DNA from: Dehalococcoidia bacterium
Lineage (GTDB): Bacteria > Chloroflexota > Dehalococcoidia > Lucifugimonadales > UBA3495
Assembly (NCBI GenBank): GCA_965232815.1
Contig: OZ247427.1
Location: 98,447 to 162,446, forward strand
Reading direction: 5' to 3'
DNA: 64,000 bases
The translations under genes and the position numbers were made by a program. How positions within the stretch are numbered: the first letter of the stretch is position 1; each line of letters begins with the position of its first letter. Positions 1 to 64,000 of the stretch are shown here, in pieces. The notes below the pieces were generated by a model, which saw only the letters and a program-made list of their open reading frames with translations, made no database searches and was not told where the DNA came from.

Positions 1-1
1 C

Positions 2-505
2 TGGTGGGAATTCAGCCACGTCACCAACGAGTTACTGCTCAAACACGGCATCAAGTACGACCACAGCCTGATGCACAAGGACTTCGAGTGCTACTACGTC
101 CGCGTCGGCGACCGCTGGACCAAGATCGACTACGCCATGCCTGCCGACTTTTGGATGCACGCCCTCGAACGCGGGCAGGAAACTGACCTGGTTGAGATCC
201 CTGCGAACTGGTACTTGGACGACCTCCCGCCCATGATGTTCATCAAGAAATCCCCCAACAGCCACGGATTCGTCAATCCCCGTGAGATCGAATCAATGTG
301 GCGCGACCAGTTCGATTGGGTCTACCGGGAATACGACGAGGCCGTCTTCCCCATCACTATCCACCCCGACGTCAGCGGGCGACCACAGGTGTTGCTGATG
401 CTGGAACGCCTCACGGAATACATCCGCTCCCACGACGGCGTCCAGTTCGTCACGATGGAGGAAATCGCTGACGACTTCCTCGCCAAACACCCTCGCCAAC
501 GCTGA
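2..505 (+). CDS. polysaccharide deacetylase-family protein, C-terminal part (5' end off-window)
   Basis: Frame +2 is open from the window edge ([29 protein letters not shown]..) to TGA 503-505. [13 protein letters not shown] and [12 protein letters not shown] resemble PuuE/polysaccharide-deacetylase-fold enzymes. By-eye call. Confidence 0.55.
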
Positions 506-551
506 TAGTAGCCCAAGCACCGATCAATCTTGAGCCACCCAGGAGACCCGC

Positions 552-1547
552 ATGCGTACCATCGATTTCCACGCCCACCTCACGCCTCAGTGTTTCTGGC
601 ATGCCACCCAAGGATCGGGCGACTGGCACTCCTTGCGGCGGGAAAACGATGCCCGCGGGCGTGAAATATTGGTCGTCGGGGACCGTCGCGGTCAGTTGCC
701 TCCCAAGTCCAGTTGGACTCCCGAACAGCGCCTGTCCGATATGGATTCTCTCGGCGTCGATATCCACGTGGTATCTCCCTATTCCGGTTTCTACAACTAC
801 GAACTGGATACCGACTTGGCGGTTGCTACCTCCCGCGAGTCCAACGACGAGATCAGCCAGATGATGAAATCCTGGCCCGACCGCTTCGCCGGCTTGGCCA
901 CCTTGCCCATGCAGGATGTCCCTGCCGCCATCGCGGAACTTGAAAGGGTGATGGTGGACCTCAGTTTCAAGGGGGCCGTCATCGACGACAAGATCAACGA
1001 CAAACTCCTGGACGAACCCGAATTCTTGCCGTTCTGGAAAGCCGCCGAGCAACTGGGCGCTTTCATACTGTTCCATCAGGGTGGTGACACCATCGTGGAT
1101 CGGCGCATCCAGCGCTACCACCTGCCTAATTCCGTAGGCAACCTCGCTGACCGTACCATCACCTTCGCCTCCCTCGTCATGGGTGGCGTCATGGACGCCT
1201 GTCCCGACCTCCGCATCTGCCTGTCCCACGGCGGGGGGTTCGCGTGCTACGGTGCCGGCCGCATGGATCGGGGGTGGGAGCGCATCCCGGAGGCCGACCG
1301 CCTCGCAGCGCTGCCCCCCAGCCAGTATCTGAACCGGTTCTACTACGACAGCATCGTGTACACCGAGCAGTCCCTGCGTTTCTTGATCGACTCTGTTGGC
1401 GTCGAACGCGTCGTGTTCGGTACCGATTGGCCCTACGACATGGCGCAGGATTGGCCCGTTTCCTGGATCCTGAGCATGGACAGCCTTACCCAGGATGAGA
1501 AAGACGCGATCCTGTGGCAAAACCTGGAAAACCTGCTGGGCATCTGA
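552..1547 (+). CDS. amidohydrolase-2 family protein (ACMSD-type metal-dependent decarboxylase/hydratase)
   Basis: 331-aa ORF with AGGAG (541-545) 6 nt before the ATG. Metal motifs IDFHAHL, SHGGG and GTDWPYD are typical of Amidohydrolase_2. Confidence 0.8.
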   Translation: MRTIDFHAHLTPQCFWHATQGSGDWHSLRRENDARGREILVVGDRRGQLPPKSSWTPEQRLSDMDSLGVDIHVVSPYSGFYNYELDTDLAVATSRESNDEISQMMKSWPDRFAGLATLPMQDVPAAIAELERVMVDLSFKGAVIDDKINDKLLDEPEFLPFWKAAEQLGAFILFHQGGDTIVDRRIQRYHLPNSVGNLADRTITFASLVMGGVMDACPDLRICLSHGGGFACYGAGRMDRGWERIPEADRLAALPPSQYLNRFYYDSIVYTEQSLRFLIDSVGVERVVFGTDWPYDMAQDWPVSWILSMDSLTQDEKDAILWQNLENLLGI

Positions 1548-1587
1548 CTGCCTTTGGCTGCATCACCCACGTTCAGGAGGACGATTC

Positions 1588-2592
1588 GTGAGACACATAG
1601 ACGTTCATGCCCACCTTGCGCCACAGGTTCTTTGGCAGGCATTCGAGCAGGGGCAGGACTGGCACGGAATGAGCCATGAGACCCGCGGAGACGCGGAGTT
1701 CATCGTCGGCCACGGCAAGCGGATTCTCATCAACTCCCCGAAAATCCGATACACCCCCGAGCAGCGACTCGCCGACATGGATGCCGAGGGCACCGACGTT
1801 CAGGTGGTTTCCATCCACACACCCTTGTTCCCCTACCATTGGGAAGCTGCCCGGGCGGTGAACGCCTCCCGCGAGGTGAACGACGAAATCGCCAGCATGG
1901 CGAGGCAATGGCCCGACCGGTTCGCCGGCATGGCGACCCTTCCGGTGCAGGACGTTGACGCCGCCATCGCGGAACTCGAACGCGCCGTCAAGGTCCTCGG
2001 ACTCAAGGGCGCCGAACTGGACACCGTAGCCAACGACGGCCTCAACTGGGATGAGCCCCGGTTCCTGCCTCTGTTCAAAGCCGCCGAGGAGTTGGACGCC
2101 CTGCTGTTCTTCCACCCGCAGCCCCAGGACAACATCGTTGCCGTTGAGCGCACCCTGCGCTACGGTATACCCAACAGCGTGGGCGTGGTCCTGGAAGACG
2201 CCCTCGTCGTCGCCACCCTCATCTGCGGCGGCATCCTCGACCAGTGTCCCAACCTCAGGGTCTGCATCGCCCATGGCGGCGGCGGCGCTTGTTTCGCCAT
2301 GGGTCGCGTCGATCACGGCTGGCAGGTACGCTCCGAAGCCCGCGTCAATATCCTCAGGCCACCCAGCGCCTACCAGAAGCAGATCTATTACGATTTCCTC
2401 ACCAGTAGCGAAGCCGGATTGCGCTTCCTCATCGACACCGTCGGAGCCGACCATGTTGTCATCGGGAGCGATTGGCCCTTCGTCGGTTGGGATCCATCCC
2501 CCGGCGGATGGCTGGAAGGCTTGCAATCCCTGTCCCAGGACGAGAAAGAAAAAATCGCTTGGCGCAACTTGGAATCGCTGCTCGGAATCTGA
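1588..2592 (+). CDS. amidohydrolase-2 family protein, tandem paralog
   Basis: GTG start 7 nt after CAGGAGG (1574-1580). The ORF-track ATG at 1495 would overlap the upstream gene. Motifs IDVHAHL, AHGGG and GSDWPF are colinear with the neighbour. Confidence 0.8.
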   Translation: MRHIDVHAHLAPQVLWQAFEQGQDWHGMSHETRGDAEFIVGHGKRILINSPKIRYTPEQRLADMDAEGTDVQVVSIHTPLFPYHWEAARAVNASREVNDEIASMARQWPDRFAGMATLPVQDVDAAIAELERAVKVLGLKGAELDTVANDGLNWDEPRFLPLFKAAEELDALLFFHPQPQDNIVAVERTLRYGIPNSVGVVLEDALVVATLICGGILDQCPNLRVCIAHGGGGACFAMGRVDHGWQVRSEARVNILRPPSAYQKQIYYDFLTSSEAGLRFLIDTVGADHVVIGSDWPFVGWDPSPGGWLEGLQSLSQDEKEKIAWRNLESLLGI

Positions 2593-2664
2593 GCGCACCC
2601 GTTATGTGAATCGCCTGACATATCTCCGAATACTCTTCGCCAACGTTACCCCGGACGAACCTGT

Positions 2665-4449
2665 ATGACCCAACCTGACGCCAGCAACACTATCCCGTGG
2701 CGCGACTGGAGCGAGCAAGCCTTTCAGGACGCTCGGTCCCAGGACAAACCCGTGCTCCTCACCATGGGCGCAACTTGGTGCCACTGGTGCCACGTCATGG
2801 ATCAGACCTCCTATGCAGATGACCGCGTCATCCGGTTGGTCAACTCCGCGTTCATCCCGGTGCGTGTCGATGTTGACCAGCGCCCCGACATTTCGCTGCG
2901 CTTTAACCAGGGAACCTACCCGTCGGTTGCCTTTCTGACCGGCGAGGGCGAGTTCCTGGCCGGCCGTCCCTACACTCCTCCGGACGAGATGGCCGCGCTC
3001 CTCGAGCGAGTCTCCAGCGGCGAATTCGTCCCCGAAACCCAGGCCGGGGATGGAACCGCCTCACCAGCCACGACCCCCGGAGTTGGTTCCTCTTCGGACG
3101 CCGTCCTCAGCCGATTGACCGACCTTTACGACGATTCCTTTGGCGGTTTCGGCCTCGAACCCAAGCAACCGCCGTGGGAGGCTCTCTCGTTCCTCAGCGC
3201 TCGCTACGGCCTGACGGGAAATCGGCAGAATCTGTCAATGGTCGAATCCACGTTGCGCGGAATGCTGCACGGCATCTACGACCCGAAAGACCAGGGATTC
3301 TTCCGCTACGCGGTGAGCCGCGATTGGAAAGTCCCACACTACGAAAAAATGCTGGTCAGCAACTCCAATGTCCTGCTCGCGTACCTCGCAGCCTACCAGA
3401 TCACCCGCCGTTCGTTGTATCGCTCAGCGGCCGAGGGAATCCTGGCTTACCTCGAAACAACACTGTTCGACCCGGCCGAGGGTTTGTTTTTCGCCAGCCA
3501 GGACGCTGATGAACCGTTTTACCAATCGTCCTGGAAAGATCGCGACGCCGCGCCGGAACCACCCATCGACCGCACGCTGTATTCAGGCTGGAACGCCTTG
3601 ACCGCCCATTCACTGATCGAATCCGCCAACGTGCTCCGCCGACCGGCGGTAGGCGTGATGGGCGCCGATATCCTGGCGAAGCTCTGGCAAGAAAGCTGGA
3701 CCGATTCCGGAGGTCTGACCCGCCGAGTTCGCTCGTCCAGCGACGCCACCCCCGTCCTGATCGACCAGGTTTACTTCCTGAGGGCGTGGCTCGCGCTATA
3801 TCAGTCCACCGGGCAGCCCGAGCCTTTGGCCAGGACGATACAGGTCGCCGACACCATTCAACGGCTGTTCGGGGCCCCAGGTGGCGGATGCTATGACACC
3901 ACCGCCCCTCAGTCGTTTGAATCAAGCATATTGCGCCGTGAGCAACCCGTGCTGGACAACAGCCTTTGGGCCGAGGCGCTGCTGACCTTGGCCCACCTCA
4001 CTGGCGACGAGGGATACCATGCGCGGGCGGAAGCAACCCTGGACATATTCGAACCTGTAGTGCCCGGCAAGAGCTACTTGGGCAACCACGCATCCCGCCG
4101 TATGGAAGAGGACGAGGAGGCCTTGTTCCTCCCCGCGGGAACTGCATGGGGACGCGCCCGGGATTTCCTGACCCATGGCCCGGTCAGCCTGGTCCTCGTC
4201 GGCGATTCGTCCAGTCCTGCCTACCGACGGCTCCACCAGTCGGTGCTCAGAGTGCACGCTCCCCATCGCATCGTCCAGCCCTTGGACACCGCACGGGACG
4301 CCGACCAGATCCGCAGGTTGGGTTTCCCGCCCAACGCTAATCCCGCGCTGTACGCCTGCGTCGGATTTGCGTGTCTCCCTCCCATCACGACCCCTGATGG
4401 TGTCCGGGAAATGGCCCGCTCACGCGCTTGGACCAGTCTTTCTCGCTGA
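2665..4449 (+). CDS. thioredoxin-domain protein, YyaL/DUF255 (COG1331)-like
   Basis: 594 aa. N-terminal thioredoxin-like motif KPVLLTMGATWCHWCHVMD, followed by a long helical (six-hairpin-glycosidase-like) region as in the YyaL family. Confidence 0.7.
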   Translation: MTQPDASNTIPWRDWSEQAFQDARSQDKPVLLTMGATWCHWCHVMDQTSYADDRVIRLVNSAFIPVRVDVDQRPDISLRFNQGTYPSVAFLTGEGEFLAGRPYTPPDEMAALLERVSSGEFVPETQAGDGTASPATTPGVGSSSDAVLSRLTDLYDDSFGGFGLEPKQPPWEALSFLSARYGLTGNRQNLSMVESTLRGMLHGIYDPKDQGFFRYAVSRDWKVPHYEKMLVSNSNVLLAYLAAYQITRRSLYRSAAEGILAYLETTLFDPAEGLFFASQDADEPFYQSSWKDRDAAPEPPIDRTLYSGWNALTAHSLIESANVLRRPAVGVMGADILAKLWQESWTDSGGLTRRVRSSSDATPVLIDQVYFLRAWLALYQSTGQPEPLARTIQVADTIQRLFGAPGGGCYDTTAPQSFESSILRREQPVLDNSLWAEALLTLAHLTGDEGYHARAEATLDIFEPVVPGKSYLGNHASRRMEEDEEALFLPAGTAWGRARDFLTHGPVSLVLVGDSSSPAYRRLHQSVLRVHAPHRIVQPLDTARDADQIRRLGFPPNANPALYACVGFACLPPITTPDGVREMARSRAWTSLSR

Positions 4450-4843
4450 ACAGAACGGGCCTGGAGCCTGCCCGCAGATGGCGGCATTCCCGATTTCGCG
4501 AGCAAATCCGGACCGCGTCTATTGATACGCATCAGCTTTGGTCGCCATCCCTTGTGCGCACTGCTGCGTTCACAGGAGCGACTGAGCGGATCCAGATCAA
4601 TCCACCCGCTCGGGGTGCAATAGCCGCTCTACCTTGTCACAGATACCCACTTCGGACGACGCTCGGCCGTAACCTGAGACGAAACGCCGCCCGCAACCAG
4701 GCGAGACCGCCGGCATTCCCCAAAGGGTCTGCAACAACGATCGCCCATGGAGCGCGCAAGCGCCATCGAGACGCTCGCGACGCATTCAGATCAGGTCCAT
4801 GGATAATCGCCGGCAGGCCGATGGCCTAGCCGGAGCGATCAGC

Positions 4844-5077
4844 TTAGTCCTCGGTAATGTCTTCGCCCCCGTCCACGCGGAAGCCGATGCCCACCTTGAC
4901 CTGGTACCAGTTCGCCTGGCCATCATCGATGGTTCCTCGGATTTCCCGGACTTCGAACCAGTCCAGGTTTCGGATGGTTTGCGCAGCCCGCGAGATGGCT
5001 CCGTCTATCGCCTGCTGCACAGACTCACTGGAGGATCCCACCAGTTCGACTACCTTATAAGTGCTTCCAACTGCCAT
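4844..5077 (-). CDS. dodecin-family flavin-binding protein
   Basis: 77 aa. YKVVELVGSSSESVQQAIDGAISRAAQTIRNLDWFEV...WYQVKVGIGF matches the dodecin pattern. GGAGTG RBS upstream. Confidence 0.7.
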   Translation of the reverse strand: MAVGSTYKVVELVGSSSESVQQAIDGAISRAAQTIRNLDWFEVREIRGTIDDGQANWYQVKVGIGFRVDGGEDITED

Positions 5078-5280
5078 ATTTCTTTCACTCCGTTCATTTT
5101 GAGGATGGAATTTCCGTTATTTTCGGTTACGGCAACGATGTATGATAAGGGCAGCGCCTGAGTACGGCAACAAGCACAGCAACCCATTTTCGCCCAGTAA
5201 CAGGCCGGAATTCTCACCTCCCAGCCATTTCGGAAACCCCAAAAGTGCCCTGATCCGGCCTCTCTGAATGGAAACTGCGC

Positions 5281-6426
5281 ATGAAGCAAAGCGACACCCG
5301 CATCCTTACCACCCACACCGGCAGCCTGCCCAGGCCCGCTGATTTGGTCTCCATGCTCGGCGCGATGTCCCGGGGCGAAGCCGTCGATCAACCGGCCCTG
5401 GACGCGGCAGCACAACAAGCAATCTCCGACGTCGTGTCCGCACAGCTTGCCGCCGGCGTCGATGTCATCAACAACGGAGAGCAATCCCGCGTCAGCTTCT
5501 CGACCTACGTAACCCAGCGCATGTCCGGTTTCGGCGGCGCGTGGACACGGCGTGGCCACCGCGACCAGAATGAATTCCCGTCAGTCCGACGGTCTCGCGT
5601 CGTCCAACTGATGAGCGACGTCCCCACCTGCGTTGGCCCGCTGTCATATGACCGCCTGGACCTCGTGGAACAGGAATGTCAGCAATTGCTCGCCACCGTC
5701 GACTCCTCGGCCGCCAAACCCCAGGAATTGTTCATGACCGCCGCGTCACCGGGCATTGTCGCTCTGACCATGGCCAATCGCTACTACGGCAACCATGAGG
5801 AGTACGTTTTCGCTCTCGCCGGCGAACTACGTAAAGAGTACGAAATCATCGTGCGCAACGGGCTCACCTTGCAGTTGGATTGTCCCGACCTCGCCATGGA
5901 ACGCCACGTCTCCTACCAGGATGAGCCGCTGTCCGCTTTCCGTGATGTCGTTGCCTTGCATGTTAGGGCTATCAACTACGCTCTCTCCGATATCCCCCGC
6001 GACCGCGTCCGGTTGCATGTGTGTTGGGGCAACAGCGAGGGACCCCACCACTACGACGTGCCGCTGGAAGACATCCTCGATTTGCTCTACGACGCAAAGG
6101 TCGGCGCGCTGGTCATGGAAATGGCAAACCCACGCCACGCTCACGAACATCGCGTCTATCGCGACGTTCCCCTGCCAGAGGGAATGCTGTTGGTCGCCGG
6201 CGTCATCGACACCAAGACAAACTATGTTGAACACCCCAGGTTGGTCGCCGACCGCTTGCATCAGGCCGTTGCCGCAGCCGGCGACGACCCCACTCGCGTG
6301 CTTGCCGGAACCGATTGTGGATTCGACACCTCTGCGGGCTCCAACCGGGTGGAACCCGGCATCGTCTGGATGAAACTCCAGGCCATGCGTGAGGGCGCGG
6401 ACATCGCCAGCCGCGAATTATTCTGA
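5281..6426 (+). CDS. cobalamin-independent methionine synthase II family protein (MetE C-terminal-domain-like methyltransferase)
   Basis: 381 aa. ILTTHTGSLPRP N-terminus and Zn-ligand-like motifs RLHVCWGN and AGTDCGF. Confidence 0.7.
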   Translation: MKQSDTRILTTHTGSLPRPADLVSMLGAMSRGEAVDQPALDAAAQQAISDVVSAQLAAGVDVINNGEQSRVSFSTYVTQRMSGFGGAWTRRGHRDQNEFPSVRRSRVVQLMSDVPTCVGPLSYDRLDLVEQECQQLLATVDSSAAKPQELFMTAASPGIVALTMANRYYGNHEEYVFALAGELRKEYEIIVRNGLTLQLDCPDLAMERHVSYQDEPLSAFRDVVALHVRAINYALSDIPRDRVRLHVCWGNSEGPHHYDVPLEDILDLLYDAKVGALVMEMANPRHAHEHRVYRDVPLPEGMLLVAGVIDTKTNYVEHPRLVADRLHQAVAAAGDDPTRVLAGTDCGFDTSAGSNRVEPGIVWMKLQAMREGADIASRELF

Positions 6427-6527
6427 GCGGTCCTGTCCCAATCGCCCTTTCGCCATCCGAACCGAAGACACACCGCGTCCGCCGGATTCCATCGGTACCC
6501 CCGGAGCCCCGGAGCCCCGAAGCGTCG

Positions 6528-9500
6528 TCAGCCCGATTGGTTGTACGTCGGCGGGTTGTAGACGATTGGCCCATTGTACTTCCAGGGTCCGTTCCGCGGG
6601 TTGGTGTCCCCCGAGTTTTTCCAAACGTAAGCCGCCCGGACCCTGAAGTTGTAGCTCTCGCCCTCCACCGGCGCGGCGTTGCGGCAGTATCGGGTCAGAT
6701 CCAGCGTCAGCACGTCGCTGTTCAACGTGTCGTTGCCCCTGCCAACGTCCCGGTATCTGCTCTGCGAACACCAACCCCCTGGCTCGCCGTCGGCCAGCTT
6801 GTACTCCACGTCGTAACGGTATTGCGGCACCGTGCTGCCGTCGCTATCAAGTATCGGTCGCTTATTGTTGAAGTTGCGCACCGGCCGGAAGTCTGGATTG
6901 TCGGGATAGTACGGATCGGGCCTGTCCCACGTCACCGTGAACCCGCCCCCGTCCCTGACCTCGGTATCCACGTCAGCGGGTGCGTGTGGAGCGCCGGACA
7001 TCACGAAATATTCTTGCGATGGTTCGCTTTCTCCGAGCACGTTCCTCGCGATGATTCTCACGTAGTATCGCCCGTGCCCCGCCATTCTGTTGATCAAATG
7101 CAACCCGGCCACCGGGTTGGATGACACCGCGTTGTTTCCGGATTCATAGTTGGCCCGGGTTCGCCATTGGATCAAATAGTCGTCCGGCGCCGTCCCGCTG
7201 ATCGGCGTGTCCCAGGACACCAGCAAAGATGCCTTGCCACCCACCGCTTCGACTCCCGTTGGTGTGTCAGGTGGCCCGCCGCTTGGGTCGTACAACACCC
7301 GGTCGGTGTAGGCCCATGGGCCGTTCCGTACGTTCGTGTCGCCGGATTGCTTCCACACGTAGGCTGCCCGTATGCGGAACTTGTAACTCTCTCCCACTAC
7401 CGGCTCGGAGTCGGCACAGAATCTGAGGTATTCCAGGCGGTGTGGTACCGGATCCAGGTTGTCATTGCGTCCCGCCACGTCCCGGTATCTGCTCTGCGAA
7501 CACCATGGCCCCGGCGGGTCCCCGGCCAACCTGTACTCCACGTCGTAACGGTATTGCGGCACCGTGCTGCCGTCGCTATCAAGTATCGGTCGCTTATTGT
7601 TGAAGTTGCGCACCGGCCGGAAGTCTGGATTGTCGGGATAGTAGGGTTCCGGCCGGTCCCAGGTGATCTCGAATCCGCCCCCCGGCCTAACTTCCACGTT
7701 GAAATCCGAGGGTTCATGGGGCGCGCCCGACATCACAAAAAATTCCTCGGACGGTTCGCTGCGCCCCAGGTAGTTGCGGGCCAGCACGCGCACGTAATAA
7801 CGGCCGTGCCCCGCCATGTCTTTCAACGCGTGAGAGCGTCTGAATGGCGCCCAGATTGTCTTCTCGTTGCCGGGCTCATAGTCCGCCCGCGTGCGCCACT
7901 GGATTACGTAAGCATCCGGCGGCGACTGGCTCAGGTCAGGTTCCCACGACACCAGTAGCGAGTTCCTGCCGCCCACCGCTTCCACTTCGAGGGGCATCTC
8001 GGGCGGTCCGATCGGCGACGCGGTAACTTCGGCGGGGACGCCAGCCAGCCCTCCCGAGGACTGCGCGGTCACTCTGAACGTATGATTCGTGGAATTGAGC
8101 AATTCCGATATCGTCGCATTCGTGGGCAATCCCACGGGCACTTCCAATCGGCGCGTTGAATCGTATTCCTGCGAGCCGGATTTCCACTCCACCACGTACC
8201 CGCTCAGGTCCACCTCGCTGTTCTCGGGGACACCCCAGATGAGCACCATGGTATGGTCGCTCGGGAAAGAACCCAGGAACGCGGGTCGGCCGGGTTGGCC
8301 GGGCACGCTGGAAGCCTCAGCGGCCCTGCTGTGTCCGTGTTCGTCAACTGTAGAATCTGTCGACTCGCTGTTCACTGCGACGACGCGGACGTGGTGCTCG
8401 ACTCCGTCGGTCAACCCCGAAATCGTGTGCGATAACTCCGACGAATTCGAAATCAGGGTCTGGCGGGACGAGTGGTAGTCCTGGTCAGCCGAGCGCCATT
8501 GGACAGCGTAGTGGGTGACCTCAGGCGACGCTTCGTACAGATGAGGCTCCCAGGTGACCTTCAATCCCCCGTCCTGCTGGATCACGTTTACGTCCTGCGG
8601 CTTGCGGGACTCACACCCTCCGTCGCGCCAGGGATTGCCGCCCACTGCGTCAGCGTGTGTCAGCGCCCAGTTGGCTTCACCGGTCGAGCAATAACCGCCG
8701 AACTTATCTCGCAAAAGGTACACGATGGTCCGCTTCCCGCTGGCCGTTCGGATGTCTCCCCACAATGAATCAAGATCGATTTCGCCGGAACCGTCGTCAT
8801 AGTGATTCTCGAACCAGTCGGGGATTTCGCCTCTGACTACTTTTTTGACGACATTCCTGCTCTGGCTGTCCGGCTTGCCCCGACTGCCTATTTCCGGGCA
8901 GCTTGCGATGTATCCAAGCCTCAGGTTGGAGTTGTCCCGCGTGACATACGCCAAAACATCAGCGTATATCTCCCCCACCGGGCAATCACCATTGACCCGG
9001 TGATTGAAGTAGAGCCATCCCACTCCAACTGCGTCTTGGACGTTCGGAACTCGGGTATCCAGCGTGAAGTGGTGGGCGAGTTCATGCAGTACCACCGTAT
9101 CCGAACGTAACCCGGACTCCGTGAACCCGTAACGTATCCCCCTCGCCAAGCCGCGAAATCCGGCGTGGCCGCCCATGTAAAAAACGTACCACCCGGGCGC
9201 GTTGCTGGATCGCACTCGCACGTTTAGTGGCTGGTTGCTCCACGCCTGGCGTACCCACGGGTAATCGTCCTCGTACTCCTTGACGACGTTGTTCGTGATG
9301 TGATTCTTGGCCTCCTGCGAGGTGGTCGCGGCAGCCCACGAGAATTTCGGCGTCCTACCATCCGCGTGTGACGCTGCAATGCGTCGATCGGCTCCACTCA
9401 ATCCCGCGTCGAAGATTTTCCCCACGTCATTCGCATCGGATCCCAGAGCAGGTCCTTGAGGGGAAGCGTCGCCGCCAACCGTTGAAATACCGGATTGAGA

Positions 9501-10238
9501 TGAACTCGTCTCGCTGTACGAAGTCGCCAGCGACCCCTCAATCTTGAACAGAACGGTGTAGTCTTCGTCGGTGTTGATGCTCCAGCCCGCCGCCCCGTTC
9601 GAGTCCAGGGCGTTGCCATCCACAAAGCCCGCGTAGTAGAACGTTGTCCCGGAGACATCCGCGGCGTTCTCCAATACCAGGTAGTATTCGGTGTCGTTCC
9701 CCAGCACGGAGTTGGCCGGAGCGGTGAAGGTGTTCACGGCGCTGTCCGTGAAAGAATTGGGATCGGTCAGCGTGTACAGAATCTCGTCGGGGAACCCATC
9801 ATCGTCGGCCGAGTAGATGTTGACCTGAGGGTCATCGTTCGAGCCCACATCTTTGATCCAGGCCTTCACCGCGGATAGCGAATATCCATACGGGTTGGAT
9901 CCCGTGGTGAACCTGATGGCCTGTACGTAAACTATCCCATCTTCAGGCCCGATCGGCTCCCAACTTGCCGGCGCCGAAGCCTGTCCCAGGTTGCCAATCA
10001 ACGTGATCGACGAACTCGATTGAGAGTGCCGGCTTGCCCCCGAATCGGGAGCAACCGATCCCGCCGCGACTCCTGACTCCAATGTATTATCGGCGAATGT
10101 CAGCCGTTCCCCGACGCTCGATGATTCCAGGGGGCTTGCGAAGACGGCAACGACCAGCGCGATCGCAACGCCGCCCCCCACCACTGCCCACAGTGCTATT
10201 CGTCGATGCGTCAACCAGTAAAATGCGGACATTATCAT
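6528..10238 (-). CDS. large membrane-anchored/secreted surface protein with an HExxH metalloprotease-like motif and multiple FN3-like domains
   Basis: 1236-aa ORF with GGAGA RBS. N-terminal hydrophobic segment ALWAVVGGGVAIALVVAVFA. VVLHELAHHFTL with HELAH at nt 9072-9086. FN3-like units (LKVTWEP.., MVLIWGVP.., LLVSWEP.., LLVSWDT..). The C-terminal half is a 244-aa tandem duplication. Confidence 0.75.
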   Translation of the reverse strand: MIMSAFYWLTHRRIALWAVVGGGVAIALVVAVFASPLESSSVGERLTFADNTLESGVAAGSVAPDSGASRHSQSSSSITLIGNLGQASAPASWEPIGPEDGIVYVQAIRFTTGSNPYGYSLSAVKAWIKDVGSNDDPQVNIYSADDDGFPDEILYTLTDPNSFTDSAVNTFTAPANSVLGNDTEYYLVLENAADVSGTTFYYAGFVDGNALDSNGAAGWSINTDEDYTVLFKIEGSLATSYSETSSSQSGISTVGGDASPQGPALGSDANDVGKIFDAGLSGADRRIAASHADGRTPKFSWAAATTSQEAKNHITNNVVKEYEDDYPWVRQAWSNQPLNVRVRSSNAPGWYVFYMGGHAGFRGLARGIRYGFTESGLRSDTVVLHELAHHFTLDTRVPNVQDAVGVGWLYFNHRVNGDCPVGEIYADVLAYVTRDNSNLRLGYIASCPEIGSRGKPDSQSRNVVKKVVRGEIPDWFENHYDDGSGEIDLDSLWGDIRTASGKRTIVYLLRDKFGGYCSTGEANWALTHADAVGGNPWRDGGCESRKPQDVNVIQQDGGLKVTWEPHLYEASPEVTHYAVQWRSADQDYHSSRQTLISNSSELSHTISGLTDGVEHHVRVVAVNSESTDSTVDEHGHSRAAEASSVPGQPGRPAFLGSFPSDHTMVLIWGVPENSEVDLSGYVVEWKSGSQEYDSTRRLEVPVGLPTNATISELLNSTNHTFRVTAQSSGGLAGVPAEVTASPIGPPEMPLEVEAVGGRNSLLVSWEPDLSQSPPDAYVIQWRTRADYEPGNEKTIWAPFRRSHALKDMAGHGRYYVRVLARNYLGRSEPSEEFFVMSGAPHEPSDFNVEVRPGGGFEITWDRPEPYYPDNPDFRPVRNFNNKRPILDSDGSTVPQYRYDVEYRLAGDPPGPWCSQSRYRDVAGRNDNLDPVPHRLEYLRFCADSEPVVGESYKFRIRAAYVWKQSGDTNVRNGPWAYTDRVLYDPSGGPPDTPTGVEAVGGKASLLVSWDTPISGTAPDDYLIQWRTRANYESGNNAVSSNPVAGLHLINRMAGHGRYYVRIIARNVLGESEPSQEYFVMSGAPHAPADVDTEVRDGGGFTVTWDRPDPYYPDNPDFRPVRNFNNKRPILDSDGSTVPQYRYDVEYKLADGEPGGWCSQSRYRDVGRGNDTLNSDVLTLDLTRYCRNAAPVEGESYNFRVRAAYVWKNSGDTNPRNGPWKYNGPIVYNPPTYNQSG
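6531..7994 (-). repeat. intragenic tandem duplication, 2 x approx 732 bp (244 codons)
   Basis: Protein units starting PPEMPLEVEAVGG.. and PPDTPTGVEAVGG.. are colinear. Nucleotides 6801-6911 and 7533-7643 are identical (111 nt, compared base by base), while the flanks are clearly diverged. Confidence 0.9.
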
Positions 10239-10734
10239 CTCGTTTCTCCGTCGGCCCCTGCTCCTGATGCCAACCTCGCGTCCAACCGTCTTGGACCAAG
10301 CCGCGTTTCAGGCGCCCGTGCGTACGCGTGCATCGAGCCTTTCGACAGCACGGTCAGCGGGTGGTTGCGTCGGTTTACCCCAGCGCGCCTCGACACGCTA
10401 CGCGCGCCCGACGCGGGTTGCTTCGCCACTCAAACCCCGCCGTCAGCACCACAAAAGTTAGCCGGCACAACTCGGCAAGTCTGTACCCGACGGAAAATGC
10501 ACCTGACCCACATAGTCGGTGCACAAAAGTGCTGATGGGCCTCAATGATCCAACAGAAAGCGCATCGCACCGTTCCAGGCCAATGACATTTATAGTTGCC
10601 GCTGTGCGCGGCTTTGAGGCTTCTTCCCTCCACCTGCCCGATTCGACCGGCCTGTGGTTGTCGCGGACACCTCGATTACAATGCGCGACAAAAAACGGAC
10701 ATTGGAATCGCGCGAGAACAACCCGATAAACGTC

Positions 10735-11056
10735 ATGAACGGTGCGAGTCGGAATCAAGAATCACTGTGGCATTTCGCCACGTCACACGGTTTGAATCGC
10801 CGTGCGTTCCTCGGACTTCTGGCCGCTGGTGGAGCGGCATCCGGGATCGCCGACTGCGGCGTTGACCCGGCGATCCCGGATGCCAACTCCAGCTCCACGG
10901 ACCCCGGAACTCCCCCAGGCGTCCCGCCCCAGGTTCAAGGACCCGGAACCGTTCATTGTGCGTGACGACAAGGGCTTGGAAGCGCGTTTGGAAAATCTCC
11001 ACGGACTGATAACCCCCAATCGGCTGTTCTTCGTCCGCAACAACTCCGTCAGCCTC
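10735..11056 (+). pseudogene. 5' remnant of a Tat-exported sulfite-oxidase-family molybdoenzyme (frameshifted and truncated)
   Basis: Frame 1 gives a twin-arginine signal (HGLNRRAFLGLLAAGGAASG). Frame 2 continues with RFKDPEPFIVRDDKGLEARLENLHGLITPNRLFFVRNNS, typical of the family N-terminus. Similarity is then lost, and no catalytic domain follows in any frame before the next gene. Confidence 0.5.
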
Positions 11057-11204
11057 AATGAAAAGGGGTACCTGTTCAACCAACCGCTGCCTCATCCCAT
11101 CCACGTTGTTTGGCGTCGTTGGCCGCTATTCCTTGACAACCATTACCCCCAAGTTACAATCGGCACTGAAACTCCGTATCAGCGACCGCGAAGGAGAAAA
11201 TGAA

Positions 11205-11957
11205 ATGCCGTTCTACACACGAGGCGACGTCACCATCCACTACTCAGACGAGGGTTCAGGTTTCCCGCTCCTCGCCACACCCGGTGGCGGCCTGAATTCC
11301 ATAATGGCCGGCTGGCCCAATCAGGTCATCAACGTCAGGGAAGAGTTCAAAAACGACTTCCGTGTCATCACCATGGACCAGCGCAACGCCCAGGGGGGAC
11401 AGTCCACCGGCCCCGTACAGGTCGAGGACCCCTGGGGCGCATTCGCCGATGACCAACTGGGCCTGATGGACCATCTCGGGATCGACAAATTCGGATTCAT
11501 CGGGTTCTGTATCGGCGGCCCCTTCGCAATGACACTGATCAAGCAAGCCCCCGACCGTGTCGTGGCGGCTGTGCTATGTCAACCCGTCGGACACGCCGCA
11601 GCAACCCCGGACGCCATGTACGACTCCGGCCACGACATTTGGGGCCCCGCGCTGATCGCCAACCGTCCCGACCTCACCATGGAAATCATCGACCAGTACC
11701 TGCACAATTTATACCGAATCCAACCGGATTTCATGTACAGCGTTTCCCGTGACTTCGCCCGCTCCTGCCAGACTCCTCTCCTGGTCATGCCCGACGACAC
11801 CCCGTCGCACTCCCTCGAGGCCGCCATGGCTATGGCGGAACTGGCCCCCAACGCGCAGGCAACCGTCTACCCCTGGAAAGAAGACCCGGACATCAAGGCC
11901 CAGACCATCAACCAGGTCCGCGATTTCCTCAAGGCCCACCAGCCCGTCGCAGTCTGA
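11205..11957 (+). CDS. alpha/beta-fold hydrolase with Cys at the nucleophile elbow
   Basis: ATG at 11205 preceded by GAAGGAGA. MPFYTRGDVTIHYSDEGSGFPLL N-terminus. The nucleophile-elbow sequence is GFIGFCIGG (G-x-C-x-G instead of G-x-S-x-G). Confidence 0.7.
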   Translation: MPFYTRGDVTIHYSDEGSGFPLLATPGGGLNSIMAGWPNQVINVREEFKNDFRVITMDQRNAQGGQSTGPVQVEDPWGAFADDQLGLMDHLGIDKFGFIGFCIGGPFAMTLIKQAPDRVVAAVLCQPVGHAAATPDAMYDSGHDIWGPALIANRPDLTMEIIDQYLHNLYRIQPDFMYSVSRDFARSCQTPLLVMPDDTPSHSLEAAMAMAELAPNAQATVYPWKEDPDIKAQTINQVRDFLKAHQPVAV

Positions 11958-12006
11958 ACCTGAACAGCGCTGTTCGCCGTCAGGCGTTCCGCTCAGGCGA
12001 ACCCGT

Positions 12007-12039
12007 GGCGTCCCGCACAATCGTGTCGGGGCGCCTTTT
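12007..12039 (+). terminator. intrinsic terminator-like hairpin plus T-tract
   Basis: GGCGTCCCG..CGGGGCGCC 9-bp stem (one G-U pair) followed by TTTT, 50 nt after the hydrolase stop. Confidence 0.5.
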
Positions 12040-12214
12040 CATGTCGGACATCAACTGGGCCTTCGTCACCCGGCATCATCTCCGCAGACACGCCAATCAA
12101 ATCTCCCCACTGATTACCTGAACGCCGTCAACCGACGATTTTGTGCATGGTCGCAATTTGCTGACACCAGCCGCGTTGACGCCGCCAATCGCGCCGCATA
12201 CACTGGTTGGGCTT

Positions 12215-12919
12215 ATGGCACGCTTATTCGACCTCCACATTCACACCACCAAGGGCAGCGCTGATTCCAGCCTGACGCCCGACGACCTCATCCTCGAAGC
12301 CGAACGCCTCGGCCTGCGCGGGCTCTGTATTACTGAACACTCCGGCCCGTGGGACCGTCACGAGTTCGCCGCCTTCGCTGCCCTGCACAACGTCGTCCTC
12401 ATCCGTGCGATGGAGGCCGATACCGACATGGGCCACATCCTCTGCTTCGGTGTCGATCGCTACCAGAGTGGCTTCAACCGCGCGGAGGAACTGAGCAGGG
12501 CCGCCCACGCCGTGGGTGGATTCGTCGTTTCGGCGCACCCCTTCCGTGGCGTTCTGGGGAAGCACCATCGCACTCGCCCCTACCTGTATCCCGACCCCAA
12601 CGAACCCATTCCCACCGAGCCCGAAATTGCCATGCAGCATCCGGTATTCCAACTCGCCGATGCTGTCGAAATCGCCAACGGCGGCACCTCTGAAGAGGAA
12701 AACGATTTCGCCGCCGAAGTCGCCCGTCGGCTGAACCTCCCCGTTACGGGCGGCAGCGACGCCCACAGCACTCACGGGCTGGGCAAGTTCGTCACCGAAT
12801 TTCCCGACGAAATATTCGACGAAAGCCAGTTCATCGCGGCGTTGCACCGCGGCGATTTCCATCCGGTCGAAGGGCTCCGGCAGGGAACCCTCCGTCCCTA
12901 TCGCATCCGCACCGCGTAA
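12215..12919 (+). CDS. PHP-domain metal-dependent phosphoesterase
   Basis: MARLFDLHIHTTKGSADS start motif (HxH), ITEHS, and GGSDAHS near the C-terminus. The ORF-track start at 12143 is less likely. Confidence 0.7.
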   Translation: MARLFDLHIHTTKGSADSSLTPDDLILEAERLGLRGLCITEHSGPWDRHEFAAFAALHNVVLIRAMEADTDMGHILCFGVDRYQSGFNRAEELSRAAHAVGGFVVSAHPFRGVLGKHHRTRPYLYPDPNEPIPTEPEIAMQHPVFQLADAVEIANGGTSEEENDFAAEVARRLNLPVTGGSDAHSTHGLGKFVTEFPDEIFDESQFIAALHRGDFHPVEGLRQGTLRPYRIRTA

Positions 12920-12936
12920 ATTACGGGCGGCGACCA

Positions 12937-15822
12937 ATGACCCAGGCATCCGTCTTCGGTGGTACTCGGCTCGACCCTTTCGAGCACGAGTTTGTCTGCA
13001 TCGACCTCGAGACCACCGGCCTCAACGCCAACTCCGACACCATCATTGAGTTGGGAGCCGTCCGTTTTAGAGGCGGCGAAATCCTTGATCGCTACCAGTC
13101 CTTCGTCAACCCTGGTCGCAGGATTCCCCCGTTCATTCAGCAACTCACTTCCATCAGCCAGGCACAGATCGAACGCGCACCCACCTTCAATCAGGTCGCT
13201 GACCAGTTCGCAGATTTCATCGGCGATCTGCCCATCGTCGGCCACAACGTCGCTTTCGACATCGGTTTTTTGCGGTCCCATCATCTCCCGCTCGCCAACC
13301 GCAATTACAACACGTGGGATCTGGCCTCCATATTCCTGCCCACCCTCCCTGAGTACAACCTGGCGGCATTGGCCACCCGCCTTGGCCTTGACCACAGTCA
13401 GGCCCACCGCGCCAGCGCAGATGCCGAGATCACTGCGTTGGTGTTCCATCGCTTGCTGACCATCGCCAGCGGACACCCTGCCGCCAAGGTCGCCTACATC
13501 GCCCGCGCGGCCCGCGCAGCCAACGCCTCCGTCGCCGACCTGTTGGAGGGACTGATACCCCACGCGTCAGGCGCCAACGCCGCCTTGTCGGACTCCGCGA
13601 ACGGGAACGCATCGGGTGCCCCGAGCTTGTCCGGCGTGCGCTTGGAACACCTCGCGGAACAGTCGCCAGCCAATCAGGTCGACGGATCGCCCAGCGCTGT
13701 CATCCGCCAACCCCTCACCGAGCGGCAGATCGAGGGCTTGCTGGACACCGACGGTATATTCGCCAAATCATTCCCCAATTTCGAGACCCGGCCCGAGCAG
13801 GCCGAGATGCTCAAGGCCGTCACCCGCGCGATTTTCCAGGGCCGCAAACTGATCGTCGAGGGCGGCACCGGAATCGGCAAGAGCATCGCCTATTTGCTCC
13901 CCGCCGTTATGTACGCCGCCGCCACCGGCCAGCGCGTCGTGGTGTCCACCAACACCATCAACCTCCAGGAACAGTTGATGGAGAAGGATATCCCGGAGGT
14001 GCGGCGGATCCTCGAAGAGGCCGGCATCCTCGAGCCCGGAGCCTTCCGCGCCGCCCAACTCAAGGGACGCTCCAACTACGTCTGCTTGCACCGCTGGAAT
14101 AACCTCGGCAACTCCGATTCAATCAACGAAGACGAGGCCCGGGTCATCGGCAAGACTGCGGTTTGGCTCGACGAGACGAAGACCGGCGACCGCACTAGCC
14201 TCAACCTCAACATGCAGGATTGGACCGCTTGGTCCCGCATCTGCGCCGACGCCATGGAGGGTTGTCCCGCATTTCGCGGCGGTGCGCCATGTTTCTTGCG
14301 TCAGGCCCGCAACCAGGCCGAGTCAGCGCACATCCTGGTCATCAACCACGCCCTGCTCCTCGCCGATCTCGCGGTCGGCGGCACTGTCCTCCAGGACTAC
14401 CAGCGCCTCATCGTCGACGAAGCTCACCACCTGGAGGAGGAAGCCAGTAGGCAGATGGGTTTCGAAATCGCTGCCAACACCCTGACCCAGGAACTGGAAG
14501 GCGTATATCGCATCATCAACCACCTGAACGCCGCCGCGGCCCGGCTGGGCGATACCCTCGAAGCGCCCCGCGCCAGGGAATCGGTCAGTGCCGCGTCCGC
14601 CGCCTGCAATCAGGCCGGCCAGGCTTGGCAAACACTCTGGGAAACCGTCGACGAACTGTATCGTAATTCCAACCGCTCCTCCGACAGCGGGCGACCCGAT
14701 AACGACCGTCAACCTTTGACTCTTGACGCCACTGTTCGGCAATCCCGCCCTTGGAGTTCTGCGTCCATCGAATGGGAATCCGTTTCCGCGTTCATGCACG
14801 AGAGCGTCACCGCCCTGTCTGCTTTGCAACGCACCGTGGCTGATGGATTATTCCATTTGGCCGACGACAGCCCGGCCGCCGAACTGGGTGGCGCGGTGGA
14901 GGTTCTCACCGACATCAACACCAATCTGGCATCCATATTCGGCCGTCATGAGGACGATCGCATCCAGTGGCTCGACTATGTCCGACGCAACTTGACCCTG
15001 CACTCCGTTCCCATAGATGTGGGCCCCATCCTCGCCGAACAACTTTTCGCCGTTAAGGAGTCCGTCGTGCTGACTGGCTCTACACTGTCCACCGACGGGA
15101 ATTTCGAGTTCCTCCGTCAACAAGTAGGGTTCCCTGAAGACTCCGACGAGTTGTTGGTGGGTAGCCCGTTCAACTATTCCCGCAACACCTTGATCTTGGT
15201 GCCCGACGACCTTCCCGACCCGCGTCGTGGAGCTGAACACGCCCGTGGGACCGCTCAAGTGATCATGAACATGGCCCAGGCATTGGACGGTCATTTGCTA
15301 GCCCTGTTCACATCGCATAGCGCGTTGCGGCAAGCTTCGTTTGAGGTGCGCGGCCCGTTGCGCGCCGCCGGTATCACTTTGTTGGCCCAAGGCATTGATG
15401 GGACTCCCCGTCAACTTCAGCAACGCATGCGGGAGAACCCAGAGTCAGTCCTACTGGGTACGGCTTCCTTCTGGACTGGTGTGGATCTCCCATCCGGGGT
15501 CCTCAGAGGGTTGTTGATTTGTCGGCTGCCTTTTCCGGTACCCACCGACCCCGTAATCAAGGTTCGTGGCAATCTACGGAACAACCCATTTAACGAACTC
15601 CAAATCCCTCACGCTATGATACGGTTCCGACAAGGTTTTGGTCGCCTAATCCGGCGCAGGAGCGACCGGGGCGCAGTCGTAATCCTAGACCGTCGCATCC
15701 ACACCGCCAACTACGGCGACCGTTTCTTAAACGCTCTACCGCCCTGCACGTTCCAGGCATCCAGCGTATCCAACGTGGGCCGACAGGCTGCCCAGTGGCT
15801 CGGCCTCACCCGTACCGCCTGA
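12937..15822 (+). CDS. dinG: bifunctional DEDD 3'-5' exonuclease / DinG-family (XPD-like) ATP-dependent DNA helicase
   Basis: 961 aa. Exonuclease motifs FVCIDLETTGLN, VGHNVAFDIGFL and HRASADA. Helicase Walker A EGGTGIGKS and DEAH box VDEAHHLEE. A Cys cluster (C..C..C..C) lies between them, as in Fe-S helicases. Confidence 0.85.
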   Translation: MTQASVFGGTRLDPFEHEFVCIDLETTGLNANSDTIIELGAVRFRGGEILDRYQSFVNPGRRIPPFIQQLTSISQAQIERAPTFNQVADQFADFIGDLPIVGHNVAFDIGFLRSHHLPLANRNYNTWDLASIFLPTLPEYNLAALATRLGLDHSQAHRASADAEITALVFHRLLTIASGHPAAKVAYIARAARAANASVADLLEGLIPHASGANAALSDSANGNASGAPSLSGVRLEHLAEQSPANQVDGSPSAVIRQPLTERQIEGLLDTDGIFAKSFPNFETRPEQAEMLKAVTRAIFQGRKLIVEGGTGIGKSIAYLLPAVMYAAATGQRVVVSTNTINLQEQLMEKDIPEVRRILEEAGILEPGAFRAAQLKGRSNYVCLHRWNNLGNSDSINEDEARVIGKTAVWLDETKTGDRTSLNLNMQDWTAWSRICADAMEGCPAFRGGAPCFLRQARNQAESAHILVINHALLLADLAVGGTVLQDYQRLIVDEAHHLEEEASRQMGFEIAANTLTQELEGVYRIINHLNAAAARLGDTLEAPRARESVSAASAACNQAGQAWQTLWETVDELYRNSNRSSDSGRPDNDRQPLTLDATVRQSRPWSSASIEWESVSAFMHESVTALSALQRTVADGLFHLADDSPAAELGGAVEVLTDINTNLASIFGRHEDDRIQWLDYVRRNLTLHSVPIDVGPILAEQLFAVKESVVLTGSTLSTDGNFEFLRQQVGFPEDSDELLVGSPFNYSRNTLILVPDDLPDPRRGAEHARGTAQVIMNMAQALDGHLLALFTSHSALRQASFEVRGPLRAAGITLLAQGIDGTPRQLQQRMRENPESVLLGTASFWTGVDLPSGVLRGLLICRLPFPVPTDPVIKVRGNLRNNPFNELQIPHAMIRFRQGFGRLIRRRSDRGAVVILDRRIHTANYGDRFLNALPPCTFQASSVSNVGRQAAQWLGLTRTA

Positions 15823-15825
15823 CCC

Positions 15826-16683
15826 GTGCACCTGGAGATCAACCAGCCTTTCGACCTCGCTGAAAGCTTGGAGAGCGGTCAGGCGCATCGTTGGCGTCGT
15901 TTGGCTGATGGGTGGTACTCCGGCGTACTCGGCGACCGCTTGCTCCACCTGCGCCAGGTACCCAACGGGCTGGAATACCGCGAAACTTCCGTTGGCAGCC
16001 GCCCCGCCGAGGGCGAAACCGACGTCCTCCTCCGGGCCTATTTTCGCCTTGATGACGATATCGCCAAAATCTACCAGGATATCTGCCGCGACCGCCGAGT
16101 TGCCGCGATGGTGGCCAGGTACCCCGGCCTGCGCATCCTCCGCCAGGAACCCTGGGAATGCACCGTCGCATTCATCTGTTCGGCGACCTCCAACATCCCC
16201 CGTATCCATCAGAACATGGAGTCCATGGCCGACCATCTGGGACAACCGTTGGAGCTTGACGGTGAGGTCCGCCGCACGTTTCCGTCGGCCCTGCAATTGG
16301 CAAAGGCCGGCGAAAGCGCCCTTCGCGATCTCGGATTGGGTTTCCGTGCGCCCTACGTGATCTCAGCCGCCCACCAGGTCGCTGATGGCGCCCTCGACCT
16401 CGATGAGTTGATCCGCCTACCGTATCCCGAAACCAAGGCGCGCCTCATGGATTGCTACGGCATAGGCGCAAAGATTGCGGATTGCATAGCGGTATTCTCG
16501 CTCGAAAAACTAGAGGCATTCCCCGTGGACGTGTGGGTCCGGCGTGCCCTCGCGGAATGGTATTTCCCGATGCAAAAAAAGCCCCCCGATCGCGCGATGG
16601 TCGATTGGGCCCAATCATACTTCGGGCGATACGCAGGCTATTCGCAGCAATACCTGTTCCACGGTCGCCGAATGCAGAAATGA
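15826..16683 (+). CDS. ogg: 8-oxoguanine DNA glycosylase/AP lyase, OGG1-type (HhH-GPD)
   Basis: GTG start 3 nt after the dinG stop. HhH-GPD motif CYGIGAKIADCIAVFSL followed by FPVDVWVRR (Lys/Asp catalytic pair pattern of OGG1). Confidence 0.75.
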   Translation: MHLEINQPFDLAESLESGQAHRWRRLADGWYSGVLGDRLLHLRQVPNGLEYRETSVGSRPAEGETDVLLRAYFRLDDDIAKIYQDICRDRRVAAMVARYPGLRILRQEPWECTVAFICSATSNIPRIHQNMESMADHLGQPLELDGEVRRTFPSALQLAKAGESALRDLGLGFRAPYVISAAHQVADGALDLDELIRLPYPETKARLMDCYGIGAKIADCIAVFSLEKLEAFPVDVWVRRALAEWYFPMQKKPPDRAMVDWAQSYFGRYAGYSQQYLFHGRRMQK

Positions 16684-16700
16684 GCGCGGGCCAAAAATAA

Positions 16701-16723
16701 GGGGGCGAATTTGATTCGCCCCC
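16701..16723. repeat. REP-like GC hairpin, family GGGGCGAAT-N3/4-ATTCGCCCC (copy 1); likely bidirectional terminator
   Basis: GGGGGCGAAT-TTG-ATTCGCCCCC lies between the convergent ogg and fmdB-like genes. Confidence 0.7.
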
Positions 16724-16747
16724 TGCAGCTTCCAATCGGATGTTGGA

Positions 16748-16987
16748 TCAGTGCCCGCACCCGCAGGCTCCGCCACAGCCGCCGCCCATGGGCATCGGCA
16801 TCGGCGATCCACCCAGATCCGCCATATCACTGGCGAACCCGTCACCCTTGCTCACCGCAGCGAACACCGAGATGGCGCGCTTGGCCGGCTGCTCGCAGTG
16901 CGGGCAATCGGCCCCGCTGGCGGACATGGACTGCAATTTTTCAAACTTGTGCCCACAGGTCGGACACGAGTACTCATAGATCGGCAT
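16748..16987 (-). CDS. FmdB-family CxxC-CxxC zinc-ribbon protein
   Basis: MPIYEYSCPTCGHKFE...CPHCEQP with a Gly/Cys-rich tail GGGCGGACGCGH. ATG at 16987 preceded by GGGAGCG. Confidence 0.75.
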   Translation of the reverse strand: MPIYEYSCPTCGHKFEKLQSMSASGADCPHCEQPAKRAISVFAAVSKGDGFASDMADLGGSPMPMPMGGGCGGACGCGH

Positions 16988-17343
16988 GGTAATCGCTCCC
17001 AAAGTCGGATGATATTCAGGACTATACCCCCCGTATGCGAAAAGCGTCAAGCCGGCGTGTCGCCTAACGAGAGTGTTTCAATCACTTGCACACGCCCACG
17101 TAGCCGGCCCATGGTGAACCACTCGAACCACGTGCGGACGGTTTTTTCAGAAACCTTCTGCCCTGCATATTTTCTCGGTTCCGAGACAATCGCGAAACCC
17201 TGGTGATCTCACGCGAACCAAACTCTGTAGCTACTGACATGGCATGCCGCACGGTCCTAGGGTCGACCCATGGATCGCCCGCCTTCGGCCTCACCAATTG
17301 ATCCACCGATCCCCGACATCACCGCCAAAACCCTGCTCACCTC

Positions 17344-17373
17344 TTGACAATCCCGTCGCGGTACGGCTATAAG
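17344..17373 (+). promoter_or_regulatory. sigma-70-like promoter candidate for the Fur-family gene
   Basis: TTGACA (17344-17349), 17-18 nt spacer, CTATAAG (17367-17373). The ATG follows at 17391. Confidence 0.4.
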
Positions 17374-17390
17374 CGATATGCCGTATCAAC

Positions 17391-17858
17391 ATGGTCGCCG
17401 CAACTCAAAAACACTCGGGACACCATCACCCGCGTCCCCGCTCCGCCGCCGTCGTCGATGATATCGTCGAGCGCTTGGTAGCCATGGGATATCGCGATAC
17501 CGAACCCCGCCGCCTCGTGATCGGTGCCGTTGCTGCCCATGACCGGCCTTTTACCGCCGAGGACCTCTGCACCGCTCTCCCATGCGTGGGTCGGGCCACC
17601 GTGTTTCGCGGACTCCGCCTGCTCGTCGAAACCGACCAGGTCTGCCGCGTCCTCTTGGAAGACCGCGAACTTCGGTACCAACTTAGCCACCAGGGACACC
17701 ACCACCATATGCTCTGTGCCGTTTGCGGCGCCTCTGCCGACCTGGCGAACTGCGATGTTGCGGAAACCCTGCGAGCCGCCGCGACCGCCGCCGGTTTTCA
17801 GATGAGTGGCCACTGGTTGGAGGTTTACGGGCGCTGCGTCTCGTGCGCTGCGGCTTGA
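17391..17858 (+). CDS. zur: Fur-family metalloregulator, probably Zur
   Basis: 155 aa. Winged-helix region RATVFRGLRLLVE, then HQGHHHHMLCAVCG and RCVSC (CxxC..CxxC). Sits directly upstream of the zinc-type ABC genes. Confidence 0.75.
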   Translation: MVAATQKHSGHHHPRPRSAAVVDDIVERLVAMGYRDTEPRRLVIGAVAAHDRPFTAEDLCTALPCVGRATVFRGLRLLVETDQVCRVLLEDRELRYQLSHQGHHHHMLCAVCGASADLANCDVAETLRAAATAAGFQMSGHWLEVYGRCVSCAAA

Positions 17859-17917
17859 TGGCATAACCCATCACTGGCCGCGCGACTCCCATCCTTTTTT
17901 ATTTTTCCAGTCTTTAT

Positions 17918-17932
17918 TGATACCCAATATCA
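17918..17932. promoter_or_regulatory. Fur/Zur-box-like palindrome 1
   Basis: TGATA-CCCAA-TATCA in the AT-rich zur-znuA spacer. Confidence 0.45.
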
Positions 17933-17975
17933 TATTTGATTGGAATTGAGACCGTATCTCATTAACTCCAATGTT

Positions 17976-17992
17976 TTGATACCAAATATCAA
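17976..17992. promoter_or_regulatory. Fur/Zur-box-like palindrome 2
   Basis: Perfect TTGATA-CCAAA-TATCAA, 66 nt upstream of the znuA-like ATG. A third TTGATACCC half-site lies at 18006-18014. Confidence 0.5.
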
Positions 17993-18057
17993 CTGTGCGG
18001 CTTTGTTGATACCCGGCATTCACTCTGCTGGAACCGGATCCACAGGAGATTCTCGTT

Positions 18058-20421
18058 ATGAACCACACCAAATCCCTTCGTATGTCCAGGATCACCCAGT
18101 GCGTATGCGCACGCCGCGGCCTGCTAACGCTGGCTGCAATAGCATTGCTCATGTCTGCACTATTTTTGACTGCCTGCGGCGACGACGAACCTGCGTTCCC
18201 TCCCGCTGATTCGACCGCCGCCGCAGGTTCAGATACGTCCTCGAGTCCAGCCCAAGCCTCCACATCCTCGGATCCTGCGCCGACCCCTGCCACTCCACAG
18301 TCCTCGGCTTCTTCGTCGGGTTCTTCGTCGTCTGCGAGCGCCGCAGAGCCCGTTGAGCCCATCAAAGTGGTTGCCAGCAATGCCGTCTTGGCCGATTTGG
18401 TATCCAACGTCGGCGGCGACCGCGTGTCCGTCGATGTCCTGGTGCCCGCTGGCGCTGACGCTCATACTTGGAGCAGCACCCCCCAGGACAGCGTTCGAAT
18501 TGCCAACGCCAGCCTCATTGTCAGCAATGGCGCGGGTTTGTCTGCCCAGGTCGACGCCCTGATCGACAACGCCGCGTCCGCAGACGCATTCCACGTAGTC
18601 GCCTCAGACGGCCTCGAACCCCAGGAACTGGTGGAATTGCCATTCCCCGAGGAGGACCACCACGGGGAACAAGACCACATGGCGGACGCTGAGCATCACG
18701 AAGAAGTCGCTGGTCGGCTCCTGGTCGGCGACGGCGAGGGATCGGGTCTATCCGTCATCGATCTGGAGTCCGGCGAAGTACACCAGGACGAGTTCGACCT
18801 CGGCTCTCGCGCCGGCCGAATTTACTCCACCGCATCCGGCCGCTTTGCCATCGCCGTTTCCTCCGACGCCAACGCCGTCCACCTGTTCGACGGGGGCATA
18901 TACCTAGAGGAGCATGGCGACCACTTCGACCTGGTCGAAACCCACGTCCATCGACTCGATGCAAACTTGGGCGGCGACCGTCCGGTCCACCTGTACGTTG
19001 GCGGCGAGTGGGCGACCGTGTTCTACGATGATTCCGGCGACATCGCGCTGATCAACGAGCATGAATTGGAACACGAAGGCGATGCTTGGGTTCCCGTGAT
19101 GATGAACGCCGGCGCTCAACACGGCGCGGCAATCCCTCTGGAAGGTGACCTGTTTGCCGTCTCTCTCCAACACCCTGATTTCCTTCAAAACCCGGAAGAC
19201 TACAGACTGCCCATCGGCGCGGAAATCCGAGACCTGGACGGACAGGTGCTGCATCGGGCTGAGGGTTGCCCCGACCTCCACGGCGATGCCGGAAACGGTC
19301 ACGCGGCGGCCTTTGGTTGCACCGGAGGCGTCCTCGTCGTCGAAGCCCACGACGGCGATTACGACCACGCATTCATTCCGGGGCCACCCGGCTCCCCCGA
19401 CGACTTCCGCCTGACCTCCGTTTTTGGCTATGACGGACTCGACCATTTCTTCGCGTTGGGCTCTGCCGTCGGCCTCTACCTGGTAGAACCGGAATCCGGT
19501 GAAATGGAACAGTTCATTCCTGCTACGGACTCCCTGAGGCCAATCCAGGTGGCATTCAGTTACGATGGCGAGTTACTGTTGGTCTTGATGTCCGACGGCG
19601 AGCTGCGTTCGTATGACGCGCATGACGGAGATCTCCTGGAGTCCGCGTCTGGATTCTTGTCAGCCGACCTGGACCCCGGATTCTGGGCCCGGCCTCATAT
19701 CGCCACCGCTCCCGGCCACATCTATATCACCGACTCCGCGGCCGGCGAAGTTCTTGCGTTGGATGCCGATCACCTGGAGGTGGTCGACCACTGGGACGTG
19801 GATGGCAAGCCCACCAAAATCGCGTTCGTCGGCATCCTGGGAGACGGAGATCACCCCGAGGAAGGCCACGACGACCACGGCAGCGAAAGCGACGACCATG
19901 GACACGACCATGGTGAGGGCGACCCGCATTTCTGGCTCAACCCCCGCATGGTTGTCCATTACGTCAACCAGATCGCCAACGGCCTCGTCGCCGCAGATCC
20001 TGACAATGCCGGTGTGTACCTGGACAACGCCGCCGCTTACATCGAAAAGTTGGAGGCGCTGGACGCGTATATTGCCGACTCCCTTGCCGGCATCTCCCAC
20101 GAGCGTCGTGTGATAGTCACGTTCCACGATGCGTTCGGATACTTTGGTAGCCGCTACGACTTCGAGGTCATGGCTTTCGTCGGCACCCACGCCGGTGAAG
20201 TTTCTCCGGACGACATTTCCAGGGTGATCGACTTGGTCGATGACCAGGGTTTGCAGGGTGTTTTCGCGGAACCCCAGTTTTCCGCCGACGCGTTGGAACA
20301 GGTCGCCCGGGACTCCGGCATCGGTATCGGAATCCTGCGCTCGCTGCCCGACGCCACCCACGGCGACTACATCAGCATGATGCGGGCAAACGCCGACGCC
20401 CTGGCCGGCTTGCTCAACTGA
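18058..20421 (+). CDS. znuA: ZnuA/TroA-type metal-binding lipoprotein with a large module inserted in the His-rich loop
   Basis: 787 aa with AGGAGA RBS. Lipobox LFLTAC followed by a Ser/Pro/Ala tether. ZnuA motifs DAHTW, DPHFWLNP, TFHDAFGYF and FAEPQF. His/Asp-rich runs at aa 198-216 and 598-624 bracket approx 380 aa of propeller-like repeats. Confidence 0.75.
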   Translation: MNHTKSLRMSRITQCVCARRGLLTLAAIALLMSALFLTACGDDEPAFPPADSTAAAGSDTSSSPAQASTSSDPAPTPATPQSSASSSGSSSSASAAEPVEPIKVVASNAVLADLVSNVGGDRVSVDVLVPAGADAHTWSSTPQDSVRIANASLIVSNGAGLSAQVDALIDNAASADAFHVVASDGLEPQELVELPFPEEDHHGEQDHMADAEHHEEVAGRLLVGDGEGSGLSVIDLESGEVHQDEFDLGSRAGRIYSTASGRFAIAVSSDANAVHLFDGGIYLEEHGDHFDLVETHVHRLDANLGGDRPVHLYVGGEWATVFYDDSGDIALINEHELEHEGDAWVPVMMNAGAQHGAAIPLEGDLFAVSLQHPDFLQNPEDYRLPIGAEIRDLDGQVLHRAEGCPDLHGDAGNGHAAAFGCTGGVLVVEAHDGDYDHAFIPGPPGSPDDFRLTSVFGYDGLDHFFALGSAVGLYLVEPESGEMEQFIPATDSLRPIQVAFSYDGELLLVLMSDGELRSYDAHDGDLLESASGFLSADLDPGFWARPHIATAPGHIYITDSAAGEVLALDADHLEVVDHWDVDGKPTKIAFVGILGDGDHPEEGHDDHGSESDDHGHDHGEGDPHFWLNPRMVVHYVNQIANGLVAADPDNAGVYLDNAAAYIEKLEALDAYIADSLAGISHERRVIVTFHDAFGYFGSRYDFEVMAFVGTHAGEVSPDDISRVIDLVDDQGLQGVFAEPQFSADALEQVARDSGIGIGILRSLPDATHGDYISMMRANADALAGLLN

Positions 20422-20440
20422 TCACACCGAGATTCGACTT

Positions 20441-20470
20441 GGGGACGGACGATGGTCCGTCCCCTTTTTT
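20441..20470 (+). terminator. canonical rho-independent terminator between the znuA-like and znuB-like genes
   Basis: GGGGACGGAC-GATG-GTCCGTCCCC followed by TTTTTT. Confidence 0.8.
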
Positions 20471-20506
20471 GTGTCCGGTCAACCGACAGTAACCAATGTC
20501 ACTATC

Positions 20507-21376
20507 ATGATCGATTTGATCGTAGAACCCATGCAGTACGGGTTTATGCAGCGAGCGTTGCTGGTGTCCGCCCTCGCAGCCACCGCCTGTGGAGTCGTCG
20601 GCACGTTTGTCGTGTTGCGCGGTATGGCCTTCATGGGCGACGCCATCGCCCATTCCGCGCTTACCGGCATGGCCATTGCATTCCTGGTTGGCGTCAACGT
20701 GACCCTGGGTGCCCTGGCGTGGGCCGTGCCGGCATCCCTGGGCATCACATTCGTGTCCCGCCGGACCGGCATCCGGCTGGACGCGATTATCGGGGTCCTC
20801 TTCGCCGGCGGGTTCGCGTTGGGAGTAATATTGATCAACGTCTCCGCAAATTACGCCGGCGATCTGCTCGGCATCCTGTTCGGCAACGTCCTGGGAGCCT
20901 CATGGCTCGACGTGCTGACGGTCGGTTGCCTCGCGGGCGGAGTGATAATCGTGGTGGGACTGCTTTACAAAGAATTGGTCTTCATGACCTACGACGCCTC
21001 GGTCGCGGAAGCGTCCGGGATTCCGGTACGGTTCTTGGAATATCTGCTCCCGCTCCTGGTGGCCCTCACCACGGTGGCTTCGCTGCAAACTGTCGGGAAC
21101 GTCATGGTCATGTCGCTATTGGTGGTTCCAGCCGTCACCGGGAGCATGTTGGCTCGCCGGCTCGCCAGCATGATGCTGGCTACGGTTGGAGTTGCCCTCA
21201 CCGCCATCGTAATCGGCCTGTACCTTTCATTCCACGCCAACCTCCCCACCGGACCAGCCATCGTCGTCGTATCGGTGGCGCAATTGCTCGTGGTGGTAGC
21301 GGTCTCTCCGAGACGTTTGTCCCTGTTGGCACGGTGGCGTCGCCGCACCGGCAGCGCCGAACGCGCCGCCGACTGA
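20507..21376 (+). CDS. znuB: metal (Zn/Mn-type) ABC transporter permease
   Basis: MIDLIVEPMQYGFMQRALLVSALAA..GMAFMGDAIAHSALTG is the typical ZnuB/ABC-3 N-terminus. Multi-TM. The ORF-track GTG at 20471 abuts the terminator. Confidence 0.8.
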   Translation: MIDLIVEPMQYGFMQRALLVSALAATACGVVGTFVVLRGMAFMGDAIAHSALTGMAIAFLVGVNVTLGALAWAVPASLGITFVSRRTGIRLDAIIGVLFAGGFALGVILINVSANYAGDLLGILFGNVLGASWLDVLTVGCLAGGVIIVVGLLYKELVFMTYDASVAEASGIPVRFLEYLLPLLVALTTVASLQTVGNVMVMSLLVVPAVTGSMLARRLASMMLATVGVALTAIVIGLYLSFHANLPTGPAIVVVSVAQLLVVVAVSPRRLSLLARWRRRTGSAERAAD

Positions 21377-21384
21377 ACCGTGGC

Positions 21385-22380
21385 ATGGCAACTGGCTGCG
21401 ACCGCACATCGCCGGACCCAACCTGGTACCGCCGACGAAGCGTCAGGCGCCAGTTGCTGGCCTTGGCCGCAATTTGCTCTTTCCCGATCGTTCTTCTTGC
21501 CTGCACGCCGAATCCGTCCATGCCGGATTCGCATTCTGGGCAATTCGTCGGGAGCTACGAAGAGGTCATTGAGCTACCTGGACCTGTCGAAGCAGGTTTT
21601 TCGGACTCCGACTTCGATCAGTTGCTGCGGCCGGACGATATTCCCCCTGTCTATTCGCCAATGTTCGTACCCGCCTCCGAAGCCGACCTGCCGGACGACG
21701 AATTGGTGATCGGGCTGGCCATCGGAGACGACACCCGCGCTTATCCGGCGGGCATCCTGTTCGCCAGGGAGATGGTCAACGACGTGGTGGGGGGTGTCCC
21801 CGTCCTCGTCAGTTGGTGCCCCAGGTGCTACACGGCGCTGGTGCATGATCGACGCGCAGACGGCAGCGTTTCAGTTTTTGGCAACCAGGGCGCACTATAT
21901 AAAGGAGCGATGACCTGGTTCGACCACGACACTGGCAGCATATGGTCCCAGCCGTTGGGAGCAGCATTGGCCGGACCCAGGGCCGGTGCCACCCTACCGT
22001 TGATCCCGTCGCAACTTACCACCTGGAGCGACTGGTCTGCATCGCATCCCCGAACCAGCGTGTTGGTCGTCGACGAACCGTCCCAGCCGTTTCGTGGACG
22101 CCGACCCGGCCCCGACCATGTGGTCGGCGTCGTCGTCGGAAATATGGCCGTGGCACTACCTTACGACGAAATTCTGCCCGCCATGCCACATGAGATCAAA
22201 GTAGGGGACATCAGTGTCACGGTGTGGCGCGACGCCCATTCCGACGCTATACAAGCCACGCAACTGCACGAATCGGGCAACCCACGCCGGGAAATCCCAG
22301 TGCTGATCGCATACCGGTCTGCCTGGCTCAAATTCTATCCGGATAGCCTGATCGACCCAACCCGGGAGCCCAATCGGTGA
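21385..22380 (+). CDS. DUF3179-domain lipoprotein
   Basis: ATG 8 nt after the znuB stop. Lipobox-like IVLLAC. LVIGLAIGDDTRAYP and VLVSWCPRCYT are hallmark DUF3179 motifs. The upstream two-thirds of the 642-aa track ORF is a shadow frame over znuB. Confidence 0.65.
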   Translation: MATGCDRTSPDPTWYRRRSVRRQLLALAAICSFPIVLLACTPNPSMPDSHSGQFVGSYEEVIELPGPVEAGFSDSDFDQLLRPDDIPPVYSPMFVPASEADLPDDELVIGLAIGDDTRAYPAGILFAREMVNDVVGGVPVLVSWCPRCYTALVHDRRADGSVSVFGNQGALYKGAMTWFDHDTGSIWSQPLGAALAGPRAGATLPLIPSQLTTWSDWSASHPRTSVLVVDEPSQPFRGRRPGPDHVVGVVVGNMAVALPYDEILPAMPHEIKVGDISVTVWRDAHSDAIQATQLHESGNPRREIPVLIAYRSAWLKFYPDSLIDPTREPNR

Positions 22381-22710
22381 GTGATGTAGACGCTACCCTC
22401 GGGTCAAGCCGCCACCCCACCACGCCGAACCAGTTGCTGGAATTATCCCTGTTGATCTCCCCGTTTCTACACTTGGCCGCCACCGACAACCCCAAAATAA
22501 ATACTGACACGTATTTGGCAACTGGAAAGTGCATAAAGCCTTTCAAGTTTTCAAATTCCATACTCCGGTCCCATGCCATCCATATGGTGCGTCGCCATTA
22601 ATATCAATACATGATATTGTGAAGCGGTACCAGGGGGCATTATTTCCGACGTGTAAGCCCCACCGCCAGGCCATTCTAACGGCCGCCGCCCTGAGGGGCA
22701 GCAGCAACCG

Positions 22711-23397
22711 TCAGTCGATGGGCAGAATGCCCAAACGGATTGCAGTAACCACCGCGTCCAGCTTGGTCGGAGCGTCCAGCTTTCTCCGGAAATGCCGGAT
22801 GTGATTCAGCACCGTGTGTGGGCTGATGTTCAGTTCATTCGCGATGCGCGGGGTATCCCATCCGCCCGACACCAGGCGCAGCACTTCCACCTCCCGACTT
22901 GTCAGCCTGGGCGCACCCGATGCTGCCGTCCCGGCGAAACGTCCCTCCGTTGCGATTCTTCGGCTTGGAGCCGTCGTCTCGTTTGGGGTCGCCCCGCCCA
23001 AACCGTCGAGGCGTGTTCCAGCCGTCTCCTCGGTGAACAGGTGTAACACGATCGGATCCCCACCACCCATGCCGCCAATCACTACGGGTGTCAACGAAAC
23101 CAACTTACGGTCCCCCGTCGACGTGATCATCGCCGTGCTAGTTTGCGATGGCACGCTTCCGGCGATCAGATCCTGAATGGCGGGGCAACCACCCTCGCAC
23201 TGCGCCTGGTCCCCACCTGAGACAACGCCGGACAAAGCCTCATAACAGTACCGACCCAACATTTCCTGGCTTGTGTAGCCTAAAATGCGTTCGGCCTCCC
23301 GGTTCCAAAACACAATTGTTTGGTCCAGGGATACCCCGTACACTCCAAACGCGGCTGGAGCCAGTACCGAAAAAATGCTGTCCGTTGTCAAAAACAT
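22711..23397 (-). CDS. PAS-domain / LuxR-type HTH transcriptional regulator
   Basis: PAS-like N-terminus (IVFWNREAERILGYTSQEMLGRYCYEAL) with the Cys motif C-x17-C-x3-C. C-terminal LTSREVEVLRLVSGGWDTPRIANELNISPHTVLNHI. Confidence 0.75.
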   Translation of the reverse strand: MFLTTDSIFSVLAPAAFGVYGVSLDQTIVFWNREAERILGYTSQEMLGRYCYEALSGVVSGGDQAQCEGGCPAIQDLIAGSVPSQTSTAMITSTGDRKLVSLTPVVIGGMGGGDPIVLHLFTEETAGTRLDGLGGATPNETTAPSRRIATEGRFAGTAASGAPRLTSREVEVLRLVSGGWDTPRIANELNISPHTVLNHIRHFRRKLDAPTKLDAVVTAIRLGILPID

Positions 23398-23730
23398 TCA
23401 ACCTGACCGAGTTGATCCGCAGAAGCTGGAGAAGCCAGTTCAACGGCCTGACACATCGACGGAGATTATCGCCACTGCTTGTTTCCAAACAAATAGCCCG
23501 TCCAGACACTGTTGGGTAGAATACTATCCGTACAATGGCTAGTCTATAACACGTGAATGTTATCATAACAATTATCGCAAAATGCGGTCTCCTGTTTTGG
23601 CACAAACTCTTCCGTCAAATGTGTCCCGCCGCTTTACCGCATGGGCAACGCTTCGACGCCCCTGACTGATTCGGTCGCATTCATTTGCCTCCTTGACTCC
23701 CGACGCCGGCGCGTCGGATATCAAATGCTG

Positions 23731-23759
23731 TTGACAACCCCTTCCCTTTTCAGTAAATT
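23731..23759 (+). promoter_or_regulatory. sigma-70-like promoter candidate for the peptide ABC operon
   Basis: TTGACA, 17 nt spacer, TAAATT, about 90 nt before the TTG start. A 7-bp GC palindrome (23700-23717) lies just upstream. Confidence 0.4.
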
Positions 23760-23848
23760 CCATCGCGCTGCCACGCGTGGATTCCCGCGTGCCAGTCACC
23801 ATCTTTCTATTGTGTCCAGTTGGCAAATTGGCACGGAGGGAAATCAAG

Positions 23849-25723
23849 TTGAATAAAGTCGCATCTTTACGCACCTCCTTGTGCGGCGTTTTCGCATTGG
23901 CGTTGTTGTTCGCCTTGGCATGCGGAGCGCCCACCGAGCAAGCTGCGCCCAGTGCCCCTGCGGCCGCAGATACGCAGGCGCAACAAGCCGCCCCCGATGC
24001 AACCGCCGCGCCCGCCCAGCAACAGCAGGCGGCCCCAACCGCAACCACCGCGTTGGCCCAGCCAGCCGGCATGTCCGATGCCAGCGCTGGCGGAGCCGCA
24101 CCCACCGCGGCGCCGGAACCCACCGAAGCTCCGGCCGCTGAACTCGGTGCGCCCGTCCAGGCCGACCTGCGCGTAGCCATCACCCCTCCGTACGCGGAAA
24201 ACCTGCTCGGCTGGCGCGTGGGTGGCACCAACCAGGGAATGCTCCAGCCCATGCAGGAAGCGCTATTCCAGCGTGACTACCAGACCTGGGAAGCCCGGCC
24301 CATGCTGGCCGAGTCCTGGTCCGTTTCTCCTGACGGGAAAGAATGGAACATCAAACTCCGCGAGAATGTCCCATTCCACCATGAGGAAGATACCTTCGGC
24401 GTGTCCGACTTCGTATTCAGTTTCCAGCTCTGGTCCCACCCTGAAGCCAAGACCGGCTTCGGAGACTTCTGGCACCAGATCCTGGGACCCGATAGCGATG
24501 ACCAGCGCAGCTACGATGTGGACGCTCTTGGCTCCGCTCCCACCGTCACCGAAGTCAGCGACTCCGAGATGGTCTGGAACATGAACCGGCCCGAGCTTTG
24601 GATCCCCTTCTACGCCTCGGAAGCCACCACTGACCCGTTGATCTACAGCCTGGACTACTGGGAAAAGGTCGGCGAAGGCGAATACGGCCTCAACCCCGTC
24701 GGCACCGGCCCTTGGAAGTTCGTCAACTACGAGCAGGGTGCGAGACTCGAGTACGAACGCGCCTTTGATGACCACTGGCGCATCAACCCAGACTTTGACA
24801 CCTTGACCTTCTTCTTCGCCGAAGAAGACCTGACCCGCGTCGCTATGCTCCGTGCTAAGGAAGCCGACATCGCTGAGATCCCTCGCGAACTGCAGGGCGA
24901 AATCGTCAATGCGGGCTTCGCTATCACCCAGAGCACCCTACCCGCCTTCATGGTTTGGATCGGCATCGGCGGACAGTACCTCGAAGACCGGTACGACCCC
25001 AACGACCCCAACACCAACGTGCTGGTGCGTCGCGCCATGAACCACGCCATCGACCGGGAAGCCTTGAACGAAGCCTTCTTTGACAACAAGATGGAACTGA
25101 TGGCTAACACGGGCTGGCATCCCACTGACCCGTCCTTCGATCCCGCTTGGGAAATTCCGGCCTATGACCCAGACGCGTCGCGCCAGCTCCTGGCCGAAGC
25201 GGGTTACACCGACGGCTCCGGCCCCAACATTGAATTCATGGCCGGCAAGTTGGTCGGCGTTCCGGAACTCACCGAAATCGCCGTCCCCATCATCTCCTGG
25301 CTCGAAGAGGTCGGATTCGAAGTGGACGCCCAGATCGGCGAATTCCAGCCCATCCGCACCCGCTACAAGGCTCGCGAGATGAACGGCGTCCTGTGGACCC
25401 ACCGCACGGGCTTCTGGCCCGCCGGCCGCAACATGCGCGTCTACTTCGTCAGTCCTACCCTCGCCGGCGCGGTCTACATGTACGAAGACCCGTTCACCGA
25501 AGACCTGTTCACCAAGTGGCAGAGCAGTGTCGACGAGGCCGAGCGGCTCCAGCTCATGAAGGACGCCGGCCAATACATGTACGATCAAAGCGCCACCATG
25601 CCTCTCGGGTTCCTGTTCGCCGAATTTGGAATCAACCCCGAGGTCATCGCCTCATACTCTGTGAACAACAGCTACTTCGGTGGCATGAAGGGTCACGAGT
25701 ACACCGAGGTCGTGCGCCAGTAA
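23849..25723 (+). CDS. ABC transporter substrate-binding lipoprotein, family 5 (peptide/nickel type)
   Basis: TTG start 8 nt after GGAGGG. Lipobox LFALAC, then approx 90 aa of Ala/Pro/Gln-rich tether, then the SBP_bac_5-like body. The ORF-track start at 23777 is less likely. Confidence 0.75.
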   Translation: MNKVASLRTSLCGVFALALLFALACGAPTEQAAPSAPAAADTQAQQAAPDATAAPAQQQQAAPTATTALAQPAGMSDASAGGAAPTAAPEPTEAPAAELGAPVQADLRVAITPPYAENLLGWRVGGTNQGMLQPMQEALFQRDYQTWEARPMLAESWSVSPDGKEWNIKLRENVPFHHEEDTFGVSDFVFSFQLWSHPEAKTGFGDFWHQILGPDSDDQRSYDVDALGSAPTVTEVSDSEMVWNMNRPELWIPFYASEATTDPLIYSLDYWEKVGEGEYGLNPVGTGPWKFVNYEQGARLEYERAFDDHWRINPDFDTLTFFFAEEDLTRVAMLRAKEADIAEIPRELQGEIVNAGFAITQSTLPAFMVWIGIGGQYLEDRYDPNDPNTNVLVRRAMNHAIDREALNEAFFDNKMELMANTGWHPTDPSFDPAWEIPAYDPDASRQLLAEAGYTDGSGPNIEFMAGKLVGVPELTEIAVPIISWLEEVGFEVDAQIGEFQPIRTRYKAREMNGVLWTHRTGFWPAGRNMRVYFVSPTLAGAVYMYEDPFTEDLFTKWQSSVDEAERLQLMKDAGQYMYDQSATMPLGFLFAEFGINPEVIASYSVNNSYFGGMKGHEYTEVVRQ

Positions 25724-25726
25724 TTC

Positions 25727-25762
25727 AAAGTGCGGGGCGACTGCTGGGTCGCCCCGCACTTT
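25727..25762 (+). terminator. strong hairpin after the binding-protein gene (attenuator/terminator)
   Basis: Perfect 15-bp stem AAAGTGCGGGGCGAC / GTCGCCCCGCACTTT with a 6-nt loop, starting 4 nt after the stop. Confidence 0.6.
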
Positions 25763-25794
25763 ATCCATGACACCCTGCACCTACGAAGGCTCCT

Positions 25795-26718
25795 ATGCAG
25801 CGCTACATTATCCTACGCATCGCTCAATCCGTCGTGGCGCTCCTGGTCATATCGGCCATTGTTTTCGCGTTGGCCAGGGTCACCGGCGACCCCGTAGCAA
25901 TCCTCTTGCCGGAAGATGCCAGCCCCAAGGTGGTTGAGCAGATCCGCACCAAATGGGGACTCGACCAGCCCATCTATGTCCAGTACGCCAAGTACATCGG
26001 TAACTTCGTCACTGGCGACTTTGGCGAAGCTTGGGCCTACGGTGGCGTCCCAATCACCGAACTCATCGCCCGCCGCTTGCCCAACACCATCTATCTGGCC
26101 TCGTTTGCGTGGATAGTGAGCGCTGGCATTGCTTTGCCCATCGGCGTGTTGGTGGCGGTCAAAAAAGACACTGTATTTGACTGGACCGGCAAAATCATCG
26201 CCCTAATCGGGCAGTCCGCTCCGTCGTTCGCCATCGGCCTGCTCTTGATGTGGGTATTCGCGGTGATCCTCGGCTGGCTCCCAACCTCGGGTAACGACGC
26301 TGGGTTCAAGTCAATCCTCTTGCCCGGAATAGCCCTCGGCTATTACAACGTGGCCGCCGTCATGCGCTTGACCCGATCTTCCATGCTGGAAGTCTTGGAC
26401 ACGGAATACGTCAAGCTCGCCCGGATCAAAGGCATGCCGGAGCGGAAAGTCATCTGGAAACACTGCTTCCGCAATGCCCTGATCGTCCCGTTTACCTACA
26501 TGGGACTCATCGGCGCAGTGCTGCTCACAGGTTCCGTCGTTATCGAAACCGTATTCGTTTGGCCCGGCCTTGGCGACCTCGCCATCGACGCCATTCGTAA
26601 CCGGGACTTCCCCGTGATTCAGGCCGTGGTAATACTGTTCGCGACGTTCTACATATTCATCAACCTGCTGGTTGACGTGATGTACGCGTACCTGAATCCG
26701 CGCATCCGCTACAACTAA
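25795..26718 (+). CDS. ABC transporter permease (DppB/OppB-like)
   Basis: 307 aa. MQRYIILRIAQSVVALLVIS N-terminus. EAA-type loop YVKLARIKGMPERKVIWKHCFRNAL. Confidence 0.85.
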   Translation: MQRYIILRIAQSVVALLVISAIVFALARVTGDPVAILLPEDASPKVVEQIRTKWGLDQPIYVQYAKYIGNFVTGDFGEAWAYGGVPITELIARRLPNTIYLASFAWIVSAGIALPIGVLVAVKKDTVFDWTGKIIALIGQSAPSFAIGLLLMWVFAVILGWLPTSGNDAGFKSILLPGIALGYYNVAAVMRLTRSSMLEVLDTEYVKLARIKGMPERKVIWKHCFRNALIVPFTYMGLIGAVLLTGSVVIETVFVWPGLGDLAIDAIRNRDFPVIQAVVILFATFYIFINLLVDVMYAYLNPRIRYN

Positions 26719-26763
26719 GGCGCCGATCACCTCGTAGCGCAGAACCCCAATAGGACCGGATTA

Positions 26764-27687
26764 ATGACCACTTCCGCAGCAACCCCGGGCGCATCTGCGT
26801 CTGCCGCCGACGCGCTCGCCGAACAGCAACGTAGCCGGGCCGGCCAGGTAATACACAACGTAAAGCAGTACCCCATCATCCCGTTGGTTATCCTGGCGGT
26901 GATGCTGATCATCCCGGCCGTCTTCGCCAATCTGATCTCGCCCCATGACCCCGTCGATGTCAATCTCCGCGCCCGGTTGATGCCCCCCGCCTGGATGGAA
27001 GGCGGCAGTTGGGAGTACGTGCTTGGCACCGACCGCCAGGGTTTTGACATCCTCAGCCGCATCATCCACGGCGCCAGGATTTCCCTGTCCATCTCCGTGC
27101 TGGCCATCGCCTTGGGTGGTGGCGTCGGCACCGTGCTCGGCCTTGTTGCTGCCTATCGCGGCGGTTGGATCGACACCCTGATCATGCGCATCGTTGACAT
27201 CAAGCTGGCGTTCCCGTCCATCCTGTTGGCGCTGGTGCTGGTGGCAGTCAGCGGCCCGGGCTTCCAGACCGTGGTCTTGGTAATCGCTCTCCTGTTGTGG
27301 GCCAGATTCGCCCGTATGGTGCGCGGCGAAGCCCTCGCCATCAAGCAGCAGGACTTCATCGCCCGCGCCCAGGTAGCCGGAGCATCACCAATCCGCATCA
27401 TGGTTCGGCATATCTTCCCCAACGTCGTCAACACCGTCGTCGTCTTGGCCACCTTGGAGGTTGGCCACGTCATCATCTTGGAGTCCACGTTGAGCTTCCT
27501 CGGTGCCGGCTTGGTCAAACCCACGCCCGCTTGGGGCCTCATGGTGGCTGACGGCCGCGCCCTCATCGTAACCGCGTGGTGGCTGTTCTTCTTCCCCACC
27601 TTGGCCATCGTCCTCACGGTGCTGTCCATGAACCTGCTCGGCGACTGGCTGCGCGACCGCTTGGACCCCAAGCTGCGCAACGTCTAG
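26764..27687 (+). CDS. ABC transporter permease (DppC/OppC-like)
   Basis: 307 aa. [22 protein letters not shown] and [24 protein letters not shown]. Confidence 0.85.
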
Positions 27688-27747
27688 CCATCCACCCGCA
27701 ACTCGGATCTACAACGGCGGGGTGTCTAAGCACATCCCGCCAACCTT

Positions 27748-29181
27748 TTGCCCAACCCAACCCGGCTCCCAATGACCTCTAACCCTGGCAACTCAACATC
27801 GTCTGCTCAGACCCCTCCGGAACATCCGCAGGACCAAACGGACACCGACGACATCCTGCCTGATTGGGCCCAGGAATTACCCCGTCGGAGGCGGTTCCTT
27901 TCCCGACGCAATATTATTATCGCCGCAGTCGCGGTGGTGGTGATCGGCGTCGTCGTCTGGCTCAACTTCCCGTTCATTCCGGACCCGGTGAAATTGGCCC
28001 GCCAGCCCGATGTGGTCTTCGACACAGCATCGACCGCAGATCAATGGACCATGAATGGACGCACCCTCGGCCAAACCCGGTTCGCTGCGGATGTGGTCGC
28101 TGCGCCGGTAGGAAATCTGGCCTGGAGCGTGGATGCCGGCCCGCCTACACTGGCCGCGCCCCTGGTCTCCGACGGCCGCATCTATCTGGGCGCTCACTTT
28201 CGCATCGCAGTGCTGGATGCCGACACCGGCGCCGAATTGGAGTCCCTGGACGCCACTGGACCCATTGGCAACTCGCTGGCGTTGGTCGACGACACCCTGT
28301 ATTACTCCATGCCTGACCGCCGCCTGGTCGCTCGCGATGTCGCGTCTCACGAGTTCCGATGGGAGTATGTAATGTCAGACTCCACCGCGGGACCCGTGGC
28401 CGTCGCCGATGGCATCGTCTACGCTGGCGGTTTGGACGGCGTCACCTACGCCGTCAACGCCACGACCGGCGAATTGATCTGGCGCCATTCAACCCAGGGA
28501 GAGGTGCGATCTCCCGTATCCACCGCCGATCGGGTCGTGCATGTCGCATCGGCCGACCGCAGCCTGTACGCTCTCGATGCAAGGACCGGCCAAGAACGCG
28601 CTCGCTTCCGAACTGGTGCAGCCTTGGTCGCCGCGCCCGTAACTGCAAACGAGTTGACCTACTTCGTCTCAGGGCGCCAGCTATACGCGATGGACGCCAA
28701 TGCCCTGGAGTATCCGGGTCAATATGCGGTGACCCGCACTTGGTCTCAGCTATGGCTCTGGGGATTCCCGTTGCCATCTCCTCCGGCCCAGCCTGGCGAT
28801 CGTTGGCGATTGGGCCCGGACTATGCCGAAGGCATCACCAGTCGCCAGAAGCGCACCGAGGGAATCATATCGGCCCCCGCCGTGGCCGGCGACCGCCTCT
28901 ACATCGGCGATACCTTGGGCAAGTTCTACGGAGTGGACGCCATCACCGGCGAGGAACAATGGCAGTTCCAGGCCGTCAACGGGATCGTTGCGCCGCCCGT
29001 GGTGGTGGGCGACCTCGTGGCCTTCGGCGACAAGTCCGGCTTTCTATATGGATTGGATCGCCACGACGGCACGGAACTCTGGCGACTGCAATTGTCCGAC
29101 GAGATTCGCATCAGCCCCGTATACGCGGAAGGCCGCCTCTGGGTGCGTACCCAGGACGGCCAACTCCACGCGGTCGACTAG
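27748..29181 (+). CDS. membrane-anchored PQQ-like (BamB-type) beta-propeller repeat protein
   Basis: TM segment IIIAAVAVVVIGVVVWL. Repeats such as DGIVYAGGLDGVTYAVNATTGELIWRH and DLVAFGDKSGFLYGLDRHDGTELWRL. Start is uncertain (TTG 27748 or ATG 27772). Confidence 0.7.
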   Translation: MPNPTRLPMTSNPGNSTSSAQTPPEHPQDQTDTDDILPDWAQELPRRRRFLSRRNIIIAAVAVVVIGVVVWLNFPFIPDPVKLARQPDVVFDTASTADQWTMNGRTLGQTRFAADVVAAPVGNLAWSVDAGPPTLAAPLVSDGRIYLGAHFRIAVLDADTGAELESLDATGPIGNSLALVDDTLYYSMPDRRLVARDVASHEFRWEYVMSDSTAGPVAVADGIVYAGGLDGVTYAVNATTGELIWRHSTQGEVRSPVSTADRVVHVASADRSLYALDARTGQERARFRTGAALVAAPVTANELTYFVSGRQLYAMDANALEYPGQYAVTRTWSQLWLWGFPLPSPPAQPGDRWRLGPDYAEGITSRQKRTEGIISAPAVAGDRLYIGDTLGKFYGVDAITGEEQWQFQAVNGIVAPPVVVGDLVAFGDKSGFLYGLDRHDGTELWRLQLSDEIRISPVYAEGRLWVRTQDGQLHAVD

Positions 29182-29187
29182 CGACCG

Positions 29188-29970
29188 TTATTGGGCGGTA
29201 TATCCTCCGTCGATCACCAACTCGCTGCCCGTCATGAACGACGCCTCATCCGACGCGAGGAACAGCGCTCCGTTCGCGATGTCGTCCACCGTGCCGATGC
29301 GACCCATCGGCGTGTTGTCAATCCGCATCTGCCGTAACTCCGCATCGGACATCATGCGCTCGGTCATGGCTGTGTCGATGTAGCCCGGATGCACCGAGTT
29401 GCATCGGATGCCGTCGCCCGCGTACTGAACAGCCGTGGACTTGGTCAGGAGTCGCACCGCGCCCTTGGAACTGGCGTAAGCCGACCCCGCGCCCGAACCC
29501 GGGCTGAGCCCAACCAGGCCCGCAATCGACGAAATGTTGATGATCGAACCGCCCCCGGCGGTGCGCATTGCCGGTATCGCGGCCCGCGTTCCCAGGAAAA
29601 CCCCCTTTCCGTTCACGTCCATGATCTGGTCCCAGACCTCAACCGGAGCCTCGTGGATGCGCGGAGCATTGACGCCCCCAACGTTCGTGCTTCCGATGCC
29701 AGCGTTGTTCACCAGGATGTCCAGCTTGCCGTAGCGGCTCACGGCCTCCGTTACCGCATCCGCCCACTGGTCGGCGTCGGTGACGTCCAGATGGACAAAG
29801 GTGGCCTGCCCGCCCAACTCTCGGATTTCCGCCTCCAGTTTCAGCCCTTCATCGTCCAGGATATCGCCGATCACCACCGCGGCGCCTTCATTCACGAAAA
29901 GCCTCGCCTCCGCCGCGCCTTGTCCCCGGGCGCCCCCGCTGATCAGTGCTACCTTGCCTTCCAGTCGCAT
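29188..29970 (-). CDS. SDR-family oxidoreductase
   Basis: ATG at 29970 after GGGAGG. GKVALISGGARGQG cofactor motif and YASSK catalytic motif. Confidence 0.85.
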   Translation of the reverse strand: MRLEGKVALISGGARGQGAAEARLFVNEGAAVVIGDILDDEGLKLEAEIRELGGQATFVHLDVTDADQWADAVTEAVSRYGKLDILVNNAGIGSTNVGGVNAPRIHEAPVEVWDQIMDVNGKGVFLGTRAAIPAMRTAGGGSIINISSIAGLVGLSPGSGAGSAYASSKGAVRLLTKSTAVQYAGDGIRCNSVHPGYIDTAMTERMMSDAELRQMRIDNTPMGRIGTVDDIANGALFLASDEASFMTGSELVIDGGYTAQ

Positions 29971-30157
29971 TACTAACCTCCCAGTACAATGCTGGATAAT
30001 CGCGCCCATGTTATCGCATCATCACCCCGTTTGCGATGCTGATTACAGTCATAGGCACGTCTCAGGACACTGCAAAACACGACGATGCCGCGCGGACATC
30101 CGTCTCCCATCGTCTTCGCCACATCGTCGTCTCAGCGCAGCCTACCTCAACAATGTA

Positions 30158-30179
30158 GGGGCGAATAATCATTCGCCCC
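30158..30179. repeat. REP-like GC hairpin, same family (copy 2)
   Basis: GGGGCGAAT-AATC-ATTCGCCCC, 33 nt downstream of the lactonase stop. Confidence 0.7.
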
Positions 30180-30211
30180 CGATTGACTGACATTGTCGTG
30201 GCGAGGCCGCT

Positions 30212-31261
30212 CTACCCCAACGTCGTCGTCAGCACCCACATCGGCCGCTCTCCCACCGAGTACGTCCCCAGCGGTGTCATTGCGCCCGTACCCGGGTCGA
30301 TGCCGTAGGATGCTAGTTGTCCGGTCGCCGACCCTGCGGCGTATACATACCGCCCCGATGGATCCAGGCTGAAGGCGCTGGGCACCGCTTCGGTAGATGC
30401 ATGGTCTGCCGGCGTCAGCCGTCCCTCACCATCCACCGTGAAGCTCGCGATGCTGTTGTGCCCCCGGTTCGGCACGAACAACAGCTTGCCGTCCGGCGAG
30501 AACTGGATCTGCGAGCATGTGTTGCGCTCCGAGACCCCCGCCGGCAGCGTCGACACCGTCTCCAGGGGCGTCAGCCGCCCACTCCCATCTATCGTGTAGG
30601 ACGACACGCTGGAACCCTGCTCGTTGGAGAAATACACCACGTCCAGGGAGGGGTGATACGTGAGATGTCGCGGCCCGATCATGTCATCCTGCGCCAGCGT
30701 GGGCGGATCGTTGGCAGTCAGCGTCCCGTTGTCCACATCAAAACGAAACTGGTAGATGATGTTCGGAGCCGGGATATTCTTGGGTGGCTCCAGCACGTTG
30801 TCATTCTGCCTGGCGATGTGCGGCACGTATGCGAACCGGTTGGAGCGGTCGGTCTGTATGGAATGCGCGCCAGTATCGGTATCCAGCACGCAGGTCGCCG
30901 CGCCGCCCACGCTGCCGTCGTCGCCCAGCGGATGCACCGCCGCTTTCCCGTCGGCGTAGTACGACGAAAGCAGGAACCGCCCCGTCCGGTCGGTGGACAA
31001 AAATGCCGGCTGTCCCGGCGGTACCACCGAACCCGTCTGCGTCAACTCACCTGTTTGTTGGTCGATCCGGTGGCTGGTTATTTCGGGCACCTCTCGGTGT
31101 CCCGCGTACATCGTCTGTTTGTCGGGGCTGATCGCCAGCAGCGATGGCCCGCCGGTGACGGGCTCCTCCCCAACTCGGGTCAGCGAACCGCTGGCCTCAT
31201 CCAATGAGAAAATCGACAGTTTGTTGTCGTCTTGGGCCGCTACGTACACATAGGTTGCCAT
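30212..31261 (-). CDS. lactonase-family 7-bladed beta-propeller protein (6-phosphogluconolactonase/cycloisomerase-2 type)
   Basis: ATG at 31261 after GGGAGG. MATYVYVAAQDDNKLSIFSLD start, then GPRHLTYHPS and repeated blade motifs. Confidence 0.7.
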   Translation of the reverse strand: MATYVYVAAQDDNKLSIFSLDEASGSLTRVGEEPVTGGPSLLAISPDKQTMYAGHREVPEITSHRIDQQTGELTQTGSVVPPGQPAFLSTDRTGRFLLSSYYADGKAAVHPLGDDGSVGGAATCVLDTDTGAHSIQTDRSNRFAYVPHIARQNDNVLEPPKNIPAPNIIYQFRFDVDNGTLTANDPPTLAQDDMIGPRHLTYHPSLDVVYFSNEQGSSVSSYTIDGSGRLTPLETVSTLPAGVSERNTCSQIQFSPDGKLLFVPNRGHNSIASFTVDGEGRLTPADHASTEAVPSAFSLDPSGRYVYAAGSATGQLASYGIDPGTGAMTPLGTYSVGERPMWVLTTTLG

Positions 31262-31344
31262 GTTTTCTGCCTCCCTTTCTTCGATCTCGCCTGGGGTCCA
31301 ATCAAGATTCAGGGCGGGTTTCGCGCCCGCCCTGGTTGTGGTTG

Positions 31345-32196
31345 TCAGCGAATCAATTCCTCCGCCATGCGCTCCAGTTGCTGGCCCATCTCCTCCTCGC
31401 TGTCGGAATGGTTCGGCCACACGCACACCCGTAGCGCCCCGGCGTTGAGAAAATCGTCAACCGTTTGCCGCGTGGTTTCCGGTGGCTGACCGAAAACCGA
31501 AATGGTCAGTGCCTTGGGATCACGCCCTCGTTCCGCCGCCAGCGCGTCCATCTGTTCCCGGCTGTCTTCGATCTGCGCCGGAGTGGTGCGGTTGGGCAGC
31601 CATCCGTCCCCGTAACGCACCACGCGGCGCAGCACATTGCGGGCATTCCCCCCCAACAGCACCGGCGGGTGTGGCTGCTGCACTGGCTTGGGGTACATAT
31701 ACACGGGCGGGAAGTTGTAATACTTGCCGTGGAACTCGGCTTGGTCCTGCGTCCACAGTTCTTTGAGCGCCCCGATGGCCTCCTCGGTCTGCGTCCAGCG
31801 ATGGTCGAAGTCTCCGCCCATCATCTCGGTTTCCTCGCGATTCCAGCCGGCGCCAATTCCGAACACGAACCGGCCATTGCTGTGCCTGTCCAGAACCGAG
31901 ATCTGCTTGGCGAGAATCAACGGGTTCCGCTCCGGCACCAGCGTGATGCCCGTGCATAGCTTGATCCGGTCGGTTACCGCCGCCGCCATTGCCAGCGACA
32001 TATACGGATCCGAGAAGTGCCGGTACGTCCACGGTATCTCGCCGCCGGTAGCCGGGAACGGGCTGGCGCTGCTCACCGGAAGGATGGGATGTTCGTGATA
32101 CCAGATGGACTCAAACCCCAACTCTTCGGCCTTCTTGGCGACGAACGCCGGGTCCAGGGTGTAGGCAGGCAACGGTACGATTATTCCAACTGACAT
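31345..32196 (-). CDS. LLM-class (luciferase-like) flavin/F420-dependent oxidoreductase
   Basis: ATG at 32196 after GGAAGGAG. FESIWYHEHP and FGIGAGWNREE motifs. Confidence 0.75.
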   Translation of the reverse strand: MSVGIIVPLPAYTLDPAFVAKKAEELGFESIWYHEHPILPVSSASPFPATGGEIPWTYRHFSDPYMSLAMAAAVTDRIKLCTGITLVPERNPLILAKQISVLDRHSNGRFVFGIGAGWNREETEMMGGDFDHRWTQTEEAIGALKELWTQDQAEFHGKYYNFPPVYMYPKPVQQPHPPVLLGGNARNVLRRVVRYGDGWLPNRTTPAQIEDSREQMDALAAERGRDPKALTISVFGQPPETTRQTVDDFLNAGALRVCVWPNHSDSEEEMGQQLERMAEELIR

Positions 32197-32309
32197 TCGG
32201 TTTGCTCCTTCCTGGCAGCATGCCACATGATTTCAATGTTTTGTTGCGTGGTGTGTCGGAGTTTATCAGATGGACGCGGGCGCGGCGGTGCATCTTCACC
32301 CTCTACCGT

Positions 32310-33941
32310 TCATCCGCCACCTTGGTGCAACAGACTTCCCGCCAGTTCCCTGGCCTCATCCGGATCATTCACGAACCGTTCCGGTGGAACGCGCCGGAAA
32401 ACGTTCAGCGACCTCAGGTTGTCGCCTACCGGTCCCGACAGGCTGAGCACGATGACCTCCGTCTTGGTGGCGGCGGCCGCGTCGATCAATCGCTCCATCA
32501 CCAGGGCCGCGCTGTCGTCCATGTGTACGGTATCCGAAAAGTCAAAGATGACCACCTCGTGCTCTTCGATATCCGCTCCCACCAGCCACGCCAGTCGATT
32601 GGCGGAAGCAAAGGAGAACTCCCCACGCAGGGCCAGCAAGCCCACGCGGGCTGCGAACTCGTCGGCGGCATCATCATCGGGCCGGCTTGAAAAAAACTGC
32701 CGGTCTAGGATCGGCACCGATATCACGCTGCCCAACTCCCGCTGCTCCGATTCCCGGGCGCGCGCGAACGCCGCCACGATGAGACCCAGCACGATGGCGG
32801 TGATTAGATCCACGAATACGGTGAGCGCCAGCGTGAGGAGCATGACCAGCAGATAGTCGCGCCGCACGTGGCGGATCCGCTTGATGAGCCTCCAGTCTAT
32901 GATGTCCCATGCGACCTTGATCAGAACTCCGGACAACGCGGCCAACGGCATCGGTTCCGCGATTCTGCCGAATCCCAACACCAGGGCCAACAGCACGGCG
33001 GCGCACACCACGCCGGAGACCGGGCTGTTGCCGCCGGACCGGATGTTCAGGGTCGTGCCTGATGTTGCGCCGGCGCCGGGCAACGCTCCCAGCACTCCGG
33101 AGGCGATGTTTCCAATGCCCTGTCCCACCAACTCCTGATTGGATTTGTGGCGCGTGCGGGTCAGGGAATCTGCCACCAGCGAGGTGACCAGGCTGTTGAT
33201 CGACCCGATGAGGGCGAGCGTAAGGGCGGGCTGCACCGCGGATAACAGCAACTTGGGCGAAGGGTCTGGCAGCAGGAGGGAGGGCAGCCCTTGTGGGAGC
33301 GACCCGATCACAGGCGCGTCCCGCAGCCAAAAAGCCCCCAGCGCTGTGCCGAGAACTACGGCAGGCAGGGGTCCGGGCACGAACCGGGCCAGTTGCCGAG
33401 GCCACGCGACACAGATTGCCAGCGACACGGCACCGATGATTACGGCGTGATAATTTGCCCCCAGGACCGCGCCGGGCCATGCGCGAAAAATACTGAACAA
33501 ACCCCCGGGTTCGGGCGCGGCTCCCAGGAACGGCAGGGTCTGAATGATTATGATGATGACGCCAATGCCGGACGTGAAGCCGGCAATCATGGAATAAGGC
33601 GTATAGGTGATGAAACGGCCGATCCGCAGGGCGCCCAGCACTATCTGCATAAAGCCGGCGAGCATCACTATGGTGAACGCCTCGGCCAGCGTGTCGGCGT
33701 GCTGATTCAGCACCACCATCATCGCCACCGCCATGGCCGCTGACACGTAGGAGATGCGGGCGGGCGTACCACCAAAAACTGACGTGCAGAAACCGACGGC
33801 GACGGCTCCGTACATCCCCGCCAGTGGACCAAGCCCGGTTGCTACGCCGTAGGCCAGGGCCATCGGCAGTACGGCGGCGGCCGTGGTGACGCCACCGGAG
33901 ACATCCCCCAAAAACCTCCGCGGGTCGTAGTCTAGACGCAC
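32310..33941 (-). CDS. SulP-family anion transporter with C-terminal STAS domain
   Basis: 543 aa. DVSGGVTTAAAVLPMALAYG start motif, multi-TM core and a soluble C-terminal approx 120 aa. Confidence 0.85.
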   Translation of the reverse strand: MRLDYDPRRFLGDVSGGVTTAAAVLPMALAYGVATGLGPLAGMYGAVAVGFCTSVFGGTPARISYVSAAMAVAMMVVLNQHADTLAEAFTIVMLAGFMQIVLGALRIGRFITYTPYSMIAGFTSGIGVIIIIIQTLPFLGAAPEPGGLFSIFRAWPGAVLGANYHAVIIGAVSLAICVAWPRQLARFVPGPLPAVVLGTALGAFWLRDAPVIGSLPQGLPSLLLPDPSPKLLLSAVQPALTLALIGSINSLVTSLVADSLTRTRHKSNQELVGQGIGNIASGVLGALPGAGATSGTTLNIRSGGNSPVSGVVCAAVLLALVLGFGRIAEPMPLAALSGVLIKVAWDIIDWRLIKRIRHVRRDYLLVMLLTLALTVFVDLITAIVLGLIVAAFARARESEQRELGSVISVPILDRQFFSSRPDDDAADEFAARVGLLALRGEFSFASANRLAWLVGADIEEHEVVIFDFSDTVHMDDSAALVMERLIDAAAATKTEVIVLSLSGPVGDNLRSLNVFRRVPPERFVNDPDEARELAGSLLHQGGG

Positions 33942-33991
33942 CTTTATGCCCCGGAGATCAGAAGGATTGGGTGTTGGCTACCGACCCTGAG

Positions 33992-35533
33992 TTACTGACC
34001 CGAACCTATCCAGTCCGCGACCCGCTCGCCGATCATGATGGTGGTGCAGTTGGTGTTGGCGCGGATAACATCCGGCATCACCGACGCGTCGGCAACCCGC
34101 AGGTTCTCGATCCCATGCACGCGGCAATACTGGTCGACCACCGCCATGGCATCCGTGTCCGGCCCCATCTTGCATGTGCCGGAGAGATGCTGGCCAATGC
34201 ACACCTCGCGCAGCATCCAGTCGTCCAGCCGCTCGTCGGACGTCAGGTCACCTGCGGTCGGTGAAATCAACCCGTCGTAGATGTTGCGGAACTGCTCGTG
34301 GTCCAGCAGGCGCACGACGATTCGCACCGCTTCCCGCATGCGCTCCCGGTCCCAGTCCGCCTCCAGGTATCGGCAATCAATGTGAGGCTGCACATCAGGA
34401 TCAGTCGACTGCAACGTGAGTTCACCCGCGCTCTCCGCCAACTCCATCATGCACGTGAGTCGGATTCCCTCGTTGTCGAAAGGATCGCCGCCCAGCGGCG
34501 TCGAAAACGACGACGGGAAAATCTGCATGTCGTTGCGCGCATCCGAACCGCTGGCGGTGTACCGCAGCACCGTCTGGATGCGCGGCGCGTCGGGGTCCAG
34601 CGGGAAATCGTCCTTGACCTTGACCCGAACTGGCACCAGCGGGTGGTCTCGCAGATTCTTGCCCACACCCGGCAGGTCCTTCACCACAGGAATGCCCAGG
34701 CTCCGAAGCTCCCCAGCCGGCCCCACACCCGACAGCAGCAGCAGTTGCGGCGATGCTATCGCACCCGCGCACAGGACAATCTGGTCAGCCTCAACCTGGA
34801 AAACATCTCCGCCGCTCTCCACCTCTGCGCCCACGGCCTTGACTCCGTCAAACAGGATGCGCCGCACCCGCACATTGGCGCGGATGGTCAGGTTGAGCCG
34901 GTGCCGGTTGGGGTTCACGTAGGTGAGCGCGGTGCTCATCCGCACTCCGTTGGGATTGTTCATCGGAAACGGCCCGACACCCGTGGAATCGGGATGGTTG
35001 TGGTCATAGACCTCGGCGTATCCGACGTCGGTGCAGGCCTGAACGAACGCCTCCTGCAAGGGCAGCCATTTCTCCCTGCGGTGCCGGCGCACCGGTATCG
35101 GCCCGTCGAACCCGTGGAAGTCGTCGTTGATGTCGGTGTCCGTCTCCTGCTTGCGGAAGAACGGCAGGACGTTGATGTAACTCCACTCGTCGTTGCCCCA
35201 CGATGCCCACCTGTCGTAGTCCTCCGGCACGCCGCGCAGGAATACCTGCCCGTTGATGGCGCTGGTGCCACCGACTACACGGCCCCGCGGAACGTTGACG
35301 GGTTCAGTCTGCCGTGGTGTCCCGGTCCCAACGAACGACCAGTTGTGCGGCGCTCCCATCTCCGATGCCCGGGGTGCGTAGCCAAATTTCAGGTCATCGG
35401 GCGTCTGCTCCAGGTCAGGGTAGTCCGGCCCCGCCTCCAGCAGCAGCACCGACCTGTTGGGATCCTCGGACAGCCGCGTGGCCATGGTCCCTCCGGCGGA
35501 ACCGGCGCCGATCACGATAACGTCGTATTTCAT
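33992..35533 (-). CDS. GMC-family FAD oxidoreductase (paralog 1)
   Basis: MKYDVIVIGAGSAGG (GxGxxG), GGTSAINGQ, HLSGTCKMG and RVADASVMP. AGGAGC RBS. Confidence 0.85.
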   Translation of the reverse strand: MKYDVIVIGAGSAGGTMATRLSEDPNRSVLLLEAGPDYPDLEQTPDDLKFGYAPRASEMGAPHNWSFVGTGTPRQTEPVNVPRGRVVGGTSAINGQVFLRGVPEDYDRWASWGNDEWSYINVLPFFRKQETDTDINDDFHGFDGPIPVRRHRREKWLPLQEAFVQACTDVGYAEVYDHNHPDSTGVGPFPMNNPNGVRMSTALTYVNPNRHRLNLTIRANVRVRRILFDGVKAVGAEVESGGDVFQVEADQIVLCAGAIASPQLLLLSGVGPAGELRSLGIPVVKDLPGVGKNLRDHPLVPVRVKVKDDFPLDPDAPRIQTVLRYTASGSDARNDMQIFPSSFSTPLGGDPFDNEGIRLTCMMELAESAGELTLQSTDPDVQPHIDCRYLEADWDRERMREAVRIVVRLLDHEQFRNIYDGLISPTAGDLTSDERLDDWMLREVCIGQHLSGTCKMGPDTDAMAVVDQYCRVHGIENLRVADASVMPDVIRANTNCTTIMIGERVADWIGSGQ

Positions 35534-35591
35534 GCGGTTTGCTCCTGGAATGGCGCGGGATCACAAGCACGGATCAGTGAGATACCGGCCT

Positions 35592-36116
35592 CTACAATCC
35601 ACTCAAAAATTCGTCGGTGGTCATCACCGTGCCCTGTCGAGGATATACCTTCTCGGTCAGCACTCGGTGGACTTCAGGGTCACCGTCCGAACAGGCGTCG
35701 GACAACACGATGAACGAGTAGTTTATGTCAACGGCCCAGCGCACCGACGACAGAACGCATCCGCTAGTTGCAACACCCATGATCACCAGGTTGTCGCGCC
35801 CCATCTCGCGCAGCGTTACGTCCAGCGCCGTGGTCGAAAACGGTCCCGGCCTCACCTTCGTGATCACCAACTCACCCTCCGCCGGCGCCACGCCCTCGTG
35901 CAACTCCACGTCGGGCGCATACTCCGCGAACGGTCCACCTCGATGCACCACGTAAATCACGGGAATCCCGGCTGCCCTTGCGCCGGCCAACGCGCGAGCG
36001 GCGTTCGACACCACCGCATCCGGCTCGGATGCCACGTTGCTGATGATCCGCTGCTGGAAGTCCATGATCAACACGGCGGTGCGGCCCGCGTCGATCTTGC
36101 TAGCCTGTTGAGTCAT
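35592..36116 (-). CDS. isochorismatase-family cysteine hydrolase
   Basis: ATG at 36116 after AGGAGG. TAVLIMDFQ and VIMGVATSGCVLSS (catalytic Cys). Confidence 0.8.
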   Translation of the reverse strand: MTQQASKIDAGRTAVLIMDFQQRIISNVASEPDAVVSNAARALAGARAAGIPVIYVVHRGGPFAEYAPDVELHEGVAPAEGELVITKVRPGPFSTTALDVTLREMGRDNLVIMGVATSGCVLSSVRWAVDINYSFIVLSDACSDGDPEVHRVLTEKVYPRQGTVMTTDEFLSGL

Positions 36117-36182
36117 GGAATGCCTCCTGTACTGTGCGCGCGGCTCGTCGAAGTTGAGCGGTATTATAACGTCCAAAAAGTG

Positions 36183-36206
36183 GGGGGCGAATGATGATTC
36201 GCCCCC
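36183..36206. repeat. REP-like GC hairpin, same family (copy 3)
   Basis: GGGGGCGAAT-GATG-ATTCGCCCCC, 28 nt downstream of the NHL gene stop. Confidence 0.7.
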
Positions 36207-36233
36207 GTTAAAAGTGCACTCGGTGGTCTGACG

Positions 36234-37235
36234 TTACAAATTCAGCGGATGCTCCTCGTAGTCCTTGACCTTGTCGTACACCTGGATGCGGTGTCGGTTG
36301 GCCTCCAGCACGAAGATGCGATCATGGGCGTCGACCCGCACGGACACCGGCCGCCGGAAACGCCATTCCGGCTCCAGGTCCACCCTGCGCCGCGCCTTCA
36401 CAATGTCAGGGTTGGCGTCAATGTAGGTCTGCGTCCACGGCGAGGGCTGCTGAGCGTCGCCCACCAGCGACGTGATGAACCGTCCGTCCGGCGCGTACAC
36501 CTGTAGCCTGTGGTTCCCCCAGTCCGTGACGTACACGTCCCCCTCGGAGTCCACCGCGACGCCTGTCGGCCCGTGCAAATCACCCACGCCGGAGCGTGGT
36601 GCCGCCTCAAATTTCAGCAGGAAGTTGCCGTCGGCGTCGAACTTCTGCACCCTGTTGTTCTTCCAGTCCGCCACGTACACGTTGCCGGCGTCGTCGAGAC
36701 ACAGGCCCCACGGCAAATTGAACTCGCCGTCGCCATCGCCGTGCTTTCCGAAGCTGCTCAGGTGCTTGCCCTTGTGTGTGAACCTCTGAACGCGATGGTT
36801 CTGGCTGTCCACCACCAGCATGTTGCCTTCGGCGTCGAAAGCAATGCCGCAGGGGCCGTTGAGCTCACCCTTGCCATCGCCGGCATCGCCCCAACTGCGG
36901 ATGAATGTCCCCTCAGGGTCAAACGCCGACACCCGGTTCAGGAAGTCGTCGGAGGCGTAGACGTTGCCATCGTCGTCCAGGGTGATGGCGCGCGGCCAGA
37001 CAAATTGCCCATCGCCGCGCCCGAACGCGCCGAACTGCCCCAGGAACTGGTGGTCCAGCGTCACCCTGCTGATGCGCTGGCCCAACTCCTCTGCGCCTCG
37101 GCTGATCACGTACACCATGTTGTTGTCGGCCAGCGCGAAATCCTGCGGCGACCAGAAACCCTGGCCCGACATTCCGTACATGCCGATGCAGTAGTTGTAG
37201 TCAAACACTCGGCCGGCGGCCACTGTGGTAAGCAT
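36234..37235 (-). CDS. NHL-repeat beta-propeller protein, no signal peptide
   Basis: ATG at 37235 after AAGGAGG. Blades such as NGPCGIAFDAEGNMLVVDSQNHRVQRF and HGPTGVAVDSEGDVYVTDWGNHRLQVY. Confidence 0.75.
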   Translation of the reverse strand: MLTTVAAGRVFDYNYCIGMYGMSGQGFWSPQDFALADNNMVYVISRGAEELGQRISRVTLDHQFLGQFGAFGRGDGQFVWPRAITLDDDGNVYASDDFLNRVSAFDPEGTFIRSWGDAGDGKGELNGPCGIAFDAEGNMLVVDSQNHRVQRFTHKGKHLSSFGKHGDGDGEFNLPWGLCLDDAGNVYVADWKNNRVQKFDADGNFLLKFEAAPRSGVGDLHGPTGVAVDSEGDVYVTDWGNHRLQVYAPDGRFITSLVGDAQQPSPWTQTYIDANPDIVKARRRVDLEPEWRFRRPVSVRVDAHDRIFVLEANRHRIQVYDKVKDYEEHPLNL

Positions 37236-37266
37236 GGTAGACCTCCTTAACCCAACCCTCAGCGTT

Positions 37267-38403
37267 CTACACGAACTCCAGCTTCTCGAAGTTGCCGCCG
37301 ACGATCGGAACGGCGTCCAGACCCAGCCAGTTTTCGATGACCGTGGAATACAGCCCGCGGAAGTCGTAGTTGGGCTCAAGGTCGCCCTGCGTCAGATCCT
37401 CCGGCCGCAGGGACGGGTAGGTGCTGTACATACCACCCTTGACTTGGTTCCCGATGACGAACGCCGCTCCGGCGGCTCCGTGGTCAGTGCCGGTCCCGTT
37501 GTCCTTGACGCGCCGCCCGAACTCGGTGAACAGCACCATGATCAGGTTGTCGCCCGCATCGTGCTCGGCCAGGTCGTCGAAGAAGTCGGTGATGGCGCGG
37601 GACATGTCGATCCACAGCTTCGTGTGCATCGGCGGTTGGTTGAAGTGCGAGTCGAAGCTGCCGTGCTGCGTGTAGAACATCTGCGTGCCCAGGTCGGCCA
37701 GGTACACCTGCGCTATGTCCCGCAGGTACTTGGCGATGGGCGTGTCAGCGTACTCCACGGTCGACGTGTACTGCTCCGGCGCGCTCCGGACTATGTCCGC
37801 GCCCTTGAGCGCGTCCCGTCCGGTCTGACCCAAGTAGTCCATCGTCGGCCCGGTGCCCACGGTGGGAGAATACATCCGCGCGAAACGGTCCAGGATCTTG
37901 TTGTGCTCTTCCTCTGCAGACACACCCGGCACGCTCGAAAGTACTCCGTAGGTCTCGAGGCTCGACACCGACGTGACCGGAACCCCCCGCAGCGCCAGCG
38001 CCCGCGGCAGCCCTTGCCCGAAGTTCATGCCCTTCAATACGTTCTCGCCCCGGGGATCCAGGTCTCGGATCACGCGACCGGCCCAGCCTTCAGTTCCCAC
38101 GATATCCGGCTCGCAGGTGTGCCAGATGTCCATGGAGCGGAAGTGCGAACGCGGCGAATTCTCGTAACCGATGCCGTGGATGATGGCCATCTTGCCGTCG
38201 TCCCACAGCTTCTTGAGCGGTGCCATGTTGGGGTTGAACCCCACCTGGTCATCAATCTGCAACACCTGGTCGGCCGGAATGCCAACCTTGGGCCGAGCGT
38301 CGTGATAGTGCTCGTTGGTGTACGGGATGATGGTGTTCAGGTAGTCGTTTGCCCCCGTCATCTGGAGCACCACCACCACCGGGTCTTTCTTCGTAGTCGC
38401 CAT
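37267..38403 (-). CDS. DUF1501-domain protein (alkaline-phosphatase/sulfatase-like superfamily), signal-less
   Basis: 378 aa. Begins directly at the conserved core PVVVVLQMTGANDYLNTIIPY. TDHG near the C-terminal third. No twin-arginine leader. Confidence 0.65.
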   Translation of the reverse strand: MATTKKDPVVVVLQMTGANDYLNTIIPYTNEHYHDARPKVGIPADQVLQIDDQVGFNPNMAPLKKLWDDGKMAIIHGIGYENSPRSHFRSMDIWHTCEPDIVGTEGWAGRVIRDLDPRGENVLKGMNFGQGLPRALALRGVPVTSVSSLETYGVLSSVPGVSAEEEHNKILDRFARMYSPTVGTGPTMDYLGQTGRDALKGADIVRSAPEQYTSTVEYADTPIAKYLRDIAQVYLADLGTQMFYTQHGSFDSHFNQPPMHTKLWIDMSRAITDFFDDLAEHDAGDNLIMVLFTEFGRRVKDNGTGTDHGAAGAAFVIGNQVKGGMYSTYPSLRPEDLTQGDLEPNYDFRGLYSTVIENWLGLDAVPIVGGNFEKLEFV

Positions 38404-38463
38404 TCTGTTCCTCCCTCCTGCTACTCGTCACTCCTGCGAAAGCAGGATTCCAGTATTTGGTGT

Positions 38464-38481
38464 AGGGGTGAATTCGCCCCT
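38464..38481. repeat. degenerate REP-like hairpin (AGGGGTG-AATT-CGCCCCT)
   Basis: Short variant of the same family, between the DUF1800 stop and the DUF1501 start. Confidence 0.45.
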
Positions 38482-38492
38482 GCACCACGGGG

Positions 38493-39899
38493 TTATGCAA
38501 ATTGGAAATCGCGCGACGCGGCGATCAGCGCCAGCATCACTCCGACTCGCTTTTCAGACTCTGCGGCATCCGCCTCGGTGTCCCAACGCAGTTCACCGCC
38601 GTCCCGCGCCTCGTCAAGCAGTTCGGCCCGGGTGATGTCCCCAACCTCCAGCGGGCCCACCATCTCCAGGCAGGCATCCACCATATCGTCGGGACTCAGC
38701 GATCCCTGGCTGCGCAGGTTCGCCACGATGGATTTGACGCCCGGCAGCGATACGTCGCCCAGCAGGCCCGCGGCGAAGTTAACGCGTCGCACCAGTGCGC
38801 CGCCGTCTATCCACTCTCCACCGGTGTGCCAACTCTCCACGCTGGGCGGATTCAAAAGTTCTTGCCCCTGGTAGGCGCACTCGAATGCCAGCGAGTTGAA
38901 TCCCGGGCGCGGCCCATTGAAATTCCCCGCCAGCTTGGCCGTGCTCACCACCAGTTCGGCGGGACTCTTGACCCGGCTGAACTGTGCTTCCTTGAAGAAG
39001 TCGGAGTTGAACAGTACCCGCAGCATCGCCGTGATATCGCCGTCCGACTCGTCATAGGCAGCCACCAACTGGTCGATGGCGTCCGGATCGTTGGGCGGTG
39101 TGATGTTCCAACTGGGCACCTGCGGCTCGTCGGCCACAAAGAAGTTGTACAGGTGCCGCGCTAGGAACCGCGCCGTGGCCGGTTGGTTCACCACAATGTC
39201 AATGATGTCCTGGCCGTCGAAATTCCCTGTATGCCCGAGGAACGTCTTTTCGCCATCGTCGTGGTCCTCGGGCCGGTACTCGAAGCTCCAGTAGAAGCGA
39301 CCCAGTGGATTCCGCGGAATCTTCGGCCCGATGGTCCAGCCGGTGAACGCTCGCGACGCTTCCTTGATGTCCTCCTCAGAGTAGTTACCCACTCCCATGG
39401 AGAACAGTTCCAGCAGTTCACGGCCCCAGTTCTCGTTGATGGCGCCCATGTGGTTGCCGTTGTTGTCCAGCCAGAAAATCATGGCCGGATTCTGCGCCAA
39501 CTCCACCAGGATCTCCCGGAAATTGCCCAGGCCGGCCCTGCGGAACATGGCTATCTGCTGCGTCAACTCCGGCGGGTTGTCCACCTTGGAGTTGCCCGTG
39601 GCGAAAAGTTGGTGCCAGAACAGCGCCATCTTCTCTTCCAGCGGCCGCTCGGTGTTGATCATCCGATACACCCATTCGGCCTGGTTCAGCGGCGGCCCCA
39701 GCGCTCCCTCGTAACCGGGCATGTAACGGTAGAGAATATCGTCGTCCACCGGCTCAAACCGCTCCGGATTCAGCAGGTCCTCCACCGTGGCTTCGTACCC
39801 CCTGCTGATCCTGTCATTCAGCTCATCGTGGCTGGCGCCGAAACCGGCCCGCCGCATCAGATGGCCCATCAGTGCGATGTCCTCTCGATTAGCCATCAA
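38493..39899 (-). CDS. DUF1800-domain protein
   Basis: 468 aa. HLMRRAGFGASHDEL, LFWHQLFATG and RELLELFSMGVGNYSEEDIKE are the family hallmark motifs as I recall them. Confidence 0.65.
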   Translation of the reverse strand: MMANREDIALMGHLMRRAGFGASHDELNDRISRGYEATVEDLLNPERFEPVDDDILYRYMPGYEGALGPPLNQAEWVYRMINTERPLEEKMALFWHQLFATGNSKVDNPPELTQQIAMFRRAGLGNFREILVELAQNPAMIFWLDNNGNHMGAINENWGRELLELFSMGVGNYSEEDIKEASRAFTGWTIGPKIPRNPLGRFYWSFEYRPEDHDDGEKTFLGHTGNFDGQDIIDIVVNQPATARFLARHLYNFFVADEPQVPSWNITPPNDPDAIDQLVAAYDESDGDITAMLRVLFNSDFFKEAQFSRVKSPAELVVSTAKLAGNFNGPRPGFNSLAFECAYQGQELLNPPSVESWHTGGEWIDGGALVRRVNFAAGLLGDVSLPGVKSIVANLRSQGSLSPDDMVDACLEMVGPLEVGDITRAELLDEARDGGELRWDTEADAAESEKRVGVMLALIAASRDFQFA

Positions 39900-40018
39900 T
39901 TCACCCCCTCTTTATGGACTGGTCATCATGCCGCTAAGTTCTAAACACATTTCGTCAACTGTACTCACAATGCTACGGAATGGGTAGTCCACTGTCAAGA
40001 AAATCAGTCGCTACCGCT

Positions 40019-40228
40019 TCAAGCCTCCACTCGTCGTTTCCAGTAGTAATAAACGAAACAATCGGTGGGATTTTGAGGCACGAAAAGGGGCATCGTGGAC
40101 ACCAGCTCCCAACCCAGCGCCCCCCGTTCGTTCATGAACTCCTCATCCACGGCGTCCACATTCATGCCATTGCCCACGAACCCGCCGGACCGGATGGGCA
40201 TTTTGTCGACTCGGTATTCCCATTTCAT
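40019..40228 (-). CDS. DUF4177-domain small protein
   Basis: MKWEYRV... and GALGWELVS motif, 69 aa. The ORF-track start at 40297 is less likely. Confidence 0.55.
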   Translation of the reverse strand: MKWEYRVDKMPIRSGGFVGNGMNVDAVDEEFMNERGALGWELVSTMPLFVPQNPTDCFVYYYWKRRVEA

Positions 40229-40309
40229 GCGTTCAAGTCCTTCGGTGCCGCCGACACTGCAGGGCCGGTCTGAGACCCGCCCTACTCTGCCGATCAAGCT
40301 CGTTGTCAG

Positions 40310-41854
40310 CTAACGACCCGCTTTTACCCAGTCGGCGCACCGTTCTCCAATCATGATGGTGGTGCAGTTGGTGTTGGCCCGAATCACGTTGGGGATCACC
40401 GACGCGTCGGCCACCTTGATGTTCTCCAACCCGTGGATGTTCAGGTGCGGATCAACCACTGCCATGGGATCGTTGGCCGGCCCCATCTTGCACGTACCGG
40501 AGGCATGGGTCGTGTTGAACACCGTCCGGCGCATCCAGCTATCCAGCGCCGCATCGGACGCCAGGTCCTCCGGCGAAGGTTGCTGGATCTCCTCCACGAT
40601 GGGCCCGAAGGCGTTGTGCTCCAGCAGGTTCACGCTGATGCGCACCGCCTCCCGCAAACGTTCCCGGTCCCGTTCCGGCTCAAGGTATCGATAGTTCAGC
40701 GACGGTTGCACATGAGGATCATTTGCCGACAGCCGCACCTCACCGGCGCCGTCGGCCAACTCCAGAATGCACTGCACGCGCACGCCTCCCGGCTCAAACG
40801 GGTCGGCACCCCCGATGGGTGTCGAGAACGACGACGCCATGATCTGCATGTCGTTGCGGTCCGGCGACCCCGTGGCTGTGTAGCGCAGCGCTGTCTGTGT
40901 ACGCGGAGCGAGCGGGTCCTGCTCGTGGTCGTCCCGCGCCTTGCAGATGACGGCGACAATCGGGTGATCGCGCAGGTTCTGCCCCACACCGGGCAACTCG
41001 TGAACCACAGGAATCCCCATCTCTCTGAGGTGGTCCGCCGGCCCGACGCCGGAGAGCATCAAAATTTGCGGCGATGCCATCGAACCCGCGCTGAGCACGA
41101 TCTGGCCCGCTTCAACTTGGAACACCTCTCCGCCGCTCTCCACCTCCACGCCAACCGCGGTCTTGCCCTCGAACAGGATGCGGCGCACCACCACGTTCGG
41201 CCGCACCGTCAGGTTGAGCCGGTGCCGCACCTCCCGCAGGAACGTCAGCGCCGTGCTCATCCGCACGCCCTCCGGATTGTTCATCGGGACCGGCCCGACG
41301 CCACCGGAATCGGGATGGTTCATGTCCTCGTCGGCCGGATATCCTGCCTCCAGGCACGACTGCACGAACGCCTGCTGAAAGGGCAGCCACGTCTCCCGCG
41401 CGAAGCGGCGCACCGGTATCGGCCCCTCCGATCCGTGGAAGTCATCGCTGATGTCCATGTCCGTTTCCATCTTCCGGAAATAGGGCAGCACATCCACGAA
41501 TCCCCAGCCGTCGTTGCCCTCGGCGGCCCAACTGTCGTAGTCCTCGGGGACCCTGCGCAGCAGCACCTGCCCATTGATGGCGCTGGTGCCTCCCACCACC
41601 TTCCCTCGCGGCGCCGGCAGCATGTCCGTCTGCTCGGCGGAACCCTGCGCCCACCACGTCCAGTTGTGGGGCGCACCCTGCGCCGAAGCGTCAGGCTTGT
41701 ATCCGTATTTCAGGTCGTCGGGATAGTGCTCGTACTCGGGATAGTCGGGACCCGCCTCCAGCAGCAGCACCGAGCGACTCGGATCCTCGGCCAGCCGGGA
41801 AGCCACCACGCACCCGCCCGAACCCGCTCCGATAACAACAACGTCGTACCTCAT
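40310..41854 (-). CDS. GMC-family FAD oxidoreductase (paralog 2)
   Basis: MRYDVVVIGAGSGG start. Colinear with paralog 1 and roughly two-thirds identical by eye. HASGTCKMG and KVADASVIP. Confidence 0.85.
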   Translation of the reverse strand: MRYDVVVIGAGSGGCVVASRLAEDPSRSVLLLEAGPDYPEYEHYPDDLKYGYKPDASAQGAPHNWTWWAQGSAEQTDMLPAPRGKVVGGTSAINGQVLLRRVPEDYDSWAAEGNDGWGFVDVLPYFRKMETDMDISDDFHGSEGPIPVRRFARETWLPFQQAFVQSCLEAGYPADEDMNHPDSGGVGPVPMNNPEGVRMSTALTFLREVRHRLNLTVRPNVVVRRILFEGKTAVGVEVESGGEVFQVEAGQIVLSAGSMASPQILMLSGVGPADHLREMGIPVVHELPGVGQNLRDHPIVAVICKARDDHEQDPLAPRTQTALRYTATGSPDRNDMQIMASSFSTPIGGADPFEPGGVRVQCILELADGAGEVRLSANDPHVQPSLNYRYLEPERDRERLREAVRISVNLLEHNAFGPIVEEIQQPSPEDLASDAALDSWMRRTVFNTTHASGTCKMGPANDPMAVVDPHLNIHGLENIKVADASVIPNVIRANTNCTTIMIGERCADWVKAGR

Positions 41855-42042
41855 CTCGTCACCTGTAGTCCCCGTTGGTCGTTCGTCAACTCCAAACTCG
41901 GGCAAGCATAAAGCAAGGGTGTGGTATTGAAAAGACTGCATCACCCGTGGGCATTGTCGCCGCTGTACTCTCGGATGACGCCGCCCCCGCCAGGCCCTAT
42001 AATCCTGCTTACCGCGCGCCGGGCCGCGCCACGGAGGATGCT

Positions 42043-43071
42043 ATGAATTTCGGCATGTTCACCGACTTCCACATCGGAGACAACAAGACCCAGGCAGAAG
42101 CTTTCGACGAGTCTTTCTCCCAGATCGACGACGCCGAGGCCATGGGATTCGATACCGTCTGGTTGGCCGAGCACCACTTCAGCCCCGAACGGGCTGTCCT
42201 CGCATCGCCCATGGTGATCGCCAGCGCCATCGCGGCGCGTACCAAACGCATTCGCACCGGCCTCGCGGTGCAGGTCCTCCCGCTCACCAACCCCCTGCGC
42301 GTCGCTGAGGAAGCCGCCACCGTTGACCACATCAGCAAGGGCCGGTTCGAGTTCGGCATCGGCCGCAGCGGTCTCACCAAGTATTACCAGGGTTACAACG
42401 TCCCATATTCCGAGAGCCGCGCCCGTTTCCTTGAAGCTCTAGCAATCATCATGAAGGCCTGGAACAACGATGAGTTCTCTTACAACGGCGAGTTCCATAG
42501 CTACAACGATGTCACGGTGGTTCCCAAACCCTTCCAGCAGCCGTACCCGCCGGTTCGCGTCGCCGTGGCCGGCGAGGACACGTTCCCCCTCGTCGGCAAA
42601 CTCGGCCACCCCATTTTCGTCAGCGCCAACACGGCCAAGGCCCAGTTGCAGGAGCGCATCGCCTCCTACGTAGCAGCCCGCAACGAGACGGGACATACCT
42701 CAACTCCCGACATCGCAATCCGCATCCCCGTCTACGCTGCCGAAACCACCGCTCAGGCCCACGAAGAACCCCAGGCCAGCGCGATGTCGGCCATCCAGTA
42801 CGCCGCCAGCGAATTGGTGAAAACCGCCGCCAGCGAGGAGACCGCCGAACGAATCCGCCGCACCGCCAACACGCCCTACGAGGACGTGCTCCGCCAACGT
42901 GTGGCGTTCGGCACCCCCGCTGAAATCATCGAACGGTTCCAGGGATACCAGGAAGACTTCGGCGTGACCGGCGTTGTGATGGAGGTCAACTACGGCGGAC
43001 GTATCCCCTACGACCGGGTCAAGAACTCGCTGCGTCTCATCAGCGAACAGGTCATGCCCCATTTCAAATGA
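42043..43071 (+). CDS. LLM-class flavin-dependent oxidoreductase
   Basis: ATG at 42043 after GGAGGA. MNFGMFTDFH, VWLAEHHF and FGIGRSG. Confidence 0.8.
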   Translation: MNFGMFTDFHIGDNKTQAEAFDESFSQIDDAEAMGFDTVWLAEHHFSPERAVLASPMVIASAIAARTKRIRTGLAVQVLPLTNPLRVAEEAATVDHISKGRFEFGIGRSGLTKYYQGYNVPYSESRARFLEALAIIMKAWNNDEFSYNGEFHSYNDVTVVPKPFQQPYPPVRVAVAGEDTFPLVGKLGHPIFVSANTAKAQLQERIASYVAARNETGHTSTPDIAIRIPVYAAETTAQAHEEPQASAMSAIQYAASELVKTAASEETAERIRRTANTPYEDVLRQRVAFGTPAEIIERFQGYQEDFGVTGVVMEVNYGGRIPYDRVKNSLRLISEQVMPHFK

Positions 43072-43133
43072 GGTTGGGTCCACCCTCATATAGCCAGGAA
43101 CGCCGGCGGACCGAAGTGGGGGCTTGTCGCGCT

Positions 43134-43481
43134 ATGAGTTTGCCCAGGCTTGCCGGATGCGCGGTGGTGATTGCAATGGCGGTTGCCGCTTGTACCTCGG
43201 CGCCTCCGGTTACCGTGAACGATGCAGAATTCGGCGACGGGTGGCCGTTTCATGCTGAGACCGCAACGCTGTACTGCGAAGGACCCGACGCCATTTGGGC
43301 GGAAATCGCTGGCCAATACTACGCGTTGAACCCCATCGCTCCCGTTTGGGTGGCAGAGCGCCATCCTGACATCGCATTGAGCAATCTTGAGACGGTTTGG
43401 CGCGACGACCCGAATAATCCCGGGACGAAATCAGATCTGGGACCGGTTATGGACCGAGCGCTGGCGATCTGCCATGGTTGA
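43134..43481 (+). CDS. small lipoprotein, YebY/DUF2511-like
   Basis: Lipobox MAVAAC. GDGWPF..ATLYC and DDPNNPGTKSDLGPVMDRALAIC resemble my recollection of DUF2511. Confidence 0.45.
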   Translation: MSLPRLAGCAVVIAMAVAACTSAPPVTVNDAEFGDGWPFHAETATLYCEGPDAIWAEIAGQYYALNPIAPVWVAERHPDIALSNLETVWRDDPNNPGTKSDLGPVMDRALAICHG

Positions 43482-43524
43482 CGCGGATGGGGGTGGGTCC
43501 TGCCACCGAGGGCATCAGAAACTT

Positions 43525-43552
43525 GTAGGGGCGACGCGTACGTCGCCCCTAC
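43525..43552. terminator. bidirectional GC hairpin between convergent genes
   Basis: GTAGGGGCGACG-CGTA-CGTCGCCCCTAC, perfect 12-bp stem. Confidence 0.6.
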
Positions 43553-43576
43553 GGTTATCCGGATGGCGGCCGGAGC

Positions 43577-44086
43577 CTAGTGAGCGGCCCCCGTCAACGC
43601 CGCCTGCGCGGCCAGTTCCTCGTCCCACGGCCCTGACAAACGACCCTTATCGGTCCCGCCGATCATGTACCCGCTCTCGTCGTGCCCCCATTGCTCGCGA
43701 GGCATCTCATACGACAATTCGATGCCGTTGCCATCGGGGTCGCGGATGTAGATGCCAATGGCATGGCCGTGGTCCGACACCCGGTCGATGGTTATCCCCT
43801 TGTCCTTGACCCGGTGGTACAACTCCGCCAAGTCGTCCAGAGTTTCCATATACCAGGCCATGTGGTTGAGCCCCACCTGGCCGCCTTGCGGCCCTAACGC
43901 ATCCTCGCCCACCTGCGTCAGCGCGATCTCGTGGGAGTTCCCCAGGTCCGCGGACATGAAGGCGGCGCGCCCGGGAAAGAACCCGTACGTGTGCAGGCCC
44001 AGCAGGTCCTCATACCATTCTCGCGAGCGTTCCGCATTGCGCACGAAAATGTTGACGTGGCCCAGATTTCTCGGAGTGTATCCCAT
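43577..44086 (-). CDS. VOC-family (glyoxalase/extradiol dioxygenase-like) protein
   Basis: ATG at 44086 after AAGGAGGG. LGHVNIFVRNAERSREWYEDLLGL and a second half with GHAIGIYIRDPDGNGIEL. Confidence 0.75.
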   Translation of the reverse strand: MGYTPRNLGHVNIFVRNAERSREWYEDLLGLHTYGFFPGRAAFMSADLGNSHEIALTQVGEDALGPQGGQVGLNHMAWYMETLDDLAELYHRVKDKGITIDRVSDHGHAIGIYIRDPDGNGIELSYEMPREQWGHDESGYMIGGTDKGRLSGPWDEELAAQAALTGAAH

Positions 44087-44211
44087 GGTTCCCTCCTTAT
44101 TCCGCAACGAATCGAGTTTCTAGTTGCGCCATGATAGCAAGCCCAAGTGTCAAAATAAAGGCTACGAGATTCGAGGAACGATAGTTAGATTACACAAACT
44201 CGAGCCGGAAG

Positions 44212-44472
44212 TTATCCGAGCGGTGCGATGGTTCCAGGCAATTCTCCCGCTTGGGCATTATTCCAACAACCCCAAAGTTCGTCCTGCCGGATCGTCGCCC
44301 ACTCCATGACGTCCCGTTGGCGCCGCGTTGGTAGGCTGCCGTGCAAGACCGCAAGGGAACCTATCGCTATTTGCACCTCACGTTCTCCGTAAACCGCGTG
44401 GAAATGCGCTGGCCCGTGCTCCCTGAAATAAATGCGAATGGTGATACCGTTAAACCGGCACACTTCAGGCAT
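44212..44472 (-). CDS. DUF4160-domain protein
   Basis: MPEVCRFNGITIRIYFREHGPAHFHAVYGE is the DUF4160 signature. Overlaps the upstream partner by 8 nt. Confidence 0.7.
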   Translation of the reverse strand: MPEVCRFNGITIRIYFREHGPAHFHAVYGEREVQIAIGSLAVLHGSLPTRRQRDVMEWATIRQDELWGCWNNAQAGELPGTIAPLG

Positions 44473-44749
44473 CTTGCATGAGCGATTCAGCACCCGGCAT
44501 GATTTCCTCAACTGTCTTGCCGGTTAATTCGAGGTACAACGCATCCGGACACAGTTCGATGTCATCGCCCCACGCGACGGCGCGATGCGGCGCAATATGC
44601 ACCATATCAAAATAGCCTGGCCTATCCCACGCATTGAATACGCCTTTTCCCGCGACGTCGGACAGGTCGACCTCGCCGCTGGAACCGTCGGAGTATTTCA
44701 ACCAGATCCGATATTTTCCTCGCGACTGTACGTCAACAGGATGGATCAT
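44465..44749 (-). CDS. DUF2442-domain protein
   Basis: 94 aa. YRIWLKYSDGSSGEVDLS.. and VAWGDDIELCPDALY fit the DUF2442 pattern. Confidence 0.65.
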   Translation of the reverse strand: MIHPVDVQSRGKYRIWLKYSDGSSGEVDLSDVAGKGVFNAWDRPGYFDMVHIAPHRAVAWGDDIELCPDALYLELTGKTVEEIMPGAESLMQDA

Positions 44750-44775
44750 GTGATTCCTCGCACGTGGTGTTTGCG

Positions 44776-44803
44776 GGTGGGCAGAGAACGAACCCTGCCC
44801 ACC
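44776..44803 (-). terminator. hairpin downstream of the TPP-enzyme gene
   Basis: GGTGGGCAG-N10-CTGCCCACC, 10 nt past the stop at 44813. No U-tract. Confidence 0.4.
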
Positions 44804-44812
44804 GGGTGAAGT

Positions 44813-46531
44813 TTACCCTATCTCGTCGCTCATGCTGTAGATCTGACCAGGCCGCCCGCCCGCCGGCAGGCCCAACGGCAGGTGCACGTTCAGCAGGTAC
44901 GGCCGCTTTTCGTCCTCGACTATGCGTAGGCCCCGCTCAATGGCTTCACCGATCGTTGCCTCATCCGTGGCGTCCGCGGCTTCCACGCCGAACCCCTCGG
45001 CCAATTTCACCGGATCGATGTTGTCCAGCACTACGCCCCGGTACTCGCCGGTATCCTTCATCTGCGCGCCGGCGTTCGCCCACGAGTTGGCTACGATGCC
45101 ATACGCGCCGTTGTTGGAAATCACGTACATCACCGGCACGTTGTGGCTCGCCGCCGTCCATAGCGCGTGGTCGGAATAGTACAGCGATCCATCACCGACC
45201 AGGCCCACCACCGGCTTGTCCGGCGCGCCCAGCTTCGCGCCGATCGCCGCCCCGACTCCATAACCCTCGGACCCTCCGGCCGGCCGGATGTACTGGTTGT
45301 TTCCGGCGTCACCCGTGTTGTCCAGGATGTCCTGAGCCACGGCAAACTGTTCGATGGTCACCAGGCCACCCCCGCGCCTCTCCAGCGCGGCGTCCAGCGC
45401 ATCACCCAGCGCCACCGCGCGCACTCTACCCTCCTGCGGCGCGACGTTCTGAGCGTTGGCTCGGGTCCGCGCTCTCAGCGACGCCACTTCCTCTCGAGCC
45501 GCGCCGCGCCGGTCGGACATATCGTCGCCATCTGTGGCATCCAGCAGGCTTTGCGCAGCGCGTTTCTCGTCGGCCAGCACCGCCAGGCCCAGGCCGGGAA
45601 TGTTCTCCAGGTTCTCCGCGTCCGCGCCGATGGCAATGGTGCGCTCGGCGTTGAAGAACGCGGTGTAATCGCTGGCGTTGCCCGCGCCGTTGTGCGTAAC
45701 CCCGATGCACAGAATCAGGTCCGGATCAATGTCCGCCGCTTGTTCCAGCCGCCGCCCGCCGGCATGCAGTGGATGCTTGATCGGCACCGCGCGGGGATCA
45801 CCCACTACCGGCACACCGAACCGCTCGGCCAATGCCGTCACCTCACCTATTGCTCCGCTCTTCCACACGCCGTCGCCCACGTACATCATCGGGCGCTTGG
45901 CGTCTCGCAGCGCGCTGGCCACCGCTTCCACGTCCGAGTTCGACGGATATCCGGCGCGAAATTCCGGAATGCCGCCATCAATAATGTTGGCCGTGTGTTC
46001 CTGATGCCCCAGCAGCCGGTCGTACACGGCAAGATGCACCGGTCCCACCGGCGGCGTCATGGCCACCCGCAGGGCGCGCTCCACCGCGGCCGGCAGACCC
46101 TCCGGTTCGATCACCGTCCAGTTGGCCTTCATCATCGGCGCTGCGATGGCCGTCGGCCCCGCGTTGTGGCTGACGTCCAGGCTTATCTTGCCCGCGAAAC
46201 TGCCGGTGTCGCCGGCGAACGTGATCACCACCACGGGCAGGCTCCCGGTCCAGATGTTGATCAACTGCCCCATCGCCTGCGCCAGTCCCGCGCCCAGGTG
46301 GACTACCATCACCCCGGGCGTAAGGCTGCCCTGCGTGTACCCGCCCGCCATCGCGGTAACGGCGCCCTCGTGGAGGCCCAATATGCCGTGGATGTCGGAA
46401 CGGGCGTGCAGCGAATCGAAGAACAACGCCTCGCGAGAACCGGAGTTGTTGAACACATACTTGACGCCGGACGCCACAAGCTGTTCGACCATCAATTGGG
46501 ATGCGGAGGCGGTCATCTGCCTGGTCTGCAT
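44813..46531 (-). CDS. thiamine-pyrophosphate-dependent enzyme (acetolactate synthase/benzoylformate decarboxylase-like)
   Basis: ATG at 46531 after AAGGAGA. ASQLMVEQLVASGVKYVFNNSG N-terminus. TPP motif GDGSLYYSDHALWTAASHNVPVMYVISNNGAYG. Confidence 0.8.
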   Translation of the reverse strand: MQTRQMTASASQLMVEQLVASGVKYVFNNSGSREALFFDSLHARSDIHGILGLHEGAVTAMAGGYTQGSLTPGVMVVHLGAGLAQAMGQLINIWTGSLPVVVITFAGDTGSFAGKISLDVSHNAGPTAIAAPMMKANWTVIEPEGLPAAVERALRVAMTPPVGPVHLAVYDRLLGHQEHTANIIDGGIPEFRAGYPSNSDVEAVASALRDAKRPMMYVGDGVWKSGAIGEVTALAERFGVPVVGDPRAVPIKHPLHAGGRRLEQAADIDPDLILCIGVTHNGAGNASDYTAFFNAERTIAIGADAENLENIPGLGLAVLADEKRAAQSLLDATDGDDMSDRRGAAREEVASLRARTRANAQNVAPQEGRVRAVALGDALDAALERRGGGLVTIEQFAVAQDILDNTGDAGNNQYIRPAGGSEGYGVGAAIGAKLGAPDKPVVGLVGDGSLYYSDHALWTAASHNVPVMYVISNNGAYGIVANSWANAGAQMKDTGEYRGVVLDNIDPVKLAEGFGVEAADATDEATIGEAIERGLRIVEDEKRPYLLNVHLPLGLPAGGRPGQIYSMSDEIG

Positions 46532-46702
46532 GGAAATTCTCCTTGTGCTGAGAAAGTAGCCGAGTGGAGGCATAGTAAGCCGCCTCCCCGTTCGTGTCCA
46601 CCAACGTACGCAACCGGAGTCCGATTGAATGCCTGAACGCCGTGCCTCACCTATCGTAGAAGACGTCAGGCGCGGCCGATAGCCCCTCCCTCCTGCCCCC
46701 GG

Positions 46703-46747
46703 TCACCGGCGTAGGGGCAGGTTTGAAACCTGCCCCTACGCCGGTGA
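46703..46747. repeat. 45-nt perfect palindrome (terminator-like)
   Basis: TCACCGGCGTAGGGGCAGGTTT-G-AAACCTGCCCCTACGCCGGTGA, 18 nt downstream of the kinase-like gene stop. Confidence 0.85.
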
Positions 46748-46764
46748 TGCACAGTCCGCGCGGG

Positions 46765-47667
46765 TCACTGCTCCGATGCCAGACCCTCCCGCAGCGCGTC
46801 CGCCGCCACCGGCCCCAGTCGAGTTGCCAGGATGGCCGCTCCCTCCTCCGCGATCCGCCAGTCCCTCTCCTGGATCTGCGCCACCGTCTGACCGGCCAGC
46901 CGACGCCCGTAATCCGCCACGAACCTGCCCAGCGCATCGTCATCACCGCCGCCGGTCATCTGTCTGAACAAACGGAACATCGGATCCGTTCGCGCCGCGT
47001 TCCAGGCATCCTCAAAGGTCAATCCCTCCGGATGATTGTCGAATAGCAGCGAAACGCCGAAATCGATCAGGCGAATCTCCCCATCCGCACGCACGATGAT
47101 GTGCGAGCGGCCCTCCGGATCGGATATGGTTGCGTCGTTATAGCAGACGCCGGCCGAGTGCAGCCGCGACAGAGCGGATGCCAGCGCCATGCCTATGGCG
47201 CGCATCGTGTCCGCCGTGGCCTCATCAGGTGGCAGGTCAGTGAGGAACCGCCCATCCACGAATTCCTCGCTGATGAATCCATCGATTGTCGGATGCTGTC
47301 TCGGCCCAACACCCAGCGACCCGGCTATCTCAGCGATCTTGGCTTCCCGACTGCTCTGGCAAGGCTTGATGACGACGGTGGAATCCCCTTCGGCAATGAT
47401 CGCGACTCGACCGCGGCTCCGTCCGTCATACCTGACTGACGCAGCTTCGGATTCAGCCCCATACACCATCTCGTACGTCGCCGGAAACAGGCCGTATACC
47501 GAGAACTGTTCAATGCGGTCGTCACCCAGCAGCAGTTCCCAAAGGTCCGGATCAACCCGCGCCAGGGGCCAGAGGGGCCACAAGCGTTCGGGGCATTGGG
47601 CGGCGAACACCGCCGCATCTCGCTCTCGGATTAGTTCGGGCGTCACCGATGGCAGACCGGCCATCAC
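46765..47667 (-). CDS. protein-kinase-like fold protein (RIO/Bud32-like) with atypical catalytic loop
   Basis: STVVIKPCQ (beta3 Lys), EEFVDG hinge, LHSAGVCYNDATISD in place of HxDxxxxN, and IRLIDFGVS (DFG). Confidence 0.5.
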   Translation of the reverse strand: MMAGLPSVTPELIRERDAAVFAAQCPERLWPLWPLARVDPDLWELLLGDDRIEQFSVYGLFPATYEMVYGAESEAASVRYDGRSRGRVAIIAEGDSTVVIKPCQSSREAKIAEIAGSLGVGPRQHPTIDGFISEEFVDGRFLTDLPPDEATADTMRAIGMALASALSRLHSAGVCYNDATISDPEGRSHIIVRADGEIRLIDFGVSLLFDNHPEGLTFEDAWNAARTDPMFRLFRQMTGGGDDDALGRFVADYGRRLAGQTVAQIQERDWRIAEEGAAILATRLGPVAADALREGLASEQ

Positions 47668-47724
47668 ATCCCCGATGGCGGATAGTTGAGCATCTGAGTA
47701 CCGGATGTTGCGACCTGCCTTGCG

Positions 47725-48081
47725 TCAGCCGGCGTCGGTCAATGTGAACACGCTAGGGTCGGCAGAGTCAGGTACCAGCGCCCGCACCCGCACCACCGCA
47801 TCGGGATTGATCGGCCCGTACACATGCGGATAAATCTCGCCGGACCGTGCCGCCTCTCGTATCACCGGCGAGTCCTCCGGCAGTCGCTCCGTATCAACGT
47901 CCAGGGCTATCAGGTCGGTGCGCCCGGCAAAAAGCCGTGCCGCCACCCGCAGCATCTGCTCCTCATCCGCGCTGGCGTGGATGAAACCCTCTTCCGCCAG
48001 CGACGGCGCCCGATACTCTCCGTCAGCCACCCCCGCTTCCCAATCAGCCCCAAACGCCAGGTGATAGATGATGTCAGCCAT
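47725..48081 (-). CDS. DUF952-domain protein
   Basis: IYHLAFGADWE..GFIHAS....YPHVYGPIN pattern typical of DUF952. Confidence 0.65.
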   Translation of the reverse strand: MADIIYHLAFGADWEAGVADGEYRAPSLAEEGFIHASADEEQMLRVAARLFAGRTDLIALDVDTERLPEDSPVIREAARSGEIYPHVYGPINPDAVVRVRALVPDSADPSVFTLTDAG

Positions 48082-48084
48082 CGT

Positions 48085-49194
48085 CTACCGGCACGCCGCC
48101 CGCACCGCCCGCGAGATCGTAGCCAACCGCGGGTTGTTGGTCGCGCTGGCCCTGAAACCGTTGGTAATGTAGGCCACCGCGAGACCCATCGACGGGTCCG
48201 ACCAGCCAACCGACGTGCCCGCTCCCCCGTGCCCGAACGTCCCTGCCCCCTGGTTCGCGCTGACCCCCATCCTGTTGTCGTCCAGCACCAGCCCCAGCGA
48301 GCGACGCATCCGCGTGCCCAGCGAAAAGTCATTGGCCTCCAGTTGCAACCGCGTGCCCTCCGCCACCGTCTCCGGTTTCATGATCCGCACGCCGTCCAAC
48401 TCGCCGCCGTTCCCCATCATCGCGTAAAAGCGCGCCAGGCCTCGGGCCGCGAAGATACCTCCGCCGGCGGGATGCACGGCTTGGTGCACTTCAGGACGAT
48501 TGTAGGGACGGATCATTCCGGGACGGTCGCAGTCTTCCATCGCGTGGATGCGCGAAACCCTGTGCTCCAGTTCCGGCGGCAGCCCCACGTAACCGTCGTT
48601 GATGCCCAGGGGGTCCAGGATCTCTTCGCGCAGGAACACGCCGATGTGGCGGCCGTCAATCCGCTGCACCAACTCTCCGATCACCCACCCGAAATTCCGC
48701 GGGTGGTAAGCCATGATCTGCCCGGCCGGATAGTCGGGAATAACGTCCTCCATGCACTTGACTACGTAGTCCCAGTCCTGCCAGCGGTCCCACGATAGCT
48801 CTGGCGGAGTTTCCGGGAACCCGCCTCGATGCGTCAGAATATGCCGTATCGTCACGCCGCCCTTGTTGTGCTTGGCAAACCCGGGCCAGTAGTTCGCCAC
48901 CGCGTCGTCCCAGTCCAGTTGCCCCCGTTCCCACAGGATGTGCAGGCACGCCGCTGCCAACGGCTTCGTGGACGAGTACAGGATGAACATCGTGTCGCCA
49001 TCCACCGGTGTGCCGGCGGCATCGTCGGCCAACCCGCCCCAAATGTCCACCGCCAGTTTGCCGTGGCGGTACACCGCCAACCCGGCGCCCGGATGCAGCC
49101 CTTGTTCAATTTGCTGGTGGAAAAGTTTTTCGAGCTCCTGAACGGCGGCGGGGTTAATCCCGACTTGCTCTTGAACGGTGGCGGTGGTCATCAA
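48085..49194 (-). CDS. serine hydrolase, beta-lactamase/PBP4*-like family
   Basis: 369 aa. SxxK motif in FILYSSTKPL. Its stop lies 3 nt from the DUF952 start. Confidence 0.75.
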   Translation of the reverse strand: MMTTATVQEQVGINPAAVQELEKLFHQQIEQGLHPGAGLAVYRHGKLAVDIWGGLADDAAGTPVDGDTMFILYSSTKPLAAACLHILWERGQLDWDDAVANYWPGFAKHNKGGVTIRHILTHRGGFPETPPELSWDRWQDWDYVVKCMEDVIPDYPAGQIMAYHPRNFGWVIGELVQRIDGRHIGVFLREEILDPLGINDGYVGLPPELEHRVSRIHAMEDCDRPGMIRPYNRPEVHQAVHPAGGGIFAARGLARFYAMMGNGGELDGVRIMKPETVAEGTRLQLEANDFSLGTRMRRSLGLVLDDNRMGVSANQGAGTFGHGGAGTSVGWSDPSMGLAVAYITNGFRASATNNPRLATISRAVRAACR

Positions 49195-49203
49195 TAATCC
49201 TCT

Positions 49204-49641
49204 TCAGTTGGCGAATGTGGTTTCCAGGTTGGCCGACAGGTCAAAAAAATGCTGCAGGCTCTGGTTGTACCTGAAAAACAGGTCCGCCCGCAGTTGGTCG
49301 CCCGTGGCGTTGTTGGAAATCTCGTTGATCATGTCCAGGCTCACCAGGGTCTGGCCGGCCTCGGCTCCCCCATTGGCTTTGATATTCTCCAGCATCGTTC
49401 GCCAGGCATCGGGCTCCATCTCGATGAAAAAGTCCACGTTGATCAGATCGTACTCGTTCCCGGTCCGTACCGACTTGCACTCGAACGCCTCGAACGTGAC
49501 CACGTAAACCTCGTCGGCGATTTTCACCCCCATGTCGGCATCTACCGTGCCGAATTGACGGTAGCCTGCGTCCTCGTTGACCAGGTTTTTCAGGGCCTCA
49601 AACCAGGCCAGCGAGGGAAATGCGACAGCATCATCAGCCAT
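49204..49641 (-). CDS. SCP2 sterol-carrier-like domain protein
   Basis: 145 aa. LAWFEALKNLVNED.., and a C-terminal FFRYNQSLQHFFDL helix pattern resembling SCP2-type proteins. By-eye call. Confidence 0.45.
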   Translation of the reverse strand: MADDAVAFPSLAWFEALKNLVNEDAGYRQFGTVDADMGVKIADEVYVVTFEAFECKSVRTGNEYDLINVDFFIEMEPDAWRTMLENIKANGGAEAGQTLVSLDMINEISNNATGDQLRADLFFRYNQSLQHFFDLSANLETTFAN

Positions 49642-49685
49642 TCAGTTCATGCCTCCTCGGACAATCGACCGGCGTCGGGCCGGTC

Positions 49686-49994
49686 CTATTCGTTGAAATA
49701 AGGGTCTCCGGTTTTCTCGCCGGCCGAAAACGGCGCCATTTGCCGGAGGTAGTGATCGGGATCCGACCCGGGCGACGCTTTGCCCATCGCGTCGTCCACC
49801 ATCTTGTAATACCGCGGATCCAAGTTTCGGTATTCGTCTGCCTCGGTGCGCCCCTGGGAAAACGACGACATGATCCGTTCCATACCGGCATCCCCGCAGT
49901 GCGAACATTCCACGCCTGTAGCCGCTGACGCCATCTTGAAAAACAGACTGCTGACCCGGTGGCAAGCCTGGCAGCGGTATTCGTAAATGGGCAT
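49686..49994 (-). CDS. FmdB-family zinc-ribbon protein (second copy)
   Basis: MPIYEYRCQACH...CSHCGD. Confidence 0.7.
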   Translation of the reverse strand: MPIYEYRCQACHRVSSLFFKMASAATGVECSHCGDAGMERIMSSFSQGRTEADEYRNLDPRYYKMVDDAMGKASPGSDPDHYLRQMAPFSAGEKTGDPYFNE

Positions 49995-50103
49995 GGTCGC
50001 TACACCCTACACGTGCTTGTGAATCGGCACCGTTGCCTCGCTCATCGGGGAAACGCAACACCGCAGTGGATGGTATCCGAACACCCCGACGGTGTCAAAA
50101 CGG

Positions 50104-50556
50104 TCAACTTGCCGGCATGCCTTCATCAAACGCGGCGGAGTGCCGCTTGATGTCTATCACCGGCGACCCGTCCTGCGCATCAAGCTCAGTCACCCCCAGG
50201 ATGCCCTCGCCCGTGCTCTCATCCACGCGTACCGACTCAATTCGGGCGACCGTAGCCGCGATAAAATTGGGCCGATACTGGCTGCGCGTCGCAAACACCC
50301 CACGAATGGGATTGGCCGGGTTGTGACCCGGGTGCAATTGCAGTTCGTATCCGGTGGCGACCGCGCGATGCAGCACGAACAGCGTTAGTATGCGATCGCC
50401 CGGTTCCAGCCCCATCAGGCCGTCCGCAAACTCTGGATACACCACGATTGTCGACGGTTCGCTGCGCATGTCCTCCGACGACGCGTAGCTGTCAAACCCG
50501 CTCCGCACGTACCCGATTGGCGCAACTTCGACGGATTTCCGCGCCCGGTCCCCCAC
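50104..50556 (-). CDS. trmO: TsaA/TrmO-like (UPF0066, YaeB) SAM-dependent methyltransferase
   Basis: APIGYVRSGF.., FADGLMGLEPGDRILTLFVLH, RPNFIAATVARIE and DGSPVIDIK. Confidence 0.65.
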   Translation of the reverse strand: MGDRARKSVEVAPIGYVRSGFDSYASSEDMRSEPSTIVVYPEFADGLMGLEPGDRILTLFVLHRAVATGYELQLHPGHNPANPIRGVFATRSQYRPNFIAATVARIESVRVDESTGEGILGVTELDAQDGSPVIDIKRHSAAFDEGMPAS

Positions 50557-50562
50557 GCCGGT

Positions 50563-51444
50563 TTAGTCGGCCGCCGCCGCTGACACGCTCGCCGTGGACA
50601 ACGACGCAAGCCAGTTGAGCACCGCCGCGCCCGCCTCCGGCATCATATTGGTCAGCGAATGGTTGCCGCCCTCCAGCACCAGGTACTCCGCGCGTGGGCT
50701 GTTAACGGCCGCGGTGATCATATCCTGCGGCACGTCCAGCAGCCGTGTGTGGGTTTCCAGCGATCCTGACAGCACGAACAGCGGCACCCGTATTTGTGGG
50801 CTGTGCTGAATCACGTTGTAGCGTTCCGATGGGCCGTGCTTGTCCAGGTATGCAGCTGCCGAGAACACTTCCTTGATCGGAAAATCCACGTAGAACAGGT
50901 CCAGTGCCCGCCCCTCGGCTTCCATCCGGTCCGCTGTCTCGAGGTTGCTGCGGAATTCTTCCGCATCCTCCGACTCCATGTAGTACGAGCAGGACAGCCG
51001 CACCGGCGAAACGGGGATCACCGCCGCCACCCGGGGGTCGTCCTCGACCGAAGCATAGTAAGCGACCTTCACGGCGCCCATGCTGTGGCCCAGGATCCCG
51101 ATGCGCTGGTATCCGAGGCTAGACAGATAGTCGATGCCTGCCCGCAGGTCCTGCCGTCCGGTATCCAGGATTTCGTACGCGTTGCCCTCGGCCACTCCGC
51201 TTTGCCGGTCCACCCACACCGTGTCGTGGCCACGGGTGTTGAGCGCCAGCGCCCCGTAGCCCTGGTCCCGTAGATCGTTGGCCATGTTTGCGGTGGCCGC
51301 CGTATAGAAAGCCCGACCGGAACCGTGGATGCACAACACCGCGTCAATCGGTCCGGCGGGTTCTGTGCCAGGGGCCGGTTCAAAATACGCCCCGTCCAGT
51401 TCCACTCCGTCGGGGGCTTTGATGCGAATCAAGTCAACCAGCAT
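50563..51444 (-). CDS. alpha/beta-fold hydrolase
   Basis: 293 aa. Nucleophile elbow ILGHSMGA. Confidence 0.7.
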   Translation of the reverse strand: MLVDLIRIKAPDGVELDGAYFEPAPGTEPAGPIDAVLCIHGSGRAFYTAATANMANDLRDQGYGALALNTRGHDTVWVDRQSGVAEGNAYEILDTGRQDLRAGIDYLSSLGYQRIGILGHSMGAVKVAYYASVEDDPRVAAVIPVSPVRLSCSYYMESEDAEEFRSNLETADRMEAEGRALDLFYVDFPIKEVFSAAAYLDKHGPSERYNVIQHSPQIRVPLFVLSGSLETHTRLLDVPQDMITAAVNSPRAEYLVLEGGNHSLTNMMPEAGAAVLNWLASLSTASVSAAAAD

Positions 51445-51485
51445 GGGGTCATCCTCCCGTTTTGAGGGTTTCCGATACCGGCATA

Positions 51486-51980
51486 TTACCTTTGTTGCAG
51501 CAGGAATGCCACCAACGCATCCACGTCGTCATCCGACAGCACAATGGTGTTCATCACGCTCAGCATCAGGTTGCAATCGGTATCAGGCACCGTGAAGGCA
51601 CAGGAATCAACGATCGATTCCCGCAGGTACTGCTCCGCCGTGTATCCGGCAATCCGGCTTTCCGCCACCGTCCCAATGCCATTCAATTCGGGCCCCAGCA
51701 CGCCGTGCGTCAACCCGTCTATTTTGTGGCAGGCGGCGCAACCGGCGACACCCGCAAACAATTCCTGGCCCTTCGCCACTGCATCTGCGCTGATGTCGAC
51801 GGCCGGCGCCAAGCCTTGCGCAGGTGTCCCTGCCGGAACAGCAGTCGCCGCACCGGTCGGAGCCGGCGCAACCGATGTCGGTGCAGTGGACGCGGCGCTA
51901 TCGGAAACGCCGCCGCTGCATCCAACAGCGGCGGCGAAAATACCGCACAGAACAGTGAGCGCCAGGATCTGCCGGCGCAT
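51486..51980 (-). CDS. membrane-tethered monoheme c-type cytochrome (lipoprotein)
   Basis: Lipobox AAAVGC. Heme motif CAACH. Paralogous to the C-terminal domain of the next gene. Confidence 0.8.
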   Translation of the reverse strand: MRRQILALTVLCGIFAAAVGCSGGVSDSAASTAPTSVAPAPTGAATAVPAGTPAQGLAPAVDISADAVAKGQELFAGVAGCAACHKIDGLTHGVLGPELNGIGTVAESRIAGYTAEQYLRESIVDSCAFTVPDTDCNLMLSVMNTIVLSDDDVDALVAFLLQQR

Positions 51981-51988
51981 CAGGGTGC

Positions 51989-52840
51989 CTACTGCAGGCT
52001 CAGCAGGTATTCCACCAGGACGTCTATGTCCTCGTCAGACAGGGAGGGCAGCACACCTGCCATGGTGGACAGCATCAAGTTGCCGTCGTAGTCCTGCGAA
52101 AGTCCGTCGGCAGTACCCGCAGCGTAGACATCCGGCTCCAGTATCGATTCGCGGATGTATTCCTCCGCAGAGTATCCCGGTATCCGGTTGGCCGAGGCGG
52201 AACCGATGCCATCCAAAGGCGGACCCAACACCCCCTGCGCGACACCCGAAATGGTGTGGCAGGACGAGCACGCCGCCGCGCCCACGAATAACGCTTGGCC
52301 GGGAGACGAGGCGACTGCTGCGCCGGACGCTGCCGGTTGCGGACACGCTCCCACCGGGCAGGGCGTCGGAATCACTAACGCCTCGAAATGATGCTCCTCT
52401 TCCGCAACATGATGGACAAACGGCTCTTGCCGGTTTTCAGAGAAAGCACGCGGCGTCGGCCGCAGTACGCCAAACAGCACCACCAGCGACAATGCTACTA
52501 CCAGTCCCAGGATCAGACCGGCGACAAATATCTGCCACAACAGCGGGTGCTCGAACTTCAGGTGCATGAAGAACGCCACAACGCAGAAGAACTTGATCAC
52601 CGAAAGGATCACCAGCGGCGCTATGACTACGCTCGAGCCTTGCAGGCCTTCGGGTACGATGATCAGGAATTCGACCAGCGTGATGATCCCCAGGAAAATC
52701 GCCAACCAGCCGTACTGCTTCAGGCCGCCATGCACCCCTTCCGGAACGTGCCCGAAGAAGAACCGCTTCATGCCAGCGTCCTCGTGTCCGCCGTGCTCGT
52801 CGTGCGGCAGCGCGCCTTCGTGGCCGGGGTTAGTGCTCAT
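51989..52840 (-). CDS. ctaF: cytochrome c oxidase subunit IV (prokaryotic COX4) fused to a monoheme cytochrome c domain
   Basis: Three TM helices (WLAIFLGIITLVEFLIIV, VIAPLVILSVIKFFCVVAFFMHL, LLWQIFVAGLILGLVVAL), then a linker and a CSSCH domain. Confidence 0.65.
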   Translation of the reverse strand: MSTNPGHEGALPHDEHGGHEDAGMKRFFFGHVPEGVHGGLKQYGWLAIFLGIITLVEFLIIVPEGLQGSSVVIAPLVILSVIKFFCVVAFFMHLKFEHPLLWQIFVAGLILGLVVALSLVVLFGVLRPTPRAFSENRQEPFVHHVAEEEHHFEALVIPTPCPVGACPQPAASGAAVASSPGQALFVGAAACSSCHTISGVAQGVLGPPLDGIGSASANRIPGYSAEEYIRESILEPDVYAAGTADGLSQDYDGNLMLSTMAGVLPSLSDEDIDVLVEYLLSLQ

Positions 52841-52899
52841 TGCGTGAGTGCCTCCTGGGAACCTGCAAACGTCGTACGGTAATGGGTCTCACACCCGAT

Positions 52900-53604
52900 C
52901 TACATGATCGTGGCGGTAATCCACTGCCAGCCTTGTATCGCCGCATGTTCCACCTCCGGGCCGGCGTCGAAGCCCCCAATCAGGTACAGCAACGTGAAAA
53001 TCACGATCCAGACGATGTCGACGAAGTGCCAGTAGAGCCCTGCGATGTCAACGTCCAGACCCGATGGCCGCCCGGCCGGGTTCCGCATCGCGATAATCGT
53101 CAGGCACAGCAGCCAGAACAGACCCAGCGTAACGTGCGCGCCGTGGAATCCGGTCAAAGTGAAGAACGTGCTGCTGAACAGGTTCGTTTCGTAGCGCAGT
53201 CCTTCAATACGGAACAGGTTGAACTCATAAACTTGGAAACCAATAAAAATCGCGCCCAGGATGATGGTCGCTATCAACCACTGGACCAGCCGTTTCTGGT
53301 TGCCGTTGCGGGCCGCGGCCACTCCCATCACCATCGCGAATGAACTCATCAGAAGTACGAACGTGCTGATGGTGGTGATGGGGACGTCGATGATGTCCTT
53401 CGGATAGGGTCCCACCACGCTCTGGCCCCGATACACCATGTAGGTGGCGATCAGCGAACCGAAGAACAGGCAGTCCGAACCCAGGAACACCCACATCAGG
53501 AGCTTCCGGTGATTTATGCCGGTGGTGGTTTCCTCCTCGTGCTCGGGAGGATGCGCCGACGGCTCGTGGGCCGGCGGGGCATGAGTCGTATCTACGTGGG
53601 CCAA
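52900..53604 (-). CDS. ctaE: cytochrome c oxidase subunit III
   Basis: 234 aa, multi-TM, FFTLTGFHGAHVTLG motif. Confidence 0.85.
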   Translation of the reverse strand: MAHVDTTHAPPAHEPSAHPPEHEEETTTGINHRKLLMWVFLGSDCLFFGSLIATYMVYRGQSVVGPYPKDIIDVPITTISTFVLLMSSFAMVMGVAAARNGNQKRLVQWLIATIILGAIFIGFQVYEFNLFRIEGLRYETNLFSSTFFTLTGFHGAHVTLGLFWLLCLTIIAMRNPAGRPSGLDVDIAGLYWHFVDIVWIVIFTLLYLIGGFDAGPEVEHAAIQGWQWITATIM

Positions 53605-53664
53605 CGGGCGCCTCCTGATTGCGACTGTTTACGGGTTAGCCGGAGACAATTCAACGGGCGCGGC

Positions 53665-55536
53665 TTAGTGGTGCTCGCCGCTTTCGTGGTGTTCCTCTGC
53701 GGCAGGCTCGTTGGACCATCCAATCACGCCGATGACCGTTATGATTCCGCCGATAAAGCACACCGGGAACCTGATGTAGTCCCAACCAACGTCGATGAGG
53801 AATCCCCCGGCCAGCCAGGCCACCCCGAAAGCGGTAACCAGCGGCCAGTATGACGGGCTCGGCAGGTGGATCGTCGAGGAATCTACGTGCGCTTCGCCCT
53901 CCACGGTCTCGCCGCGCGCGGCCGCCTCCCGCTTCGTGATCCAGTAAGCATCCTGGCCCTTGACCACCGGAATCTCTGCGAAGTTGTACACCGGCGGCGG
54001 TGATGAGATGCTCCACTCCAGCGTCGGTGCGTCCCACGGATCGTGGCCGGCAGGCTCGCCCTTCTTGAGGCTGCGGAAGAAGTTGTGGATGAACACCAGC
54101 AGGCTGATCACTATGATGAAGTACCCGATCGTGGCCAGCAGGTTCATGCCTTCCCAGCCGAACCCCTCGGCATAGGTGTAAATCCGTCGTGGCATGCCGT
54201 TCAGGCCGGCGTAGTGCATCGGGAAGAACGTCAGGTTCATCCCCACGAACATCAGCCAGAAATGCACCTTCCCCAGCATTTCGTGGTACATCTTGCCCGT
54301 TATCTTGGGATACCAGTAGTAGATCCCGGCGAAGATTCCGAATATCGCGCCGCCAAACAGCACGTAGTGAATGTGCGCAATGATGTAGTAGGTGTCCTGC
54401 TGCTGGAAGTCAGAGGGCGACACCGCGTGCGACACTCCCGACAGTCCGCCTACGATAAACAGCGCCACGAACCCGATCGCCATCAGCATCGGCGTCCTCA
54501 GGTCGATGGAACCCTGCCACATCGTGCCGATCCAGTTGAATATCTTCACTCCGGTGGGCACCGCGATCAACATCGTCGTTATGGTGAACACTGAGTTGGC
54601 GATCGGCCCCAGCCCCACGGTGAACATGTGGTGGCTCCACACCGCCCAGCTCATGATGGCGATGACAATTCCTGAGAACACGACCACCGGGTACCCGAAT
54701 AGCGGCTTCCGGCTGAATGTCGGAATGATCTCCGAGACCACACCCATCGCCGGCAGAATCAGGATGTACACCTCAGGGTGTCCGAACAGCCAGAACAGGT
54801 GCTGCCAGAGGATGGGGTCCCCACCGGCGGAGGTGTTGAAGAAGTTGGCGCCAAACTGACGGTCTGCCGTCAGCTCGATCAGCGCCACCGTGATGATTGG
54901 GAACGCCAGCACCAGCAGGATGCTCGTCACCAACGTCATCCAGACGAACACCGGCATCCGCATCAGGGACATCCCCGGCGCTCGCATGTTGATGATCGTA
55001 ACGATGAAGTTGAAGCCGGCCGCCAACGAGGCAATACCCAGGACCTGCAGGCTCAGCGCCCAGAAGTCCAGGCCCTTGCTCAGGCTGTAAGGCGCCGAGG
55101 TCAGGTTCGCGTAAGAGAACCAACCCGCATCCGGTACTTGCCCGATCAGGAATCCGGCGTGCATCAGAAGTGCGCCGAACAGGAACGTCCAGTAGGAGAA
55201 TGCATTGAGTCGCGGGAACGCCACGTCCCGCGCCCCGATCATCAGCGGTATCAGGAAGTTGAAGAACGTCGCACCGAACGGCATGATCGCCATGAACACC
55301 ATGGTCGTGCCATGCATCGTGAACATCGCGTTGAACCAGTCTGGCGACACCAGCGACGCGTCCGACGTGGCCAACTGCAGACGCATGATGCCCGCCTCTA
55401 TTCCTCCGATCAGGAAGAATATAAACGCGGAAAAACCGTACAACGCACCGATACGCTTGTGGTCAACCGTAGTCAGCCAGCTCCACAAGCCGGTGTAGGT
55501 ACTGGGGCGGGGTATCACGCCGGTGATGGTTACCAT
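53665..55536 (-). CDS. ctaD: cytochrome c oxidase subunit I
   Basis: 623 aa. WLFGHPEVYILILPAMG, AHIHYVLFGG and other heme-copper oxidase hallmarks. Confidence 0.95.
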   Translation of the reverse strand: MVTITGVIPRPSTYTGLWSWLTTVDHKRIGALYGFSAFIFFLIGGIEAGIMRLQLATSDASLVSPDWFNAMFTMHGTTMVFMAIMPFGATFFNFLIPLMIGARDVAFPRLNAFSYWTFLFGALLMHAGFLIGQVPDAGWFSYANLTSAPYSLSKGLDFWALSLQVLGIASLAAGFNFIVTIINMRAPGMSLMRMPVFVWMTLVTSILLVLAFPIITVALIELTADRQFGANFFNTSAGGDPILWQHLFWLFGHPEVYILILPAMGVVSEIIPTFSRKPLFGYPVVVFSGIVIAIMSWAVWSHHMFTVGLGPIANSVFTITTMLIAVPTGVKIFNWIGTMWQGSIDLRTPMLMAIGFVALFIVGGLSGVSHAVSPSDFQQQDTYYIIAHIHYVLFGGAIFGIFAGIYYWYPKITGKMYHEMLGKVHFWLMFVGMNLTFFPMHYAGLNGMPRRIYTYAEGFGWEGMNLLATIGYFIIVISLLVFIHNFFRSLKKGEPAGHDPWDAPTLEWSISSPPPVYNFAEIPVVKGQDAYWITKREAAARGETVEGEAHVDSSTIHLPSPSYWPLVTAFGVAWLAGGFLIDVGWDYIRFPVCFIGGIITVIGVIGWSNEPAAEEHHESGEHH

Positions 55537-55626
55537 TGTCTCAGTTCCTCCGCTGCAGCGCGGTCCTTACGGCCGTGGCCATGCGTTAGCGGTGTTTTTG
55601 TTCTGTCTGGTTATTCTACCCGACGG

Positions 55627-57072
55627 TTACTTTTGCGCCATCAGGTATTCGACCAGGTCGCTCAACTGGTCCTCGGTTAGGTCGGCCCTGTGGTCCAGCC
55701 GGGTCTGGTAGATCGCGGCCAATTCAGACATCCGGTTGCCGGGCTTGATATCGTCGGGGTTGCGGAGCCATTGCCGCAGGGTCTCCCGGTTGAGATCAAC
55801 CAGTCCTGCCCCAATGGTCGTACGCGCGCCCAGGTCAGTTAGATTGGGGGCCGCGAACGCCGTCGGCGGTTCCTCGCCGGCCCTTACGTCTGCCAGTCTT
55901 TCACCCCCTGACTTCTGGAGCCACTCGGTGTAGGCGATGAACGTCTTCATCCGTGCGACCTGCACGCCGTCGCCGACCTCATTCACGATGTCAGCGGACC
56001 CCACCGTGTGACAGGTGACGCACTGCCCGTCTCCCAGGAATACCAGTTGTCCCGCCGAAGCCTCGGCCGACATCGGTTCTGCCAATTCGCCACCCCAGCC
56101 GTCAACCCATGCTCTGTATTCGACGTCAGGCAGGGCATGTACGCGGAATTTCATCTGGGCATGCGCAGTTCCGCAGAACTCTGCGCACTGGCCGTAATAC
56201 ATTCCGACATCCTCGGCAAGGAACCACATCTGGTTGTTCCGCGTGGGCACCACGTCCTGCTTGCCGGCAAGTTTGGGAATCCAGAAGCTGTGGATCACGT
56301 CGTCGCTCTTCAGCGTCATGATGACGGGCCTGTCCACCGGAATCCGCATTTCGTTCGCGGTCGTGATCAGTTCCTGGCCTTCCAGGTCTGGATTAGCATC
56401 CTCGTAGCGGAACTCCCACCACCATTGATGACCGATCGCCTCTACGTGCAGCGGCTCCTTGCCCTCGGCGCGGGCCAGCGCCACGGCCTCTCCGGGCTCA
56501 AGCTTGAACAGGACGATCACGGACCAAATGCCCAGGCCCAGGATCAATATCGTCGGGACGATGGTCCAGGCGATCTCCAGCGGCGTGTGTCCATGAGTCT
56601 GCGGAGGCAGCGGATCGCCGGGCTTCCGACGGTAACGGATGGCCGCGTACAGCAACGCGCCCTCCACCAACACAAACACCGCCACCATGGTCCACAGCAG
56701 CACATTGAAGAGGAGCAACTGCTCCCGGGCCACCGGGCCGTTCACCCCGAACGTGGATTGGGGGGCATCAGCGTCGCAACCTATGGCCGCCAGCGCCAAC
56801 AGGACGCCTAGCAGCGCCAGGGCCACCAATGGGCCCCGACCTGTGCGACGAGTGGGAGAATCAGAGGGGCTGCTCACCGGGATGTCACGCTTTGGCTCTG
56901 CATCGAAGGCTGTATTCGAGTTGGTCGGTGAGTCTTTCTCAGAGAAGGGCAGCAGCCCCATCGTGAACCCCCGGATACGGCGTGATCGCAGCGGACGCCG
57001 TATGTGCAAAATTTCACTAGCGGCGGTTACCATAGCATACGCACCTATGCCTGTCAATTTGACTTTACCCAC
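55627..57072 (-). CDS. ctaC: cytochrome c oxidase subunit II with C-terminal cytochrome c domain (caa3-type)
   Basis: CuA motif GQCAEFCGTAHAQM and C-terminal CVTCH. Start is uncertain (57072, 57033 or 56961). Confidence 0.85.
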   Translation of the reverse strand: MGKVKLTGIGAYAMVTAASEILHIRRPLRSRRIRGFTMGLLPFSEKDSPTNSNTAFDAEPKRDIPVSSPSDSPTRRTGRGPLVALALLGVLLALAAIGCDADAPQSTFGVNGPVAREQLLLFNVLLWTMVAVFVLVEGALLYAAIRYRRKPGDPLPPQTHGHTPLEIAWTIVPTILILGLGIWSVIVLFKLEPGEAVALARAEGKEPLHVEAIGHQWWWEFRYEDANPDLEGQELITTANEMRIPVDRPVIMTLKSDDVIHSFWIPKLAGKQDVVPTRNNQMWFLAEDVGMYYGQCAEFCGTAHAQMKFRVHALPDVEYRAWVDGWGGELAEPMSAEASAGQLVFLGDGQCVTCHTVGSADIVNEVGDGVQVARMKTFIAYTEWLQKSGGERLADVRAGEEPPTAFAAPNLTDLGARTTIGAGLVDLNRETLRQWLRNPDDIKPGNRMSELAAIYQTRLDHRADLTEDQLSDLVEYLMAQK

Positions 57073-57307
57073 TTTTTACGATGCTAGGCATGGTGAATTA
57101 TTCGCCATTCGTGGCACGGACGCGTCGCGCAATTGCCCGTCAAAGGCAACTCCCCGACCGCCAGGATTGTGCTGATTTCTGGCCCCGAATTCCGCGCTCA
57201 AAATCATGGGACACGCCGGGTCTGTAAGCGCCGCAATTCGCCGGGTAACGCCGACGAGCGCAGCCAAACGACGCCAACCCGGCAACAGCAAAACGCCCGC
57301 CGCAGAG

Positions 57308-58285
57308 CTAAATGGTTATGCCGAAGCTCGTGTCGACCACGCTGTCCACCATCACCGCCACGAACAGCAATGCCAGGTAAGCCAGCGAGTACAGGTAGGT
57401 CGCCTTGGCGCGACCCCGGCTATCCTCCCGCCACAACCTCCAGGCGAGCCAGATGAACGGCGCGCCCAGAATCGCCGCTGACGCCAGGTAAATCAGCCCA
57501 ACCTCCGGCAGCAGCGCGAACATCAAAGTGAGTCCCGTCAACGCTATCGAATAGAGGAATATATGCAGCGTTGTCTGCCCACGCGACGACACCACCGGCA
57601 GCATGGGAACGCCGGCCTGCTCGTAGTCTCTTTGAATTAGCAGCGACAACGCCCAGAAATGCGGCGGAGTCCAGAAAAATATGATCGCGAATAGGTACAC
57701 CGCCGGCAGGTCCAGGCTGCCGGTTACGGCGACCCATCCGACCATCGGCGGAACCGCTCCCGCCGCGCCGCCAATCACAATATTGCTCGGCGTCGTGCGC
57801 TTCAGCCAAATCGTGTACACGAACACGTAGAACAGGCTGGCGCACAGCGTCAAAATCGCCGCCAGCGGATTCACCAGCGTCGCTAGCAGCGCAAACGCCA
57901 GCACGTTCAGACCCACCCCGAACGCCAGGGCGTAGCGCGGCGACACCCGGTGCCCGGCCACCGGCCTCGCCTGCGTTCGCCGCATCTCCCGGTCAATATC
58001 CCGGTCGAGATGCTGGTTGATCGCGTTGGCGCCCCCTGATGCCAGGGACCCTCCTATCCATACCCATGCCAGCATCATGAGCGACGGCAGCCCCTGCTCG
58101 GCCAGGAACATCCCGCCCGCCGCCGTGACCAGCAGCAGCGAGATGATTTTCGGCTTGGTCAGTGCCAGGTAGTCTCGTGCCACCGACCCCAGCGATTGCC
58201 GTTGCCGGCCAACCGCGTTGATCACCATCGTCGCCGTTTCCGGTACGTCGGCATCGGGTCGAATCTCCGGCGCATTCTCTGCCAT
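57308..58285 (-). CDS. ctaB: protoheme IX farnesyltransferase (heme O synthase)
   Basis: UbiA-family motif NQHLDRDIDREMRRT. ATG at 58285 lies 1 nt after the ctaA stop. The track start at 58333 would overlap ctaA. Confidence 0.85.
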   Translation of the reverse strand: MAENAPEIRPDADVPETATMVINAVGRQRQSLGSVARDYLALTKPKIISLLLVTAAGGMFLAEQGLPSLMMLAWVWIGGSLASGGANAINQHLDRDIDREMRRTQARPVAGHRVSPRYALAFGVGLNVLAFALLATLVNPLAAILTLCASLFYVFVYTIWLKRTTPSNIVIGGAAGAVPPMVGWVAVTGSLDLPAVYLFAIIFFWTPPHFWALSLLIQRDYEQAGVPMLPVVSSRGQTTLHIFLYSIALTGLTLMFALLPEVGLIYLASAAILGAPFIWLAWRLWREDSRGRAKATYLYSLAYLALLFVAVMVDSVVDTSFGITI

Positions 58286-58286
58286 G

Positions 58287-59252
58287 TCAGTTGGCCGGCT
58301 CCGATGCGCGCACTCCCCAGACCGTTCTGGCATTCAGGTACGCCACCATCGCCATCCCCACGGCTGCGGCCCAAACCGCCGTCGCCGCGGTCAAATGCAG
58401 GGCCCGCCAGTGGGCTTGGAAATCAAGCCAGATCGTAAGCGCGCCAATCACCACCTGCGCGATGAACGTTAACAGCGTCAATCCTGCCAGCAATCGCAAC
58501 GTATTGTCCCCACCCTTGTTCGCGCCGCAACGCCATACCGCATATAGAAGGAGTATACCCAACACCAGCACGACATACCTGTGGAACATATGAATGGCGG
58601 TCAGATGGTGCATCGGAAACACGGATCCTTGACACAAAGGCCAGGTTACGCACGCGCCCGTCGCCCCCATCGCTGTAACCACCGCGCCCGATATGATCAC
58701 CACATAGACCCCAACCGTCGCCGCAATCGCCCAACGATGCGACCCATCGCCCTTAACTTCGCTCACCCGCGCGATCGGCGTTCTATAGGATGCGACCATC
58801 AGGAAGATGCACACCGCCAGCAACGCTTCCGCCGTGCCCAGATGCAAGGCCACTATCTCGCCGGGCAGGTGCGTCAGCACCGTAACTCCTCCCAGCAACC
58901 CTTGCACAATCAGCAGTGGAACCGAAATCGCCCCGGGTACCCACACCCACCGGTCGTGCCGGTAGCGTAGCAGCGCGACGATTGCCGTCGCCAGGACCAG
59001 CGGACCCACGATGACCGACGCCACGAAACGGTGCGTGTACTCGATGATCGCGGTGTATTCCAGCGGTGGCAGGACTTTTCCATAGCACAGCGGCCAATCG
59101 GGACAGCCCAGGCCGGACTCAGTTACGCGTACCACTCCCCCGATGATCACCAGGACGAATACGCTGATCGCGGTTGTCGTCGACAACCATTGCAGCCACG
59201 TGATGCGCCGGTCGGTGCGGCCGGGTTGTCCGGTTATGCCAATTGTTGCCAT
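58287..59252 (-). CDS. ctaA: heme A synthase (COX15/CtaA)
   Basis: GGVVRVTESGLGCPDWPLCYG, with 8 predicted TM segments and paired His. Confidence 0.85.
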   Translation of the reverse strand: MATIGITGQPGRTDRRITWLQWLSTTTAISVFVLVIIGGVVRVTESGLGCPDWPLCYGKVLPPLEYTAIIEYTHRFVASVIVGPLVLATAIVALLRYRHDRWVWVPGAISVPLLIVQGLLGGVTVLTHLPGEIVALHLGTAEALLAVCIFLMVASYRTPIARVSEVKGDGSHRWAIAATVGVYVVIISGAVVTAMGATGACVTWPLCQGSVFPMHHLTAIHMFHRYVVLVLGILLLYAVWRCGANKGGDNTLRLLAGLTLLTFIAQVVIGALTIWLDFQAHWRALHLTAATAVWAAAVGMAMVAYLNARTVWGVRASEPAN

Positions 59253-59516
59253 GAAGGTACGTAATAGCCCGCCGGAAACCTCATCTATTCCAGGTCGCCG
59301 GGAAGAGCCGCCTTTGATGATAAAGCACGCGGGTTTGATTTGCTACAATCGCGCGTCCCTCCATCCCAATCCGGCCCCACATCAGGCCTCATGCGGGACA
59401 ACATCCGCCCAAACGACCATCGGATGCCACCGTCATAGAATGCCACCCTAATCGACAGCCACCCTCTGCGACGCCCACACCGGTTGGCCGTCGGGATCTC
59501 TCCATCCATTAACAGC

Positions 59517-59921
59517 ATGTGGTTTCGCCAACCCCACCAAAACTTCCGTAACCTGAAACTACCCGGGTTAAGGATCGTCGGCCCAAGGATCATCGGGGTC
59601 TTGGTGCTGGCGATGCTGCTTGCCTGCGACTCCGGCCAAACGGACCCGTCGGGCCACGGCGACGGTTTCGCTTTATATCCCAAGCTTCCCCATGTGACCG
59701 GCCACATCGACCGGGTTGACCCCGACCCCGAAAATCTGCGCCACTTCAGCTTGCTCCGGATCACCGCCGCCGACCGCCAACAGTGGGAGTTCCGCGCCGA
59801 CGGTTGGGTCGGTGTTTCAGCCGGCCACTTGAAGGATCATCAGATCCAGGGCACAACCGTCACTATCTGGTACGAGGACCCGGGCGACGGCACGTTGCTC
59901 GCTCGTTTCGTGAGCGACTAA
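59517..59921 (+). CDS. hypothetical small lipoprotein
   Basis: Lipobox LAMLLAC. No family recognised. Its TAA (59919-59921) overlaps the TAG of the convergent gene (shared CTAA). Confidence 0.45.
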   Translation: MWFRQPHQNFRNLKLPGLRIVGPRIIGVLVLAMLLACDSGQTDPSGHGDGFALYPKLPHVTGHIDRVDPDPENLRHFSLLRITAADRQQWEFRADGWVGVSAGHLKDHQIQGTTVTIWYEDPGDGTLLARFVSD

Positions 59922-60691
59922 ACTCGCGGCGTCGCGCCCGGCTCCGGTCGCGCGGCATCGTCCCCGGCTACGCCGCCATCGCGCCCATTCGCTCCGTTCC
60001 CGCCCATCGGGAACCCGTCGCCCGCTGCCTGCGTGGATGCCGGCGGCGATGCGGCTGGTTGTTGGGCGGTTTGGGATTCCCGGCGGCCCGGAAAAATCAG
60101 CCTGAGCACCACGAATACAAACCGCAGCGCAAATTCCAGTGCCACCAGGAAAATCAGGTAGTACGCGATGGTCTCACGGTGTTGGTAGATTTCGTTCAGA
60201 GTGTCCAACGATGACTGGACGTCGAAAAACGTGGAGTCAATGATGAACACGCCCAAAACCGCAAACGGCAGGATCTTGGCCAGGTCCCTCGATAGTTCCT
60301 CGTTGTAGTACGCGGACACCCTGATTGCGCTCACCGTCGCCATCGCGATCAGCAGGATGTTCGACAGATCTTGGTCCTCAGACAGGAACACCAGGATCAA
60401 GGTCAGCACCGCGAACCAGAAGAACGCGAATGCCGGAAACAGCACCACATACCTGACCACGTACCACACCAGGAAAATCAGGTCCCATGCCACGGCGTCG
60501 CGCATCCGGTCATTCTTCGACAGGTCCAGGCCAAACATGTCTCGCGACGCCACGAACCGGTAGAACTTGAACACGAACACCGCGTAGGCCGCCATGCCCA
60601 GCACTACCAGCAAAACCGGCCAGAGACGTTCCAGTCCGCCGTCCAAAGACAATCCGTCGGGAAAAATCAGGCTGAGTCCTTCCGGTCCCAT
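59918..60691 (-). CDS. hypothetical polytopic membrane protein with Gly/Ala/Pro-rich C-terminal tail
   Basis: 257 aa with 5-6 hydrophobic helices (e.g. VVRYVVLFPAFAFFWFAVLTLILVFL). No family recognised. Confidence 0.5.
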   Translation of the reverse strand: MGPEGLSLIFPDGLSLDGGLERLWPVLLVVLGMAAYAVFVFKFYRFVASRDMFGLDLSKNDRMRDAVAWDLIFLVWYVVRYVVLFPAFAFFWFAVLTLILVFLSEDQDLSNILLIAMATVSAIRVSAYYNEELSRDLAKILPFAVLGVFIIDSTFFDVQSSLDTLNEIYQHRETIAYYLIFLVALEFALRFVFVVLRLIFPGRRESQTAQQPAASPPASTQAAGDGFPMGGNGANGRDGGVAGDDAARPEPGATPRV

Positions 60692-60840
60692 CTTGCAACC
60701 ATTCCTTAGCCAATCAATTTATGGAGCGACCGGTGTGCTGCCATCCATCAGCAGGCAATGGTGCCGATACGCAGCGTCGAGACGAAAGCTGATTCTCACG
60801 GCCCGATCAGGACCATCCGGTCATTGAAAATAAAACCTAC

Positions 60841-60857
60841 GGGTTGAATCGCAACCC
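60841..60857 (-). terminator. orphan intrinsic terminator on the minus strand
   Basis: Minus-strand RNA reads GGGUUG-CGAUU-CAACCC followed by GUAGGUUUUAUUUUC. No annotated minus-strand gene lies upstream of it. Confidence 0.45.
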
Positions 60858-60968
60858 TGCCCAAGAGTATAGGTAGCCGCCGCGACGAGGGTCAAGCAAA
60901 CCGCGCGCCGCCTCAGCGCCTTTCAATTACTCGTAAACGCCGCCGTGACTTGCATACACCGCCGCAGT

Positions 60969-61001
60969 CCGCTCATGGTGAGCCTGTCGAACCACGAGCG
61001 G
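60969..61001. repeat. REP-like hairpin of the 'VSLSNHE' type
   Basis: CCGCTCATGGT-N11-ACCACGAGCGG (10 of 11 pairs). A related degenerate copy lies at 17109-17141 (shared TCGAACCACG-N-GCGGACG). Confidence 0.6.
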
Positions 61002-61298
61002 ACGACGTCTTCAGCAACGTCCCGCACTGCACATTCGCCTCGCCACCCTAATGTCTGCCTCCAATCCATCGTGCCGGGGATCATTCAACGCCATACCTAC
61101 AACACTCCCTCGCCATCCCTCTACAACCACGTTCCAGTTCCCGCAACACCGGTTTCCTCCGCAATCGAAGGCACACCCCCATCCGTTGACCCCTTGCACC
61201 ATCGCGCACACGCAAGGTTGCCCGTCAGCCCCAACTTGCCCTAAACTTGCGCCCACTACTGTTACTCGGGTTTTGAATGCCCCACCGGAGGCCAATCA

Positions 61299-62624
61299 AT
61301 GCCACTGCCGACCCCCTTAAAAGGTATTCGTGTCGTCGACTTCACCTGGGTGCGCGCCGGCCCTTGGGCGGCACGTTGGCTGGGCACCCTGGGAGCCGAG
61401 GTCGTCAAGGTCGAATGGCCGCTCAACCTCGACACCCTGCGCCAGAACCGTTTCACCGTCCCGCCCGGCGTGGAGCCCGGCCCCAACTCCACCGGACAGT
61501 TCGCGGATACCAATGCCAACAAGCGTGGTATCAGCGTGAACACCCGCACTGATGAGGGCCTCGAACTGGTCAAACGGCTGATCTCTGTTTCTGACGTCGT
61601 CATCGAAAACTTCAGCAGCCGCATCATGCAGCGTTGGGGCCTTGGCTACGAACAACTCAAACAGATCCGCCCCGATATAGTCTACGTGTCCATGGCCGGA
61701 TTCGGCCACACCGGTCGCCACCACTGGTACGGCACCATGGGCCCCGCGGCCCAGGCCCTCAGCGGCCTGACCCACCTGTCCGGCCTGCCCGACGCGCCGC
61801 CGGCGGGCTGGGGATGGTCATACCTGGACGACACCGGGGGAATGTACGGCGCAATCAGCGCGTTGACCGCCCTCCGCCATCGTTCCGCCACCGGCAAGGG
61901 CCAGCACGTTGACCTTTCCCAGATGATCACCGGTATCACCCTCACCGGGCCTGCCTTCCTCGACAAATCGGTGAACGGACGCCCGGCGCGCCGCGAGGGC
62001 TTCCCGCCCGGCAATCGCACCGTCTGGCCCGGAGCCGAAGTGGTCAACAACTACCGCGGCCCCATCGCCGCTCCGCACAACGCATACCGCACGTCGCCCG
62101 GCGGTTACAACGACTGGGCCACCATCGCCTGCCTGTCCGACGACGAATGGCGCAACCTCGTCAAGCTCATGGGCAGCCCCGATTGGGCCCATGACCGTTT
62201 CGATACCATCGACGGACGCCTGGATCACCAGGAGGAGATGGACGAGCACATCGAAAAGTGGACCCAAACTATGGGCAAGTACGAGCTTACCGAAAAGTGC
62301 CAGGCCGCCGGAATCCGCGCCATGGCCGTGCAGAGCAGCCAGGACCGCGTGGACAACGACCCGCAACTGCGCCACCGCGATATGTACGTGCCCATGGATC
62401 ACCCCATGCTCGGCCCATGGAAGTTCCAGAATGCGCCGTTCAAGTTGTCCAAGTCCCCCGCCCGCATCGCCAACCCGCCCCCCATGATCGGCCAGCACAA
62501 CCGCGAGGTCCTCGAGGACCTGCTCGGCGTGCCCCATCAGGAACTGCTGGACGGCTACGAAAACGGCATCTTCTGGCCCACCACCATGGACCGCTACCCC
62601 TACATCGAGGAGGCCCTGCGATGA
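61299..62624 (+). CDS. family III CoA-transferase (CaiB/BaiF-like)
   Basis: ATG 7 nt after GGAGG. LKGIRVVDFTWVRAGPWAARWLGTLGAEVVKVE N-terminal motif. Confidence 0.85.
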   Translation: MPLPTPLKGIRVVDFTWVRAGPWAARWLGTLGAEVVKVEWPLNLDTLRQNRFTVPPGVEPGPNSTGQFADTNANKRGISVNTRTDEGLELVKRLISVSDVVIENFSSRIMQRWGLGYEQLKQIRPDIVYVSMAGFGHTGRHHWYGTMGPAAQALSGLTHLSGLPDAPPAGWGWSYLDDTGGMYGAISALTALRHRSATGKGQHVDLSQMITGITLTGPAFLDKSVNGRPARREGFPPGNRTVWPGAEVVNNYRGPIAAPHNAYRTSPGGYNDWATIACLSDDEWRNLVKLMGSPDWAHDRFDTIDGRLDHQEEMDEHIEKWTQTMGKYELTEKCQAAGIRAMAVQSSQDRVDNDPQLRHRDMYVPMDHPMLGPWKFQNAPFKLSKSPARIANPPPMIGQHNREVLEDLLGVPHQELLDGYENGIFWPTTMDRYPYIEEALR

Positions 62625-63934
62625 CATCCGCCAATGGCAACCAACAGGACGGAATGGACATCGGTGGGGCTCAACCCGCCGACCTCAGCCTCCCCGGAGC
62701 CCTCGACGGCCTCCGCGTGCTCGAAATCAGCGACGAGAAGGGCCAGTTCTGCGGCAAGCTCATGGCCGACAACGGTGCCGACCTTATCAAGATCGAGCCG
62801 CCCGGCGGCGAAGCCTGTCGCAGCTTCGGCCCTTTCTTGGATGACGTACCCCACCGCGAGCGCAGCCTGTCCTTTTGGCACTACAACACCTCCAAGCGCG
62901 GCATCACGTTGAACTTGGAGACCCCTCAGGGTCAGGACATTTTCAAGCGTCTGGCCGCCTCCGCCGACATCGTGCTGGAGACCCGCAAGCCCGGCTATCT
63001 CGAATCCCTGGGCCTGGGCTACGAAACACTGGCCGCGGACAACCCCGGCCTCATCGTGTGCTCGCTAACACCCTACGGCCAGACCGGCCCGTGGCGCGAC
63101 TACGTCAGCAGCGACATCACCCAGATGGCCGGAGGCGGGCAGATGGCCTCCTCCGGTTACGACGACATCGACGTGCCCAACCCGCCCCCAATCGCCCCCG
63201 GCGGCGGCAACTCCTGGCACATCGGCGCCCACTACGCCTACATCGGCATCATGGCCGCCCTGTACTACCGCTTCCTCACCGGCGAAGGGCAGTACATCGA
63301 CGCGTCGGTCCACGAGGCCTGCGCCCTCACCACTGAAGGCGCAATCGCCATCTACCTGTCCACCGGCGACGTCGTGCAGCGACACACCGGACGCCACGCC
63401 GCGCCCGACATGTCCCCTGCCATCCAGTTCCCCACCGGCGACGGCGGTTGGCTCAACACCACCCGCTCCGGCACCAACCTCACTCCTGCGCGCCTCAAGT
63501 TGCTGGCCGATTGGTTCGACCAGTCCGGCATGGCCGAAGACCTCACCGAAGAGCGGTACCAGGACCCCGAGGTCATCGCATCCGAAAACGACCACATCGT
63601 CCAGGTGATGAAGAATTTCTTCATGAACTCCACGCTCATGGACTCTTTCCACGGCGGCCAGGAGCGCGACTTCCCCTGGGGAGCCATCCGCAGCATGGAC
63701 GAGATCATCGGCGACGACCACCTGCAGGACCGTGAGTTTTTCAAGGAAGTGGAGCACCCCGAACTCGGCCGCTCCTTCACCTACCCCGGCCCGGCGATGC
63801 TGTTCAACGGTTCGCCGTGGCGCATCAGCCGCCGCGCCCCGCTCATCGGCGAGCACAACTCCGAAATCCTCCAGGGCGAACTGGGCCTGACCAACTCCCA
63901 AATGCTCCTCTACGCCGAAGGCGGAATCATCTAA
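62621..63934 (+). CDS. family III CoA-transferase, tandem paralog
   Basis: ATG overlaps the upstream TGA (ATGA). LDGLRVLEISDEKGQFCGKLMADNGADLIKIEPPGG. The track ORF start at 62258 is a shadow extension. Confidence 0.85.
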   Translation: MTSANGNQQDGMDIGGAQPADLSLPGALDGLRVLEISDEKGQFCGKLMADNGADLIKIEPPGGEACRSFGPFLDDVPHRERSLSFWHYNTSKRGITLNLETPQGQDIFKRLAASADIVLETRKPGYLESLGLGYETLAADNPGLIVCSLTPYGQTGPWRDYVSSDITQMAGGGQMASSGYDDIDVPNPPPIAPGGGNSWHIGAHYAYIGIMAALYYRFLTGEGQYIDASVHEACALTTEGAIAIYLSTGDVVQRHTGRHAAPDMSPAIQFPTGDGGWLNTTRSGTNLTPARLKLLADWFDQSGMAEDLTEERYQDPEVIASENDHIVQVMKNFFMNSTLMDSFHGGQERDFPWGAIRSMDEIIGDDHLQDREFFKEVEHPELGRSFTYPGPAMLFNGSPWRISRRAPLIGEHNSEILQGELGLTNSQMLLYAEGGII

Positions 63935-63938
63935 AACC

Positions 63939-63982
63939 AATGTGTGGGTGTGGCGCCGAGCTCGGTGCCACACCCACACATT
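63939..63982 (+). terminator. 44-nt near-perfect palindrome after the CoA-transferase operon
   Basis: AATGTGTGGGTGTGGC..GCCACACCCACACATT with an internally pairing centre, starting 5 nt after the stop. Confidence 0.6.
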
Positions 63983-64000
63983 CTTCCCAGGCGTCTGGAC

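Follow-up and report, generated by a model that had tools for sequence, protein, structure and literature searches.

An open reading frame of an uncultured Dehalococcoidia bacterium (Chloroflexota), at positions 18058-20421 (+) of the 64-kb stretch of DNA analysed here, which will be referred to as the window, codes for a 787-aa lipoprotein in which a cluster A-I metal-binding protein is split by an inserted domain. The locus raises the question of what kind of domain has been placed there and what it does for the binding protein. The two halves of a single ZnuA/AztC-like protein (aa 99-196 and 622-787) are separated by about 380 aa (aa 217-594), with a His/Asp/Glu-rich linker on either side.

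The protein starts with a signal peptide (18058-18177, +) containing a predicted helix (aa 12-38) and ending in the lipobox motif LTAC with Cys40; across the family, residues A39, C40 and G41 show a conservation of at least 90%. A low-complexity, Ser/Ala/Pro/Thr-rich tether predicted to be disordered (aa 41-98; 18178-18351, +; pLDDT <50) leads to the N-terminal lobe (aa 99-196; 18352-18645, +), which carries the metal ligand His136 in the motif DAHTW, aligns to residues 2-91 of the PdAztC chain and was modelled by AlphaFold with a pLDDT of about 82-98. Linker 1 (aa 197-216; 18646-18705, +; PEEDHHGEQDHMADAEHHEE) contains 5 His and 9 Asp/Glu among its 20 residues, and linker 2 (aa 595-621; 19840-19920, +; GDGDHPEEGHDDHGSESDDHGHDHGEG) 6 His and 11 Asp/Glu among 27, both with pLDDT <50. 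The C-terminal part (aa 622-787; 19921-20421, +) aligns to PdAztC chain residues 109-283 and comprises ligand His624 (DPHFW), an inter-lobe helix (aa 629-676), ligand His690 (TFHDAF) and the C-lobe. A previous sequence-only reading had singled out positions 18649-19929, corresponding to aa 198-624; the motifs which it quoted were all located in the protein (DAHTW at 134-138, DPHFW at 622-626, TFHDAF at 688-693 and AEPQF at 737-741), as were its two His/Asp/Glu-rich runs. Linker 2 carries, family-wide and directly before the DPH ligand motif, H616, which is invariant among 72 sequences, and H618, which is at least 90% conserved in the same set. A His/acid-rich linker of 15-43 aa was found in all 40 fused proteins examined.

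The ZnuA-type lipoprotein proposed in that reading was borne out by the two halves. Pfam ZnuA (PF01297) matches in two stretches with E 5e-75 and 252.7 bits versus a cutoff of 29. By definition, cluster A-I proteins consist of two alpha/beta lobes with a long rigid helix between them (PMC7731109), and AlphaFold predicted two lobes and a long helix, modelled as helices 629-646 and 648-676. Together, the lobes of the model superpose in Foldseek on holo AztC (5w57) with a TM score of 0.77 normalised to the target, and none of the metal ligands H136, H624 and H690 varies among 72 sequences. AztC was the top NCBIfam model for the lobes and also the top PDB sequence match (5kzj/5w56); the score of the AztC equivalog NF040870 was 196.7 bits, which is under its curated cutoff of 350. 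The fourth AztC ligand, Asp279 (LYSDAL), is absent, as the SDAL segment corresponds to a deletion in the 787-aa protein in the phmmer alignment. No conserved Asp was seen in the aligned Asp279 region of fused groups B and C; the Anaerolineae-type fused group does have LYTDALG at this segment.

According to the alignment, the insertion falls on the D-loop of AztC, a short, flexible segment beside the metal-binding cleft that contains three His and is needed for docking of AztD. The insertion takes the place of PdAztC residues ~115-131, the D-loop being residues 117-133, so that the D-loop position is filled by the new domain with His-rich remnants on its flanks. This agrees with the earlier placement of the insertion inside a His-rich acceptor loop.

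The inserted domain (aa 217-594; 18706-19839, +) is of the AztD type. The NCBIfam AztD model NF038015 matched it end to end (profile positions 3-354 of 356, E 6e-38 to 6e-39), with 130.5-133.7 bits compared to a curated cutoff of 400; such a match lies well outside chance. Since both modules stay under their NCBIfam equivalog cutoffs, they are divergent family members and should not be called orthologues of their Paracoccus counterparts. The PDB matches to the insert were likewise AztD (6ck1, E 2.9e-29; 6cmk, E 1.3e-27), with an identity to AztD structures of about 25-28%. The ~380-aa beta-propeller suspected from the sequence alone was also recovered in the AlphaFold model, in which the domain has a pLDDT >90 and matches the beta-propeller with eight blades seen in AztD crystals: the top nine Foldseek matches were all AztD (6cmk, 6n01, 6ck1) with E 1e-28 to 3e-26, TM scores of 0.82-0.84 normalised to the target and 383-391 aligned columns. 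No Pfam family matched the insert above threshold. Generic WD40, YVTN or PQQ propellers were considered and rejected, as they gave only sub-threshold Pfam scores (ANAPC4_WD40, 18.7-21.4 bits versus 22.9) and the specific match was to AztD.

The published AztD ligands all map to residues conserved in 39-72 fused homologues. At site 2, H286, G287, H289 and D291 align to AztD His99, Gly100, His102 and Asp104; all four are retained in 100% of 39 fused proteins. The C-terminal site-2 ligand of AztD, His408, is conserved in 68% of AztD homologues; its equivalent in the fused protein is probably H599 as judged by the alignment, a position occupied by His in 8 of 9 group A, 7 of 7 group B and 17 of 23 group C sequences. 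Site 1 is represented by H311, H355 and H408 of the fused protein, which align to AztD His124, His167 and His218, and the AztD disulfide Cys214-Cys231 by C404-C421. The sole exception to site-1 conservation among the fused proteins compared is a natural variant, L061, in which all three site-1 His are lost and site 2 and the binding-protein site are kept. Taken together, profile, structure and ligand comparisons identify the insert as homologous over its full length to AztD, the zinc metallochaperone. The sequence-only reading had considered an AztD- or ZinT-like chaperone; the AztD half of this proposal stood, whereas the ZinT half did not, as the Pfam ZinT model PF09223 found no match in the 787-aa protein.

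With metagenomic contigs, chimeric assembly, or a sequencing error fusing the frames of neighbouring aztC- and aztD-like genes, has to be considered a priori, and this is all that speaks for such an artefact. A domain situated between two lobes of one fold cannot arise from an end-to-end fusion of genes. Full-length homologues number in the hundreds in Chloroflexota (Dehalococcoidia/SAR202 and Anaerolineae), and the architecture is kept at full coverage in more than 120 database clusters with 66-96% identity, including megabase-scale assemblies. The three-part architecture was present in 76 of 80 genome loci, 70 of which are intact single ORFs, and the GC content runs without a break across both junctions. 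An architecture found in so many clusters at full coverage excludes mis-assembly without read mapping, and we consider the artefact refuted.

All of the homologues bear nothing more than the label "zinc ABC transporter substrate-binding protein". The sequence-only reading had not recognised the architecture as a described one; in the searchable literature, we found no description of an AztD/AztC- or ZnuA-type propeller fusion, and a 2019 survey of AztD counted 2 Chloroflexi sequences without remarking on a fusion. The protein itself is common rather than rare in Chloroflexota databases, under its generic name. Sister architectures also occur in Chloroflexota which carry ZinT, ZinT plus AztD, or two AztD domains in the same loop, bear the same generic annotation and, as far as found in the literature searched, are without description. 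The fused proteins compared and these sister architectures have their insertion at the same place, after the N-lobe and before the DPH ligand motif. The histories of propeller and lobes are discordant. Cassettes appear to have been swapped among binding proteins with no more than ~35% identity to each other, and one propeller clade extends across phyla; in host proteins of this clade other than substrate-binding proteins, the flanks gave no Pfam or PDB match.

The gene is part of a Fur-family/binding-protein/permease operon, with a conserved palindromic operator predicted upstream. First in the cluster is a Fur-family metalloregulator gene and candidate Zur (17391-17858, +), matched by Pfam FUR (PF01475) with E 2e-17 and 63.8 bits versus a cutoff of 23.1; the NCBIfam Fur, PerR and Zur models were all under cutoff, the Zur equivalog scoring 27.6 bits versus 167. 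A Fur gene adjoins the fused gene in 9 of 9 group A and 6 of 7 group B loci. Operator-like palindrome 1 (17917-17933, TTGATACCCAATATCAT, TGATA-N5-TATCA) overlaps the -10 element of the sole promoter-like site (17904-17933), and palindrome 2 (17976-17992, TTGATACCAAATATCAA) is part of the binding-protein gene's 5' leader. Two matches to TGATA-N5-TATCA were observed compared to 0.10 expected, and in related loci 17 of 39 fused genes have the same palindrome close to their start (23 matches in 577 kb). A copy with one mismatch (CGATA-N5-TATCA, 17374-17388) lies just 5' of the Fur-family start codon, and autoregulation of this gene might be possible. Downstream of the binding-protein gene follow an AztB/ZnuB-like permease of the ABC-3 family (20471-21376, +; Pfam ABC-3, E 7e-67; top NCBIfam match AztB, 209.8 bits, under the cutoff of 280) and, as last gene, a DUF3179 lipoprotein (21385-22380, +, start approximate; Pfam DUF3179, E 6e-49; lipobox VLLAC). 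Permease and DUF3179 genes are syntenic in the related locus L081, and 3 of 9 group A loci contain the DUF3179 gene. The genes for binding protein, ATPase and permease adjoin one another in groups B and C; a search for Walker A and LSGG motifs detected no ABC ATPase gene in the whole window.

The imported metal might be Mn, Fe, Co or Ni, with the propeller repurposed accordingly. Cluster A-I includes Mn and Fe binders, the MntC, EfaA and SloC models of NCBIfam also match the lobes, and the adjacent regulator can be assigned to the Fur family only. However, the all-His coordination by H136, H624 and H690 and the His-rich loops are described hallmarks of zinc specificity, the top family and structure matches are AztC and AztD, and the full set of AztD zinc ligands is kept. 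In addition, the corresponding loop of sister architectures is occupied by ZinT, which is likewise specific for zinc. We therefore regard a non-zinc metal as very unlikely.

AlphaFold was run twice, with input alignments of 54 and 72 sequences. The larger alignment raised the mean pLDDT from 77 to 83.5 but brought no improvement in pTM (0.52 and 0.55), and the result was two confident modules without a confident relative pose; a fixed inter-domain pose was therefore rejected. The sequence-only reading had expected a two-lobe ZnuA fold with a propeller of 7-8 blades, and both modules were predicted. With the low pTM and the pLDDT <50 of both linkers, the proximity of site 2 to the binding site is inferred from topology and not from the model. 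In the Paracoccus system, zinc reaches AztC solely from AztD site 2, which is built by the N- and C-terminal strands and the blade-2 hairpin; the D-loop is essential for the transfer, and AztC traps the metal kinetically (PMC6689063, PMC7463823). As site 2 consists of the terminal strands of the propeller together with this hairpin, the linkers should tether it next to the three-His site. In the published docking model, the AztC D-loop threads the propeller pore, which is not possible in this form once the propeller itself occupies the place of the loop.

We consider it probable that the 787-aa product is held at the cell surface by a lipid anchor and serves a zinc ABC importer as its substrate-binding protein, and that the AztD-type propeller inserted in place of the D-loop hands zinc over intramolecularly; intramolecular capture and hand-off of zinc is the most likely function predicted for the fused protein. 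The propeller would have been acquired by a domain insertion displacing the flexible D-loop near the metal cleft. Scarce Zn(II) would be captured by both His/Asp/Glu-rich linkers and by the exposed site 2 (H286/H289/D291 and probably H599), which the two linkers would hold beside the three-His site H136/H624/H690, and would then move within one polypeptide to this kinetically trapping site. The zinc-loaded protein would dock on the ABC-3 permease encoded by the neighbouring gene, and the Fur-family (Zur-like) protein encoded alongside would probably act as repressor via the TGATA-N5-TATCA palindromes. Being fused, chaperone and receptor may stay together on a cell surface that has no closed periplasm, comparable to AdcA, the ZnuA-ZinT fusion of streptococci.

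Alternatively, the propeller could serve as a zinc store, buffer, sensor or allosteric modulator without direct hand-off to the three-His site. Apart from the variant mentioned above, pore site 1 is strictly conserved, storage or affinity tuning has been suggested as its role in Paracoccus, AztD was described as a periplasmic zinc reservoir, and a fixed interface between the modules was not predicted by AlphaFold. On the other hand, it is site 2, the only transfer-competent site of PdAztD, that is kept without exception, whereas site 1 can vanish, and the insertion is invariably at the transfer-required loop, although a mere store could sit anywhere, for example at a terminus. These observations argue for the hand-off, and we judge a role without it to be unlikely. 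Several points nevertheless speak against the hand-off as the main reading: in Paracoccus, loss of aztD resulted only in mild phenotypes, both modules score under their curated cutoffs, the fourth AztC ligand is missing by alignment, the window has no ABC ATPase gene, the regulator cannot be assigned to Zur over another Fur-family type, the relative pose of the modules is of low confidence, and the threaded docking pose does not apply in its published form.

Extracytoplasmic transfer of zinc from protein to protein is mechanistically understood in very few systems, and the AztD-AztC transfer complex is transient and known from a docking model only. The fused protein represents a natural covalent form of this partnership and, following a "Rosetta-stone" argument, points to the loop, together with the propeller end that carries site 2, as the functional interface; at the same time, it challenges the requirement that the D-loop thread the propeller pore. 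We see an even chance that the loop in Chloroflexota is a socket for plug-in metallochaperones exchanged as cassettes, with the fusions as covalent AztD-AztC transfer complexes. If so, evolution would supply, through the fusions, an independent line of support for a hand-off interface made of site 2 and the D-loop. They also offer a stable construct for crystallography, cryo-EM, SAXS and kinetics of the transfer complex. SAR202/Dehalococcoidia and Anaerolineae, in which the fusion is widespread, are abundant ocean, sediment and sponge-associated lineages, and this wide spread suggests an adaptation for scavenging traces of zinc at a surface that is not enclosed by a periplasm. In terms of annotation, a chaperone domain is unrecognised in hundreds of database entries.

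Among known systems, AztABCD of Paracoccus denitrificans (PMC6689063, PMC7463823), with a separate AztC and a periplasmic AztD, contains the same two families and shares the site 1 and site 2 ligands, the disulfide, the three-His core, an adjoining AztB-like permease and likely Fur/Zur-type regulation. There, the interaction element is the AztC D-loop, whereas here a single polypeptide carries AztD in place of the D-loop with His-rich linkers on both sides, is a lipoprotein on a long tether, lacks the Asp279-type fourth ligand by alignment, is encoded in an operon without an ATPase gene and has diverged in both parts. ZnuA, which in Gram-negative bacteria works with free ZinT, resembles the fused protein in its three-His coordination without an Asp ligand and in a flexible His/Asp/Glu-rich loop directly before the H-x-W ligand motif that is implicated in chaperone contact; in our protein, however, this loop is divided into two linkers by a folded 380-aa domain, and the chaperone belongs to another family. 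The Chloroflexota sister architectures differ in the other or extra modules in their loop (ZinT, ZinT+AztD, 2xAztD). AdcA of streptococci, with a ZnuA-like domain and a C-terminal ZinT domain (PMC7858048; cited in PMC6689063), is likewise a surface lipoprotein that joins a cluster A-I protein covalently to a zinc-recruiting accessory module, but in the Dehalococcoidia protein this module is an AztD propeller instead of a ZinT lipocalin and is situated inside the loop instead of at the C-terminus.

The fused gene on the plus strand (18058-20421) is a single ORF encoding 787 amino acids, in which the span 18649-19929 highlighted by the sequence-only reading corresponds to aa 198-624. The ZnuA-type lipoprotein split in two that this reading described was recovered: a lipobox (LTAC) ends in Cys40, and the Pfam ZnuA match (PF01297) is divided into two stretches with 252.7 bits versus a gathering score of 29, which by sequence makes the fused protein a Pfam ZnuA member. 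Every motif quoted earlier was located in the ORF (DAHTW at 134-138, DPHFW at 622-626, TFHDAF at 688-693 and AEPQF at 737-741), as were both His/Asp/Glu-rich runs bracketing the insert (aa 197-216 and aa 595-621). The lobes best fit NCBIfam AztC with 196.7 bits, below the curated equivalog cutoff of 350. No break in GC content was observed over the insert junctions.

The proposed propeller was identified by the NCBIfam AztD model (NF038015), which matched aa 225-591 of the full protein (E 6e-38) and, with the excised insert, nearly the full profile (positions 3-354 of 356, E 6e-39), the score of ~132 bits being under the curated equivalog cutoff of 400. Using phmmer against PDB sequences, significant E-values were obtained only for AztD crystal structures, with end-to-end alignments of the insert to Paracoccus denitrificans AztD (PdAztD; 6ck1, E 2.9e-29) and Citrobacter koseri AztD (6cmk/6n01, E 1.3e-27); YncE (3vgz) was a marginal third match (E 0.0017). 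AlphaFold2 was run twice, with 54 and 72 aligned homologues. As the sequence-only reading expected, a propeller (pLDDT >90) and two SBP lobes were confidently predicted, and Foldseek placed AztD chains nearest, with nine as the top matches (E 1e-28 to 3e-26, target-normalised TM 0.82-0.84) followed by holo AztC (5w57) across both lobes (TM 0.77). Disorder was predicted for the N-terminal tether (aa 41-98) and the two His-rich linkers each time, and additionally for the tip of the site-2 hairpin (285-289) in the first run. Neither run yielded a confident relative pose of propeller and lobes (pTM 0.52 and 0.55). Judged by homology, predicted fold and ligands, the insert is a member of the AztD family.

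The N-lobe pairs with chain residues 2-91 of P. denitrificans AztC (PdAztC), and the alignment picks up again at chain residue 109. Applying a chain-to-residue offset of 23, anchored on PdAztC His138 and His204, the segment replaced by the insert is approximately residues 115-131. The D-loop of AztC comprises residues 117-133 (PMC7463823); thus, by alignment, the propeller is spliced into the SBP acceptor loop as had been suggested, and the chaperone occupies the very loop that a separate chaperone needs. In AztD, the two terminal strands (N and C) of the propeller join the blade-2 hairpin to form site 2 (PMC6689063, PMC7463823), and AztD termini are known to bear His-rich tracts. As the domain is inserted via both termini, we infer from topology that site 2 must stay tethered and is held next to the SBP cleft.

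Zinc ligands were mapped by counting positions along the phmmer alignment to PdAztD and matching them to the ligand list of PMC6689063. Site 2 (PdAztD H99/G100/H102/D104) corresponds to H286/G287/H289/D291, with its C-terminal His (H408) probably at H599; site 1 (H124, H167, H218) corresponds to H311, H355 and H408, and the disulfide C214-C231 to C404-C421. Three divergent groups contributed 39 fused homologues, all of which (100%) share H286/G287/H289/D291 and the two cysteines; 32 of them have His at the H599 position. Of the 39, only the fused paralogue L061:7887-10190 has lost site 1 (N, N, Q in place of the three His); its site 2, disulfide and SBP ligands are all kept, making it a natural 'delta-S1' variant. 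Site 2 alone is enough for zinc transfer by AztD (PMC6689063, PMC7463823), and the sequence of this paralogue agrees with that finding. The SBP ligands H136, H624 and H690 are invariant in 72 sequences. By alignment, the group of the window protein has a deletion at Asp279 (in LYSDAL), the fourth ligand of AztC, so the fused SBP site combines a ZnuA-like set of three His with an AztC-like scaffold.

Searching with the full protein retrieved 579 homologues at E <= 1e-10, the best 120 of which show 66-96% identity over 87-100% of the query with lengths of 695-815 aa; those that bear a name are annotated just as zinc ABC transporter substrate-binding protein. A scan of species-representative genomes yielded 80 loci; the same three-part architecture was found in 76, at 31-75% identity and all in Dehalococcoidia, SAR202 or Chloroflexota MAGs. 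Seventy of these are intact single ORFs and six are interrupted or cut by a contig end; several genomes carry two fused paralogues. These loci and the near full-length best homologues rule out an assembly artefact. An exhaustive HMMER search with the insert detected 752 AztD-like cluster representatives (E <= 0.001); among the top 150, the order N-lobe/AztD/C-lobe was seen in 14. A profile built from the remotest fused representatives picked up 186 proteins, with this order in 88 of the 113 examined, including named examples from Aggregatilineales, Anaerolineales and Anaerolineae. Among records with an organism name, the fused architecture, as read from sequence, spans at least two Chloroflexota classes. 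The fusion is real and of ordinary abundance but unrecognised in annotation.

In Poribacteria, the genome scan revealed the classical split arrangement of separate SBP and AztD genes. The propeller gene lies ~1.6 kb downstream of an ordinary SBP gene (loci L078:7836-10196, L079 and L080; protein P0263), and the separate propeller bears a C-terminal FlgD_ig/Por_Secre_tail (type IX secretion sorting) domain. At another locus, an unfused SBP gene (L062:10484-11956) directly downstream of a fused one has its lobe matches separated by ~105 aa, which points to an extended loop or a further small insert.

The same loop accommodates other modules. ZinT alone occupies it in Chloroflexota relatives of ~514-554 aa (P0375, P0378, P0381), and ZinT (PF09223) is combined with AztD in relatives of ~890-940 aa (P0166, P0285, P0307 and others) in the order N-lobe, ZinT, AztD, C-lobe. 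In P0374, P0376, P0382 and P0387 (719-741 aa), ZinT and a non-AztD stretch fill a ~430-aa inter-lobe gap, and in one SBP, P0124/P0271 (1216 aa), it holds a tandem pair of AztD propellers. Five to six tandem propellers without ZnuA lobes were seen in P0146 (2432 aa).

Fused homologues were grouped by the identity of N-lobe, insert and C-lobe, respectively, to the window protein: group A, the window family (67-100%, 73-98%, 69-99%); group B, including L037-L042 and L075 (33-45%, 62-75%, 34-37%); group C (32-36%, 38-41%, 33-37%); and the Anaerolineae-type group D (33-45%, 26-31%, 30-39%). In L037-L042 and L075, the propeller is 67-71% identical to that of the window, compared to 33-41% for the two lobes. 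Because N-lobe, insert and C-lobe have diverged at comparable rates within group A, the ~70% identical propeller on ~35% identical lobes in group B implies replacement or exchange of the module between divergent SBPs. The propeller clade of the window (66-72% identity) also occurs in large proteins without ZnuA lobes, in ORFs of ~930-1170 aa (L044:5880-9398, L045:7275-10067, L046:6855-10205, L047:6954-10124) from Pedosphaera, Binatia and Thermodesulfobacteriota MAGs. Pfam matched the flanks of none of these four, and P0121, a representative 1094-aa homologue, had no PDB match outside the propeller.

The cluster, entirely on the plus strand, starts with a Fur-family regulator gene (17391-17858), for which no NCBIfam equivalog model fits. 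An ABC-3 permease gene (20471-21376) lies 3' of the fused gene, and the last gene (~21385-22380) encodes a DUF3179 lipoprotein that has a lipobox (VLLAC) as well as a CPRC motif and may possibly play a part in zinc handling. A 74%-identical relative (L081) has the same gene order, with the DUF3179 gene syntenic; the DUF3179 gene is present in three of nine group A loci. The window yielded no ABC ATPase gene; at one group B locus and seven group C loci, ATPase and permease genes come directly after the fused gene. The region separating the regulator gene from the SBP gene contains two 17-bp palindromes (17917-17933 and 17976-17992) with the core TGATA-N5-TATCA, compared to 0.1 expected, the first overlapping the -10 of the sole promoter-like site. 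In 577 kb of related loci, 23 exact copies of the core were counted. The palindrome is conserved upstream of fused genes in groups A, B and C, all three from Dehalococcoidia, and 17 of 39 fused genes have the core close to their start; tandem fused paralogues (L049, L052, L068) each have their own copy, and a one-mismatch copy lies just ahead of the regulator start codon. Palindromes next to a Fur-family gene are the picture expected for a Zur-type repressor, making them a candidate Zur box of this lineage. The upstream genes (12937-17050), encoding a DinG-like helicase/exonuclease fusion, an OGG-type DNA glycosylase and a small zinc-ribbon protein (16748-17050, minus strand), have the same order in L081 and probably have no connection with the zinc genes.

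The analysis showed the architecture, ligand set, insertion site, disordered His-rich linkers, lipoprotein signal and the link to transporter and regulator genes. In the proposed mechanism, linkers and propeller site 2 would capture zinc, which would then be handed intramolecularly to the three-His SBP site acting as a kinetic trap, and the zinc-loaded SBP would deliver it to the permease. The fusion might serve to co-localise chaperone and SBP on a cell surface without a closed periplasm. The loop-through-pore detail of the published AztD-AztC docking model cannot fit the fusion in its original form. No account of an SBP loop carrying an inserted AztD or ZinT domain turned up in the searchable literature; a 2019 AztD survey contained two Chloroflexi sequences, passed over without comment. 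By analogy, the fused protein may work like the AztC and AztD pair. Streptococcal AdcA (PMC7858048) consists of ZnuA with a C-terminal ZinT, which is free in Gram-negative bacteria, and the fused protein would appear to follow the same logic of an SBP covalently joined to an accessory zinc module.
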